A DNA stretch of 64,000 nucleotides, taken from positions 848,224 to 912,223 of the forward strand of contig CAWKFI010000004.1 in NCBI GenBank assembly GCA_963849055.1, in the 5' to 3' direction. Numbering within the stretch: position 1 is the stretch's first letter; each line of letters begins with the position of its first letter. The notes beneath the pieces are model-generated. The model did not search any database, was not told the origin of the DNA, and saw nothing but the letters and a program-made list of their open reading frames with translations. Of this stretch, positions 1 through 64,000 are shown one piece after another. Source of the stretch: an uncultured Actinomycetota bacterium (lineage in GTDB: Bacteria; Actinomycetota; Actinomycetes; Mycobacteriales; Mycobacteriaceae). The translations under genes were made by a program, and so were the position numbers.

Positions 1-677
1 ATGGCGGGTCCGTCGTCGGCGGCCAACGCCTTCCGGAGTTCGGCCGGGTCCATCCGGCCCTGGTCGTCGGCAGGGATGCGGACCGCCGTCTCCGAGCCGA
101 GGCCGAGTAGCCGAAGCGCCGTGTGAATGGTCGCGTGCGCCTGCTCACCGCACAGCACGCGCAACCGTGGCGCGCCGATGAGCCCGTCGCGCTCGACGTC
201 CCAGCCCACCCGGGCGAGCGCCGCGTGCCTGGCGGCGGCGAGGCAGGTCGTGTTGGCGCCCTGGCCGCCGGTGACGAATCCGACGCTCGCGCTTGGCGGA
301 AGGCCCAGCAGCTCGAGCGTCCAGGCGGATGCGACCTCCTCGATCGCGGCCGCTGCGGGGGAGAGCGAATGGAAGGCCGCGCACTGGTCCCATGCGGAAA
401 CCAGCCAGTCCGCGGCCAATGCGGCGGGCAGCGCGCCACCGATGACGAAGCCGAAATGGCGTGGGCCCGGGGTAGCGACAAGGCCGGGCTCGGCACCGGC
501 GACGAGGGCGTCGATGACGGCACCGGGGTCCTCGCCGCGAACGGGAAGCGGACCGCCGAGGGCTTCGCGCACGCCCGCGGCGTCGACGCGGGCGGCCACG
601 GGGCGATCGTCCAGGGTGGCGAGGAATGCCTCGGCGTGCTTGGCGGCGACGCGCAGGCCGGCGGTGCGATCAGGCAT
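1..677 (-). CDS. Group II pyridoxal-dependent (aromatic amino acid/glutamate-type) decarboxylase, runs off the window edge
   Basis: Manual minus-strand translation from ATG at 677: MPDRTAGLRVAAKHAEAFL...PGPRHFGFVIGG...ADWLVSAWDQ...GFVTGGQGANTTCLAAAR...CGEQAHATI. These are typical group II decarboxylase motifs. Absent from the ORF track because there is no stop in the window. Confidence 0.85.
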   Translation of the reverse strand, partial: MPDRTAGLRVAAKHAEAFLATLDDRPVAARVDAAGVREALGGPLPVRGEDPGAVIDALVAGAEPGLVATPGPRHFGFVIGGALPAALAADWLVSAWDQCAAFHSLSPAAAAIEEVASAWTLELLGLPPSASVGFVTGGQGANTTCLAAARHAALARVGWDVERDGLIGAPRLRVLCGEQAHATIHTALRLLGLGSETAVRIPADDQGRMDPAELRKALAADDGPA

Positions 678-859
678 GCGCCGACCCTACCGCTCCCGGT
701 GCGCGAGGGCGTCAGGGGTTGTGGGACAAGGCATCTCGACCATAGCTGCCTGGCGACTCGCTGGCCGGGCGCAGAAGCTCATACGAAACCACTGCTTTAA
801 ACAACTGTATAGCTCCGTATCATGGAGCAGAATAGGTAACGATACGGTAGTATGCAGTC

Positions 860-1285
860 GTGACATCGACGTTGTACTCGGCCGAAGAAGTGGCCGAAGT
901 CCTCGGGTTGCACGTGCGAACCGTCCGCGGTTACGTGCGGGAGGGGCGCTTGCCCGCCGTCCGGATCGGCAAGCAGTACCGCATCACCGAGCAGGACTTG
1001 CGGGAGTTCACCAGTGGCGGGCAGGCGATTCCGACATCGGAGCCCCGCGTGGAGGTGTCGGCGATCGTGCAGATCGACACCGTCGGTCGTGGCGTCATGG
1101 ACCGGATCACCACACACGTGCTGGGCGCGGCCAACGGTGGCTCGGGTGGTCGGCGACCGCTCCACGTCCAGACGTTCTACGACGAGACGCGCAACAGCCT
1201 CAAGGTCGTCGTCGTCGGCGGCGCCGATGACACGGCGAAGATGATCACGCTGATCAGTGCCCTTGCGGAGCAGGCCGACACGTGA
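860..1285 (+). CDS. Excisionase-like (HTH_17) DNA-binding protein with a C-terminal alpha/beta domain
   Basis: LYSAEEVAEVLGLHVRTVRGYVREGRLPAVRIGKQYRI motif. TAGTAT -10 at 848-853 sits 6 nt before the GTG, suggesting a leaderless start. Confidence 0.85.
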   Translation: MTSTLYSAEEVAEVLGLHVRTVRGYVREGRLPAVRIGKQYRITEQDLREFTSGGQAIPTSEPRVEVSAIVQIDTVGRGVMDRITTHVLGAANGGSGGRRPLHVQTFYDETRNSLKVVVVGGADDTAKMITLISALAEQADT

Positions 1286-1629
1286 CGCAGAACCAGCCGG
1301 CGCGTCAGCCCGCGGATGCCCATGGGCTTCGCGCCCTGCTGCGCCGCGACCTCGGCGTCGCTCTGAAGACCCGCCGCGCCGAAGCCGCCGCCGCCCTGCG
1401 GACCACGATCGCGGCGATCGACAACGCCGAAGCCGTCGATCCCGCCACGGTCGAAGACGGTTCCACCGAGGTGGCGCGCCGCGACCTGTCGATGGCCGAC
1501 GTACGGGCCGTTCTGCACAATCACATTGACGACTACGTCACGGAAGCCGAGCGCTATCAGTCACTGGGACGCCACGACGCGGCACAACGACTTCGCCGGC
1601 AGGCCGACACGCTACGTCCATATCTCTAA
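1282..1629 (+). CDS. GatB/YqeY-like helical protein
   Basis: LRRDLGVALKTR...ALRTTIAAIDNAE...EVARRDLS resembles YqeY; GTGA overlap with the upstream gene. Confidence 0.6.
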   Translation: MTQNQPARQPADAHGLRALLRRDLGVALKTRRAEAAAALRTTIAAIDNAEAVDPATVEDGSTEVARRDLSMADVRAVLHNHIDDYVTEAERYQSLGRHDAAQRLRRQADTLRPYL

Positions 1630-1778
1630 GGCAACCGAGAGTGGTTGCAAGTCAAGGTATTTGGGACCCTGCGTCGTGACGTCTGGTCTGGCGCCAAAGA
1701 CGCGGGTTTAGCGCGACGTTTGCGGGGTAGCCGCTAGCGTCGGCGCGACTCACGGTGCCGCGACTCAAGGGGCGAGAA

Positions 1779-2168
1779 ATGCAGACATCTGGCATCACCA
1801 TGCGAGCTCTCCGTGTACTTGCAGCCGGCGCACTTGGCGGGCTGGCCGCCGCCACGATCGCGATTCCGACGGCGTCGGCTCAGCCTGGATGCACTGCGGC
1901 GGGGTTGAGCAGCACGCTCGGTGGGGTCTCGACGGCGACCGGCGCGTATCTCGCCACCCATCCCGGCGCGGACGAAGCGATCACCAACTCCGGTGCGCTG
2001 GCACCTGGGGACGCAGAGAACGCGATTCGGAACTACTTCATCGCCCACCCGAACGAATGGGCCGACCTGCAAGGCATTGCGCGCCCGCTGGCCAACTTGC
2101 GAGCACAGTGCGGCGTGGACGTGGCGCCCGCACAGATCGCCCGACTGTTCGACGCGATGGCGTCATAA
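1779..2168 (+). CDS. Secreted hemophore-like protein (Rv0203 family)
   Basis: Signal peptide ending TASA, then CTAAGLSST...GAYLATHP...YFIAHPNEWADLQGIARPL...QC. Confidence 0.75.
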   Translation: MQTSGITMRALRVLAAGALGGLAAATIAIPTASAQPGCTAAGLSSTLGGVSTATGAYLATHPGADEAITNSGALAPGDAENAIRNYFIAHPNEWADLQGIARPLANLRAQCGVDVAPAQIARLFDAMAS

Positions 2169-2295
2169 CGGCCCTCCAATCCCCAGAGTCTCCGCGAGAT
2201 TGAGCTGACGCAACTGTCTTCTCGAAATTTTAATTGCGTGGGTACAATCTCGCGGCCTCCATCCGAAAGGCACTGAACGACAACATGTCGGGGCC

Positions 2296-2748
2296 TCATC
2301 GCCGCCCCTGCGGTTCCAGCACCGGTTTGACGTCGACGATCGGGGTCTGGTCGATCGCCTCCAGGTCTCGCACGCGGATGCGCAGGTCGTCGACCTCGAG
2401 GACGGTCACCACGTGCAGGCCGAGCGGGTTCGGCCGATCGGGCGAACGCGTCGCGAAGACGCCCAGCAAGGGTCTGTCGGTGTCGCCGCGAGGATGCACC
2501 TGGCGTACGTTGCGGTCGGCGAGATGCAGCCAGGTGATGACGACGATCTCGCTCCCGCGTCCTATCCCCTCGAGCGCGGGCCGGACGTCCGCATCGAACA
2601 CCAACCAGCAGTCCGGCGAACCCTCGTCTCCCTGGCGGGGCGCGGCGCTGGCGTCGGTCAGCGTCGACTCAACCCGCCCGATCGGTTGCAGCACGAAGTC
2701 GGGCACATGTGAATTGTCTATGAGAACGTCACGGCGTCGCTCGGACAT
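2296..2748 (-). CDS. trmO: tRNA (t6A37)-N6-methyltransferase TrmO/TsaA family
   Basis: LQPIGRVES...APRQG...GVFATRSPDRPNPLGL...LEAIDQTPIVDVKP; exact start uncertain. Confidence 0.85.
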   Translation of the reverse strand: MSERRRDVLIDNSHVPDFVLQPIGRVESTLTDASAAPRQGDEGSPDCWLVFDADVRPALEGIGRGSEIVVITWLHLADRNVRQVHPRGDTDRPLLGVFATRSPDRPNPLGLHVVTVLEVDDLRIRVRDLEAIDQTPIVDVKPVLEPQGRR

Positions 2749-2763
2749 CGCGACAATGGAGGG

Positions 2764-3537
2764 ATGACCTCGCCACCGGTCAGTGACCCTGACGTGGGTC
2801 CCCGTCGCGCCATCCTCGGCAAGCTGCCCCGGATGTACCGCGCCGACGGCTCACCCATCCGGGTGCTGCTCGTCGATGACGAGCGCGCGCTCACCAATCT
2901 GGTGCGCATGGCATTGCAGTACGAAGGCTGGGACATCGACGTCGCGCACGACGCTCGTGAGGCCGTCGACAAGTACCGTGCCAACACCCCCGACATCCTG
3001 GTCCTCGACATCATGCTGCCCGACATGGACGGGCTTGGTGTGCTGCAACAGATCCGGGATTCGGACACCTATACGCCCACGCTCTTCCTGACGGCCCGCG
3101 ACTCGGTGATGGACCGGGTTACCGGTCTGACCGCCGGCGGCGACGACTACATGACCAAGCCCTTCTCGCTCGAGGAGCTGGTGGCCAGGCTGCGCGGCCT
3201 GCTGCGGCGCTCGGCGTATCTGACGCCCGCCGACGACGAGACGTTGACCGTCGGTGACCTCCAACTCGACGGCGTCAGCCGCGAGGTCACCCGCAGCGGC
3301 GAACCCATCTCGCTGACGTCGACCGAATTCGAGCTGCTGCGATTCCTGATGCGCCATCCCCGACGCGCGCTGAGCCGCCAGGAAGTTCTGCGCAAGGTGT
3401 GGAACTACGACTTCGGCGGACGGTCGAGCATCGTCGACCTGTACGTGTCGTACCTGCGGAAGAAGGTCGACGCCGGCCGTGAGCCGATGATCCACACGGT
3501 GCGGGGTGTCGGCTACATGTTGCGGCCTGCGGAATGA
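2764..3537 (+). CDS. trcR: OmpR-family response regulator TrcR
   Basis: RRAILGKLPRMYRADGSPIRVLLVDDE N-terminus characteristic of mycobacterial TrcR; receiver plus winged-helix domains. Confidence 0.9.
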   Translation: MTSPPVSDPDVGPRRAILGKLPRMYRADGSPIRVLLVDDERALTNLVRMALQYEGWDIDVAHDAREAVDKYRANTPDILVLDIMLPDMDGLGVLQQIRDSDTYTPTLFLTARDSVMDRVTGLTAGGDDYMTKPFSLEELVARLRGLLRRSAYLTPADDETLTVGDLQLDGVSREVTRSGEPISLTSTEFELLRFLMRHPRRALSRQEVLRKVWNYDFGGRSSIVDLYVSYLRKKVDAGREPMIHTVRGVGYMLRPAE

Positions 3538-5045
3538 GTCGCTGGCGGACGTGGACGCTGCGGCGGCAACTCGTGCTCGGGGTGTCGGCGATCGTCATGG
3601 TCGTGCTGCTCACCGTCGGCGTGCTGTCGGTCCTGACCCTGCGCAGCTCGCTTTCCGGGGTCATCGACACCCAGCTGACGGCATCGGCGGACGGGTTCAG
3701 CTACAGCGTGACGAAGTACCGCATCACGCCAACGGCCGACGGCCACAAGCCGCCGCGGGGTGCCATGAAGCCGCTGACCCAGGTCGTCGGTCAGGCGCCG
3801 GGCAACGTCATCGCGCTGATCCAGGACGGCAAGGTCGTGGATTCGGCGCACTTCGGAGACGGTGAGGCGGGCCCAGCGTCTCCCGAGGTGGTCGACGAGA
3901 TTCCGAAACTGGCGGCGTGGATCGGAGTCGGCAAGCACGACGTCGAGCTGGCCGGTCATGGCGAGTACTTGATGGAGGTCCGGCCGGGCGACGGTGACGA
4001 GCGATTGGTCACCGCGGTGTCGCTGGAGCCGGCGCAGAAGGCGGTGGCGCGGGAGACGGCGATCGTCGCGGCGCTGACCGCGCTAGCCCTGCTGGTCACG
4101 GCTCTCGGCACGATAGCGATCGTCCGGTTCGCGCTGCGCCCGCTGGGCCGGGTGGCCGCGACCGCCGCGGAGGTTGCGACGTTGAAGTTGGACCGCGACC
4201 ACCACTCGATCACGCCTCGCGTACCCCGCGGGGATACGGACCGGCGAACCGAGGTCGGGCTCGTCGGCGACACGTTGAACAGCCTGCTGGAACACGTGGA
4301 ACGCGCGCTGGCCGAGGTGGCGGCCTCCGACCGGCGGATGCGCCGCTTCATCACCGACGCCAGCCACGAACTGCGGACCCCGCTGGCGGCCATTCACGGC
4401 TACGCCGAGCTGACCCGCCAGGACAGTTCGGTGTTGCCGGACACCACCGAATACTCGCTGGCCCGCATCGAAGCCGAAGCGCGCCGGATGAGTTCGTTGG
4501 TCTCCGACCTACTCCTGCTTGCGCGACTGGACGAAGGTGAGGACTTGGACACCACCGAGGTCGACCTCACCGACGTGGTCATCGACGCCGTCAACGACGC
4601 CGCGGTTTCGGCGCCGGATCATCATTGGTTGACCAACGTGCCCGACGGCCCGGTGTGGGTCGTCGGTGATCGTGCCCGGCTTCATCAGTTGCTCGTCAGC
4701 CTGCTGTCGAATGCCTGGAAGCACACACCGCCAGGAACGACCGTGACGACCGCCGTTGCCACGGGCCGCGCCGACGACGGCGCACCGTACGCGGAGTTGA
4801 CCGTCGTCGACGATGGGCCGGGAATCGATCGGGATCTGTTGCCGCACTTGTTCGAACGGTTCGTCAGAGCGGACGAATCACGGTCCCACGCGTCCGGGAG
4901 CTTCGGACTTGGGTTGTCGATCGCCGCGTCGATCGTCGAGGCGCACCGCGGCACCATCGACGCCGAATCCGCACCCGGAAGGACGACCTTCCGGGTGCGG
5001 TTGGTGACGATTCACGTACGGGCTCAGCAGGTTACGTCGACGTAG
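3534..5045 (+). CDS. trcS: Sensor histidine kinase TrcS
   Basis: Two TM segments, HAMP, DASHELRTPL H-box, DDGPG and GSFGLGL boxes; ATGA overlap with trcR. Confidence 0.88.
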   Translation: MSRWRTWTLRRQLVLGVSAIVMVVLLTVGVLSVLTLRSSLSGVIDTQLTASADGFSYSVTKYRITPTADGHKPPRGAMKPLTQVVGQAPGNVIALIQDGKVVDSAHFGDGEAGPASPEVVDEIPKLAAWIGVGKHDVELAGHGEYLMEVRPGDGDERLVTAVSLEPAQKAVARETAIVAALTALALLVTALGTIAIVRFALRPLGRVAATAAEVATLKLDRDHHSITPRVPRGDTDRRTEVGLVGDTLNSLLEHVERALAEVAASDRRMRRFITDASHELRTPLAAIHGYAELTRQDSSVLPDTTEYSLARIEAEARRMSSLVSDLLLLARLDEGEDLDTTEVDLTDVVIDAVNDAAVSAPDHHWLTNVPDGPVWVVGDRARLHQLLVSLLSNAWKHTPPGTTVTTAVATGRADDGAPYAELTVVDDGPGIDRDLLPHLFERFVRADESRSHASGSFGLGLSIAASIVEAHRGTIDAESAPGRTTFRVRLVTIHVRAQQVTST

Positions 5046-5323
5046 ACCGTCTTCGACGTCACCGTGGTGTTGATCGAGCCGCCGCCGCGCGAGTCCTGCG
5101 TGGAGTGCGTCTGTCCGGGGCGAATGCCGCTGACCGTGCACGCCGACATCGGTGCGTCACCGGTCCGGTTGATGGTGACGTTGTAGCCACTGGCTTCGAG
5201 TGTTCTGACTGTTTGATCCACCTGCGACGGCCCCGACGGCGCCGCCGTGGCGACGGCGGTGAGTGCGATGGCTGACGATGACAACATGGCCGCGGTAATC
5301 CCAGCAGCAACAAAGTATTTCAT
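5024..5323 (-). CDS. Small secreted protein (mycobacterial hypothetical)
   Basis: MKYFVAAG...ATAA signal peptide, AAGGG SD, LEASGYNVTINR..C..VYVDVTC. Confidence 0.75.
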   Translation of the reverse strand: MKYFVAAGITAAMLSSSAIALTAVATAAPSGPSQVDQTVRTLEASGYNVTINRTGDAPMSACTVSGIRPGQTHSTQDSRGGGSINTTVTSKTVYVDVTC

Positions 5324-5440
5324 GTCCCGACCCTTCAATTGGTTGATGTGCGTACACATTCCAATGTAGGATCGGATCTCGCCATTACGGCCCGCTCATG
5401 CCGGATACAAATATTTGTAAATGGTATGAGCGCCTAGGGG

Positions 5441-5899
5441 TCACGCCAGAGCGACGGCGTCGATCGCTTCCTGCATGCCCCGGGTCGCCAGGACGTCGGC
5501 CAACTCGTTGTCCGCGACGCCCGAGTGGCCCTTCACCCAGAACCACTCGACCTCGTGCCGGGCGCACGCCGCCTGCAGTCGCTTCCAGAGGTCGACGTTC
5601 TTCACCGGCTGTTTGGCCGCGGTCAGCCAACCGTTGCGCTCCCAGCCGAGCACCCACTTGGTGATGCCGCTGCGGACGTACGTGCTGTCGGTGTAGAGGT
5701 GCACCACCACGGGCCGGGTGAGCGCCTCCAACGCCATGATCGGCGCGGTCAACTCCATCCGGTTGTTGCTGGTCTCATTGGGCTCGCCCCCGCACATCTC
5801 GCGGACGTGCTCGCGTTGGCGCAACACCGCACCCCAGCCGCCCGGACCGGGGTTGGGCCTGCATCCGCCGTCGGTGTGGATGATCACGGCGTCGGTCAT
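5441..5899 (-). CDS. rnhA: Ribonuclease HI
   Basis: [47 protein letters not shown]. Confidence 0.95.
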
Positions 5900-5933
5900 G
5901 CGCCGAGAATAGGCACTCCGTCGAGCAGAGGCC

Positions 5934-6602
5934 TCAGCGACGCGCGGGAGGCGAGATCATCGCCGACCGGACCGACATCCCGAGCGCGTCGTGGTGCAGC
6001 GTGGTGATCCGACGCCCCGGCTGCACTGCGTCCTTGACCGGTGTCGTGCGGTCGCCGAAGAACGAGGCGGTCGCGTCGATGTCGTCGACGACGTACGTGA
6101 TGCCCCAGAGCGTGGCGGGACCGTCCGTTGCCGTCACTGGCAAGCCGACGACCTCGACGATGACGTCGCCGAACCGGAAGAAGACCTGGCGGATCGGTTG
6201 ACCGGCTAGTTCGGCCTCGCGTTCCCGGCGCGGGTGCACGCCAATCGCGGCCAGCGCTTCGACCGTTCGCCCCAGGTCGGGTGACATCAGCACGACGTGG
6301 TCGATCGCCGTGACGCCGTTCGGGTGCGTTGCCGGGCTCGCAGGCTCCGCGGGCGACGTCCGTCCGATGTCGCCGCCGGGGCGGCTCCGTCTCGTCGGGA
6401 TACCGTCGATGTCGTCGACCGTGCTGCCCGGCGGCAAGCCGCGCAACGACCACCCGACGACGCCGGCACGGCTACCGCGGCCGAGCAGCCGGATTCCAAC
6501 GCCACCGACTCTGCATACGGCGTCGGACCCCACGCTGAACCCAGCCCGACTCCAGGCGTCCACGGGATCAGCGACGTCGAGGCCGGCGACGGTGACTGTC
6601 AT
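5934..6602 (-). CDS. Glyoxalase/VOC-like protein
   Basis: [18 protein letters not shown]...[14 protein letters not shown]; start set at ATG 6602. Confidence 0.75.
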
Positions 6603-6656
6603 GGACGAAAATGCTCGCCTTCCGGCTTGTCGGTACCCGCGTCTAGCTTCGGGCGC

Positions 6657-7307
6657 ATGAGACGCACTGGTTCGGTTTCGGTCGCAGTCATCGTGCCAAC
6701 GCCTGAACTTCTCAAGCAAATGTTGCACGAGAGGCCTGCCTGCTGGACGTGGGCGGCCTTCGCGTCCGTCGTGTTCCAGCGCTGGGCCGCCGTCGAGGAA
6801 CGCAAGATCATTCAAGTAATCGGTTCACCCGTGCGGCCAACGGGACGGCTGGAGACCGGCACCGAGGTTGCACAATTCGTCGCTCGGCACATGCGAGCCG
6901 TCGACGACATCACTGAGGCGGTGGGGGCCTTCCTAAGAATGCCGGCCTTCACCGAGGCATTCGGTGCTCGTGACGACGAAGACACAGCCGACGCCGAGGG
7001 CATCGTGCGCGCCGCCAATCAACTCGGCGACTACTACGAGCGGCTGCTGGAGGTGGCCGAGGAGTGCCGAAGACACTCCGTCCCAGATCGATACGAGGAG
7101 CTGGTCCGCGACTGCACGCGGTTCATGAACCAGCCCCTTCAGGACTTTGGAGGCTTCGTCAACGGCGTTCTCGAACGCCTCGAGGAACTGCAGAAGCGGG
7201 CCATGCTGGGCCAGCCCTACATGTGGTTGGGACCCGTCCCGCTGCGCACCGTCACTGACGACCGTCTGCTCTGGTCGATCATGGACCGGTTGCAGACGAT
7301 CGACTAA
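6657..7307 (+). CDS. Hypothetical helical protein
   Basis: Protein-like composition (ERPACWTWAAFASVVFQRW...); divergent from the VOC gene; start uncertain. Confidence 0.6.
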   Translation: MRRTGSVSVAVIVPTPELLKQMLHERPACWTWAAFASVVFQRWAAVEERKIIQVIGSPVRPTGRLETGTEVAQFVARHMRAVDDITEAVGAFLRMPAFTEAFGARDDEDTADAEGIVRAANQLGDYYERLLEVAEECRRHSVPDRYEELVRDCTRFMNQPLQDFGGFVNGVLERLEELQKRAMLGQPYMWLGPVPLRTVTDDRLLWSIMDRLQTID

Positions 7308-7553
7308 CTCCCGTGGCCAGGGCAAACCAACGACGGGGTGCCACGACCATGGTGTCAACATCCTCATCGCGCCGCGATAGGCGGCGTGAATCACGCGATC
7401 GAAGGGGCTGGCAACCGTCGGTCATCGATTCGCCGACATCCGTTGCGCCGCACGATAAATAGCGTGAATCACGTCATTGACGGCTTGGCCTTCCTCGAAG
7501 AGGGGCGTGCCATATAGCTTCTGTCTGGTGGGTGCATCGGTCGGGAGCGCTTC

Positions 7554-8120
7554 GTGACGGAGCCGATCGTGACCGCTGTGGAACCACGCTCAGCGGCGGA
7601 ACCGGCGCCGACTCGATCGCGGTGGTATTCGAGTTCTGCGCCACCTCGCCAGCGACTGACGGTGATCGTCGTTGAAATGCTGGCGAGCTTGGTGGCACTC
7701 GCGATCGTGGCGGCGCTGACGGCCGTCACTCACGACCCGTGGTTGATCCCGCCACTGGCGGCGAGCATGGCCTTGGTCGTTGGTGGCGCGCACTTTCCCC
7801 TGTCACAGCCGCGCAATGTGATTGGTGGGCATGTGTTGTCGGCGATCGTCGGTGTGCTCGTCGGCATGATCGGCATCGATTCGCTGTGGGCCAGTGCAGT
7901 TGCCGGCGCGTTGGCGCTCGGCGCGATGAAGCTGCTGCGGATGTCGCACTCCCCGGCCGCCGCGACGGCGATGATCGCCGTCGTCCCCGCCATCCCGCGA
8001 TGGGAGTTCGTCGTCCTGATCGGCGCGGCGGCGGCGATTCTCGTCGTCGTCGGCCTAGCCGGCAACAAGATCAACGGTGCCGAAGTACCCGCACTACTGG
8101 TGGTGACGCCTAGGTCCTAG
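7554..8120 (+). CDS. HPP family membrane protein
   Basis: PPLAASMALV, PLSQPRNVIGGH, SHSPAAA motifs. Confidence 0.85.
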   Translation: MTEPIVTAVEPRSAAEPAPTRSRWYSSSAPPRQRLTVIVVEMLASLVALAIVAALTAVTHDPWLIPPLAASMALVVGGAHFPLSQPRNVIGGHVLSAIVGVLVGMIGIDSLWASAVAGALALGAMKLLRMSHSPAAATAMIAVVPAIPRWEFVVLIGAAAAILVVVGLAGNKINGAEVPALLVVTPRS

Positions 8121-9334
8121 CGATTCCGTGTGCGGCGCTGCAGCAGCACCGAGAACGTCAGCACCACGATGCCCGCGACGGCCAGCAGTGCACCGGCTGC
8201 GGCGGGCGCGGTGTAGCCGTGTCCCGCGGCGATCACCACGCCACCGATCCACGCGCCGGTGGCGTTGGCGATGTTGAGCGCCGAATGGTTCAGTGCGGCG
8301 GCGAGCGTCTGCGCGTCGTGTGCGACGTCCATCAGCCGCGTCTGTAGCGCGGGCCCGATCGCCGACCCCGCGGCGCCGATCAGGAACAGCCCCGCCATCG
8401 CCGTCCACGGATTGTGTGCCGCCAGTACGAACAACGCGAGCACGACGCCCAGCGCGGTGATCGAGACGTAGAGGCCGCGGACCACCGAGACGTCGGCCAT
8501 CCGGCCGCCGACCAGGTTGCCGACCACCATGCCGACGCCGAAGACCATGAGCGCCAACGGAATCAGCGCCCGCGGCAGACCGGCGACGTCGGTCAGCGTG
8601 GTGCTGACGTAGGTGTACACGGCGAACATGCCGCCGAAGCCGACCATGCCGACCAGCAGGGCCAGCCACACCTGCACGCGCTTGAGGGCGCCGAGTTCGG
8701 TCAGCGGGCTGGTCGCGTGCATCGAGCGCATGCTCGGCAGCCAGAACCAGAGGGCCGTCAACGTGATGAGACCGATCACGACGACGAGGCCGAACGCGCT
8801 GCGCCAGCCGAAGTGCTGGCCGAGCCACGAGGCCATCGGCACGCCGAGCACCGTCGCGACGGTCAGGCCGGTCAATACGTGGGCGACTGCCTTGGCCCGG
8901 TTCTGCGGGCCCATCAGGTGGGCGGCGACCAGCGCGGCGACGCCGAAGAACGCGCCGTGCGGTACGCCGGCGACGAAGCGGGCGGCCATCAGCGTGCCGT
9001 AGGTCGGCGCGACCATGCTGGCGAGGTTGCCCACCGTGAACAGGACCATCAGCGCCAGCAGCAGCGTCTTGCGCGGCACGCGGGCGGTCAGCGATGCGAT
9101 GAGCGGTGCGCCGATCACGACGCCGAGCGCGTAGGCGGAGATGACGTGACCGGCCGTCGGTTCGGTGATGTGCAGGCTGGCCGCGATGTCGGGCAATAGG
9201 CCCATGGCGACGAACTCGGTGGTGCCGATGCCGAATCCGCCGATGGCGAGTGCGAGCACTGCCAGCCATCGGACGGTCGGGTCCGGGGACACGACGGATT
9301 GCGGGCGGAAGGGCCTCTCCAGGGTGCTGGTCAC
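8117..9334 (-). CDS. MFS transporter (DHA1/AraJ-like)
   Basis: GGFGIGTTEFVAMGLLP, ISAYALG, ARFVAGVPHGAFFG; 12-TM pattern; start GTG 9334. Confidence 0.9.
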   Translation of the reverse strand: MTSTLERPFRPQSVVSPDPTVRWLAVLALAIGGFGIGTTEFVAMGLLPDIAASLHITEPTAGHVISAYALGVVIGAPLIASLTARVPRKTLLLALMVLFTVGNLASMVAPTYGTLMAARFVAGVPHGAFFGVAALVAAHLMGPQNRAKAVAHVLTGLTVATVLGVPMASWLGQHFGWRSAFGLVVVIGLITLTALWFWLPSMRSMHATSPLTELGALKRVQVWLALLVGMVGFGGMFAVYTYVSTTLTDVAGLPRALIPLALMVFGVGMVVGNLVGGRMADVSVVRGLYVSITALGVVLALFVLAAHNPWTAMAGLFLIGAAGSAIGPALQTRLMDVAHDAQTLAAALNHSALNIANATGAWIGGVVIAAGHGYTAPAAAGALLAVAGIVVLTFSVLLQRRTRNR

Positions 9335-9374
9335 TGGTCCAAGGGTAGGCCTACTTATGCCTGTCTTCAAATTG

Positions 9375-9399
9375 ACTTTCGCCTTTGAACGGCAAAAGT
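9375..9399. promoter_or_regulatory. Imperfect palindrome, probable ROK operator in the MFS/ROK divergent gap
   Basis: ACTTTCGCC-tttgaac-GGCAAAAGT (8 of 9 arm positions pair). Confidence 0.55.
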
Positions 9400-9433
9400 G
9401 GCGCGGCTTACGTTTTCGGTGTTCAATCGAGGC

Positions 9434-10592
9434 ATGGCCACCGTCGGCGATGTCTTCACCCTGATCAGGGCACGTCGGGACACCACGCGCACGGAGATCG
9501 CCCAGCTCACCGGCCTGTCCCGCACCGCGGTCGCCGCACGGATCTCGGTGCTGACGGCGTCGGGCCTCGTCATCGAACGGGAGCAGGCGCCGTCGACCGG
9601 CGGCCGTCCCGCGACGCTGCTGTCGTTCGACGCCGATGCGGGCGTGGTGCTGACGGTGGCCGTGGGCATCAGCCGCACCCGGCTGGCGGTGTGCAACCTC
9701 GCCGGCGAGGTGTTGTCGATGAGCGACATCGACCAGGAGGTCGCCCTCGGGCCCGACGACCTGATGCCCGACGTGGTGAAGCGCCTCGACCTGCTGCTCG
9801 ACGATCACCGCGACGTTCCGGTCTACGGCGTCGGGCTCAGCCTGCCGGGAACCGTGGACCGCGAGCGCGGGTGCAGCCGGGATTCGCCGATCCTGCGCGG
9901 CTGGGACGGCGTGCGATCTGCGGCCGTACTTCGGTGAGCTGAGCCGACTCTCGGGTGTGCCCGTGGTTCTGGACAACGACGCCAACGCGATCGCCATCGG
10001 CGAGCGGGGCCCCGGCCGTGACGACGTGCTGGTGCTGAAGGCCTCGACGGGACTGGGTGCGGGCATCATCGCCGGCGGGGTCTTGCAGCGTGGCGCCGCC
10101 CAGGCGGCGGGGGAGTTCGGCCACAACAAGACCCCTGCGGCGCAAGGGATTCCGTGCCGCTGCGGCGACACCGGTTGCCTGGAGGCCATCGCTGGCGGCT
10201 GGGCGGTGGTGCACGCCCTGCAGCAGCAGGGGCATGCCGTCCGGCACATGCGCGACGTCGTCGAACTCGCCAACGGTGGTGACGCGGAGGCGCGCCGGAT
10301 GATCCGCGACAGCGGCCGGTACGTCGGGGAGGTGGTCGCGGCGGCGGTGAACCTGCTCAACCCCGCCGTCCTCGTCGTGGCGGGCGACTTGGCGGGCGCC
10401 TTCGAGATCTTCGTCGCCGGGCTGCGGGAGACGTTGTACGGCAACGCCACTGCCCAGGCCACCCGCACCCTGGAGGTGGTGCCCGCCGCGCATGGTGACC
10501 GCGCGGCGACCGTGGGCAGCGCCATGATGGTGCTCGACGAGGTGCTCGGGCCGCGCGCCGTCGACGCGCTCGCGGTCACACCTTCGCGATGA
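9434..10592 (+). CDS. ROK family transcriptional regulator (frameshift near 9915-9935)
   Basis: HTH plus STGGRPA; LDNDANA, GLGAG, GEFGH, CRCGDTGCLEA spread over two frames. Confidence 0.88.
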
Positions 10593-11454
10593 CGTTCTCC
10601 GCGAACCACTCCAGGTTGCGGATCTTCGTCTCGAGCGGCTCGGTGTCCTGTCCCATGATGTAGGGAATTCGGAAGCCGACGATGACGTCGGTGACGCCCT
10701 TGTCCTCCAGGCGCTTCACGCCGTCGAGCGCTGAATCCGTCGATCGAGATCACGTGGATCTGGAACTCGTCGGCCAGCCCGATGCGCTCTTCGGTCTTCC
10801 CGGTAGTGCTTCAGCTTGGCCAGCAGCGGGTCGAGTTCCTCGGGATCGCCGCCGCCGTGCATCCAGCCGTCGTTGCGCGCGGCGCGCTTGAGGGCGGCGT
10901 CGGCGTGGCCGCCGACCAGGATCGGGACGGGCTTCGTCGGTGCCGGGGTCATCTTGAACCTGGGGAAGTCGTAGAACTCGCCGTGGTACTCGAAGTAGTC
11001 GCCGGACGTGAGGCCGCGGATGACGTCGATGCACTCGTCCATCCGCTTGCCACGCTTGGCGTATGGGACGCCCATGATCTCGTAGTCCTCCGGCCACGGG
11101 CTGGTGCCGACGCCGAGGCCAAGGCGGTTGTCGAACAGTCGCGGCCAGCGAGCCTGCCTGCTTGGCGACCAGGGCGGGCGGGCGGATCGGCAGCTTCAGC
11201 ACGAAGATGTTGAAGTGCAGTTTCGTGGTGACGGCCGATAGTGCGCCGATCAACGCGAAGGACTCGATGAACGACTTGCCGTCGAGGAACTCGCGGTTGC
11301 CGTCCGCGGTGTACGGATACGTGGAGTCGGACACCTCGGGATAGGCGACGCTGTCCGGGATGGTCATCGCGTGGTACCCGGCCTCGTCGGCTGCCTTCGC
11401 CAACGGGATGTAGTACTTGGGGTCGGTCATGGCTTCCGCATAGGTGAACCGCAT
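10576..11454 (-). CDS. F420-dependent LLM-class oxidoreductase (Rv0940c-like), frameshifted
   Basis: MRFTYAEAMTDP...PDSVAYP; second frame RGKRMDECIDVIRGL...VPILVGGHADAALKRAAR; C-terminus IRNLEWFAENVIAKV stops at 10576. Confidence 0.85.
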
Positions 11455-11464
11455 GAGCCGATAC

Positions 11465-11478
11465 TAGAACGTGTTCTA
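11465..11478. promoter_or_regulatory. KstR box
   Basis: TAGAACGTGTTCTA fits TnnAACnnGTTnnA; about 10 nt upstream of the Rv0940c-like gene. Confidence 0.85.
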
Positions 11479-11506
11479 ATTTCGGCATAGCGGAACGTCG
11501 GGCATC

Positions 11507-12723
11507 ATGGGCCCGGTGCGCCGCGACGGGACTGATCGGACCTGGCTGACCCGCAACGTCCGGGTGCTCTCGGCGGTGTCGTTCATGCAGGACACCGCCA
11601 GTGAGCTGCTCTATCCGCTATTGCCGATCTACCTGACCGCCGTGCTTGGCGCGCCGCCCGCGGTGGTGGGTGCGATCGAGGGCGCCGCCGAGGGCGCGGC
11701 GTCGCTGACCAAGCTGGCCTCCGGGCCGCTCGGCGACCGCTTCGCGCGCCGTCCGCTGATCGCCACCGGATACGGCATGGCCGCGCTGGGCAAGGTCATG
11801 GTGGCGGCCTTCGCGGCCTGGCCGGGGGTGCTCGCCGGCCGCGTGGTGGACCGGCTCGGCAAGGGCATGCGCGGTGCGCCGCGTGACGCGCTGCTCGTCG
11901 CCGACGTCGACGCCGCCGCCCGCGGCCGGGTGTTCGGCTTCCATCGCGCGATGGACACCCTCGGCGCGGTGGTGGGACCGCTGCTGGGCCTTGCCGGCTA
12001 CGAGTTGCTCGACCATCAGATCGCGCCGCTGCTGTGGATCGCCGTGATCCCCGCGGTGCTCAGCGTCGCGTTGGTATTCCTGGTCAGGGAACCGCGGCGC
12101 ATCGTCACGGCGGTGCGGATCGGGATGTTCTCCCGCGTGCGTGACCTGCCCGGCGGCTACTGGCGGGTGACCGCGATACTGGTGGCCTTCGCCGTCGTCA
12201 ACTTCCCCGACGCGCTTCTGCTGTTGCGGCTCAACGAGATCGGCTTCTCCGTCGCCGAGGTGATCCTGGCCTACGTCACCTACAACGCGGTGTACGCGCT
12301 CGTCAGCTATCCGGCCGGCCTGCTCGCCGACCGCATCCCGCGCTCCGCGGTGTTCGGCATCGGGTTGGTGTTCTTCGCGATCGGTTACGGCGGCCTCGGG
12401 CTGACCGACGATCCGCTCACCGCGTGGCTGCTGATCGGGGCGTACGGCGTGTTCACCGGGTGCACCGACGGCGTTGGCAAGGCGTGGATCTCGTCGTGGT
12501 GGGGCCGGACGTGCAGTCCAGCGCGCAGGGCGTGTTCCAGGGCGCGACGGGGTTCGCGGTGCTGGCAGCCGGGTTGTGGGCCGGGTTCGCCTGGGGCGAC
12601 GACGGCACGGTTCCGCTGCTCGTCTCCGGAGCGGTCGGCGCGGTATTCGCGGTGGTGCTACTGGCGATGGCGGTCGGCGGTCGTCATGCGAACGGCGGAG
12701 CGCCCACCCCGGCCACGGCGTAG
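11507..12723 (+). CDS. MFS transporter (frameshift near 12497)
   Basis: SFMQDTASELLYPLLP, DRLGKGMRGAPRDALL, RGRVFGFHRAMD; C-terminal TMs continue in ORF 12424-12723. Confidence 0.85.
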
Positions 12724-13901
12724 CCGCCCTGCGGCGTGCGTTCGGCGATGCGGGCCTGCGCGGTGCGGCCGTTCACGGTGAGCGACACCGCGGGCTGCTT
12801 GAGCACGTCGTCGGGTAGCGCCGCGAAAAGCGTTCCGCGCCAGTGGTAGCGGCCGTCGATCGGGTCGAGGTGCCCGGATAGCCGCGCCCGCGCGGAGTGT
12901 TCGACGTCGCCGATTTGCAGCACCACCGGACCGTCGTACACGTCGTCGGTGCCGTCGTCGACGCTCGCTGCCTCGACGCCGTCGGACGTGGCTGCGGGCA
13001 GGAAGCGGGTCCGCCGCCAGAGACGCCGCGCAATCGGGCCCATCAACCCGACGTCGTCGAGAAAGGCGGCCAGCGGCGCGAACCCGAGCACCTGGACGTT
13101 GCGGCGGTGCGGGCTGCGGCGGGCGATGCGGCGGGCCTCGCGCGGGTCGAGTCCCACGCGGCGGTAGGGCACCGGATTGGTGAACAGGTACTGGAAGAAC
13201 ATCCCGCCGAGGCCGTTGATGTTCGCCACCCACATGCGGTTGAGCCACGGCATCTCCGCCACCCGCTTGCGCGCGCCGTCGCGGGCGAACTGGATGTGTC
13301 GCGCTTCCTCGGTCACGTGAATCCGCATGAGCCGCTGCACCATCGGCTGCAATTCGGGATCATCCATCATCTTGCGCTGTAGCGAGTCGAAGATCTCCTC
13401 GCCGATGAGCGCTGCCACCCACAGCACGGATCCCTTGAACGCCAACGGCAAACCGTTGATGATCATCCGCTGGTAGAGCCGCGGCCGTACCGGTTTGGCG
13501 CCGACCTTCGCGATGGCCTTGCCGAACATCACCATGTGGCGGGTCTCGTCGCCCATCTCGGTCAGCGCGTAGTGGGTGGCGTTCGACGTGGGGTCGGCGT
13601 GCATCAGGTCGCGCAACAACGCCTGGTTGAGGATGTTCTCGAACCAGATGCCTGCCGACAAGGTGTTGACCAGTTCGTGGCGGGACAGGTCGATCTGTTG
13701 CTCGCGAGTCATCGCGTCCCACAACGGCGTTCCGTACAGCGACACCGACTTCGGCGGCAGGAAGAACTTGTCGGGCTCCAACGGCGCATCCCAGTCGATG
13801 TCGACGATGGGGGCGTAGGACAACTTCGCCGACCCCTTCAGCAACCGCCCGGCGAACTCTTCACGCGTGGGCGCGCTCGCTGCGTTGGCGGAAGCTGTCA
13901 T
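12684..13901 (-). CDS. AurF-like diiron N-oxygenase with C-terminal DUF4873-like domain
   Basis: GIWFE, DETRH, GEE, EEARH diiron motifs; C-terminal LSGHLDPIDGRYHWRG...GVGAPPF. Confidence 0.85.
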   Translation of the reverse strand: MTASANAASAPTREEFAGRLLKGSAKLSYAPIVDIDWDAPLEPDKFFLPPKSVSLYGTPLWDAMTREQQIDLSRHELVNTLSAGIWFENILNQALLRDLMHADPTSNATHYALTEMGDETRHMVMFGKAIAKVGAKPVRPRLYQRMIINGLPLAFKGSVLWVAALIGEEIFDSLQRKMMDDPELQPMVQRLMRIHVTEEARHIQFARDGARKRVAEMPWLNRMWVANINGLGGMFFQYLFTNPVPYRRVGLDPREARRIARRSPHRRNVQVLGFAPLAAFLDDVGLMGPIARRLWRRTRFLPAATSDGVEAASVDDGTDDVYDGPVVLQIGDVEHSARARLSGHLDPIDGRYHWRGTLFAALPDDVLKQPAVSLTVNGRTAQARIAERTPQGGYAVAGVGAPPFA

Positions 13902-13924
13902 CGTTGACGTCCCTTCATGGCCGA

Positions 13925-13979
13925 TACCCAAAGGTATGTACGGGTACCGGATGATGTCAATACCTCCGGTACCGGGTAC
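13925..13979 (-). promoter_or_regulatory. SigA-type promoter of the AurF gene with overlapping GGTAC palindromes
   Basis: Minus strand TTGACA (13955-13960)-N18-TACCTT (13931-13936); inverted arms GGTACCGGA 13943-13951 and TCCGGTACC 13965-13973 flank the -35. Confidence 0.55.
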
Positions 13980-14024
13980 TTGCCGCGGCCGGACGCCGGC
14001 GTGTGGTCGGGCATACTCGCCTGC

Positions 14025-14762
14025 GTGACTCGTCGGATCCACGTCATCGGAATCGGGGCCGGTGACCCGGACTACGTGACCGCACAGGCGGTCGCCGCGC
14101 TCAACGACACGCAGGTGTTCTTCGCGATGGATAAAGGAGACACGAAGGACGATCTGGTGGCGCTGCGGCGCGAGGTATGCGACCGGTTCATCCGCGAGCC
14201 CGGCTACCGCTTCGTCGAGCTGCCCGACCCGCCGCGCGCCAAGGATGGCGACTACCTGCAGGCGGTGACCGACTGGCACGCCGCCCGCGCTGACGTGTGG
14301 GCGCGGGCGCTGCGCGACGAACTGCCCGACGGTGGGGTCGGCGCATTCCTCGCCTGGGGCGACCCGTCGCTGTACGACAGCACGCTGCGCATCCTCGAGC
14401 TCGTCGCGCAGCGCATCGATCTGGACCACGACGTCATCCCCGGCATCACGGCGATTCAGGCGCTCACCGCGCGACACCGGATCCCGCTCAACGACGTCGG
14501 CGAACCCGTGCTGATCACTACCGGCAGGCGCCTGCGCGCCGAAGGACTGTCCGGTGCCGCCGTGGTGATGCTCGACGGCGATTGCGCGTTCCTCGGCTGC
14601 CCGCCGGAAACCAGGATCTGGTGGGGCGCCTACCTCGGTACGCCGAACGAGTTGCTGGTCGCCGGGACCGTCGGCGAGGCGGGCGAGCGGATCGCCGCGA
14701 TGCGTGCCGACGCCCGTCAGCGACACGGCTGGATCATGGACACGTACCTGCTGCGAGCCTGA
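14025..14762 (+). CDS. cobF: Precorrin-6A synthase (deacetylating)
   Basis: RIHVIGIGAGDP, FLAWGDPSLYDST, IPGIT, TTGRRL, WWGAYLG, HGWIMDTYLLR. Confidence 0.92.
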   Translation: MTRRIHVIGIGAGDPDYVTAQAVAALNDTQVFFAMDKGDTKDDLVALRREVCDRFIREPGYRFVELPDPPRAKDGDYLQAVTDWHAARADVWARALRDELPDGGVGAFLAWGDPSLYDSTLRILELVAQRIDLDHDVIPGITAIQALTARHRIPLNDVGEPVLITTGRRLRAEGLSGAAVVMLDGDCAFLGCPPETRIWWGAYLGTPNELLVAGTVGEAGERIAAMRADARQRHGWIMDTYLLRA

Positions 14763-14796
14763 GTTCCCGCGACTTCAGCGTGGCAAGATCACCCGC

Positions 14797-15198
14797 ATGG
14801 GGCAGTTTCTCGTTCGTGCCGGGCTGACCGGATTCGCGCTGTGGGTCGTCACGCTCGTCGTGTCCGGCATCGAGTTCGTCGGCGGCGACAACACGCTGCA
14901 ACGGATCGGGATCATCGTCGTCGTGGCCGTGATCTTCGGCCTGGTCAACGCGATCATCAAGCCGATCGTGCAGATCCTGTCGATCCCGCTCTACATCCTT
15001 ACGCTCGGCCTGTTCCACATCGTCGTCAACGCGTTGATGTTGTGGATCACGTCTTGGATCACCGAGACCACCACGCACTGGGGCCTCTACATCGACGACT
15101 TCTGGTGGACGGCGATCTGGGCGTCGATCGTCCTGTCGGTCGTCAGCTGGCTGTTGTCGCTGGTGGTCCGCGACGCCACTCGGTCGCGCGCTTCCTAG
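14797..15198 (+). CDS. 4-TM phage-holin-superfamily-IV (DUF360-like) membrane protein
   Basis: GLVNAIIKPIVQILSIPLYILTLGLF..VVNALML. Confidence 0.85.
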   Translation: MGQFLVRAGLTGFALWVVTLVVSGIEFVGGDNTLQRIGIIVVVAVIFGLVNAIIKPIVQILSIPLYILTLGLFHIVVNALMLWITSWITETTTHWGLYIDDFWWTAIWASIVLSVVSWLLSLVVRDATRSRAS

Positions 15199-15232
15199 TG
15201 CGAGCGTCGGGCAAGCGCATAACCTGGAAAAC

Positions 15233-16099
15233 GTGCCCGAACTGCCCGAGGTCGAAGCGCTCGCCGACCACCTTCGCCGCCACGCCGTCGGCCTGACCGT
15301 CGGGCGGGTGGACGTCGCGGCGCTGTCGGTGCTCAAGACCTTCGACCCGCCGATCTCGGCGTTGCACGGCCAGGCCGTCACCGGCGCCAACCGGTGGGCC
15401 AAGTACCTTGGCCTGCAATGCGGGGACCTGCACCTCATCACCCACCTCTCGCGGGCCGGTTGGTTGCGCTGGTCCGACCAGCTGTCGGCTGCGCCGTTGC
15501 GGCCGGGAGGCAAGAGCCCCATCGCGTTGCGGGTGCACCTCGGAAAGCCCGGTGAGGCACCGGGTTTCGACCTTACCGAGGCCGGCACGCAGAAACGGCT
15601 GGCGGTGTGGCTGGTCGACGATCCAATGAAGGTTCCGCAGATCGCCGCGCTCGGCCCGGATGCCCTGTCGCTCGGCCCCGACGACCTCGCGGCGGCGCTC
15701 AAGGGCAACAGCGCCAGGATCAAGAACGTGATCACCGACCAGAAGGTGATCGCCGGTATCGGCAACGCCTACAGCGACGAGATCTTGCACGTCGCGAAGC
15801 TCTCGCCGTTCGCCACCGCGGGCAAGCTCACCGATGCCCAGCTCGCCGCCCTGCACGACGCGATGATCACGGTGCTCACCGATGCCGTCACGCGGTCTGT
15901 CGGCCAGGGCGCGGCGATGCTGAAGGGCGAGAAGCGTTCGGGTCTGCGGGTGCACGCCCGCACCGGGCTGCCATGCCCCGTGTGCGGCGACACCGTGCGC
16001 GAAGTGTCCTTCGCCGACAAGTCGTTTCAGTACTGCCCGACGTGCCAGACGGGCGGCAAGGTGCTGGCCGACCGGCGAATGTCCAAGCTACTCAAGTGA
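15233..16099 (+). CDS. Fpg/Nei family DNA glycosylase (Rv0944/MutM2-like)
   Basis: MPELPEVE, LGPDAL, DQKVIAGIGNAYSDEIL, CPVC..YCPTCQ zinc finger. Confidence 0.93.
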   Translation: MPELPEVEALADHLRRHAVGLTVGRVDVAALSVLKTFDPPISALHGQAVTGANRWAKYLGLQCGDLHLITHLSRAGWLRWSDQLSAAPLRPGGKSPIALRVHLGKPGEAPGFDLTEAGTQKRLAVWLVDDPMKVPQIAALGPDALSLGPDDLAAALKGNSARIKNVITDQKVIAGIGNAYSDEILHVAKLSPFATAGKLTDAQLAALHDAMITVLTDAVTRSVGQGAAMLKGEKRSGLRVHARTGLPCPVCGDTVREVSFADKSFQYCPTCQTGGKVLADRRMSKLLK

Positions 16100-16134
16100 T
16101 CTGACGGCACCATCGGGGAGGCGGCGCGCGTCGA

Positions 16135-16695
16135 CTAACCGCAGTACGAGTGGGTGGCGAACGTCAGCGCCTGGTCGTACAGCGGGTCGAGCTGGCGGTC
16201 GGTGACGACGGCGGTGCGGGCGTCGTTCACGGCCTGGACGCATCCCGGGCCGCGCAGCACGTCCCAGTGCTCCGCCATCTCGTCGACGATGGAACGGTTG
16301 AAACCATCGATTGCCGAGCGTGATTCGGACAGGTCCGGGGCGGTCGTCGGCGCGAGGGCCGGGTCGAGCTTCCACTGGCCGAAGCGGGTGTACTCGATGC
16401 CCTCGGTGGCGTGGATCTGGTCGTTGAACGCCGCACGGACGAATGCCTCGTCGATGCCGTGCCTCGCCGCGTCGGCGCCGACCGCGTCCAGCACCTGCTT
16501 GACGCGCGCCGCGTCCTCGATGGATCCGCCGTCGACCCACTTGAACGCCGCGACCGGGTCCGCGGTCTGCAGGCGGTGTGCGGCCGCATTCACCAGCCCG
16601 TACAGCGGGTTCAAATAATCGGCCTGAGCGGCGGGTGTCACACCGATCAGGCCACTGAGCACGATTCCGACCACGAGTAGCACGCGACGCCTCAC
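16135..16695 (-). CDS. Secreted chorismate mutase (AroQ-gamma, Rv1885c-like)
   Basis: Signal peptide (AQA), RLQTADPVAAFKW...IED..R, DQIHATEGIEY, DLSESRSAID, two Cys. Confidence 0.85.
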   Translation of the reverse strand: MRRRVLLVVGIVLSGLIGVTPAAQADYLNPLYGLVNAAAHRLQTADPVAAFKWVDGGSIEDAARVKQVLDAVGADAARHGIDEAFVRAAFNDQIHATEGIEYTRFGQWKLDPALAPTTAPDLSESRSAIDGFNRSIVDEMAEHWDVLRGPGCVQAVNDARTAVVTDRQLDPLYDQALTFATHSYCG

Positions 16696-16732
16696 GGTGA
16701 ACCATCATCGCCCAACTGGTTAGTCTGTCCAC

Positions 16733-17482
16733 GTGACTCGCCAGAAGATCCTGATCACCGGGGCCAGCTCGGGCCTCGGCGCCGGCATGGCCCGCCAGTT
16801 CGCCGCCAAGGGCCGTGACCTCGCGCTCTGCGCGCGTCGCACCGACAACCTCGAGGAACTGAAGGCCGAGCTGACTGGCAGGCATCCGAACATCACGGTC
16901 GCGATTGCCGCTCTCGACGTCAACGACCACGAAGCCGTGCCGAAGGTGTTCGGCGAGCTGAGCGACGAGCTGGGCGGCATCGACTGCGTCATCGTCAACG
17001 CCGGCATCGGCAAGGGCTACCCGCTGGGCGGCGGCAAGCCCTGGGCCAACAAGGCCACCATCGAGACCAACCTGGTGTCGGCGCTGGTGCAGATCGAGAC
17101 CGCGCTGGAGATGTTCAAGAAGACCGGCGCAGGCCACCTCGTCCTGGTCTCGTCGGTGCTCGGCAACAAGGGCGTGCCCGGCATCAAGGCCGCCTACGCC
17201 GCCAGCAAGGCCGGCGTCACGTCGCTCGGCGAGTCGCTTCGTGCCGAGTATCCGTCCGGTCCGATCAAGATCACGGTGCTCGAGCCCGGCTACATCGAGT
17301 CGGAGATGACGGCGAAGTCGGGCACCACGATGCTCATGGTCGACAACGAGACCGGCGTCAAGGCGATGGTCGACGCCATCGAGAAGGAGAAGGGCCGCGC
17401 CGTCGTCCCGGCGTGGCCGTGGTGGCCGCTGGTCGAGCTCATCAAGGTGCTGCCACCGCGGTTCACCAAGCGCTTCGCCTAA
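16733..17482 (+). CDS. Short-chain dehydrogenase/reductase (Rv0945-like)
   Basis: ITGASSGLG, NAG, YAASK. Confidence 0.92.
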   Translation: MTRQKILITGASSGLGAGMARQFAAKGRDLALCARRTDNLEELKAELTGRHPNITVAIAALDVNDHEAVPKVFGELSDELGGIDCVIVNAGIGKGYPLGGGKPWANKATIETNLVSALVQIETALEMFKKTGAGHLVLVSSVLGNKGVPGIKAAYAASKAGVTSLGESLRAEYPSGPIKITVLEPGYIESEMTAKSGTTMLMVDNETGVKAMVDAIEKEKGRAVVPAWPWWPLVELIKVLPPRFTKRFA

Positions 17483-17492
17483 ATCTCCTCCA

Positions 17493-17542
17493 CGATTCGT
17501 GAGCGTTTTCGCTCGCTGAGCGACGGTTTCCGCGCCCAAACC
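17493..17542. repeat. REP-like imperfect palindromic repeat, copy 1
   Basis: cgattcgtgagcgttttcgctcgctgagcgacggtttccgcgcccaaacc; similar to 25537-25590 and 61448-61500. Confidence 0.7.
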
Positions 17543-17575
17543 ACGGGGCGTGCGATCTTTTCGTTTGCATTAAGT

Positions 17576-17597
17576 CTTCGGGCTTTCTAGCCCGAAG
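17576..17597. terminator. Hairpin (terminator or operator)
   Basis: CTTCGGGCT-ttct-AGCCCGAAG, followed by tctt. Confidence 0.5.
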
Positions 17598-17652
17598 TCT
17601 TGCGCCGTGTTGTCTGCGGCCATAGCTTTAGCCTCAGTAAGCGATCTGTTAA

Positions 17653-18324
17653 GTGCGTCTTAACGAAACGAGGCACGTGTTTTCTGAACCCACGATCGCC
17701 GTGACCGACGACCTCGACGGAGCGGCTCGTGCCACGCTCGGAAGTCGGCTGCGGGAGGCCCGCGAACGCCTCCGGCTGTCAACGCGGGACGTCGCGGCCC
17801 GGGCAGGGGTCAGTGCGGGTTTCATCAGCCAGCTGGAGAACGGCAAGTGCGGAGTCTCGGTTGGCGTGCTCAAGCGCATCTCTGCGGCCGTGAGCATCTC
17901 GGTCGCCGACCTGCTCGCCGACGAAGCACCCGTCTCGCGGCCCGTGCTTCGGGCACACGAACGGCCAATCTTCTCCAGCGACAGCGGACTTCAGAAACTA
18001 CTGCTGTCACGGCCGCCGATCCACCAACTCGAAGTGTACGAAGGCTCGTTCGACGTGGGCGGCTCGACCGGCCCCGAGGCGTACGCGCACGACAACGCGC
18101 AGGAGCTGTTCTACGTGCTCACCGGCCACATCGAAATCACGATCGCCTCCGAGACCTTCATCCTCGGACCCCGCGACAGCGTCGAGTACCTGTCGTCGAT
18201 TCCCCACCGGGCCGTGAACATCGGCGCTACCCCGGCCCAGGCCATGTGGATCACGTCGCACTTCACTCCGCCGATCGACACCAATCCGCTCAATCCGTCT
18301 GCCGCACACCCGATTAAGGAATGA
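17653..18324 (+). CDS. XRE-HTH/cupin transcriptional regulator (PuuR-like)
   Basis: LGSRLREAR...VSAGFISQLENG HTH; cupin H...ELFYVLTG...DSVEY.S.IPH; start uncertain. Confidence 0.88.
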   Translation: MRLNETRHVFSEPTIAVTDDLDGAARATLGSRLREARERLRLSTRDVAARAGVSAGFISQLENGKCGVSVGVLKRISAAVSISVADLLADEAPVSRPVLRAHERPIFSSDSGLQKLLLSRPPIHQLEVYEGSFDVGGSTGPEAYAHDNAQELFYVLTGHIEITIASETFILGPRDSVEYLSSIPHRAVNIGATPAQAMWITSHFTPPIDTNPLNPSAAHPIKE

Positions 18325-18328
18325 CACC

Positions 18329-19981
18329 ATGGCTACTCGCGACCGCCTGCTGATCACCGGGGGCCACGTCTTCACTCCTGCCGGAATCGTCGAAGAGCCC
18401 GTTCTCGTCGAGGACGGCATCATCACCGCGATCGGTGCGGATGCCCTCACCGCCTCCGACGCCGCCGAGATCGATGCGGCGGGCGGCCTTGTCTCCCCGA
18501 GCTTTCAAGACAGTCACATCCACCCGTATCACGCCGGCCTCGACATGATCGCCTGCGATTTGACCCCGTACGTCACCGCGGACGGCTACCTCAGTCGAAT
18601 CGCCGAGTACGCCGCGGCCAATCCCGAGCTGCCCTGGATCACCGGCGGGGGATGGTCGATGGACTCGTTCCCTGGCGGGCTGCCGACGGCGGCGGCGCTC
18701 GACGCCATCGTGTCCGACCGGCCTGCGTTCTTTCCCAACCGCGACGGTCACGGCGCCTGGGTCAACACCAAGGCCCTGCAGATCGGCGGCATCGACGACG
18801 GCACACCCGACCCGTTCGACGGGCGCATCGAACGCGACGCCGACGGCCACGCGATCGGGACGTTGCAGGAGGGCGCGATGGGCCTTGTCGCACAACACAT
18901 CCCGCAGCCAAGCCAGGACGACATGGACGAAGCGCTGAAGATCGCTCAGCGGCAACTGTTCGCCTGGGGAGTCACCGCGTGGCAGGACGCGATCGTCGGC
19001 GCCACCAACGACACCCCCGACCCGCTCGAGTCGTACTTGCGCAGCGTGGCATCCGGCGTGCTGAAGGCCCACGTCGTCGGGGCGCTGTGGTGGGACCGCA
19101 ACCGAGGTCTCGAGCAGATTCCCGAACTCGTCGAGAAGCGCGAGCGCGCGCTGGCCGCCGGATTCCAGGCGACCACCGTGAAGATCATGCAGGACGGCGT
19201 CGCCGAGAACTTCACGGCCGGGATGCTCGAGCCCTATCTGGATGCGTGCGGCTGCCCAGGGGAGAACATGGGCAAGAGCTTCGTCGACCCGACCACGCTC
19301 ATCGAGATCGCCACGCAGCTCGACGCACTGGGCTTCCAGCTGCACTTCCACGCCCTCGGCGACCGGGCCGTGCGCGAATCGCTCGACGCGATCGAGGCGG
19401 CCCGCAAGGTTAACGGCGACAAGGACCTTCGGCACACGCTGGCGCACATCCAGGTGGTCCACCCGGATGACGTCGCTCGGTTCGCCGAACTCGGCGTGGT
19501 CGCCAACATGCAGCCGCTCTGGGCCAGGCACGAACCTCAGATGGACGTCCTGACGATCCCGTTCCTCGGTAGCCGACGGGCCGCCTGGCAGTATCCGTTC
19601 GGATCGCTGCAGCGCGCGGGAGCGCCATTGGCCTCGGGCAGCGACTGGCCGGTGAGCACGGCAAACCCGCTGGAGATCATCCACACCAGCGTCAACCGGG
19701 CCCCCGCGGGAGCGACGGGTCCGGCCGCTCTGCCCTTCCTCGGCGAGCAGGCGCTCTCCCTCGCCGATGCACTGATCGCGCACAGCCTTGGCACGGCCTA
19801 CCTCAACCACGACGAGGAGCGTTCGGGAAGCATCGAGATCGGAAAGGCCGGCGACATCGTCATCCTCGACCGCGACATCTTCGCGGCCCCGGTAGTCGAG
19901 ATCGGTTCTGCCACAGTCGTCTACACGATCATCGGCGGCGAGATCGTCTACGACGCGACCTCGACCCTGGTATCGGCATGA
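18329..19981 (+). CDS. Amidohydrolase (YtcJ-like, Amidohydro_3)
   Basis: PSFQDSHIH, DGHGAWVNT, KIMQDG, HALGDRA, RHTLAH, GSDWPV, GSIEIGKAGD. Confidence 0.9.
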   Translation: MATRDRLLITGGHVFTPAGIVEEPVLVEDGIITAIGADALTASDAAEIDAAGGLVSPSFQDSHIHPYHAGLDMIACDLTPYVTADGYLSRIAEYAAANPELPWITGGGWSMDSFPGGLPTAAALDAIVSDRPAFFPNRDGHGAWVNTKALQIGGIDDGTPDPFDGRIERDADGHAIGTLQEGAMGLVAQHIPQPSQDDMDEALKIAQRQLFAWGVTAWQDAIVGATNDTPDPLESYLRSVASGVLKAHVVGALWWDRNRGLEQIPELVEKRERALAAGFQATTVKIMQDGVAENFTAGMLEPYLDACGCPGENMGKSFVDPTTLIEIATQLDALGFQLHFHALGDRAVRESLDAIEAARKVNGDKDLRHTLAHIQVVHPDDVARFAELGVVANMQPLWARHEPQMDVLTIPFLGSRRAAWQYPFGSLQRAGAPLASGSDWPVSTANPLEIIHTSVNRAPAGATGPAALPFLGEQALSLADALIAHSLGTAYLNHDEERSGSIEIGKAGDIVILDRDIFAAPVVEIGSATVVYTIIGGEIVYDATSTLVSA

Positions 19982-21123
19982 GCGTCACGGATCTGACCTC
20001 CGAAGCGACGGCGCCGCCCGCCTCCGTGGCCGGGTCCGTCGAACTCCGCTCCCTCACCAAGGTTTACGGGTCGGCCGTTGCCGTGGACAACGTCACTCTC
20101 CACGTGCAGGCCGGCGAGTTCCTCAGCCTGCTTGGGCCGAGCGGGTGCGGCAAGACGACGACGCTGCGGATGATCGGTGGATTCGAATTCCCCGACGACG
20201 GCTCCATCCAGATCTCGGGCCGCAACGTCGAGAACCTGCCCCCGCACAAGCGCCCGGTGAACACCGTGTTCCAGGCCTATGCACTGTTCCCGCACATGAA
20301 GGTCGCCGACAACGTCGCCTACGGTCTGCGCCGCTCGGGCGTGCCGAAGGCGGAGATGGCAGGCCGGGTGAGCCGCGCCCTCGACATGGTGAGGATGACC
20401 GCCTTCGCCTCTCGGAAGCCGGCGCAGCTCTCGGGCGGCCAGCAGCAACGCATCGCTCTGGCGAGGGCTCTGGTGAACCGCCCCGCCGTGTTGCTGCTCG
20501 ATGAGCCCATGAGCGCCTTGGACCGGAAACTACGGGAGGAGATGCAGGTCGAGCTGAAACTGCTGCAGCACGAACTGGGCACGACGTTCATCTTCGTCAC
20601 CCACGACCAGGAGGAGGCGCTGTCGATGAGCGATCGCGTCGCGGTGATGAAGGACGGCCGGATCGAGCAGATCGGCACGGCCTCAAGCGTTTACGATGAG
20701 CCGGAGTCAGCCTTCGTGGCCGGGTTCATCGGCAGGCAGAACTCCTTCACCGGCACGATCGCATCCTTCGATCGCGCGGGGGTGAGTGTGCAGACCGCAG
20801 GTCTGTCGCTCCATTCCTCACGCCCGACCAAGGGCAGCGTGCCTGCCGCGGCCGGCGCCGAGGTCACCGCGGCGATCAGGCCGGAGTCGGTCGTGGTCAC
20901 GACTGCGCCAGCCGGTGCAGCCTCGGACACGCTGGTCAACTCCGTCACCGGCACACTGCTCGGGGTCTCCGAACTCGGCCACAGCCTGCAGTTGGTCATC
21001 CACACTCCGAGCGACGACCAGATCCTGGCCCGTCTGCCCCGCGCCGCCAACCCACCCACCGAACTCGGATCGCCCGTGACGTGCTCGTGGTCGGCGGACG
21101 CCGTACGGATCTTCACGTCATAG
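19978..21123 (+). CDS. potA: Polyamine ABC transporter ATPase (PotA-like)
   Basis: GPSGCGKTT, NTVFQAYALFPH, LSGGQQQR, LLLDEP, THDQEEA. Confidence 0.88.
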   Translation: MSVTDLTSEATAPPASVAGSVELRSLTKVYGSAVAVDNVTLHVQAGEFLSLLGPSGCGKTTTLRMIGGFEFPDDGSIQISGRNVENLPPHKRPVNTVFQAYALFPHMKVADNVAYGLRRSGVPKAEMAGRVSRALDMVRMTAFASRKPAQLSGGQQQRIALARALVNRPAVLLLDEPMSALDRKLREEMQVELKLLQHELGTTFIFVTHDQEEALSMSDRVAVMKDGRIEQIGTASSVYDEPESAFVAGFIGRQNSFTGTIASFDRAGVSVQTAGLSLHSSRPTKGSVPAAAGAEVTAAIRPESVVVTTAPAGAASDTLVNSVTGTLLGVSELGHSLQLVIHTPSDDQILARLPRAANPPTELGSPVTCSWSADAVRIFTS

Positions 21124-21173
21124 CCGCTCGTTCCCCTACCCATCGTCTCCCGACCCGAACTGGAAGTCACGCC

Positions 21174-22322
21174 ATGAATCAGCAGAAGAACATCCGTGCT
21201 CTCGTTCCCGACGCGATGCGGAACTCGCTCAGCCGCCGAACCTTTCTGGGCGGCACCGCCGCGCTCGGGGTCCGGCGCCTTCCTTGCCGCCTGCTCCAGT
21301 GGATCGGGCGGCGGTGGCTCGTCATCCGACGGGCTCAACATCTACACCTGGGGCGAGTACGACGACCCTGCCGTGCTGACGGACTTCACCTCCGCCAAGG
21401 GCCCCAAGATCACGCTCGACTCGTACGGCTCGAACCCCGAGATGATCGCCAAACTCAGTGCCGCCAAGGGCACGACGGGCTACGACATCTGCGTGCCCAC
21501 CCACTCGAACATTCAACAGATGGCGACCGCCGGACTGCTCACCGAGCTCGATCACTCGAAGCTGCCCAACATGAAGCAACCTCACTGCCAAAGTGGTCGA
21601 CACCCCGTTCGACCCCGGCAACAAGTACAGCGTCTGCAAGGACTGGGGCTCGACCGGCTACGTCTACGACACCACGGTCATCAAGCGCGAACTGAAATCG
21701 TGGGCCGACTTCCTCGACGCCGCGCAAAAGGAGGCGTCGGGCAGCCTGTCACTCCTCGAAGACCAGAGCGAGGTGGCGTTCACCTACTTCTACGCCAACG
21801 GAATCGACGAGAACACAACCGATCCCGCCCACATCGCGGCCTACCGCTCCTTCATCATCGACAAGATCGCTCCACACGTGCAGGCGTTCGAATCGTCGAC
21901 CAACGCCTCGATCTCCTCTTCCGCCCGCACCTTGATTCACTGCTGGAACGGCGATGCCCGCCTGGGCATCCTCGCGAACGCCGAGCCCGACAGGTACAAG
22001 TGGGTCTGGCCGTCGGAGGGCGCAAACCTCTGGCAGGACAACTGGGCCATCGTCAAGGGCGCACCACACGAAGACGCTGCGTACGAATTCATCAACTACG
22101 TGCTCGACCCCGTCGTCTCCCTCAAGGAGCTCACTCTACATCGGATACAACACCGGGATCAAGGGAATCGAGGATGCGGCCAAGAAGGCCGACATCAAGC
22201 GGCCCGACTTGGTCTTCATCAGCGACGACATCATGAAGAAGCTGGTCTACAGCCAGATGACGTCCGCAGAGGGCACCATCATCGGCATCTACGACGAGCT
22301 CAAGGCCGCGGCGGGCAAGTGA
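21174..22322 (+). CDS. potD: Polyamine ABC substrate-binding Tat lipoprotein (PotD-like), about 3 frameshifts
   Basis: SRRTFLGG Tat motif, FLAAC lipobox, LNIYTWGEY, DPGNKYSV..DWGSTG, WNGDA, PSEGANLWQDNWAI across frames. Confidence 0.82.
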
Positions 22323-23289
22323 CCGCCCTGGAGGAACACCCGGCGCCGATGCCGAGTGCGGCGGGCGCCCAGCCCTCGCGTCGAAGGCTGCGTCTGCCAG
22401 GAGGACTCGGAGCGCTGCCGATCAGCGTCTGGATCCTGCTGTTCTTCATCCTGCCGTTCGGCCTGGTGGTCTGGTACAGCTTCGGCTACAAGCCGGACAT
22501 CTACACCACCCACGCCAATGACATCCTGTCGTTCGACCGCTACGGCCAGGCTGCCTCGCCCGCATTCTTCGCGATCTTCGTTCGGACGCTGAAGATCGCC
22601 GTCGTGGGAACCGTGCTCTGCCTGGTGATTGCGTTTCCGATGGCCTATTGGATGGCCGTCAAACTGGCCCCCAAGTGGCGCGGCGTCGTGCTGGCCCTGG
22701 TCCTCATCCCGTACTGGACAAACTTCCTCGTTCGCACCATCGGATGGCAAATCTCGCTCAGCCCAGAGGGTTTCGTGTCGAAGGTCCTGCAGCTGGGCCA
22801 ATCTGACCGACGGCCCGCTACACGTGCTCTACACCTCGGCTGCGGTTCAGCTCGGCGTGGTCTACAACTATCTGCCGCTGATGATCCTTCCGCTGTACGT
22901 GGCGCTGGAGCGTCTCGACCCGAAACTGCTCGAGGCCAGTCGCGACCTCGGCGGCACGGCGTGGGACACGCTGTGGCGCATCACCGATTCCGTTGGCCGC
23001 GCCGGGCGTGACCGCCGGAATGCTGCTGGTCTTCGTTCCTTTGATGGGCGATTACATCACCCCGACCGTTCTCGGCGGGGCCAGCGGCAGCATGGTCGGC
23101 CAGATGGTGGCCGCCCAGTTCCAGAGCGCCCAGAACTGGGCGCTCGGCGCGGCGATGGCCGTCCTGCTCATGCTGGCCATCTTCGGCACCAGCGCCGTGG
23201 TCGGCGGACTCCTCAAAGTGGTCGGTGTGATCGCCACTGCTGCGACGTCACTGAAACTGCCGCTCAAGGAGCTCATGACCGTCGCGTGA
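22319..23289 (+). CDS. potB: Polyamine ABC permease (PotB-like), frameshifted
   Basis: LIPYWTNFLVRTIGW, VYNYLPLMILPLY, LLEASRDLG, DYITPTVLGG across frames. Confidence 0.82.
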
Positions 23290-24155
23290 CGGGCCCTCGT
23301 CGGCGCAGGATCCGTCCCGCCGACACCTTCCTGAACGTCTGGGGCGTGCTCGGGCTGGGGTTCCTCTTCTTCCCGATCGTCGTCATCGTGGTGTTCTCGT
23401 TCAACAGCGGGCGCACCCTCCAGACGTTCGAGGGGTTCGGCGTTCGAGCCCTACGTCGCGGCGATGACCAACCCGCGATCACCAACGCGATCACCGTCTC
23501 GTTGATCACCGCCGCAGGCACCGCGGTCGTGGCCACGCTGCTCGGCACCTTCGCCGGGATCGCATTGACCCGTCGGCCCGGCTGGTGGGCGCCTGGGCTG
23601 CTCGTGCTCCTGGGCCTGGTGATGGTGACCCCGGAGATCGTCAGCGCAATCTCGCTGTTGCCCTGGTTCGTCACCCTCGGCGTCGACTGGGGGCTCGGCG
23701 GCTTCAACATCGGTCAGGTGCGGCTCATCATCGCCAACTCGCTCTTCGCGAGCGCTGTCGTCACCTTCATCGTGCGCGCCCGGATGACCGGGATGAACGA
23801 GTTCCTCGAAGAGGCGGCCGCCGACCTGTACGCCCCGCCCTTCCGGCGGTTCACCGACATCACACTGCCGCTCATCCGTCCCGCCGTCATCTCGGGTGCG
23901 CTGCTTGCCTTCACCCTCAGCCTGGACAACACGGTGGTCTCGTCGTTCGTCTCGGTCGCCGGGTCGACGCCTTGGCCGGTGTACATCTTCGCGTCGCTGA
24001 AGGCGTCGCTGCGGCCGGAGATCGCGGCGATGTCCACGCTGATGCTCGTGCTCACCCTGATCGTTCTCGGCGTGGCCGCCCTCATCCTCCGGCGGGATCC
24101 GGCGGGTTCGGCGGGTGGCGCCGCGGGCCTCACGGGTGCGATGGTGGGCCGATGA
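23286..24155 (+). CDS. potC: Polyamine ABC permease (PotC-like)
   Basis: FPIVVIVVFSFN, PEIV, LEEAAADL, AFTLSLD. Confidence 0.85.
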   Translation: MTGPRRRRIRPADTFLNVWGVLGLGFLFFPIVVIVVFSFNSGRTLQTFEGFGVRALRRGDDQPAITNAITVSLITAAGTAVVATLLGTFAGIALTRRPGWWAPGLLVLLGLVMVTPEIVSAISLLPWFVTLGVDWGLGGFNIGQVRLIIANSLFASAVVTFIVRARMTGMNEFLEEAAADLYAPPFRRFTDITLPLIRPAVISGALLAFTLSLDNTVVSSFVSVAGSTPWPVYIFASLKASLRPEIAAMSTLMLVLTLIVLGVAALILRRDPAGSAGGAAGLTGAMVGR

Positions 24156-25530
24156 GGGCTGAAACGGCGAGGTTTCCTTCTGGTGGAACAGCATTGGGCC
24201 GGCACCGGTGCGGCAGGCACTGCCCGGTTCCACGCAGGCCGACGTCTGCATCATCGGTGCCGGCTACACCGGGCTCTGGACGGCGTACTACCTCAAGAAG
24301 GCGGCGCCGCAGTTGCGGATCGTCGTGCTGGAGCAACGGTTCGCGGGCTTCGGGGCGTCGGGGCGCAACGGCGGCTGGCTCACCAACGAGATCACCGGTG
24401 GCCGCGGCTCCTACCTGAAGTCGCACGGACGAGAAGCGGTGGGGCGCCAGCAGACCGCGATGAACGAGACCGTCGACGAGGTCATCCGCGTCACCCGCGC
24501 GGAGAACATCGACTGCGACTTGATCAAGGGCGGCGAGTTCACGGTTGCCACGAACGCCGCTCAGCAAGCCCGCCTGCTCGACGCCGTCGCCGAGGCCCGT
24601 GAGTGGCCGATGACGGACGTCGAACTTCTCAGCGCGGCAGAGGCCACTGCGCGCATCAACGTGCACGGCACGACGGGAGCGATGTGGCACCCGCACTGCG
24701 CACGGCTGCACCCGGCGAAACTCGCCGCGGGTCTCGCCAGGGTCGTCGAATCGCTGGGCGTCGAGATCTACGAGCACACCCGGGTCGACGAGATCCGTCC
24801 GCACGAGGCGAAGACTGCGGTGGGCACGGTCACGGCCGACACGATCGTCAGGGCCACTGAGGGATTCACAGCCCGGATGAGCGGTCTACGGCGCACGTGG
24901 CTGCCGATGAACTCCTCGCTGATCGTCACCGAACCGCTGCCCGCCGAAACGTGGGCCGACATCGGCTGGAACGGCTACGAGACACTCGGCGATCAGGCTC
25001 ACGCCTACATGTATGCGCAGCGCACGGCGGACGACCGCATCGCCATCGGCGGCAGAGGCGTCCCGTACCGGTACGGCTCGGGCACCGACGTCGACGGGGC
25101 GACGGACCCGAAGACCGTCGGGCTCTTGCGCGAGATCTTGACCCGTTTCTTTCCCTCGACGGCCGTGCGGCGGTGGAGCACGTCTGGTCCGGCGTACTCG
25201 GGGTGCCGCGGGACTGGTCGGCGACGGTGGGACTCGACCCCTCGACGGGGCTCGGCTGGGCGGGTGGTTACGTGGGAACCGGCGTGACGTCGACCAACCT
25301 CGCGGGCCGCACCCTGCGCGACCTCGATTCTGAAGTCCTCGTCGGCGCTCACCGAGCTGCCGTGGGTGAACCACCACGTGCGCAAGTGGGAGCCGGAACC
25401 GTTGCGGTACATCGCCGTACAGGCCCTCTACGCCGCCTACTACGCCGCCGACCGGGCGGAGTTGCGCGGCCGCCGCGGTACGTCGCCGATCGCGACGGTG
25501 GCCGACCTCGTCTCGGGACGCGGCCACTGA
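24152..25530 (+). CDS. FAD-dependent oxidoreductase (DAO/PuuB-like), frameshifted
   Basis: NGEVSFW, IIGAGYTGLWTAYYL, GASGRNGG, RATEGF, YAQRTADDR, GGYVGTGV, KWEPEPLRY; stop at 25528-25530. Confidence 0.85.
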
Positions 25531-25536
25531 CCAAAC

Positions 25537-25590
25537 GCGGGTCTGTGAGCGTCTTCGTTCGCGGAACGAACGCGAGCGCGCCCAACTCGC
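25537..25590. repeat. REP-like imperfect palindromic repeat, copy 2
   Basis: gcgggtctgtgagcgtcttcgttcgcggaacgaacgcgagcgcgcccaactcgc. Confidence 0.6.
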
Positions 25591-25602
25591 CCAGTACGCG
25601 GC

Positions 25603-25631
25603 TTGACATGTTGTTGGGTTTTCCCAACAAT
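25603..25631 (+). promoter_or_regulatory. SigA promoter with a perfect palindromic operator
   Basis: TTGACA (25603-25608)-N17-AACAAT (25626-25631), then ATG 7 nt later; operator TTGTTGGG-tttt-CCCAACAA at 25611-25630. Confidence 0.72.
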
Positions 25632-25638
25632 TAGTTGT

Positions 25639-25926
25639 ATGAGTCCGGTGAGGCGAGGGGAAACATTCCCCATCCACAACCGCATCGGCGTGCTTCGCGC
25701 CGAACGGCGGATGTCTCGGGCGCAGCTAGCGGAGTTGATCGACGTCAACCCGCAGACGGTCGGCGCGCTGGAACGGGGTGATCACTATCCCAGCCTCGAT
25801 TTGGCGTTCCGGATCTGCGACGTCTTCGGCCTGCCCGTCGAGGCGGTGTTCTCCCGCACGCCGTTCGCTCCGCTGTCCACCGAGCTCTACCGCAAATCGA
25901 TACCGATGCAAGGAGGCGACGGGTGA
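25639..25926 (+). CDS. Small XRE-family HTH regulator
   Basis: NRIGVLRAERRMSRAQLAELIDVNPQTVGALERGDHYPSLDLAFRI. Confidence 0.9.
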   Translation: MSPVRRGETFPIHNRIGVLRAERRMSRAQLAELIDVNPQTVGALERGDHYPSLDLAFRICDVFGLPVEAVFSRTPFAPLSTELYRKSIPMQGGDG

Positions 25927-26471
25927 TGAACCCCTCGACGAAGAACAGTAAGCCGACGCTCATCGACCGATACCAGAACCACCGAACCCGAAGGTTCCTC
26001 AAGCACGAACGCACCTACGCGAACGCCCTCCCCAGATGGCGCAGCCAGGCGCGGCGCCGGCTCCTGGTGGTCGGACTGTCGTTCACCTTCGCGTTCATGT
26101 TCGGGGTAAGCGTGTTGTGCGCGTTCGGGATTCGGTGGGCGCCGCTGCTCTGGTTGCCGGCCTGTCTGCTCTACTTTCCGCTGTGGATCACACTGCAAGT
26201 AGTGTCCGGACGGCAGGGTGACGCCCCCGAGGGGGCGCTAGACGAATACGAAGTGCAACAGCGCAACACGGCGCGGTCGATCGGGCTCACGGTCACGCAG
26301 ACGCTGATGTTGATTCCGGCCGGATACCTGATCTTCGGATCGGTCTACACCGGGGGCACCGACACCGCCATGGCATACGCCGGCGGCCTCATGGTCCTCA
26401 CCATGCTCTCGATCGGCGCATGCACGCCCGCGATGATCCTCGGTTGGACCCTGCCGGATCCGGACGACTAG
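25923..26471 (+). CDS. 4-TM membrane protein translationally coupled to the XRE gene
   Basis: Hydrophobic segments around [14 protein letters not shown]; GTGA overlap. Confidence 0.8.
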
Positions 26472-28138
26472 GCCGACCGGCCCCGCTCGGTGCGGTAGCG
26501 GCGCACCAGGGCGTCGGTCGAGCTGTCGGACTGTTCGGCGGGGGAGCCGTCGTTGATGATCACCGGCAGCAGCGCCTTGGCCTGGGTCTTGCCCAGCTCC
26601 ACACCCCACTGGTCGAACGAGTCGATGCCCCAGATCACGCCCTCGGTGAACACCTGGTGCTCGTAGAGCGCGATCAGCTGGCCCACCACCGACGGCGTCA
26701 GCTTGGTCGCGAGAATCGAAGTGGTCGGCCGGTTTCCGGGCATCACCTTGTGCGGGACGACGTCGGCGGGCGTGCCCTCTGCGGCGATCTCCTCGGCGGT
26801 CTTGCCGAACGCCAGCACCTGCGTCTGCGCGAAGAAGTTGCTCATCAGCAGGTCGTGCATGCTGCCCGTGCCGTCGGCGGTGGGCAGGTCGTCGGTGGGC
26901 TGGCTGAACCCGATGAAGTCGGCGGGAATCAGCCGGGTGCCCTGGTGCAGCAGCTGGTAGAACGCGTGCTGGCCGTTGGTTCCCGGTTCGCCCCAATAGA
27001 TTTCGCCGGTGTCGGCGGTCACCGGGGTGCCGTCGGCGCGCACGGACTTGCCGTTGGACTCCATCGTCAGCTGCTGCAGGTACGCCGCGAAGCGGGCCAG
27101 GTCGTTGGAGTAGGGCAGCACCGCCCGCGCCTGCGCGTCGAAGAAGTTGTTGTACCAGAGCCCGATCAGGCCAAGCAGCACAGGCGCATTCGCCTCCAGC
27201 GGCGTGGTCCTGAAGTGCTCGTCGACGATGTGGAAGCCGGCGAGGAACTCCGCGAACCGCTCCTTGCCGATCACCGCCATCACCGAAAGGCCGATCGCCG
27301 AGTCCACCGAGTAGCGGCCACCGACCCAGTCCCAGAACCCGAACATGTTGTCGGTGTCGATGCCGAAGTCGTCGACGAGCTCGCTTGTTGGTCGAGACCG
27401 CGACGAAGTGCTTGGACACCGCGGCGTCGCCGAGCGGCGTCGGTCAGCCAGCGCCGCGCGGCGGTCGCGTTGGTGAGCGTCTCCAGGGTCGAGAACGTCT
27501 TCGATGCGACGATGAAAAGCGTTGTCGCCGGGTCGATGTCGGCCAGCTTGGCGACCAGGTCGGCCGGGTCGACGTTGGAGACGAAGCGCGCCGAGATACC
27601 CGCGTCGGCGTAGTGCCGCAGCGCCTGGTACACCATCACCGGCCCGAGGTCGGAGCCGCCGATGCCGATGTTGACGACGGTCTTGATGCGCTCGCCCGTC
27701 GCGCCCGTCCACTCGCCGCTGCGCAGCCGGTCGGTGAAGTGCGCCCATCGAGTCGAGGACCTCGTGCACGTCGGCGACGACGTCCTGGCCGTCGACCGTC
27801 AGCTGCGCGCCCTTGGGCAGCCGCAGCGCCGTGTGCAGCACCGCGCGGTCCTCCGAGGTGTTGATGTGCGCGCCGGCGAACATGGCGTCGCGGCGGCCTT
27901 CGAGGTCTGCCGCCTTCGCCAGGTCGACGAGCAGCTGCAGCGTGTCGCGCGTCACCCGGTGCTTGCTGTAGTCGATGTAGAGATCGCCGACGCTCAGCGT
28001 CAGCTCGCGGCCGCGTTCGGGGTCCTCGTCGAAGAGCTCGCGGAGGTGTTTCGCACCGATCTCGTCGTGATGCCGGACCAACGCGTTCCAAGCAGGGGTA
28101 GCGGTGATGTCGGGAATCTGAACGGACTGGGCGGTCAT
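26468..28138 (-). CDS. pgi: Glucose-6-phosphate isomerase (internal frameshifts near 27385-27750)
   Basis: [52 protein letters not shown]. Confidence 0.95.
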
Positions 28139-28187
28139 TCTTCGACCCTAATGCGGCGCGCCTTTCGAAGGTGTAAATGATGGAGGT

Positions 28188-29640
28188 ATGGACACCGACA
28201 AGCTGTTGTCATCCGTTCCCACCGGCTTGTGGATCGGCGGTGAGGAGCGTGCTGGTTCGTCGACCTTCGACGTGCTCAATCCCGCGACCGACGAAGTGCT
28301 GATCTCCGTCGCCGACGCCACGCCAGAGGACGGTCATCGTCGCACTCGACGCCGCAGCCGCCGTGCAGGCCGAGTGGGCCGCCACCCCGGCGCGTGAACG
28401 CGGCGAGATCCTGCGTTCGGTGTTCGAGACCATCACCGCCCGCGCCGAGGACTTCGCCGCGCTGATGACGCTGGAGATGGGCAAGGTGATCGCCGAGAGC
28501 CGCGGCGAGGTGAAGTACGGCGCCGAGTTCTTCCGATGGTTCGCCGAGGAGGCCGTCCGCATCGGCGGCCGCTACACGCCCAGCCCGGCGGGCACCGGCC
28601 GCATCCTCGTGACCAAGCAGCCGGTCGGGCCCGTGTTTCGCGATCACGCCATGGAACTTCCCGCTGGCGATGGGCACCCGCAAGATCGGCCCCGCGATGG
28701 CGGCCGGCTGCACGATGATCGTCAAGCCCGCGCAGGAGACCCCGCTGACCATGCTGCTGCTGGCCAAGCTGATGGACGAGGCGGGGCTGCCGAAGGGCGT
28801 GCTGTCGGTGCTGCCGACGTCCAAGGCCGGTGACCTCACCACCGCGTGATCGACGACGGGCGGCTGCGCAAGCTGACGTTCACCGGCTCGACCGGGGTGG
28901 GCAAGGTGCTGGTCAAGCAAGCGTCCGACAAGCTGCTGCGCCCGTCGCTGGAACTCGGCGGCAACGCTCCGTTCGTCGTGTTCGACGACGCCGACGTCGA
29001 CGCCGCGGTCGAGGGCGCGCTGCTGGCCAAGATGCGCAACGGCGGCGAGGCCTGCACGGCCGCCAACCGCTTCCACGTCGCGAACGCGGTGCGCGAGGAG
29101 TTCACCGAGAAGCTGGTCAAGCGGATGAGCGAGTACACCCTGGGCAACGGCCTCGATTCGTCGGCCACGCTGGGCCCGCTGATCAACGCCGAGCAGGTCG
29201 GCACCGTCGAGGACCTGGTGTCCGACGCGGTGGCGCGCGGGGCGACGGTCGCCGTCGGCGGCGTCGCACCGGGCGGGCCCGGCTACTTCTATCCGGCGAC
29301 CGTGCTGGCCGACGTGCCCGCGCGAGGCCCGCATCCTCAAGGAGGAGGTGTTCGGGCCCGTCGCGCCGATCGCCGGGTTCGACACCGAGGAAGAGGGCAT
29401 CGCCGCGGCCAACGACACCGAGTTCGGGCTGGCCGCCTACATCTACACCCAGGCTCTGGACCGTGCGCTGCGGGTGGCCGAGGCCCTCGAGGTCGGGCAT
29501 GGTCGGCGTCAACCGCGGCGTGATCTCCGACGCGGCCGCGCCGTTCGGCGGCGTCAAGCAGTCCGGCTTCGGCCGCGAAGGGGGCTCGCGAGGGCATCGA
29601 GGAGTACCTCGAGACCAAGTACATCGCGCTGACCAACTAG
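28188..29640 (+). CDS. gabD: NAD(P)-dependent succinate-semialdehyde dehydrogenase, multiple frameshifts
   Basis: [61 protein letters not shown]. Confidence 0.85.
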
Positions 29641-29655
29641 GCCCTTCAGCGTCGA

Positions 29656-29705
29656 GACTGCGGTGAGATCGCGTTGAGACGCGAGATCGCGATCTCACCG
29701 CAGTC
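29656..29705. repeat. Long perfect hairpin (REP-like or bidirectional terminator) between convergent gabD and chorismate mutase
   Basis: GACTGCGGTGAGATCGCG (29656-29673) and CGCGATCTCACCGCAGTC (29688-29705) form an 18-bp stem. Confidence 0.8.
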
Positions 29706-29718
29706 GGCGCGAAGGGAA

Positions 29719-30049
29719 TCAGTGCCCGAGGCGGCCGCGGCCCAGGCGCAGCAGCAGCATCGCCAGGTCCTTGCCCTCGGGGCCGAGTTCGCTGAAGCGC
29801 TCGATGACCTTCATCTCGCGGCTGTGCACCAGGCGGGTGCCGCCGGAGGCCATCCGGGCCTTGCCGATGAGCCTGCGAGACCTCGGTGCGGCGCTTGACC
29901 GCGGCGAGGATCTCGGCGTCGAGCTGGTCGATCTCCTGGCGGAGCCTCGTCGATGTCGAGATCTGTCGGCGTCCAGTGATGCTGGATGAAGACATTGGTG
30001 ACTCCTGATTCTCATCTCTCGCTTGATTGTGTGGCGTTTCTGGTCTCAT
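29719..30049 (-). CDS. Cytoplasmic chorismate mutase (AroQ-delta, Rv0948c ortholog), frameshifted
   Basis: MRPETPHN..., LRQEIDQLDAEILAAVKRRTEVS, IGKARMASGGTRLVHSREMKVIERFSELGPEGKDLAMLLLRLGRGRLGH; alternative start at ATG 29995. Confidence 0.9.
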
Positions 30050-30150
30050 CCGGATTCGGGCCTCACACAAGAGACGAGCCCCGGATCCGGAAGCGGACCG
30101 CGGGGCTCTGGGAAGCAGCTAGACCACGGGCACCGCAGGCCGGTACCCGT
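30050..30150 (-). promoter_or_regulatory. Putative attenuator RNA with competing hairpins in the chorismate mutase leader
   Basis: Stem 30126-30150; stem A 30076-30108; alternative stem B pairs 30076-30090 with 30050-30064 and covers GAGG. Confidence 0.65.
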
Positions 30151-30178
30151 AAAAAAATCGTCCCTGCTGATGGAGCAC
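30119..30178 (-). CDS. Putative Phe/Tyr-rich leader peptide MLHQQGRFFYGYRPAVPVV
   Basis: GTG CTC CAT CAG CAG GGA CGA TTT TTT TAC GGG TAC CGG CCT GCG GTG CCC GTG GTC TAG; TGG-CACACT -10-like element 7 nt upstream (leaderless). Confidence 0.65.
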   Translation of the reverse strand: MLHQQGRFFYGYRPAVPVV

Positions 30179-30217
30179 GAGATCGAGTGTGCCACCAAGG
30201 GCCGCGTCGGCGCAAAG

Positions 30218-30240
30218 TGTCTCTGGTCCAGCGGTAAGTT
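30218..30240 (+). promoter_or_regulatory. Possible PafBC/RecA-NDp-type DNA-damage promoter of uvrD1
   Basis: TGTC-N13-TAAGTT; one nt longer than the recalled consensus spacing. Confidence 0.35.
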
Positions 30241-30249
30241 TGTAGGGCC

Positions 30250-32591
30250 ATGACCTCTGATCGTACTCGCCACCGAAACCGATCAGCTCCTCGAGGGGCT
30301 CAACCCGCAGCAGCGCCAGGCGGTGCTGCACGAGGGCTCGCCGCTGCTGATCGTCGCGGGCGCGGGCTCGGGCAAGACGGCGGTGCTGACCCGCCGCATC
30401 GCCTACCTGCTGGCCGCCCGCGACGTCGGCGTCGGCCAGGTCCTGGCCATCACGTTCACCAACAAGGCCGCCGCGGAGATGCGCGAGCGCGTGGTCGCAC
30501 CTGGTCGGCCCCAGCGGCCACGGTCCATGTGGGTGTCGACGTTCCACTCGACCTGCGTGCGGATCCTGCGCAACCAGGCGTCGCTGCTGCCGGGGCTGAA
30601 CTCCAACTTCTCGATCTACGACGCCGACGACTCGCGGCGCCTGCTGATGATGATCGCCAAGGACATGGGCCTCGACACCAAGCGGTACTCGCCGCGGCTG
30701 CTGGCCAACGACATCTCCAACCTGAAGAACGAGCTGATCGAGCCGCGAGCAGGCGGCAGCCGAGCGCGACGGAGGTGCGGCGAGGAACTGCCCCGCATCG
30801 TCGCCGAGGTGTACGCCGAATACCAGCGCCGGCTGCGGGCGGCCAACGCGCTGGACTTCGACGACCTGATCGGCGAGACGGTCGCTGTGCTGCAGGCCTT
30901 CCCGCAGATCGCCCAGTACTACCGGCGGCGGTTCCGGCACATCCTGGTCGACGAGTACCAGGACACCAACCACGCCCAGTACATGCTGGTGCGCGAGCTG
31001 GTCGGGCCACGCGGCCCGCGAGGACGGAGACCGCGACACCGTGCCGCCGGCCGAGCTGTGCGTGGTCGGCGACGCCGACCAGTCGATCTACGCGTTCCGC
31101 GGCGCCACGATCCGCAACATCGAGGACTTCGAGCGCGACTACCCGAACGCCACGACGATTCTGCTGGAACAGAACTACCGCTCCACCCAGAACATCCTGT
31201 CCGCGGCCAACTCCGTCATCTCCCGCAACGCCGGCCGCCGCGAGAAGCGGCTGTGGACCGATGCCGGTGAGGGCGAGCTCATCGTCGGCTACGTCGCCGA
31301 CAACGAGCACGACGAGGCCCGGTTCGTCGCCCAGGAGATCGACGCGCTCGCCGACCGCGGCGACATCACCTACAACGACGTCGCGGTGTTCTACCGCACC
31401 AACAACTCGTCCCGCGCGCTGGAAGAGGTCTTCATCCGCGCCGGCATTCCGTACAAGGTCGTCGGCGGAGTGCGGTTCTACGAGCGCAAGGAGATTCGCG
31501 ACATCGTCGCCTATCTGCGGGTGCTCGACAACCCCGGCGACGCGGTGAGCATGCGCCGGATCCTCAACACGCCGCGCCGCGGCATCGGCGACCGCGCCGA
31601 GGCGTGCGTGGCGGTCCACGCCGAGAACACCGGCGGCCAGCTTCAACGACGCACTGCAGGCCGCCGCCGAGGGCAGGGTGCCGATGCTGAACACCCGCTC
31701 GGAGAAGGCGATCGCCGCGTTCGTCGAGCTGCTCGACGAGCTGCGGGGCAAGCTTGGACGACGAGCTCGGCGACCTGGTCGAGGCGGTGCTGGACCGCAC
31801 CGGCTACCGCCGCGAGCTCGAATCATCCAGCGACCCACAGGATCTGGCGCGCCTCGACAACCTCAACGAATTGGTCAGCGTCGCACACGAATTCAGCATC
31901 GACCTGGCCAATGCCGCTGCGCTGCGGGAAGAGGCGGGCGAACAGCTGGACGAGGACATCCCCGACACCGGTGTGCTCGCCGCAGTTCCTCGAGCGGGTG
32001 TCGCTGGTCGCCGACGCCGACGAACTCCCCGAACACGGCGCGGGCGTCGTCACGATGATGACGCTGCACACCGCCAAGGGCCTGGAGTTCCCGGTCGTCT
32101 TCGTCACCGGCTGGGAGGACGGCATGTTCCCGCACATGCGGGCGCTGGGCGATCCGACCGAGCTGTCCGAGGAACGGCGGCTGGCCTACGTCGGCATCAC
32201 CCGGGCCCGGCAGCGGCTCTACCTGAGCCGCGCGAAGGTGCGCTCGTCGTGGGGCCAGCCGATGCTCAACCCGGAATCGCGGTTCCTGCGCGAGATTCCG
32301 CAGGAGCTCATCGACTGGCGCCGCGTCGAGCGCCGCGCCGTCGTTCAGCGCCCCCGTGAGCGGCGCGGGACGGTTCGGTCCCGCCCGGCCGGCGCCGACG
32401 CGAGGCGCCGCGCGGCAAGCGCCCGATGATCGTGCTGGAACCGGGCGATCGCGTCACCCACGACAAGTACGGGCTGGGCCGCGTCGAGGAGGTGTCCGGC
32501 GTGGGGGAGTCGGCGATGTCGCTCATCGACTTCGGTAGCGCGGGTCGGGTCAAGCTCATGCACAACCACGCGCCGATTCAGAAGCTTGTAG
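30250..32591 (+). CDS. uvrD1: ATP-dependent DNA helicase UvrD1/PcrA, multiple frameshifts
   Basis: AGAGSGKT, ITFTNKAA, LVDEYQDTN, VGDADQSIY, QNYRST, MTLHTAKGLEF, EERRLAYVGITRA, Tudor-like GDRVTHDKYG. Confidence 0.93.
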
Positions 32592-33161
32592 ACCTAGCGG
32601 GTCCAACGCCCGGTCGCAGGCAGCAGCGCGAGCAGCGACGCTGGCGACGGGCAGCACCGGGATGCCGTAGACGATCGGCGGCAGGCTGGCGCCCGCGACG
32701 AACAGGCCGGCGAAGATCATCAACGCCACCACCGAGCCGACCACGATGAGCAGCCGCCCGATCCGGCGGCGCAGCAGCAGCACGATCAGACCGCCGATGG
32801 TCGCCGCCGCCGACACCGCGGTGAGGAAACCGATGGCCACGCAGAACAATGCGTCGGTTCGCCACCACCCGGCGATCAACGACGTGGCGATGACGGCGGT
32901 CGCCCAGCCGCTGACGATGCTGACCGTCGCGGTGATCGACGCGGCCGTGGGGCTGGGACGCGGCCTGCCGGCCGGTCCGACCGCCACGGGCGTGGGACGC
33001 GGGATGTAGCTGGTCTGGGACTCGTCAGGGTGCGCTGTGGGCGGCTGGACGCGTGGGAACGAACCGGTGGGGTGACGGCGAATGATGCTCGTCTGCGGAT
33101 CCGAGTCGTCGGGCTGACGCCGGATGATGTTGGTTCGGTCGGGAGGTCCGCCGGATGTCAC
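32556..33161 (-). CDS. Membrane protein with Pro-rich N-terminus
   Basis: Repeated T(N/S)IIRR motif, then 4 hydrophobic segments; the true stop is probably near 32594 (frameshift). Confidence 0.7.
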   Translation of the reverse strand: MTSGGPPDRTNIIRRQPDDSDPQTSIIRRHPTGSFPRVQPPTAHPDESQTSYIPRPTPVAVGPAGRPRPSPTAASITATVSIVSGWATAVIATSLIAGWWRTDALFCVAIGFLTAVSAAATIGGLIVLLLRRRIGRLLIVVGSVVALMIFAGLFVAGASLPPIVYGIPVLPVASVAARAAACDRALDPLGLQASESARGCA

Positions 33162-33190
33162 AAAGCCAGCCTAGCCAGCCACGGAGGCGG

Positions 33191-34255
33191 TCAGCCGACG
33201 TAGCTGCCGGGGTCAGCCCCCGCTGGGCCAGCCACGGCACGGGGTCGACCCGGTTGGTGCCGTCCGAGCAGGACCTCGAAGTGCAGGTGCGGGCCGGTCG
33301 AGTTGCCGCGGTTGCCGATGGTGGCGATCTGGTCGCCGGCCATCACGCGCTGTCCGACGCTGACGAGCCAGGTGTTGACGTGGCCGTAGAGCGTGACGGT
33401 GCCGTCGGAGTGGCGCAGCTTGACCCAGGCGCCGTAACCGGCGGTCGGGCCCACGTCGATCACCACGCCGTCGGAGGCGGCCAGAATCGGCGTGCCGATC
33501 GAGTTCGCGATGTCGATGCCGCCGTGCAGCACGCCCCAGCGGTAGCCGAAGCCGGACGTCCACACGCCCTTGGTGGGCATCACGAACAGCGGCCGCGCCA
33601 GCCGGGCCTCGCGTTCGGCGCGCTCCTGCGCGAACGCCGCGGCCTTGGGATCTCCTCGGTGTGCACCGACGGCACTGGCCGCCGCGGGGGCGACCGTGAC
33701 GATCTGCATGCCGTCGGCCGAGCCGGTGATGACGCTGCCGTCGACGAACGCGGACTGTCCGGCCGCGAGCATCGTGCCTTCTTGCTCGGAGCCGGAGCTG
33801 TTCGCCACCGAGTAGGCGGCCGCGGCCGTTGCGCCGGCAGCCATCGCCGCGGCGACGAGGCGTGCCTTGACCGCGCCGTTGTCGGGCTTGCGATGCACGC
33901 CGCGGCGGCCGGGCATGTCGATGATGTCGGTGGCCGCCATGCCGTCGCTCACGTCGGTGTGGCTGTCGCGGTACGCGTGCGCTGGCTGCCGGCCTTCACC
34001 GACGGGCGGCTGGAACTCGTGACGGCACGGCGAGCCGCAGCGGCACCAGGTCGTCGGTGTCGTGGAGGTCGTCGAGCTCGGGCGCGCGCATCACGCGGAA
34101 TTCGCGGTCGAAGGCGGAGTGTTGCAAAAGTCCAGGTCACCGAGGTCACCGAACTCATTGAACGGGATGATGTCGGTGGTCTCGTTGGGGATTCTGGTGG
34201 GTTGGCCGGTCGACGATCCTCCAAGTGGAGTTCTGGTCGAACCTTGCTCTGCCAA
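33191..34255 (-). CDS. M23 peptidoglycan endopeptidase (Rv0950c-like), frameshifted
   Basis: ETTDIIPF acidic N-terminus, RRGVHRK, TSGFGYRWGVLHGGIDIAN, LYGHVN, GNSTGPHLHFEV. Confidence 0.88.
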
Positions 34256-34359
34256 CCGAAAAGTCCTTCTCGTCGTGACCTTAACGTTATCTAGACCGTA
34301 GGCACGTTAACCAAAATCCAATGTTGGTGGCAACCCGAGAGTTGATTCCGGCCAAGATT

Positions 34360-34401
34360 GTGATTTCGAATCACTACAGCGCCCCGGTGAGATGTGCCAC
34401 A
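34360..34401. promoter_or_regulatory. CRP-like site(s) in the M23-sucC divergent region
   Basis: GGTGA-gatgtg-CCACA (34386-34401) and palindrome GTGATT-tcg-AATCAC (34360-34374). Confidence 0.5.
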
Positions 34402-34515
34402 TGAGCGGTAGGCGGTGCCGACGTGTCCGGTCGGTGTGGATAAAGTTCGCACGAGCCTCTCAGGTCGAATACTCGTAAATCAACTCAAACGTCAACGCAG
34501 ACAGACAGTGAGCCC

Positions 34516-35680
<1,165 letters not shown>

Positions 35681-35695
35681 GAGGACGAGAAAAAA

Positions 35696-36598
35696 ATGGC
35701 AATCTTCCTGACCAAGGACTCCAAGGTCATCGTGCAGGGCATCACCGGCGGTGAGGGCACCAAGCACACCGCGCTGATGCTGAAGGCCGGCACCCAGGTG
35801 GTCGGCGGCGTCAACGCCCGCAAGGCCGGCACCAAGGTGTCGCACAAGGACAAGGACGGCAACGACGTCGAGCTGCCGGTGTTCGCCAGCGTCGCCGAGG
35901 CGATGAAGGAGACCGGCGCCGACGTGTCGATCGCGTTCGTGCCGCCGGCGTTCTCCAAGGACGCCATCATCGAGGCCATCGACGCCGAGATCCCGCTGCT
36001 GGTCGTCATCACCGAGGGAATCCCGGTGCAGGACAGCGCCTATGCGTGGGCCTACAACGTCGAGAAGGGCGAGAAGACCCGCATCATCGGGCCGAACTGC
36101 CCAGGCATCATCACGCCCGGTGAGTCGCTGGTCGGCATCACGCCGAACAACATCACCGGCAAGGGCCCGATCGGCCTGGTGTCGAAGTCCGGCACGCTGA
36201 CCTACCAGATGATGTACGAGCTGCGCGATCTCGGCTTCTCCACCGCCATCGGCATCGGCGGCGACCCGGTCATCGGCACCACCCACATCGACGCCATCGA
36301 GGCGTTCGAGAAGGACCCCGAGACCAAGGTCATCGTGATGATCGGTGAGATCGGTGGCGACGCCGAGGAGAAGGCCGCCGCCTACGTCAAGGCCAACGTC
36401 TCCAAGCCGGTCATCGGCTACGTCGCGGGCTTCACCGCGCCCGAGGGCAAGACCATGGGCCACGCCGGCGCCATCGTCTCCGACGGTGCGGGCACCGCCC
36501 AGGGCAAGAAGGAAGCCCTCGAGGCCGCAGGCGTCAAGGTCGGCAAGACGCCGTCCGAGACCGCGTCGCTGGCCCGGGAGATCCTGCAGAACCTCTAG
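35696..36598 (+). CDS. sucD: Succinyl-CoA synthetase alpha subunit
   Basis: [29 protein letters not shown]. Confidence 0.97.
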
Positions 36599-36605
36599 TC
36601 CGCAA

Positions 36606-36688
36606 CGCCGAAATTGGGCCCCCGCGTGCAATGGGACATTCCCTGTCGTCGAGCCGCGAGGTTGACGACAGGGAATTCTATTTCGGCG
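36606..36688. terminator. Nested hairpin after sucD (terminator or REP-like)
   Basis: ATTCCCTGTCGTC (36638-36650) pairs with GACGACAGGGAAT (36664-36676); outer arms CGCCGAAAT/ATTTCGGCG. Confidence 0.7.
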
Positions 36689-36692
36689 GAAT

Positions 36693-36706
36693 TGGAACGT
36701 GTTCCA
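36693..36706. promoter_or_regulatory. KstR box
   Basis: TGGAACGTGTTCCA, about 45 nt upstream of the thiolase-like gene. Confidence 0.8.
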
Positions 36707-36751
36707 GTCATCGGTTAGCGTGACGAACTAACACATTCCTGGAGGTTCGTA

Positions 36752-38290
36752 ATGCCGGTCGATCCGCGCACCCCCGTCATCGTCGGCGTCGGGCAGTTCA
36801 CCGAGCGCATCGACGACCCGGACTACCGCGGCATGTCCGCCGTCGATCTGGCCACCGAGGGCGTGCGGGCCGCGTTGGCCGACACCGGCGCGGACACGAG
36901 CGCGGTGGCGCAGGCGATCGAGGTGTTCGTCGGGCTGCGGCAGTTCGAGATCTGCACGCCGTTCGGAAAGCCGCCGCTGGGCTGTTCGGACAACTACGTG
37001 CGATCAGTGGCACGACGCGTCGGCGCCGATCCCGCGCGCGCGGTACTCGAGCCCATCGGCGGCAACGGCCCGCAGAAGCTGGTCACGGAGTTCGCCGGCG
37101 CGATCGCCGCGGGCGACATCGAGGTGGCGTTGATCCTCGGCTCCGAGAACGGTTCGACGTTGAAGTACCTTTGCGCGCCGCGAAGACAAGCCGGACCACA
37201 GTGAGACGGTCGGCGGCCAGCTCGAGGACCGCGGCTACGGTTTCGAGCAGTACATGAGCGAGTACACCGCGTCGCACGGGTTGACCGGTGCGCCCGTGCA
37301 GTACGGACTGCTCGACAACGCGCGCCGCAGCGCGTCTGGGTCTCGGCGTCGGCGACTACCGCCGAAAGATGGCCGAACTCTTCGCGCCGTTCTCGAAAGT
37401 GGCTGCCAAGAACCCGTTTTCGTCGTCACCGGTGGAGCGCTCGGTCGACGAGCTCATGACGGTCACCGATGAGAACCGGATGATCTGCGACCCGTACCCG
37501 CGGTTGATGGTGGCACGCGATCAGGTAAACCAGGGTGCGGCAGTGCTGGTGATGTCGGTGGCGGCTGCCCGACGACTCGGGCGTGCCTGAGGAGAAGTGG
37601 GTGTACCTGCGCGGGCACGCCGATCAAACCGAGCAGGACCTGTTGGACCGGGCGGACGTCGGCGTCAGCATCTCTGCGGAACAGGCAGTGGCAGAAGCGC
37701 TTCGGGTGGCGGGCATCGGCATCGACGACGTCGCGACCTTCGATCTCTACAGCTGCTTCCCGTTCCCCGTCTTCGCCGTGTGCGACGCGTTCGGGCTGGC
37801 TGCCGACGATCCGCGAGGGTTGACGCTCACCGGTGGTCTGCCGTACTTCGGCGGACCCGGCAACAGCTACTCCCTGCACGGAATCGCCGAGACGGTCGCC
37901 GAAATGCGAGACAGGCCAGGAGCTTTCGGTCTCGTCGGCGCGAACGGCGGCGTCATGAGCAAGTACTCGGTCGGGGTGTACTCGACCGAACCCGCCGATT
38001 GGGTGGCCGACCGCGGCAAGGCACTGCAAGCCGACATCGCCGCGCTGCCGAAGGTGCCGGTCACCCGCAACGCGGACGGCCGGGCCACGATCGAGACCTA
38101 CTCCGTGCGCTACGACTGGCCGGTTCGGACGGGCATCATCATCGGGCGGCTGGAATCCGACGACAGCCGGTTCCTGGCCATCACCGAGGACGAGGACCTG
38201 GTGGCGCTGATGTCCGACGGTGACCCGTTGGGCGCCCAGATCGCCGTGAAGTCGACGGAAGACGGCATCAACCGCGCGTCACTGGCCTGA
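36752..38290 (+). CDS. Acetyl-CoA acetyltransferase / thiolase-like protein, frameshifted
   Basis: DPRTPVIVGVGQ, GGNGPQ, NRMICDPYP..VNQGAA, DLYSCFP, LTLTGGLPYFGGPGN, ANGG. Confidence 0.85.
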
Positions 38291-38529
38291 ACCCGGCGGG
38301 TCACTTCGCCCGACGTCGCGGCACGCGCCCCTTCGACTCGAACCGAAGGCGGTTCCCTGCCCGCTTCACGCGGCGATGTTCGGCGTGCGGGTCGTCGAAT
38401 ACCTGGACGATGTGCGGGCTGATGAAGTGCATGACGTTCCTCCCGGGTCGTTCCGCTAAGCGGAGTCCTCTTGCCCAAGGAACTGTCGTCCTCGTCGCTC
38501 GCCGAGGCGTGCGTAGTCGACTACGCGAA

Positions 38530-39012
38530 TCAGAACGTCCAGCTCCCAGAGGGCTTCAGGACGAAGCCATGCTTGTTGTCGGCGTCGATGCACGCAACCA
38601 GCCCATCGTCACCGACGGCGCACGTGCCGTTCCTTCCGACCATCTTTCTACCGGCGGCTAGTGGCATGACACGGGAAGAAGCGCACTCACGCCCAGAACG
38701 TTCGAAGGCATATGGCGCATCGGACGATTCACCACTCTTGCGTACCGACGGGCAGCCCTTTCCGTTGGCTGAGTCCGGAAGGCCCCGGAGGTTGCCGCTG
38801 CAGACGATGGCCTTCTGCGGCCCGAAGTCGACGACGCAGGTGATCTGTTCCGCGGTCCTAAACGCCGCCGATGTCACCTTTGGTTCGTTGGAATTGACCG
38901 GGGTGAACCCTCTGAGGTCGGGGAAGTTCGCGGGCGGGTCTGCGGTCTTCGGGGCCGACGAACACGCGGCGAGTCCGAACGCTAGGACGGCCGCCCACTG
39001 CGCCGCGCGCAT
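38530..39012 (-). CDS. LppI-like lipoprotein (candidate immunity protein 2)
   Basis: Lipobox LAAC; FPDL...6 Cys...HGFVLKPSGSWTF. Confidence 0.75.
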   Translation of the reverse strand: MRAAQWAAVLAFGLAACSSAPKTADPPANFPDLRGFTPVNSNEPKVTSAAFRTAEQITCVVDFGPQKAIVCSGNLRGLPDSANGKGCPSVRKSGESSDAPYAFERSGRECASSRVMPLAAGRKMVGRNGTCAVGDDGLVACIDADNKHGFVLKPSGSWTF

Positions 39013-39536
39013 CAGAAGACCCAACTTCCGGACGGTTGCAGCACGAAGCCGTGATCGCCCTGAATGCAAGCAGTGAGCCGACCCTCGCCAACGACGCACG
39101 TGGTGCCAAAGGCAGTGTTGGTCACCTTCTGTCCGGGGGCCAGCATCGCGTCGGCTGCGTGTACGCATTGTCTGTCGTTGGAACCAAATGCGAATGGCTG
39201 TGATGCCGCGTCTCCGTCGCGCTGCACTGAATCGCAGGCGCCAGGGTTGTCAGGACGCCCCGGGAACTCGCCTGTGCACCAGGATGAGCCGCCGATGGCG
39301 CAGCTGATGCCGTCGGGCGTCGTGAAGAACAGATAGCCGTTCGCCCAGCGCTCCGCGTACGAGAAGGGTCGGATGAAATGCCCAGGGGCCGCGTCAGTGA
39401 ACCGGGTTAGATCGGGGAACCCGACTGGCTGAGCTGCGGCCGATGGTGGCGACACGACTCCAGCCGAGACGACGAATGCAATCGTCGCAAGTGCGCGCAA
39501 CGTGGACGCCTGGAAATAGCTGCCAGTCAACAGCAT
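39012..39536 (-). CDS. Secreted LppI-like paralog (candidate immunity protein 1)
   Basis: Signal peptide ending AAA; FPDL...6 Cys...HGFVLQPSGSWVF; GAGGGG SD. Confidence 0.75.
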   Translation of the reverse strand: MLLTGSYFQASTLRALATIAFVVSAGVVSPPSAAAQPVGFPDLTRFTDAAPGHFIRPFSYAERWANGYLFFTTPDGISCAIGGSSWCTGEFPGRPDNPGACDSVQRDGDAASQPFAFGSNDRQCVHAADAMLAPGQKVTNTAFGTTCVVGEGRLTACIQGDHGFVLQPSGSWVF

Positions 39537-39548
39537 TCGTACCCCTCG

Positions 39549-41028
39549 TTAGTGCTGGACGGTGATGTTCGTCTGATACGTCTTCGGGTTGTAGGGCATC
39601 GACGGCTGCTCTGGCGTCGGAACCCATCCCGGCGGTTTCTCCCACGTGCTCACCCGAAGTTGAACGGATTCTTGACCCGTCACTGGGTCGTAGACGGTGT
39701 CGACGACCGTTGGGCCATACGGGGCTGCGCCCCCGGGCCAACCTTGCCCGGGCGGGAAGAGTGGCGTGGCTTGCGCAGTGAGCAGGCCCTCTGGTGTAGA
39801 GGCGGTGACGGCGCTCATCGGTTGATCCCCAGGAACATTGCGGTCGAAGTTGTCCGAGCCGACGAGCATGAACCCGCCGCCCTTCAGCGCGACGATTTGG
39901 TTCTCCCTATCGCCGGGCAATCCCTGGATCTCGCCCTGTGGTTTCAGGGTCTGCATCCAACCGTTGGGATTCGCGGGATCGATGGGGTCGGACATGTACA
40001 GCATTCTCGTCCGGTCGCCGGGGTGCGGTCCGGTGTTTCCGACGACGATCATGCGGTTGGTCTTCGGGTCGTAGACACCGCTGGCCTGCGAGATCCCGGG
40101 GAGTACGCCGATGCTCTTGGATGGATCGTTCATGTCGACCACGGTCGTGTCGGCGGTGGCGTACTCCGGATTCGGTTGGCCATCGGGCCCCAAGTAGGGG
40201 ACTTCGCTGTACAAGGCGTACTGCTTGCCATCAGGGCCAACGATCGTGCCCGTGGGCAACGGCCTCGTCGGTGCGTCGGGATTCGGATTGTCGGGCGTCG
40301 GGTTTGGGTTGCCGGGGATCTCCAGCGGATTCCGCTCACCGTTCAGCGTGGGGTAGTTCGTCCGGCCGTCACCGCTGATCTCGATGCCGGTGCCGGGAAT
40401 GGTGACGTTCAAGTCGCCTTGAGTGCCGTCCGGAGTCAGCGGCGTCGGGCCACCGACGATCTTGGGGTCGGGCGACGGCGCCGCCCCGGGGACACCACCC
40501 TTGCCGCCCTCGAGGTCGAATTCGTGGAGCGCGGTCGTGACGGTGCCGAGTTCGTCGGCGACCCCCTGGTCGGTCTGCACGAGAATCATTGCCTTGCCAC
40601 GGATGTCAGCTTGGAGGTGCGCGGCGGCGATCTTGCGCACCAGCGCCAGCGCGGCGCTGAAGATCGCAGGCATGCGGTCGGTCACGGTGAGGTCCTCGCT
40701 GACCGCGAAGAACTGGTTGAGGGCGCTCTCGATCGCCGCGACGGCAACCCGCTTCGCCGCGTCGATCGACCTCCGCGCCCCTCGTCGCGATTCCCGCCGC
40801 CTGGTTCAGGCGGTCGAGGGCGCCTCGGAGCTTCGCCAGGTTCTCGAACAGTTTGGCGCTGGCACGATCCGCCGCGCCACCGGTCCACGGCGCCTGGTCG
40901 ACGGCGCGCTGCGCCTGCCCGTACAGCTGCTCGGTCAGGGAAGCCTGACGCTGCCAGCTCATCGCGGCGGATTGCAGGTGCCCCGTCGTCCAGCCCTCGA
41001 CACGCGAGCGAGTCGGCGTCTCGACCAT
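39549..41028 (-). CDS. WXG100-like N-terminal domain, Pro/Gly linker and DUF4185-like C-terminal domain (putative type VII effector); one frameshift near 40770
   Basis: PTRSRVEGWTTGHL...PWTGGAADRA...FAVSEDLTVTD; C-terminal LPTGTI, SQASGVYD, PYGPTVV, RVSTW, YNP. Confidence 0.72.
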
Positions 41029-41030
41029 CG

Positions 41031-41324
41031 CTACTTCGGCGGCTGCATCGTCGCGTCGACGTGACGGGCCTCTTCGGCGTCCGTCGCGGCATACGCACGC
41101 GCGGCGCCCGCAACGTCGTCGGCGAACAGCAGAAGGTTGGCCGAGGCCTCGCTCATCACGTGGTTGGCGGCGGCGGTGACGTCGACGGTCGCCTGCCCGG
41201 TCGGTTGCGCGACGGGAGGCTGCCACTCGTGCACGACGCCGTCGGACAGCTCGTCACTCCACCCGGCGAGCTCGCGGGCGACGGCCTCGAGCGCCGCGGT
41301 GTCGACTTTCAGCGGACCCGTCAC
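41031..41324 (-). CDS. Small ESX/WXG-like type VII secretion partner
   Basis: 97-aa helical hairpin: LKVDTAALEAVAREL...AARAYAATDAEEA with a YxxxD secretion motif. Confidence 0.72.
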   Translation of the reverse strand: MTGPLKVDTAALEAVARELAGWSDELSDGVVHEWQPPVAQPTGQATVDVTAAANHVMSEASANLLLFADDVAGAARAYAATDAEEARHVDATMQPPK

Positions 41325-41385
41325 GGTATCCACGGTAGTGCAGGCGGAAAGAGGTGCGGCGCACCATTTCCGGGAGGCGAGGACC

Positions 41386-42234
41386 CTACGCGAAGGCGGC
41401 GATCTTGCCCGCCAAGCGCTCCACGTAGGACGCGACATCGGACTCGGACTTGTCGGGCAGGCCGAACAGCACCTCGGTGACGCCGAGTTCGGCCCAGCGG
41501 GCCAGCTTCTCGGCGTCGGGCTTGAAGTCCAGTGCCACGATCTGCGGTGCGCCGTCCCGCCCGGCCGCCGCCCAGGTGTCCTGCAGCAGCTTCACCGGGG
41601 TGTCGATGTCGAAGTCGCGCGGCGTGGTGATCCAGCCGTCGGCGGATTTCGAGATCCACTTGAAGTTCTTCTCGGTCCCCGCGGCGCCCACCAGCACCGG
41701 GATGTGCGACTGGACGGGCTTGGGCCAGGCCCAGCTGGGTCCGAATTTCACGAATTCGCCGTCGAATTCGGCTTCCTCCTGCGTCCACAGCGCGCGCATG
41801 GCCTCGAGGTACTCGCGCAGCATCGTGCGGCGCCGGCCCGGCGGGACGTTGTGGTCGGTGAGTTCGTCGGTGTTCCAGCCGAATCCGACGCCCAGGCTGA
41901 CCCGGCCGCCCGACAGGTGATCGAGCGTGGCGATGGACTTGGCCAGCGTGATCGGGTCGTGCTCGACCGGCAGCGCCACGGCCGTCGACAGCCGCACCCG
42001 CGACGTCACCGCCGCCGCCGTGCCCAGGCTGACCCACGGGTCCAGCGTGCGCATGTAGCGGTCGTCGGGCAGCGACTCGTCGCCGGTGGTCGGGTGCGCT
42101 GCCTCCCGCTTGATCGGGATGTGGGTGTGTTCGGGCACGTAGAAGGTATGAAAGCCGTGGTCGTCGGCCAACTTGGCAGCTGCCGCCGGAGTGATCCCGC
42201 GGTCGCTGGTGAAGAGAACGAGCCCGTAGTCCAT
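41386..42234 (-). CDS. F420-dependent LLM oxidoreductase (Rv0953c ortholog)
   Basis: MDYGLVLFTSDRG, VPEHTHIP, LDPWVSL, TLDHLSGGR, GFGWN. Confidence 0.92.
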   Translation of the reverse strand: MDYGLVLFTSDRGITPAAAAKLADDHGFHTFYVPEHTHIPIKREAAHPTTGDESLPDDRYMRTLDPWVSLGTAAAVTSRVRLSTAVALPVEHDPITLAKSIATLDHLSGGRVSLGVGFGWNTDELTDHNVPPGRRRTMLREYLEAMRALWTQEEAEFDGEFVKFGPSWAWPKPVQSHIPVLVGAAGTEKNFKWISKSADGWITTPRDFDIDTPVKLLQDTWAAAGRDGAPQIVALDFKPDAEKLARWAELGVTEVLFGLPDKSESDVASYVERLAGKIAAFA

Positions 42235-42242
42235 CCCAGAAT

Positions 42243-42256
42243 TAGAACGTGTTCCA
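42243..42256. promoter_or_regulatory. KstR box
   Basis: TAGAACGTGTTCCA, 8 nt upstream of the Rv0953c-like ATG. Confidence 0.85.
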
Positions 42257-42361
42257 GTCTGTCGGCGCAAGGCGGGTGCCCGCTACTCACCTTTGCGTGC
42301 CCCGAACTCGCGTAGTCCGCTACTCACGACCCGGGGCGGCTACGACGGCACAGTTCGGGTC

Positions 42362-42886
42362 ATGGGCATCGAACGATCGCGCCGACAGAAGCTGCTCGAG
42401 TGGGTACGGCGCTACCTACCGTGCGAAATCGCCGGAACTGCATGTGAATTCGGCGGTGCGGCAATTGCCTACGCGGCCACCGGGTCGTTCGCCGCTGCCG
42501 CCATCGTCGCGACCATCGGTGCATCGGCGGGGTACTACGCCGCGGCCTACACGACGGCGGTACGCACCACCTACCGCGCGCACCACCACCTGCCGAGGGT
42601 GCGACGGGCACTGACGGCCAACGGTCTCGCCCTGCGCAGCGTCGCGATCGAGTTCGGGCCCGCCGAGGTGATCGACAGCGCGCTGATCCGGCCGCTGGCC
42701 TTCTACCTGGGGCCAATCCTGTTCGGTGGCATGGTCGCGGGCTGGATCTTCGCCAAGCTGGTCGCCGACGTCGGCTTCTACGTCCTGGCCATCTTCAGCT
42801 ACGAGCGGTTCCAGGCCCTGCTGGCAGTGCGCCGGCCCGCAGTCGAGGAGGTGGGGCATGGATCCACGGCGCCGGTCGCAGCTTAG
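42362..42886 (+). CDS. Conserved hypothetical membrane protein
   Basis: RYLPCEIAGT, EFGPAEVIDSALIRP, KLVADVGFY; about 4 TM; overlaps the decarboxylase start. Confidence 0.7.
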   Translation: MGIERSRRQKLLEWVRRYLPCEIAGTACEFGGAAIAYAATGSFAAAAIVATIGASAGYYAAAYTTAVRTTYRAHHHLPRVRRALTANGLALRSVAIEFGPAEVIDSALIRPLAFYLGPILFGGMVAGWIFAKLVADVGFYVLAIFSYERFQALLAVRRPAVEEVGHGSTAPVAA

Positions 42887-44057
42887 GAAGGCGCTGCGGC
42901 GCAGCGGCACGCAGTGGCGGGAGCTCGTCGCCCGACACGGCACCCCGCTGCTGGTTCTGGACCCCTACCGGGTGGCGGCGCAGTACTCGCTGCTCACCGA
43001 GCAGTTGCGCGGCTTCCGGCTGCACTACGCGGTCAAGGCGCTGCCGCACCCCGCCGTGTTGACCGTGCTGGCGGCATGCGGCAGCAGCTTCGACGTCGCC
43101 AGCAGTGCGGAAGTCGACCTGGTGCAGTCGCTCGGGGTGCCCATGACCCGCTGCATCCATACCCACCCGATCAAGAAGCCCTCCGACATCGACTACGCCT
43201 ACCAGTGTGGCGTTCGCACGTTCGTCGTCGACAATCCTTGCGAGGCACAGAAATTCGTCGGACGGGAGTCGGACATCCAGATCCTGGTGCGCCTCGCGTT
43301 CCCGAACCCGACCGCAAAGTCGGACCTGTCGTCGAAGTTCGGCGCCGACCCGGCCGAGGCGGAATTGCTCGTCAAACACGTCGTCGCAGCCGGCGTCCAA
43401 TTCGCGGGCTTCAGCTTCCACGTCGGCAGCCAGGGCTCCTCCGTGCAGCCCTACCGCGACGCGCTGCAGGCGACGTTGGACCTGACGCGACACGTCGAGC
43501 AGACGCTGGGGTTGCACGTCTCGACGATCGACATCGGCGGTGGCTTTCCCGTGTCCTACCGCGAGGACGCTCCGCCCATCGGTGCCATCGCCGCCGTCGT
43601 CGACGACGTGCTTGGCCCGCATCGTGGGAACTTCACCTTGCTCGCCGAGCCGGGCCGGTTCCTGGTGGCGGACTGCATGACGCTGCTGACCAGCGTCGTC
43701 GGCAGCGCCATCCGGGCGGGCCGGACGTGGCACTACCTCGACGACGGCCTGTACGGCAGCTACTCCAACGTGATGACCGAGGACGTCCACCCGCCGATCG
43801 TCGCGCTCGACGAACTCGACGGAAACCGCCACACGATGCCACTCGAGGACGTCACGCTGGCCGGGCCCACCTGCGACAGCGTCGACGTCATCGCCCGCGA
43901 CTACCCGATGCCCGCACTGAACGTCGGCGACGTCGTCGTCAGCCCGATGATGGGCGCCTACACGTCGGTGACCTCGTCACGCTTCAACGGCATCGCGGAG
44001 ACACCCATCGTGGTGTCCGCCCGCCACGGTTCGATTCATCCCGATCGTTACCCGTGA
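42858..44057 (+). CDS. Fold-type III PLP decarboxylase (ornithine/lysine decarboxylase-like)
   Basis: HYAVKA (PLP Lys), FDVASSAE, KFG, FHVGSQ, DIGGGF, EPGR, DDGLYG, GPTCD, GAY; GAGGAGG SD. Confidence 0.88.
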   Translation: MDPRRRSQLRKALRRSGTQWRELVARHGTPLLVLDPYRVAAQYSLLTEQLRGFRLHYAVKALPHPAVLTVLAACGSSFDVASSAEVDLVQSLGVPMTRCIHTHPIKKPSDIDYAYQCGVRTFVVDNPCEAQKFVGRESDIQILVRLAFPNPTAKSDLSSKFGADPAEAELLVKHVVAAGVQFAGFSFHVGSQGSSVQPYRDALQATLDLTRHVEQTLGLHVSTIDIGGGFPVSYREDAPPIGAIAAVVDDVLGPHRGNFTLLAEPGRFLVADCMTLLTSVVGSAIRAGRTWHYLDDGLYGSYSNVMTEDVHPPIVALDELDGNRHTMPLEDVTLAGPTCDSVDVIARDYPMPALNVGDVVVSPMMGAYTSVTSSRFNGIAETPIVVSARHGSIHPDRYP

Positions 44058-44090
44058 CGTCGTAGTCCGGTGTTGCTGGGATGGCAGACC

Positions 44091-45221
44091 ATGACCACCG
44101 AACGCATCGCCGATCACGTCAAGTTCGCCTATTGGGTGCCCAACGTCAGCGGCGGTCTGGTGACCAGTGACATCGAACAGCGCACCGACTGGAACTACGA
44201 GTACAACAAGAAGCTCGCGCAGACCGCGGAGAACAACGGGTTCGAGTACGCGCTGTCCCAGGTCCGGTACGAAGCCAGCTACGGTGCCGAATTCCAGCAC
44301 GAGTCCACCAGCTTCAGCCTGGCGCTGCTGTTGGCCACCGAGCGGCTCAAGGTGATCGCCGCCGTCCACCCCGGCCTGTGGCAGCCGGCCGTGCTCGCCA
44401 AGCTCGGCGCCACCGCCGATCACCTCTCCGGCGGGCGCTTCGCCGTCAACGTCGTCTCGGGATGGTTCAAGGACGAGTTCACCCACCTGGGCGAGCCGTG
44501 GCTGGAGCACGACGAGCGGTACCGCCGCAGTGCCGAGTTCCTGCAGGTGCTGCGGAAGATCTGGACCGAGGACGACGTGGACTTCCGCGGCGACTTCTAC
44601 CGCATCCACGACTTCACGCTGAAGCCCAAGCCGCTCAACACGCCCGAGCGGCCCAACCCCGAACTGTTCCAGGGCGGTAACTCGACGGCGGCGCGCCGCA
44701 ACGGCGGCCTCTACTCCGACTGGTACTTCTCCAACGGCAAGGACTTCGACGGCATCACCGAACAGGTCGTCGAGGTCCGCGATCACGCCCGCACGGTCAA
44801 CCGTGAGGTCAAGGTGGGTCTCAACGGCTTCATCATCGCCCGCGACACAGAAAGGGAAGCGAAGGAGACGCTTCGAGAGATCATCGCCAAGGCCAACCGG
44901 CCGGCAGTCGAGGGTTTCCGCGGTGCCGTCCAGCAGGCGGGCAACTCGACCGGCGACAAGAAGGGCATGTGGGCCGACTCGTCGTTCGAGGACTTGGTGC
45001 AGTACAACGACGGGTTCCGGACCCAGTTGATCGGCACGCCCGAGCAGATCGCCGAACGCATCGCGGCCTACCGCAAACGCGGCGTCGACCTGATCCTCGG
45101 CGGCTTCCTTCACTTTCAGGAGGAGATCGAGTACTTCGGCGCCAACGTCCTGCCGCTGGTGCGTGAAATCGAGGAGTCCGAACAGAATTCGAGCGACGCG
45201 CCGGTGCTCGTCTCGGTCTGA
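44091..45221 (+). CDS. sfnG: Dimethylsulfone monooxygenase SfnG
   Basis: KFAYWVPNVSGGLVTSDIEQRTDW, QHESTSFS, FQGGNS, DLVQYNDGFRT, GFLHFQEE. Confidence 0.9.
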   Translation: MTTERIADHVKFAYWVPNVSGGLVTSDIEQRTDWNYEYNKKLAQTAENNGFEYALSQVRYEASYGAEFQHESTSFSLALLLATERLKVIAAVHPGLWQPAVLAKLGATADHLSGGRFAVNVVSGWFKDEFTHLGEPWLEHDERYRRSAEFLQVLRKIWTEDDVDFRGDFYRIHDFTLKPKPLNTPERPNPELFQGGNSTAARRNGGLYSDWYFSNGKDFDGITEQVVEVRDHARTVNREVKVGLNGFIIARDTEREAKETLREIIAKANRPAVEGFRGAVQQAGNSTGDKKGMWADSSFEDLVQYNDGFRTQLIGTPEQIAERIAAYRKRGVDLILGGFLHFQEEIEYFGANVLPLVREIEESEQNSSDAPVLVSV

Positions 45222-45331
45222 ACGCGGACGGTTTGCTCGCGGCGCCGGCGCGGGTCCGATGCGTCGCAGGGCGTTTTGGCCCGCGCGGCCGTGCGCTAGC
45301 GTGGATGGTCGAATCGAGCACAGGAGAGGTC

Positions 45332-46215
45332 ATGACCTACCCGCCAGGTAGCCCCGGTTATTCATCCACCCCAACGACGCAGTTCTCTGCACCCACGCAG
45401 CAGTTGTCCAAGGCCCCAGAATCCGAGGCCGCGGCCCCCAGCAAGCTGCCCCTCTATCTGGCCGCCGCGGTCGCGGTGCTCGGCCTCGCGGTCTACCTGT
45501 CGAGCTTCGGGCCGCAGTTCACCATCTCCAACTCGGAGTTTCCGCAGCTGGGGTCCGCCAGCGGCAGCACCCTGGGGCTCGGCATCGCCCTGGTGGCGGC
45601 CGTCCTTGCCGCGCTTCTGGCCGGGGTCAGCCTGGTGCCCAAGCAGAAGAACTTCGTCGGGGTGGTCGCCGTCGTCGCCGTCCTGGCGTTCCTGCTGATC
45701 ATCGCCGAGGTGATCAACGCGCCCAGCGGCGCCACCATCGACTGGGCGCTGTACCTGGTCATCGCATTCAGCCTGCTGCAGGCCATCGCCGCCGTGGCGT
45801 GGTTGCTGCTGGACGCCGGTGTCATCACCGCGCCCGTGCCGAAGCCCAAGTACGACCAACAGCAGCAGTACAACCCGTACGGCGCGCCCGGCGGCTACTA
45901 CGGCCAACCCCAGGGCCAGCAGCAGCATCCTGGCCAGTACCCGCAACAGGGTGGGCAGCAGCAGCGGCCGGGCTATCAGCCGCAGTACGGCCAGGGCCAG
46001 GGATACCCGGGCAACCCGTCGACGGGTGGCTTCCAATCCCAGAACCCGCAGCAGCATTCCGGTCCACCGACCCCTCCGACCGGCTTCCCGACCTTCGGTC
46101 AACCCCAGTCTTCGGGCGGGTCCGGAAACCAGGGGGCTCAGGGGTCGTCGAATCGCAGCAATCGGGACAGCCACAGCAGCCCGCTACGCAGCAATCGGCT
46201 CCTCCGCCGTCATAA
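45332..46215 (+). CDS. DUF5336 membrane protein (Rv0954-like); tail frameshift near 46145
   Basis: MTYPPGSPGY, 4 TMs, Gln/Gly/Pro-rich tail with GPPTPPTGFP. Confidence 0.85.
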
Positions 46216-46276
46216 TCACTAGCGGCGCGCATGCCGTGTTCGCGCGCACCAGCTCGTGCGAGGAGCGACGCGTCTA

Positions 46277-47702
46277 GTGGACAACCGGCCAGTCGGCACC
46301 CGTCAGGCCCGCGACCTGCTCAGGGTCGCGTTCGGGCCGTCCGTGATCGCTCTGGTCATCATCGCGGCGGTAGTTCTGCTGCAGTTGCTGATCGCCAACA
46401 GCGACATGACGGGCGCGTCCGGCGCGATCGCCACCATGTGGCTCGGCGTCCATCAGGTACCGGTCTCCATCGGCGGCCGCGAACTGGGTGTGATGCCGCT
46501 GCTTCCCGTGCTCGCGATGGTGTTCGGCGCCGCCCGCACCACCGCTGCGGCCCTGCGCCCCGGCAGCTCCTGGTTCGTCGTCCGCTGGGTGGTGGCGTCG
46601 GCCGTCGGCGGGCCGATGCTGATCGCCGCGATCGCCTTGGCGATCATCCACGACGCGTCGTCCGTCTTGACCGAACTTCAGACGCCCAGCGCGCTGCGCG
46701 CCTTCGGAGGCGTGCTGGCGGTGCACCTCATCGGTGCGGTGATCGGCGTCGGGTCGCGCGTGGTGCGACGTCCGTCGATGGCCGCGCAGGTGCCGGGCTG
46801 GCTACCGGAGGCCGTGCGGGCCGCTGCCGCCGGGGTTCTCGCGCTGTTCGGGCTCTCCGGCGTCGTCGCGGTCGGGTCGATGGTCGTGCACTGGGCGACG
46901 ATGCACGATCTGTACGCCATCACCGACTCGGTGTTCGGCCAGTTCAGCCTCACGCTGCTGTCGGTGCTGTACGTGCCCAACGTCATCGTCGGAACGGCTG
47001 CCGTTGCGGTCGGGTCCAGTGCGCACATCGGGCTGGCCACGTTCAGCTCCTTCACCGTCCTCGGCGGTGACGTTCCGGCGGTACCCGTGCTTGCCGCCGT
47101 GCCGTCTCCGCCGCTCGGACCCGTCTGGGTGGCACTGCTCATCGTGGCCGCCGCCTCCGCGGTCGCGGTCGGACAGCAGTGCGCGCGGCGGCCCCTGACG
47201 CTTCCGCTCGCGGCGGCCAAGCTGGCGGTCGCATCGGCGCTGGCCGCCGTCGTCATGGCGCTGCTCGGCTATGCGGGCGGGGGGAAGCTGGGGAACTTCG
47301 GTGACGTCGGCGTGGACCAGGCCACGTTCGGCCCGGCAGTCTTCCTGTGGTTCATCGGCATCGGCGGCCTGACCGTCGCGATGACCGGCGGCATCGCCCG
47401 GCGTCCCAAGCCAAGGCCCGCGCCCGTCGTGGCGGAGGCGCCACCGGTCGAGGAGCCCATCGGGGTGGACGAACCCGAGGAACCCGTCGAACCCGATGCA
47501 TTCGACGAACCCGAGCGAACCCGTCGAGGACACGGCGACCGAGCCGGTCCTTGCCGCGCCTCCGTTCGACGACGACGCGTCCGCCGTCGTGCGTCATCAC
47601 GATCTGGACGACGACCCCGAGGCGCACTTCATCACCGACGACGACGCGGAGATCTCCCAGCCGGGCGCCACCAGCGACGAGGCGCGCAGACCGGCCGATT
47701 AG
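46277..47702 (+). CDS. perM: Cell-division membrane protein PerM (Rv0955/DUF6350); tail frameshift near 47515
   Basis: [32 protein letters not shown]; acidic tail; upstream of purN. Confidence 0.85.
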
Positions 47703-47711
47703 GCTGCACCC

Positions 47712-48341
47712 GTGCTGCCCGAGCTCCATGTGCCCCCGAGTGCGCCGGCGCGGCTGGTGGTCCTGGCGTCGGGCACGGGTTCATTGTTGGAGTCGTTGTT
47801 GGACGCCGCGACCGGTGACTACCCGGCGCGGGTGGTGGCGGTCGGCACGGATCGTGCGTGTCGTGCGCTGGACGTGGCGGCGGAGGCCTCGGTGCCGGGT
47901 TACACCGTGCGCCTCGGAGACCACCCCGACCGCGCGGCATGGGACGCCGCGATCACGGCCGCGACCGCCGAGCACCGGCCCGACCTGGTGGTGTCGGCGG
48001 GCTTCATGAAGATCCTTGGGCGGGAGTTCCTTTCCCGCTTCCTCGGCCGGGTGGTCAACACGCATCCGGCCCTGCTGCCCGCGTTCCCCGGCGCCCACGC
48101 GGTGCTCGAGGCCTTGACCTACGGTGTCCGGCTCACGGGATGCACCGTGCACCTGGTGGACGAGGGCGTGGACACCGGGCCGATCCTGGCGCAGGAGGCG
48201 GTGCCGGTGCTCGACGGCGATGACGAGGCCAGCCTGCACGAGCGGATCAAGGTCGTCGAACGACAGTTGTTGGTGGATGTGCTCGCCGCGATGGCAACAC
48301 GCGGCGTGACGTGGACGGGACGAAAGGCGGCCATGGGATGA
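47712..48341 (+). CDS. purN: Phosphoribosylglycinamide formyltransferase
   Basis: [35 protein letters not shown]. Confidence 0.96.
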
Positions 48342-49927
48342 CGGAACACGAGGGCCAGTCGGACGGCAGGCGCCCCATTCGGCGGGCGCTGATCAGCGTC
48401 TACGACAAGACGGGCCTCGCGGATCTCGCGCTCGGGCTGCACGAGGCGGGCGTGGCGATCGTCTCCACCGGATCGACGGCGAAGACCATTGCGGCAGCCG
48501 GTGTTCCGGTGACCCCCGTCGAGGACGTCACCGGCTTCCCCGAGGTGCTCGACGGCCGGGTCAAGACGCTGCACCCGCGGGTGCATGCGGGTCTGCTCGC
48601 CGACACCCGGAAGCCGGAACACCTCGCGGCGCTGGAGGAGCTCGGCGTCGCCGCCTTCGAATTGGTGGTGGTCAACCTCTACCCGTTCACCGAGACGGTC
48701 GAGTCGGGCGCGAGCGAGGACGAGTGCGTCGAGCAGATCGACATCGGCGGGCCGTCGATGGTGCGCGCCGCGGCCAAGAATCATCCCAGCGTCGCGGTGG
48801 TCGTCGAACCACTGGGATATGACGGTGTGCTCGCCGCCGTGCGAGCGGGTGGCTTCACGCTCGCCGAACGAAAGCGGTTGGCGTCGTTGGCCTTCCGGCA
48901 CACCGCGGAGTACGACGTCGCAGTGGCGACCTGGATGGGCTCGACGCTGGCCCCGGAGAGGTCGGAGGCTCCGGCGTCGCTGCCGCAGTGGTTCGCCGGG
49001 ACCTGGCGCCGCTCGGCGGTGCTGCGCTACGGCGAGAACCCGCATCAGGGCGCCGCGTTGTACACCGACGCCAGCGCATGGCCCGGTCTGGCGCAGGCGG
49101 AGCAGTTGCACGGTAAGGAGATGTCCTACAACAACTTCACCGACGCCGATGCGGCATGGCGCGCGGCCTTCGATCACGAAGACACGTGCGTCGCGATCAT
49201 CAAGCACGCGAACCCGTGCGGCATCGCCGTGTCGTCGGTGTCGGTCGCCGATGCGCACCGCAAGGCCCACGAGTGCGATCCGCTCAGTGCGTTCGGCGGC
49301 GTCATCGCGGCCAACACGGCGATCAGCGTTGAGATGGCCGAGACGGTGGCCGACATCTTCACCGAGGTCATCATCGCGCCCGCCTACGAGCCGGGCGCTG
49401 TCGACATCTTGGCGCGCAAGAAGAACATTCGGGTGCTGGTGGCCGCCGAACCCTTGGTCGGCGGCACCGAGTTCCGTCAGATCAGCGGCGGACTGTTGGT
49501 GCAACAGCGCGACGCAATCGATGCCGACGGCGACGATTCGACCAACTGGACGCTGGCCACCGGTTCACCCGCCGATCCGGACACTCTCGCCGACCTGGTA
49601 TTCGCCTGGCGCACCTGCCGTGCGGTGAAGTCCAACGCGATCGTCATCGCCAAGGGCGGTGCGACCATCGGCGTCGGCATGGGTCAGGTCAATCGCGTCG
49701 ACGCGGCCCGACTGGCCGTCGAGCGCGGCGGCGACCGGGTGCAGGGCGCGGTCGCGGCGTCCGACGCGTTCTTCCCGTTCCCCGACGGGCTGGAGACGTT
49801 GACGGCCGCGGGCGTGAAGGCGATCGTCCACCCGGGCGGCTCGATGCGCGACGACGTCGTGACTCAAGCCGCCGAGGCGGCGGGCATCACGCTGTACCTG
49901 ACGGGTGCCCGCCACTTCGCGCATTAG
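48338..49927 (+). CDS. purH: AICAR transformylase/IMP cyclohydrolase
   Basis: [47 protein letters not shown]. Confidence 0.97.
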
Positions 49928-50074
49928 CGCCAATTGGACTGGGCGGCTGGCGGTCTGCCCCGATCATTCACCGAACGGGCACTGGCGCGTCCAGTACTTC
50001 AACGCGCCCATCGTGCGCAAAGGGGGCAGACCGTAGCCGCCATTCCACTGGGTGATCTCCTCACCTTCCTCTCG

Positions 50075-50392
50075 TCAGTTCGACCAGCGTGGCTCCGGAG
50101 GTCCGCGCTGCGTCGCCCTAACCGGTCCGGCATGTCGGCGGGTCCACTCGCGACGCGCGCGGGCGGATCCGTCCAACGACCGTCCGGCCGACCGGGGCCC
50201 ATCGAGGGCGCACCCGGTGGCCGGAGGTGCCGGCGGGCGTCGGCGCGGTTGCAGCGCGGCGCACAGTATCGCGTCGACGTCGGCGAACAGCTCGGTCACG
50301 TCTCGGTCCAGGAGGCACAGGACCTCGCCGGAGGCATAGCCGTTCATGTCGACGCCGTTCGCGTCGACCGGCCCGAATGGGTCGTGCGTCAT
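50075..50392 (-). CDS. Hypothetical protein downstream of hsp20
   Basis: LLDRDVTELFADVDAILCAA...TQRGPP; GAGG SD. Confidence 0.55.
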   Translation of the reverse strand: MTHDPFGPVDANGVDMNGYASGEVLCLLDRDVTELFADVDAILCAALQPRRRPPAPPATGCALDGPRSAGRSLDGSARARREWTRRHAGPVRATQRGPPEPRWSN

Positions 50393-50421
50393 CGCAACCA
50401 CCTGCCTCGTTCGCCGGCCGA

Positions 50422-50841
50422 TCAGGCGTTGATGGCAGCGTGCCCGTTGCTCCGCTCGATGTTGATCTTGCGGGGCTTCGCCCGCTCGGCGACCGGGATC
50501 CTCAGCCGCAACACACCCTCTTCGTAGGACGCGTCGATGCGGTCGGTGTCCAGGTTTTCGCCGAGGACCAGCTGCCGGCTGAACACCCCGCGCTGGCGCT
50601 CGGAGGCCAGCATCTCGCGATCGGGGTCGAGGCGCGGGCGCTCCGCACGGACCGTGACGACGTTGCGTTCGACGTCCAGGTCCAGCGAGTCGGGGGCGAC
50701 GCCGGGCAGGTCGAATTCGACGACGAACTCCTCGCCGTCCCGCCAGGCGTCCATCGGCATCACGACGGGACGTGCCGCCGTGCCCAGTACTTGTTGGGTC
50801 AGGCGGTCGAGGTCTCGGAATGGATCAGTACGCATCAGCAT
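50422..50841 (-). CDS. Small heat-shock protein (Hsp20/18-kDa antigen-like)
   Basis: [44 protein letters not shown]. Confidence 0.93.
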
Positions 50842-50967
50842 GGTGGTCACCTCCAACGGTTGTGTCAGATGTCACTCATAACCTATGCCAACAGGCATAT
50901 ATTTCTTATAGCACCGCCGCTAAGATCATGCAAGAGTCCGAGCTAGATTTTGTGACGAGGTGTGGCG

Positions 50968-51321
50968 ATGAACGGCGAGCCCGACCGAACCGGCCCTTCC
51001 GCCGACCAAGGCGTCTACGGGATCTCGGTGGCCGCCGAACTCGCCGGCGCCGGCACCCAGTCGCTGCGACTGTGGGAACGCCACGGTCTGCTCAACCCGT
51101 CGCGCACAGAGGGCGGCACCCGCCGTTACAGCGCTGACGATCTGGAGCGGTTGAAGCGCATCACGAGCCTCGTCGATGCAGGCGTCAACATCGCTGGCAT
51201 CGCACGCATCCTGGAGGTCGAGGACCACAACACCGAATTGCGCGCCGCCAACGACGAACTCCGTGCTGCCAACACCGGTCTCGAGGCCACCAACCGGCGT
51301 CTGCGGAAGGGCGACGGGTGA
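50968..51321 (+). CDS. MerR/HspR-like regulator
   Basis: VYGISVAAEL...QSLRLWERHGLLNPSRTEGGTRRYS...GVNIAGI. Confidence 0.9.
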   Translation: MNGEPDRTGPSADQGVYGISVAAELAGAGTQSLRLWERHGLLNPSRTEGGTRRYSADDLERLKRITSLVDAGVNIAGIARILEVEDHNTELRAANDELRAANTGLEATNRRLRKGDG

Positions 51322-51452
51322 TCCGCACTCAACCCTCCCGGAAACCCGTCGGACCAGTGCCTACCGGTGTATTCCCGATTTAGCCGACGAACTCGGATTT
51401 GCGCTAAGAGCAGGGAGCGCATGCCACTCGTGCGTGACCGTCGTAGCGTGGA

Positions 51453-52838
51453 GTGGTGACATCACCTAACGATCTCCCGCGCACGCTTGGCGAGCTCCGT
51501 GCCTCCGGCCATCGCGAACGGGGCGTCAAGCAGGAAATCCGGGAAAATCTCCTGGCCGCGCTGGCCGACGGCCGCGACGTTTGGCCGGGGATCTTCGGCT
51601 TCGAGGACACCGTCCTGCCGCAGCTGGAGCGGGCGTTGATCGCCGGGCACGACCTGGTTCTGCTCGGGGAGCGCGGGCAGGGCAAGACCCGCCTGCTGCG
51701 CGGACTGACCGGCCTGCTCGACGAGTGGACGCCGGTGATCGCCGGCTCGGAGCTCAACGAGCATCCGTTCACTCCCATCACTCCCGAGTCGATCCGCCGC
51801 GTGGCCGACTCCGGCGACGACCTGCCGGTGGCGTGGCGGCACCGCTCCGAGCGCTACACGGAGAAGCTGGCGACGCCGGACACCAGCGTCGCCGACCTGG
51901 TCGGCGACATCGACCCGATCAAGGTGGCCGAGGGCCGCAGCCTCGGCGATCCAGAAACCATCGCCTACGGGCTGATCCCGCGCGCACACCGCGGCATCGT
52001 CGCCGTCAACGAGCTGCCGGACCTCGCCGAGCGCATCCAGGTCTCGATGCTGAACGTGATGGAGGAGCGCGACATCCAGGTCCGCGGTTACACACTGCGG
52101 CTGCCCCTCGACGTGCTGGTGGTGGCGAGCGCGAACCCCGAGGACTACACCAATCGCGGCCGCATCATCACGCCGCTCAAGGACCGGTTCGGCGCCGAGA
52201 TCCGAACGCACTACCCGCTGCAACTCGAGGCGGAGGTGGCGGTCATCAAGCAGGAGGCGCACCTCGCCGCGGCAGTGCCCGACTACCTGCTGCAGATTCT
52301 GGCGCGGTTCGCCAGGAACCTTCGCGAATCCCAGTCGGTCGACCAACGTTCCGGTGTCTCGGCTCGGTTCGCCATCGCGGCCGCCGAGACCGTCGCCGCC
52401 GCGGCGCGGCACCGCTCGACGGTCCTCGGCGAGGAGGAACCGGTGGCCCGGGTGGTGGATCTCGCCACGGTGATCGACGTGCTGCGCGGCAAGCTGGAGT
52501 TCGAGTCCGGCGAAGAGGGACGCGAACAGGCCGTGCTTGAGCACCTGTTGCGCCGGGCCACCGCGGACACCGCGCAACGGCTGCTCGGCGGCATCGACGT
52601 GGGCCCGATGGTCTCCGCCGTCGAGGAGGGCTCGCCGGTCACCACGGGCGAGCGGGTCTCGGCCAAAGACGTCCTCGCGGCGCTGCCGGACCTGCCCGTC
52701 ATCGAAGCCATCGCCACCCGTCTCGGCGCGCAGACCGACGGTGAACGCGCCGCCGCGATCGAGTTGGCGCTCGAGGCCTTGTATCTGGCGAAGCGCATCG
52801 ACAAGGTATCGGGCGAAGGCGAAACCGTATATGGCTAA
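51453..52838 (+). CDS. AAA+ ATPase (Mg-chelatase/MoxR-like, Rv0958)
   Basis: GERGQGKT, VNELPDL, NPEDYTNRGRIITPLKDRF. Confidence 0.9.
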   Translation: MVTSPNDLPRTLGELRASGHRERGVKQEIRENLLAALADGRDVWPGIFGFEDTVLPQLERALIAGHDLVLLGERGQGKTRLLRGLTGLLDEWTPVIAGSELNEHPFTPITPESIRRVADSGDDLPVAWRHRSERYTEKLATPDTSVADLVGDIDPIKVAEGRSLGDPETIAYGLIPRAHRGIVAVNELPDLAERIQVSMLNVMEERDIQVRGYTLRLPLDVLVVASANPEDYTNRGRIITPLKDRFGAEIRTHYPLQLEAEVAVIKQEAHLAAAVPDYLLQILARFARNLRESQSVDQRSGVSARFAIAAAETVAAAARHRSTVLGEEEPVARVVDLATVIDVLRGKLEFESGEEGREQAVLEHLLRRATADTAQRLLGGIDVGPMVSAVEEGSPVTTGERVSAKDVLAALPDLPVIEAIATRLGAQTDGERAAAIELALEALYLAKRIDKVSGEGETVYG

Positions 52839-54804
52839 ACGCACTTCGCGATACTCGCGATACAGCGGCGGGCCCGACCCGCTCGCCGCGCCGGTCGATC
52901 TGCGGGAGGCACTCGAACAGATCGGCCAGGAAGTCATGGAGGGAAGCTCGCCGCGGCGGGCACTGTCCGAACTGATGCGGCGGGGCACCCAGAACATGAC
53001 CGGCGCCGACCGGCTGGCCGCCGAAGCCAACCGCAAACGTCGGGAGCTGTTGCAGCGCAACAACCTCGACGGCACGCTGGCCGAAATCAAGAAGCTGCTC
53101 GACGAGGCCGTGCTTGCCGAACGCAAGGAGCTCGCCCGTGCGCTCGACGACGACGCGCGCTTCGGCGAACTGCAGCTGGAGTCGCTGTCGCCGTCGCCGG
53201 CCAAGGCCGTTCAGGAACTGTCGGACTACGAGTGGCGCTCGCCCGAGGCGCAGCAGAAGTACGAGCAGATCAAGGACCTGATGGGTCGCGAGATGCTCGA
53301 CCAGCGATTCGCCGGCATGAAGCAGGCGCTGGAGAACGCCACCGACGAGGATCGGCAGCGCGTCAACGACATGCTCGACGACCTGAACGACTTGTTGGAC
53401 AAGCATTCTCGCGGTGAGGACACCGAGCAGGACTTCGCGGACTTCATGAAGGAGCACGGCGAGTTCTTCCCGGAGAACCCGCAGAACATCGACGAGCTGC
53501 TCGACTCGCTGGCCAAGCGCGCCGCCGCCGCGCAGCGGTTCCGCAACAGCCTGTCCGCCGACCAGCGTGCGGAGCTGGATGCGTTGGCGCAGCAGGCATT
53601 CGGTTCACCGTCGCTGATGAACGCGCTGGATCGACTCGACTCGCACCTGCAGGCCGCGCGGCCGGGCGAAAACTGGTCGGGCTCGGAGCGGTTTTCGGGT
53701 GACGACCCCCTCGGCATGGGGGAGGGCGCCCAGGCGTTGGCCGACATCGCCGAGCTCGAGCAGCTGGCCGAGCAGCTGTCGCAGAGTTACGCCGGCGCCA
53801 CGATGGACGACGTCGACCTGGACATGCTCGCCCGGCAACTCGGCGAGGACGCCGCCGTCGACGCCAGGACGCTTGCTGAGCTCGAACGCACCCTGATGAA
53901 TCAGGGCTTCCTGGACCGTGGCTCCGACGGGCAGTGGCGGCTCTCGCCCAAGGCCATGCGGCAGCTCGGTCAGGCCGCGCTGCGCGACGTCGCGCAAAGA
54001 CTGTCGGGCCGCCACGGCGAACGTGACACCCGTCGGGCCGGCGCGGCGGGGGAACTCACCGGCGCGACGCGGCCCTGGCAATTCGGCGACACCGAGCCGT
54101 GGAACGTCACCAGGACGCTGACCAACGCGGTGCTGCGTCAGGCCGGGACGGGTGTGGCCGAACTGCCGATGCGCATCACCGTGGACGACGTCGAAATCTC
54201 CGAGACCGAGACGCGGACCCAGGCGGCGGTCGCACTGCTGGTCGACACCTCCTTCTCGATGGTGATGGAGAACCGCTGGTTACCGATGAAGCGCACGGCT
54301 CTGGCACTGCACCACCTCGTCGGCACCCGGTTCCGGTCCGACTCACTGCAGATCATCGCGTTCGGCCGGTACGCGCGGACCGTGACGGCCGGCGAGCTGG
54401 CCGGTCTCGAGGGCGTCTACGAGCAGGGCACCAACCTGCACCACGCCCTGGCGCTCGCAGGCAGGCATCTGCGCCGCCACCCGAACGCCCAGCCAGTGGT
54501 GCTGGTCGTCACCGATGGCGAGCCCACCGCCCATCTCGAGGACTACGGCGACGGTGACGGCACGTCGGTGTTCTTCGACTATCCGCCGCATCCGCGCACC
54601 ATCGCGCACACCGTGCGAGGGTTCGACGAGGTCGCTCGACTGGGTGCGCAGGTGACGATCTTCAGGTTGGGCAGCGATCCCGGCCTGGCGCGGTTCATCG
54701 ACCAGGTTGCCAGGCGGGTGGAGGGACGCGTCGTCGTGCCCGAGCTCGACGGCCTCGGCGCCGCGGTGGTTGGCGACTATCTGCGCTCCCGACGACGCCG
54801 CTAG
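52831..54804 (+). CDS. vWA-domain protein (Rv0959)
   Basis: RYSRYSGGPDPLA, LVDTSFSM, GTNLHHAL, VTDGEPT. Confidence 0.9.
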   Translation: MAKRTSRYSRYSGGPDPLAAPVDLREALEQIGQEVMEGSSPRRALSELMRRGTQNMTGADRLAAEANRKRRELLQRNNLDGTLAEIKKLLDEAVLAERKELARALDDDARFGELQLESLSPSPAKAVQELSDYEWRSPEAQQKYEQIKDLMGREMLDQRFAGMKQALENATDEDRQRVNDMLDDLNDLLDKHSRGEDTEQDFADFMKEHGEFFPENPQNIDELLDSLAKRAAAAQRFRNSLSADQRAELDALAQQAFGSPSLMNALDRLDSHLQAARPGENWSGSERFSGDDPLGMGEGAQALADIAELEQLAEQLSQSYAGATMDDVDLDMLARQLGEDAAVDARTLAELERTLMNQGFLDRGSDGQWRLSPKAMRQLGQAALRDVAQRLSGRHGERDTRRAGAAGELTGATRPWQFGDTEPWNVTRTLTNAVLRQAGTGVAELPMRITVDDVEISETETRTQAAVALLVDTSFSMVMENRWLPMKRTALALHHLVGTRFRSDSLQIIAFGRYARTVTAGELAGLEGVYEQGTNLHHALALAGRHLRRHPNAQPVVLVVTDGEPTAHLEDYGDGDGTSVFFDYPPHPRTIAHTVRGFDEVARLGAQVTIFRLGSDPGLARFIDQVARRVEGRVVVPELDGLGAAVVGDYLRSRRRR

Positions 54805-55160
54805 CACCAGCGCATACTAGGTAGCTCGGTTAACTGAAATTCGCTGGGCAAGCTATCTGTCCGTGACGTCGCCGTTATTTGGCCAGGCCGGTCCCCGATT
54901 GACGGCGGCGTCCGCAAAATCCTCGTTCCGGCGCTGCACTGAAAGATGCAGCACCCAGGCATTTCGGTGCGCATCCGAGCGGCGTTCAAGATCGTGCGAC
55001 CGACGGTGCGAATGCGAGGGTGCTTAGGTGTCATCCGCAAAGTTTTTGCGGAGCTGTGGCAAAATACTCTCCAGCGCTTATCATGTTCTTCTCAGTAGTT
55101 TCTAAGTATGAGCGTAGGTTTGGCTCATCAACCGTCGCGAGATCCAAGGGGGATCCAGAA

Positions 55161-56734
55161 ATGGCCGTTAGCCGGTTCGTCACTGCAGGCGTCGCACTGG
55201 CGACTGCAGGCGCCATCGCTGCGATTCCCGCGATCGCACCGCCGCTGGAACCGCGCGACATCGCAGGTCGGCAACGACGCACCGAGTCCAGTTGTCCCGG
55301 ACATCAGCGACCTCATCAACACCGTTCTTCAACGAGCCTCCCGGCAATGCCGACGCTGCCGGCACCGTCGGGTTCCCCGGGGTCGTCCACCAGCTGCTGC
55401 TGAACGCCAACGACGGCGATCCGCGAGCCCAGCAAGTGCTCGATGTGTTCTTCGGGTCCGGCGCCTCCGAGGTCGTGCGGTTGCTCCTCACCCGGGACAA
55501 CCTCACCGATCCGGTGACGGAGGCGCAGATCAACGCCTTCTTCGATGGCGGAGTGAGCGAGTTGGTCCGGCTGCGGCTGCTCATGTACGCCAGCCCGGAG
55601 CAACGGCATACATCGACAAGTTCTTCGACACCGCAGTGGACGATGCCGGCGATCCGAACTTCGCCCAGTTCGGTGCCTCGGGCGTGTTCTACAAGTGGCT
55701 CAGCGGCACGGGTTTGAGTGCGGACCAGCATGAAGGCCCTCGACATCTTCTTCAATCTTGGGAGTGCTGATGGTCCCGAATGTCGAACGACACGCCGATG
55801 GCCCATGACCGACCGTTGACGAGAACGGCGAGCGTGTACGTCGGCAGTTCCAACCCCGCCCTGTTTGGCTTCTTCGGTCTGGCGTACCGAGCGATCAAGA
55901 ACTCAGGCTCTGACCACGGACCAGAGCAGGAGACCTGATCGACCGACTTCTTCAACGGCGGTGCCTCCTGGTCGTGCAGAACCGGTTGCTCGGCGAGCAC
56001 TACCGACCCGGGCGCAAGAGCAACTCATCAACGACTTCTTCGACAGCGGCATCGTCGCAGAGTTCGCGCTGGCGGCTTGACGACTCCGCGAGTGACCGCG
56101 CAACGGTCCGATCTCAACACGTTCGCAATTCGGATCTCCCGACGGGGTTCTCTCGACAACGGCATCACGGGCGTCGATCCTGTTACCTGTCTGGTCGGTC
56201 CGCGTGCCGGCTCCGCAGGACATCGCAGGCAGCTTCGCCAACGGCATGACGGGACGTGTGAACTACATTGACGGGCTCGACGGGCGTCGGAACGGAGACG
56301 GTGGGCCTGAGAGCACTTTGCTGCGTACCGCCTCCACCGATCCGCAGTCGGACCGGTGGACAACACCGCCGGCGACACGAAGAAGGTCGCCGCAGCAACG
56401 GCGCCCGTGCGGCTCGCCGCGGCACCGGTCGCGGCCGCTACCCCGGCGCCCGCGCCGGTCGCCGAGAAGGTCGACCCCGCCAAGACCAAGGACGTGGTCA
56501 AGTCCGAGGACGACGAGGAAACCATCAAGACCGGCAACAAGGTCGAGCCGGTCATCCTTCTTCCTGGTGAAGGCAAGGGCCCGAAGGCGGGCGAGGGCAG
56601 CTTCGGCGTGTTCGGCGAAATCGCCGGTGCCATCGGCAGGTTCGTCACCGGCACCGGTAATGCCCCGGCGAAGACCCCCGCCACCGAGACTGGCACGCGA
56701 GACCAGCGGCAGCGAGGGCGGCACCGCCGGCTAG
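55161..56734 (+). CDS. Exported repeat-containing hypothetical protein, heavily frameshifted
   Basis: MAVSRFVTAGVALATAGAIAAIPAIAP N-terminus with AAGGGGG SD; recurring (I/L)(N/D)xFFxxG units; Ala/Pro/Lys-rich tail; terminator follows. Confidence 0.6.
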
Positions 56735-56755
56735 CCGGTACCGCAACGAACAACA

Positions 56756-56788
56756 CATCGGCCCCTTCCATCAAGGAAGGGGCCGATG
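56756..56788. terminator. Intrinsic terminator hairpin
   Basis: CATCGGCCCCTTCC-atcaa-GGAAGGGGCCGATG, followed by cgttt. Confidence 0.8.
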
Positions 56789-56813
56789 CGTTTCGATCAG
56801 GTCTTCGCCGGCG

Positions 56814-57395
56814 TCAGCCGGGCGGCTTGCGCTTCTTGCGCCTGATGCCGACGCTGCCCCACAGCGAGAAGCCGCGGATGGTGATGTGCGGGGCGCCGGG
56901 CGATCCGCGATCGGCGAGGTGGTCGAACGCACCCATCACACCCACGCCGTGGACGTCGACGTTCACCTCGGGCGGCAGCAGAATCGTCTGACCGCCGCAG
57001 ATCGAGTAGGAGTGGATCTCCACTTCTGGCGACGTGAAGTCGGCGTAGCGCAGATCGATCACGCCGCCACCAAAGAGGGCGAACGACGTCAAACGCTTCG
57101 GCACGTTCCAGCGGCCGCGGCGTTCGAATCCGCTCATGATCGCCAACAGCAACGTCGACGGCGCCGGCCGGCACGGCCCACCGGTGGGGACGGCCGTCGT
57201 GGCGCCGGGCAGATCCGCGCTCAGTCGGGCCAGGTCCCCGTAGGTTTGGGCGGCATACGCCTTGGCCAGCCGATCCTCGTACTCGCTCATCGGAAGGCGG
57301 CCCTGAGCGGCGGCGTCGGTGAGCAACTGAGCCACGTGAATCCGATCGGTATCGGCAGCGCGGGTGGCACCACTACGCGACACTGGTGTGCTCAT
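56814..57395 (-). CDS. DUF1707 (SHOCT-like) protein (Rv0966c-like)
   Basis: RAADTDR..AQLLTDAAAQGRL..EYEDRL..AYAA; GGGVIDLRYA. Confidence 0.88.
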   Translation of the reverse strand: MSTPVSRSGATRAADTDRIHVAQLLTDAAAQGRLPMSEYEDRLAKAYAAQTYGDLARLSADLPGATTAVPTGGPCRPAPSTLLLAIMSGFERRGRWNVPKRLTSFALFGGGVIDLRYADFTSPEVEIHSYSICGGQTILLPPEVNVDVHGVGVMGAFDHLADRGSPGAPHITIRGFSLWGSVGIRRKKRKPPG

Positions 57396-57473
57396 CACGA
57401 CGAGCCTACGACTATCGCCGACACACGCAAGGTTGTTGCCCAAACTGTGGCCGTAGATACGTTGGCGCCCGAT

Positions 57474-58244
57474 TCAGGACGGAGCCCACTTCGGTGGTCG
57501 CTTCTCCAGGAACGCGAGCATTCCCTCGCGCGCCTCCTCCGACACGAACAGCGCGGCCGACTGCTTGGTCAGTTCCTCGGCGTGCTGGTCGAAGCCCACG
57601 AGGATCGACGCCGTGGTGAGCGCCTTCGACGCTGCCAGGCCCTGGGGTGAACCCTTCGCGATGTTCGCGGTCAACGCCGACACCTCCGCGTCGACGTCCT
57701 CGGCGGCCACGGTGACCAGGCCGATCGCGGCAGCCTCTCCTGCGTCGAACTTCTCGCCGGTGACGAAGTACCGGCCCGCCGCTCGAGGGGACAGCTTCGG
57801 CAGCAAGGTCAGCGAGATGATCGACGGCGCCACGCCGATGCGGGCCTCGGTGAGCGCGAACGTGCTCGCCGGCCCGGCCACCACGAGGTCGCACGCACCG
57901 ATCAGTCCGAGGCCACCCGCTCGCACGTGACCGTCCACCGCCGCGATCACGGGCATCGGCAATTCCAAGATCGCGCGCAGCACCTGAGTCATCTCGCGGG
58001 CCCGGTCGACGGCGACGTCACCAGGATCGCGTCCGGCTGCCTCGGCGAGGTCGGCGCCGGCGCAGAAGGTCCTGCCGGTGTGCCCCAACACGACCGCCCG
58101 CACCCCGGACTCCTCGGCGGCGTCGCTGAGCCCCTGCTGGAGTTGGTGCACCAGGGCGGTCGACAACGCATTGTGATTGTGCGGTGAGTCCAGCACGATG
58201 CGCGCGACCGCGCCGTCGACCGAATAGTGCACCAGTGCGCTCAT
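57474..58244 (-). CDS. echA7: Enoyl-CoA hydratase
   Basis: NALS, FCAGADL, GHVRAGGLG, EAREGMLAFLEKRPP; synteny. Confidence 0.88.
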   Translation of the reverse strand: MSALVHYSVDGAVARIVLDSPHNHNALSTALVHQLQQGLSDAAEESGVRAVVLGHTGRTFCAGADLAEAAGRDPGDVAVDRAREMTQVLRAILELPMPVIAAVDGHVRAGGLGLIGACDLVVAGPASTFALTEARIGVAPSIISLTLLPKLSPRAAGRYFVTGEKFDAGEAAAIGLVTVAAEDVDAEVSALTANIAKGSPQGLAASKALTTASILVGFDQHAEELTKQSAALFVSEEAREGMLAFLEKRPPKWAPS

Positions 58245-58266
58245 CGAAATCTCCTCCGGTCGCCGC

Positions 58267-59424
58267 TCAGTACGACCGCGGCAGCCCCAGCGACGTCTGC
58301 GCGATGAAGTTGAGGATCATCTCGCGGCTGACCGGGGCGATCCGGGCCAGCTTCGACGCGGTGACCGCCGCAGCGATGCCGTACTCCTTGGTCAGCCCGT
58401 TGCCGCCCAGCGACTGGACGGCCTGGTCGACCGCGCGGACCGACGCCTCGCCGGCGGCGTACTTGGCCATGTTCGCGGCTTCCGCCGCGCCGACGTCGTC
58501 GCCCCCGTCGTAGAGCGTCGCGGCCTTCTGCATCATCAGCCTGGCCAGCTCGATCTCGATGTGGTTCTGTGCCAGCGGATGTGACAGCCCCTGGTGTGCG
58601 CCGATCGGCGTCTTCCACACCTGGCGGGTCTTTGCGTAGTCGACGGCCTTGTCGATGGCGAAGCGCCCCATCCCGACGGCGCTGGCCGCACCCATGATCC
58701 GCTCGGGGTTCAGTCCTGCGAACAGCTGGGCGATCGCGGCGTCCTCGGATCCGACCAGCGCGTCGGCGGGCAGCCGCACGTCGTCGAGGAACACCTGGAA
58801 CTGGCTTTCGGGACTGACCAACTCCATCTCGATCTTCGTCCAGCTCAACCCGGGCGTGTCGGTGGGGACGACGAACAGTGCCGGCCGCAGGTTGCCGGTC
58901 TTGGCCTCCTCCGTGCGGCCGACCACGAGCACGGCCTGCGCCTGGTCGACGCCCGAGATGAACACCTTCTGGCCCTTGAGGATCCAGTCGCTGCCATCAC
59001 GGCGCGCGGTGGTGGTGATCTTGTGCGAGTTCGATCCGGCGTCGGGTTCGGTGATGGCGAACGCCATCGTGATGGTCCCGTCGGCGATGCCCGGAATCCA
59101 GCGCTTCTTCTGCTCGTCGGTGCCGAACTTGCTGATGATGGTGCCGTTGATGGCGGGGGATACCACCATCATGAGCAGCGCACAGCCTCCGGCCGACATC
59201 TCCTCCATGACCAGCGACAGCTCGTACATGCCGGCGCCGCCGCCGCCGTACTCCTCGGGGAGGTTCACCCCGATGAAGCCGAGTTTTCCTGCCTCGCTCC
59301 ACAACTCGTCGGTGTGCTGGCCGGCGCGCGCCTTCTCCAGGTAGTAGTCCTGACCGTAGTTGGCGGCCATCGCCGCCACGGCCTTGCGCAGCGCCTGCTG
59401 TTCCTCGGTCTCGACGAAACTCAT
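58267..59424 (-). CDS. fadE12: Acyl-CoA dehydrogenase
   Basis: FAITEPDAGS, GQKVFIS, LNPER, QSLGGNG; synteny. Confidence 0.9.
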   Translation of the reverse strand: MSFVETEEQQALRKAVAAMAANYGQDYYLEKARAGQHTDELWSEAGKLGFIGVNLPEEYGGGGAGMYELSLVMEEMSAGGCALLMMVVSPAINGTIISKFGTDEQKKRWIPGIADGTITMAFAITEPDAGSNSHKITTTARRDGSDWILKGQKVFISGVDQAQAVLVVGRTEEAKTGNLRPALFVVPTDTPGLSWTKIEMELVSPESQFQVFLDDVRLPADALVGSEDAAIAQLFAGLNPERIMGAASAVGMGRFAIDKAVDYAKTRQVWKTPIGAHQGLSHPLAQNHIEIELARLMMQKAATLYDGGDDVGAAEAANMAKYAAGEASVRAVDQAVQSLGGNGLTKEYGIAAAVTASKLARIAPVSREMILNFIAQTSLGLPRSY

Positions 59425-59440
59425 GTTGCTCTCCTTTGGG

Positions 59441-61429
59441 TCACGCGTCTTCTACACGGGCGAGTACGGCGCCGACGTCGACCTGTTGGCCGGCCGCGAC
59501 GTTGAGTTCGGCGAGCACACCGGCGCTCGGGGCGGTGATGGTGTGCTCCATCTTCATGGCCTCCAGCCAGATCAACGGCTGGCCCGCCGTCACCGGGTCG
59601 CCGACCGCGGCGCCGACCCGGATCACCGACCCCGGCATCGGAGCCAGCAACGAGCCTTGTGCGACGGCCGCATCCGGATCGGGGAAGCTGGGCTGCACGG
59701 TAAGCCGTACCGGCCCCAGCGGGCCGTCGACGAAGACGTGATCGGCGTAGCGGGCCACGTCGAACGGTCGCTCGACGGCGTTTCCCCCCGTCGCTCCGCT
59801 CGCCCCAGCGCCTCCGGCGGCCAGCACCACCCGATCGGGAGTCACCGACACCAGTGCCACGTCGTCGAAGTCGGGGGCGTCCAGCCTGCCGCGCACGAAC
59901 CGGTACCGGACGTCGTGCTCGCCGCCCGCGGCATCGGCGAACCGCTTGGTCTGGTAGCCGGACGGCACGTTGCGCCACCCGCTGGGGACGTCGGCGAAAG
60001 CCTTTGCCGTCCGGCGGTTCTCGGCAGCATCGGCGAGAGCCGCGGCGAGCGCGGCAAGTCTCACGGCGGACGGGTCGGCGAGCGGCGCGGCCAGCTCGGC
60101 GAGGCCGTGGGTGTCGAAGAACGCGGTGTCGGTGGCCCCCTCGAGGAACGCCGGATGGCGCAGCACGTTGACCAGCAGATCGCGGTTGGTCGTGATGCCA
60201 TGCAGGCGTGTCCGGGCCAGGGCGTCAGCCAGGATGCCCGCTGCCTGGCGCCTGGTCGGCGCGGACGAGATGACCTTGGCGAGCATCGGGTCGTAGAACA
60301 CCGACACGACCGAGCCGTCCACGATACCCGAGTCGACGCGCACGCCAGGGCGGTCCAGCGTGCCGAACTCCGTGCGGGTGTTGGGCACCTCGAACCGGTG
60401 GATCATGCCGGCCTGGGGCTGCCAGTTCTTGGCCGGGTCCTCGGCGTAGAGCCGCGCCTCGATCGAATATCCTTGCGCGGCTGGCGGTTCGACGTCCAGG
60501 CGCGCACCGGAAGCGACGTCGAGCTGCAACGCGACCAGGTCCAGTCCGGTGGTCTCCTCGGTCACGGGATGTTCGACCTGCAGCCGAGTGTTCATCTCCA
60601 GGAAGAAGAAGTCGCCCTCCTCGTCGGCCATGAATTCGACCGTGCCCGCACCGGTGTAGCCGATGGCGTTGGCGGCCAGCCGTGCCGCCTCGAAGAGCTT
60701 GGCGCGCATGCCAGGAGTGCGCTCGACGAGCGGCGACGGCGCCTCCTCGATGATCTTCTGGTGCCGACGCTGGATCGAGCATTCACGTTCACCGACCGCC
60801 CACACCGTGCCGTGAGCGTCGGCCATCACCTGAACCTCGACGTGGTGGCCGGTCGCCAGGTAGCGCTCGCAGAAGACCGTCGGATCACCAAACGCCGACT
60901 GCGCCTCGCGCTGAGCGGCCTCGACCTGCTTGGGCAGCTCCGCCAGGTCGCGCACGACGCGCATCCCCCGGCCACCCCCACCGGCCGACGCCTTGATCAG
61001 TACGGGCAATTGCGCGGCGGTGACCGAATCGGGGTCCAACTCCTCGAGTACCGGCACCCCGGCGGCGGCCATCATCTTCTTGGCTTCGATCTTGGAGCCC
61101 ATCGCCTGCACCGCCGCGACGGGCGGGCCGATCCAGATCAGCCCGGCCTGCTGCACGGCATCGGCGAATTCCGCGTTCTCCGAGAGGAATCCGTAACCAG
61201 GATGGACGGCGTCGGCCCCGGCGGCGCGGGCGGCCTCGATCAGTTGCGCCCCGTCGAGGTAGCCGTTGCGACCCTCGAGGCGGACGCGGGCGTCGGCCTC
61301 GGCGACGTGCGGGCTGGCGACATCGGGCTCGGTGTACACGGCGACGGTGCCGATGCCCAGCCGTCGGCAGGTGGCGAATACGCGGCGGGCGATCTCGCCG
61401 CGGTTGGCGACCAGGACTCGGGTGATCAT
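59441..61429 (-). CDS. accA2: Acyl-CoA carboxylase alpha (biotin carboxylase plus BCCP)
   Basis: VLVANRGEIA, HPGYGFLSEN, RECSIQRRHQK, EMNTRLQVEH, EAMKME. Confidence 0.93.
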   Translation of the reverse strand: MITRVLVANRGEIARRVFATCRRLGIGTVAVYTEPDVASPHVAEADARVRLEGRNGYLDGAQLIEAARAAGADAVHPGYGFLSENAEFADAVQQAGLIWIGPPVAAVQAMGSKIEAKKMMAAAGVPVLEELDPDSVTAAQLPVLIKASAGGGGRGMRVVRDLAELPKQVEAAQREAQSAFGDPTVFCERYLATGHHVEVQVMADAHGTVWAVGERECSIQRRHQKIIEEAPSPLVERTPGMRAKLFEAARLAANAIGYTGAGTVEFMADEEGDFFFLEMNTRLQVEHPVTEETTGLDLVALQLDVASGARLDVEPPAAQGYSIEARLYAEDPAKNWQPQAGMIHRFEVPNTRTEFGTLDRPGVRVDSGIVDGSVVSVFYDPMLAKVISSAPTRRQAAGILADALARTRLHGITTNRDLLVNVLRHPAFLEGATDTAFFDTHGLAELAAPLADPSAVRLAALAAALADAAENRRTAKAFADVPSGWRNVPSGYQTKRFADAAGGEHDVRYRFVRGRLDAPDFDDVALVSVTPDRVVLAAGGAGASGATGGNAVERPFDVARYADHVFVDGPLGPVRLTVQPSFPDPDAAVAQGSLLAPMPGSVIRVGAAVGDPVTAGQPLIWLEAMKMEHTITAPSAGVLAELNVAAGQQVDVGAVLARVEDA

Positions 61430-61447
61430 CTCGCTCCCTCCACCTCT

Positions 61448-61500
61448 GCGATTTGTGCGCGCTTTCGTTCGCTCAGCGACGGAAAACACGCCCAAATCGC
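61448..61500. repeat. REP-like imperfect palindromic repeat, copy 3 (inside the acc operon)
   Basis: gcgatttgtgcgcgctttcgttcgctcagcgacggaaaacacgcccaaatcgc. Confidence 0.72.
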
Positions 61501-61523
61501 CGTCGGGGGAGACATGAGGGCGC

Positions 61524-63112
<1,589 letters not shown>

Positions 63113-63116
<4 letters not shown>

Positions 63117-64000
63117 GACTGGTATCCCAGCGTCTTGGCGGCCAGCGCGGTGAGGATTTCGGTAGTTCCGCCGCCGATGCCCAGGATGCGCATGTCCCGA
63201 TACTGGCGTTCGATCTCCGACTCGGCCATGTACCCCATGCCGCCGAACAGCTGAACGGCCGCGTTCGCCACCCACTCGCCGGACTCGACGGCGGTGTTCT
63301 TCGCGAAGCACACCTCGGTGATGAGGTTGTTCTCGCCAGCGAGCTGACGTTCGACGACGTGGCGCGTGTACACCCGTGCGACGTCGACCCGGCGAGCCAT
63401 CTCGGCCAGCGTGTTCTGCACCGACTGGCGCGAGATCAGGGGCCTTCCGAACGTCTCCCGGTCACGACACCACTGGACGGTCAGGTCGAGGCAGCGCTGC
63501 GCGCTCGAGTACGCCTGCGCGGCCAGGCCGACCCGCTCGCTGACGAACGCCGCCGCGATCTGCAGGAAGCCGCTGTGCTCGGCGCCGATCAGGTTCTCGG
63601 CGGGCACCCGGACGTCGGTGTAGGACAACTCGGCGGTGTCCGACGAGCGCCACCCCATCTTCTCCAGCTTGCGGGTGACCTCGAACCCCGGCGTGTCCTT
63701 GTCGACGACGATCAGCGAAACGCCCGCTGCGCCAGGGCCCCCGGTGCGGGCCGCGGTCACGACGTAGTCGGCGCGCACGCCGGAGGTGATGTAGGTCTTG
63801 GCGCCGTTGATGACGTAGTGGTCGCCGTCGCGGACCGCGCGTGTGGTCAGGTGCCCGACGTCCGAGCCGCCACCAGGCTCGGTGATGGCCAGCGCGCCGA
63901 TCTTGGCGCCGTGCAGCGTGGGCCGCACGTAGGTGTCGATCAACCGCTCGTCGCCGGAGGCGATCATGTGCGGTACCGCGATGCCGCAGGTGAACAGTGA
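63113..64000 (-). CDS. fadE13: Acyl-CoA dehydrogenase (5' end beyond the window)
   Basis: LAITEPGGGSD, GAKTYIT, QLFGGMG, IGGGTTE; synteny. Confidence 0.88.

Follow-up and report, generated by a model that had tools for sequence, protein, structure and literature searches.

The chorismate mutase gene in the DNA analysed here is preceded by a leaderless upstream open reading frame (uORF), two hairpins (P1 and A) and an alternative stem (B). From comparison of this leader with those of its relatives, we propose that it is most likely a ribosome-stalling attenuator of chorismate mutase that responds to Phe and Tyr. The element lies between the mutase gene, on the minus strand, and the divergent pcrA gene, within a window (the whole stretch of DNA that was analysed) of 64,000 nucleotides. 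Its features are the following, given in window coordinates:

30250..32429, plus strand: divergent pcrA/uvrD1 helicase gene, taken from the open reading frame list, frameshifted, end approximate
30194-30186, minus strand: extended -10 element TGG-CACACT of a leaderless promoter, 7 nt before GTG 30178
30178-30119, minus strand: leaderless uORF of 19 codons, VLHQQGRFFYGYRPAVPVV*, with GTG start at 30178 and stop TAG at 30121-30119
30149..30157, minus strand: likely control codons Phe-Phe-Tyr, with a conserved CGA Arg codon just before (30160-30158)
30150-30126, minus strand: hairpin P1 (1:2) from folding, equal to P1 of the pheA motif, holding the second Tyr codon
30094..30142, minus strand: predicted antiterminator (2:3), -18.7 kcal/mol, with the uORF stop in its loop; it takes the 5' arm of A
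30108-30076, minus strand: stem A (3:4), equal to P2 of the pheA motif, likely the OFF structure, 10 nt after the uORF stop
30064..30075, minus strand: pyrimidine-rich tail, a weak U-tract and the 5' strand of helix C, pairing downstream in folds
30050..30090, minus strand: stem B (4:6), which competes with A and is predicted to go with the antiterminator (ON); the 3' arm of A pairs 13/15 with 30064-30050
30047..30049, minus strand: upstream in-frame ATG of the annotated type, corresponding to the annotated Rv0948c start, possible minor start
30014..30033, minus strand: 3' strand of helix C from folds, upstream of the Shine-Dalgarno (SD) site
29993..30006, minus strand: AGGAG SD (30006-30002) and likely main mutase ATG (29995), matching the M. 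tuberculosis Ribo-RET start
29719..29995, minus strand: AroQ chorismate mutase gene (Rv0948c orthologue), frameshifted in the assembly

The source assembly is 5.8 Mb in size, 72% complete and rich in frameshifts. Between 26000 and 35000 of the window nearly every gene is frameshifted (pgi, aldehyde dehydrogenase, mutase, pcrA and sucC, named by reading translations), as would be seen in an unpolished long-read assembly; when public sequencing runs were compared with the stretch, the best share was 0.19. The C-terminal 52 aa of the window mutase are 94% identical to the protein of relative L005, which scores above the NF005894 and TIGR01808 cut-offs, and the 5' part of the helicase gene best matches TIGR01073. 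About 10 nt before the pcrA start (30230-30250, plus strand) a conserved motif resembles a -10 element and stands back to back with the mutase promoter, roughly 40 nt apart. Relatives retrieved with the mutase protein were mostly titled Mycobacterium or Mycolicibacterium where a genus was named. One record titled Candidatus Sericytochromatia (L133) has a typical mycobacterial mutase locus and is probably a binning error.

A preliminary description of this DNA had reported the TGG-CACACT element 7 nt before a GTG at 30178 that opens a 19-codon frame, and we confirmed all of this at the same positions. To follow the leader through evolution, relatives were chosen by the mutase gene and not by the leader, giving 122 distinct Mycobacterium-set loci; the counts from these and all other loci include kin and are hence not independent. 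The -10 hexamer was matched and followed by ATG or GTG in 118 of the 122 loci, at 6-7 nt before the start in 114. The P1 anchor was present in 110 loci, and the start was in frame with it in 106 of these across eight lengths (24 to 63 nt), the frame surviving insertions of up to 33 nt. Counted back from this nucleotide anchor, the three codons before Gly were Phe in 109, Phe in 102 and Tyr in 100 of the 110 loci; 108 loci used TTT for the first Phe, and 108 had CGA just ahead of that codon. The suggested alignment across mycobacteria thus bears out both the uORF frame and its aromatic codons.

In a rough collection of long ORFs from this frameshifted genome, TTT makes up 1102 of 24294 Phe codons (4.5%), and both uORF Phe codons are TTT in the window. 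The rarity that had been pointed out is therefore real here, but the second TTT is not conserved as TTT among relatives (TTT in 23 and TTC in 79 of 110). Since the 7-T run, whose length had been queried, agrees with these relatives, it is not a read error; the frame that these TTT and TTC loci share excludes a homopolymer artefact behind the Phe-Phe-Tyr frame. The sensor had been described as FFYGY. We restrict it to FFY because the second Tyr codon is part of the covarying P1 stem and because, outside Mycobacteriaceae, only 46 of 103 loci have F/Y at that position.

Published M. tuberculosis data agree with this start. The rows of Shell et al. (2015) place a leaderless transcription start site (TSS) at 1058093, 130 nt before the annotated Rv0948c start; the corresponding distance in the window is 129, and the orthologous TSS falls on the G of the GTG. 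The orthologous uORF is listed as novel in the table of Smith et al. (2022), with a ribosome density of 0.325 and a G/C-skew p of 0.035; together with the TSS and the conserved frame, this is indirect evidence that the uORF is translated. In a sheet labelled LZD30 of supplement 9 of PMC13236596, Rv0948c mRNA is about twofold lower, a drop that would be compatible with the leader no longer being translated and equally with a more general response.

Elsewhere in the order there were 129 mutase matches, of which 120 were retrieved. Of these 120 loci, 107 had, upstream of the mutase, a started ORF with an F/Y cluster and a stop, whereas the identical rule picked out 20 of 3000 windows drawn at random from the own genome; at this level the search pattern itself dictates how often F/Y appears at the first and third control codons. 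A -10-like hexamer stood at leaderless distance in 88 of the 107 leaders. Other families showed F/Y exchanges and YYFYY expansions at the control codons. Four other Mycobacteriaceae genera came up in the order draw and all four lacked the element; four loci of other genera that do have it were found by separate inspection.

Several departures from the common form were seen. In some loci the codons are eroded (FPY, FSY, FFD) or the element is lost. Nine loci (L046, L047, L050, L055, L056, L058, L109, L119, L127) have FPY, LSY or no Phe/Tyr with hairpins kept, as do M. avium rows of the published pheA alignment, which suggests a weakened or lost sensor in some lineages. Four mycobacteria (L023, L039, L072, L084) have most of the leader deleted and the promoter kept, and in L072 and L084 the mutase start follows closely behind it, making them natural leader-loss variants. 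In large-genome members of family f41 (L277-L282) the mutase-linked element has its aromatic codons spaced out as F/Y-x-F-T-Y, and L275 has a doubled aromatic cluster in its leader. Divergent short leaderless ORFs outside the search pattern (L141, L142, L192, L195, L233; e.g., FCFFHH and FTYAYAF cores) may be variant leaders.

P1 and stem A, the latter 10 nt past the stop, are present where they had been drawn, and the 151-nt region folds with a z of -2.86. In a covariation set of 44 distinct sequences from 14 families, 92.5% of the cells in P1 and A were paired and 11 of 21 pairs changed on both sides (5/11 in P1, 6/10 in A), a score reached by none of 500 shuffles. The covariation anticipated for the stems thus holds for A; stem B was null by swap test (14/30). 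The codons after FFY are accounted for by P1 pairing, and the residues after Gly vary freely between families while the base pairs hold.

An Rfam scan of the element gave four chance-level matches, none of them to a leader family such as Phe_leader, the Rfam family for E. coli pheL-pheA. The two hairpins are P1 and P2 of the pheA RNA motif of Actinobacteria (Weinberg et al. 2010, PMC2864571), which likewise lies upstream of the actinobacterial pheA/chorismate mutase gene and whose mycobacterial and Rhodococcus rows are nearly identical to 30160-30073. Its table gives RNA as "?", cis-regulatory as "y" and riboswitch as "n"; the motif has no Rfam number, which explains the empty scan. Its alignment of 19 rows begins at the CGA codon, and alignment, table and figure text hold no start codon, uORF, 2:3, B or C (the written commentary may mention a leader peptide). 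The earlier impression that this control had gone undescribed needs correcting to this extent, as the hairpins are a published motif and the ORF stands in a published table.

The mutase supplies only Phe and Tyr, whereas all three aromatic amino acids depend on DAHP synthase, so sensing codons would be expected to track the enzyme. A covariance model built from the element (R1) found a single site in the own genome, so no second copy, and matches in other orders, many weak ones being generic hairpins. Among its weak family matches, common terminators, tRNA ends and a ribosomal-protein leader predominated, with 4 of 13 inspected being the element. Among the best 24 class matches, all inspected, 17 lay before a mutase, 6 before a type I DAHP synthase and 1 before neither. 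When loci were picked by DAHP synthase (NF006421), 32 of 34 had the element, in two orders, and all 32 leaders contained Trp. Another 25 such loci, taken as the top scorers among 78 matches of the class draw, had the leader in 18 and Trp in 14 of these. Overall, Trp occurred in DAHP synthase-linked leaders of 11 of 12 families; 4 of 5 leaders in f34 and the one in f27 lack it. By comparison, Trp within six codons before Gly was found in none of 107 mutase-linked leaders (15 families) and in 10 of 110 from Mycobacterium; it is also present in four leaders of this kind that belong to other Mycobacteriaceae genera. The DAHP synthase-linked element was seen in at least 12 other families (L291-L322, L343-L367, L284) and was absent in five f32 and two f35 loci. 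Although these are plain counts over loci that include non-independent kin, the codons track the enzyme, and the gain of Trp before DAHP synthase is the best evidence that the codons are sensed. Together with the conserved frame and the order-wide occurrence of the uORF, it backs the original suggestion of a leaderless Phe/Tyr sensor of chorismate mutase, and we regard codon sensing by the leader as very probable.

For the switch itself, we propose that scarcity of charged tRNA-Phe or tRNA-Tyr would halt the ribosome at Phe-Phe-Tyr, freeing strand 2 to pair with strand 3 and keeping stem A from forming. B would then capture the freed 3' arm of A and hold the ON fold. With Phe and Tyr plentiful, the ribosome would reach the stop and cover strands 1 and 2, so that A could form; with no ribosome, P1 and A would form together, again OFF. 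We consider this wiring, with A as OFF and B accompanying ON, reasonably likely.

The stalled intermediate was modelled by blocking the RNA as by a ribosome on the Phe codons and folding it up to the apex of A, in 16 families (parsing succeeded for 207 of 213 loci, and Mycobacterium was represented by a sample of 31 out of 104). The 2:3 helix was predicted in all 16 families, strand 3 being paired upstream with a mean probability of 0.52-0.99 when stalled (16/16) versus 0.01-0.43 without a ribosome (14/16); in the latter state P1 suppresses 2:3 in 14 of 16. The register of 2:3 pairs at 0.74, versus at most 0.61 when slid, and the base bulged out of A in Mycobacterium is a C or U opposite a strand-2 G in 97 of 104 loci. 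Helix 2:3 covaries only weakly: two-sided changes occur in 2 of its 8 pairs, a value that 423 of 500 shuffles reach, and a one-per-family permutation gave about 0.05. After a stall the equilibrium fold still favours A (P 0.93 in Mycobacterium), and equilibrium folds of RNA ending at the U-tail or at the mutase start show little switching. Because the completed stem A is the equilibrium winner, the switch would have to be kinetic, as it is in classical attenuators.

The 13/15 pairing of stem B with 30064-30050, part of the preliminary description, was reproduced, and A and B are real alternatives with stem energies of -26.9 and -24.1 kcal/mol, respectively; in Mycobacterium, B reaches -19.7 against -11.3 for shuffled sequences. 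With A forbidden, 2:3 and B form together (-53.4 vs -57.7 kcal/mol for the free fold), which would assign B to the ON state.

In families with U-rich tails, A most likely ends transcription. Other families have U-richer tails after A, and many homologues carry a clear run of U there. The Mycobacterium tail is interrupted and holds a mean of 4.2 U in 8 nt, the commonest form occurring in 61 loci; this poor U-tract is conserved as a sequence complementary to a CACAC..GAG stretch before the SD and can also pair towards the ribosome-binding region as helix C. For this reason OFF may consist of partial termination, reduced initiation at 29995, or both. The M. tuberculosis SEnd-seq termination-site lists for standard growth (808 and 928 rows; Eckartt 2026, PMC13236596) contain no row at 10579xx-10580xx, though the TSS is listed. 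The alternative first offered for A, a terminator with a weak tail, is thus favoured by the homologues and disfavoured by the poor Mycobacterium tail and these lists. We see the mycobacterial output as about evenly balanced between termination first, as homology suggests, and a translational contribution.

The Ribo-RET data of Smith et al. (2022) did not detect the annotated Rv0948c start in M. tuberculosis and showed a start 45 nt downstream in one replicate; the literature treats MtCM as a 90-residue protein starting MNLE. The ATG at 30049, taken as the mutase start in the preliminary description, is the counterpart of the undetected start, and the detected one matches 29995. A downstream in-frame start was found in 106 of 106 Mycobacterium loci. 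As 95 of 104 loci possess the upstream ATG and 80 hold it in frame (10 of 16 distinct spacings), 30049 may serve as a second mutase start. The spacing of the two in-frame ATGs (30047-29993 in the window) varies mostly in steps of three, and in loci of the L009 type the upstream frame is shifted and there is a stop overlapping the mutase ATG.

A purely translational output in mycobacteria, with the same Phe/Tyr sensing, where A and helix C would hinder mutase initiation without termination and 2:3 with B would release it, is a possibility we hold tentatively. It overlaps with our proposal and differs only in output. The empty SEnd-seq interval is consistent with it, as are the conserved complementarity of the tail, the energy of helix C (-15.9 vs -12.4 kcal/mol shuffled, in a comparison where segments can overlap outside Mycobacterium) and the description of mycobacterial Cys leaders as translation attenuators (PMC13236596). 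Yet helix C lacks covariation by swap test (15/29). Across the 30 commonest combinations its partner strand stops 4-17 nt short of the AUG; here the distance is 17 nt, and C ends about 8 nt before the SD in this genome. Opening energies also switch inconsistently, with predicted start-site opening favouring ON in 20 of 40 Mycobacterium loci and OFF in 11; SD accessibility and opening energy together predict no consistent translational switch. A broader evolutionary reading, which we think doubtful, is that one ancestral actinobacterial attenuator chassis moved between mutase and DAHP synthase and was retuned by its codons (Phe/Tyr vs Trp/Phe/Tyr), the mycobacterial terminator tail having turned into an anti-RBS strand; the result would be a five-helix relay (P1, 2:3, A, B, C) acting on translation initiation, which may choose between two in-frame mutase starts and hence long and short isoforms.

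Regulation of the Rv0948c promoter by aromatic amino acids was reportedly only minor in M. smegmatis (Schneider et al. 2008). Such weak regulation would suit a fixed structured leader or dampener that affects RNA stability, a set-point or general translation sensing, its peptide kept mainly by the RNA stems and its U-rich codons by an RNA role. The explanation of the codons after FFY by P1, the nucleotide-level conservation of the first TTT and of CGA (108/110 each) and the non-classical behaviour described for the S. coelicolor ilvB/leuA leaders point the same way. In-frame insertions, synonymous and F/Y exchanges and the gain of Trp are, however, hard to explain without codon sensing, and we consider a fixed leader unlikely.

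The wiring first proposed was the opposite of ours: a ribosome at the stop would melt A, B would then hide the GAGG and the ATG at 30049 (OFF), and stalling would leave A intact (ON). B is indeed nearly as stable as A and beats its shuffles, the upstream ATG is widespread and often in frame, and A dominates at equilibrium after a stall. The spacer between stop and A, however, measures 9-15 nt in Mycobacterium, with a median of 10, and in other families mostly 12-22 nt; as the edge of the ribosome footprint lies about 12 nt away from the stop codon (Smith et al. 2022), a terminating ribosome should not open A. Blocking the RNA up to 18 nt from the stop did not yield B, the GAGG is predicted to be mostly paired in both states (0.04-0.25 free), and the Ribo-RET table did not detect a start matching 30049. 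Moreover, homologues end A with U-runs, and this scheme, in which 2:3 was overlooked, leaves that helix without a role, while in our folds B forms together with it. We regard it as very unlikely; the modelling indicates that the polarity is likely reversed, with A as OFF and B belonging to ON. Least probable of all is that the peptide itself acts, as an arrest peptide sensing free Phe/Tyr in the tunnel or as a trans regulator of the complex between mutase and DAHP synthase: Mycobacterium shows high conservation of RFFYGYR.AVPV and the Smith et al. (2022) table counts the ORF among those with positive G/C skew, but its residues after Gly vary freely between families while base pairs hold, and its N-terminus accepts long insertions.

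Our preferred reading, stalling on Phe-Phe-Tyr that favours 2:3 over A, has several relatives among known systems. E. coli pheL-pheA likewise places a chorismate mutase gene under leader-peptide control by charged tRNA-Phe; here, the leader is leaderless, has three control codons mixing Phe and Tyr and is followed by a weak U-tract. The C. glutamicum aroR leader of aroF is also an actinobacterial leader peptide of a shikimate-pathway gene, with FYF codons and transcription that rises under Phe limitation (Mentz 2013, PMC4046766; review PMC11802643); it differs in preceding DAHP synthase instead of mutase and in that Tyr had no effect. No aroR-type locus occurred among the 13 inspected family matches of R1, and we treat aroR as an analogue of our element. 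In the same genus, the M. tuberculosis ilvB1 attenuator has a uORF, four control codons and an antiterminator/terminator switch, but it carries a U-tract and gives an abundant terminated RNA of ~120 nt, unlike the mutase leader, which has no listed termination site in the same data (Eckartt 2026, PMC13236596). The poly-Cys uORF attenuators of mycobacteria (Canestrari 2020, 10.1101/834739) are similarly leaderless and amino-acid sensing. In contrast to these, the control codons here lie 9 codons before the stop, a terminator-like hairpin follows, and any SD masking would come from the tail after A and not from the uORF. Taken together, the element most likely works like a leader-peptide attenuator, with a putative place among transcription attenuators.

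Within the literature covered, we found no paper describing a Phe/Tyr leader at the mutase gene or joining these pieces, and no measured Phe or Tyr response of this element. A term search of 10.1101/834739 returned no mention of chorismate, tyrosine or aromatic; the main texts of PMC13236596, PMC4633059, 10.1101/834739 and 10.1101/2022.06.01.494293 do not mention chorismate or Rv0948; the passages of PMC1173090 that were covered list no such attenuator; and the Ju 2024 supplements gave no match in the 11 of 19 files covered. A 2005 survey (PMC1262725) reported no conserved RNA regulators of Phe/Tyr genes in Actinobacteria, an absence that the element contradicts across many families.

The mechanism itself is classical, and the gain of Trp before DAHP synthase is the most striking part of the picture. 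It is proposed here for an RNA motif rated ambiguous in 2010 and for an ORF listed without function in 2022. In Streptomyces-like and other producers, the leader would offer a simple handle on aromatic flux. In M. tuberculosis the mutase is scored essential in a published table row, and the mycobacterial enzyme has been discussed in terms of allosteric control through DAHP synthase; a gene-level sensor would therefore add a second layer of control.
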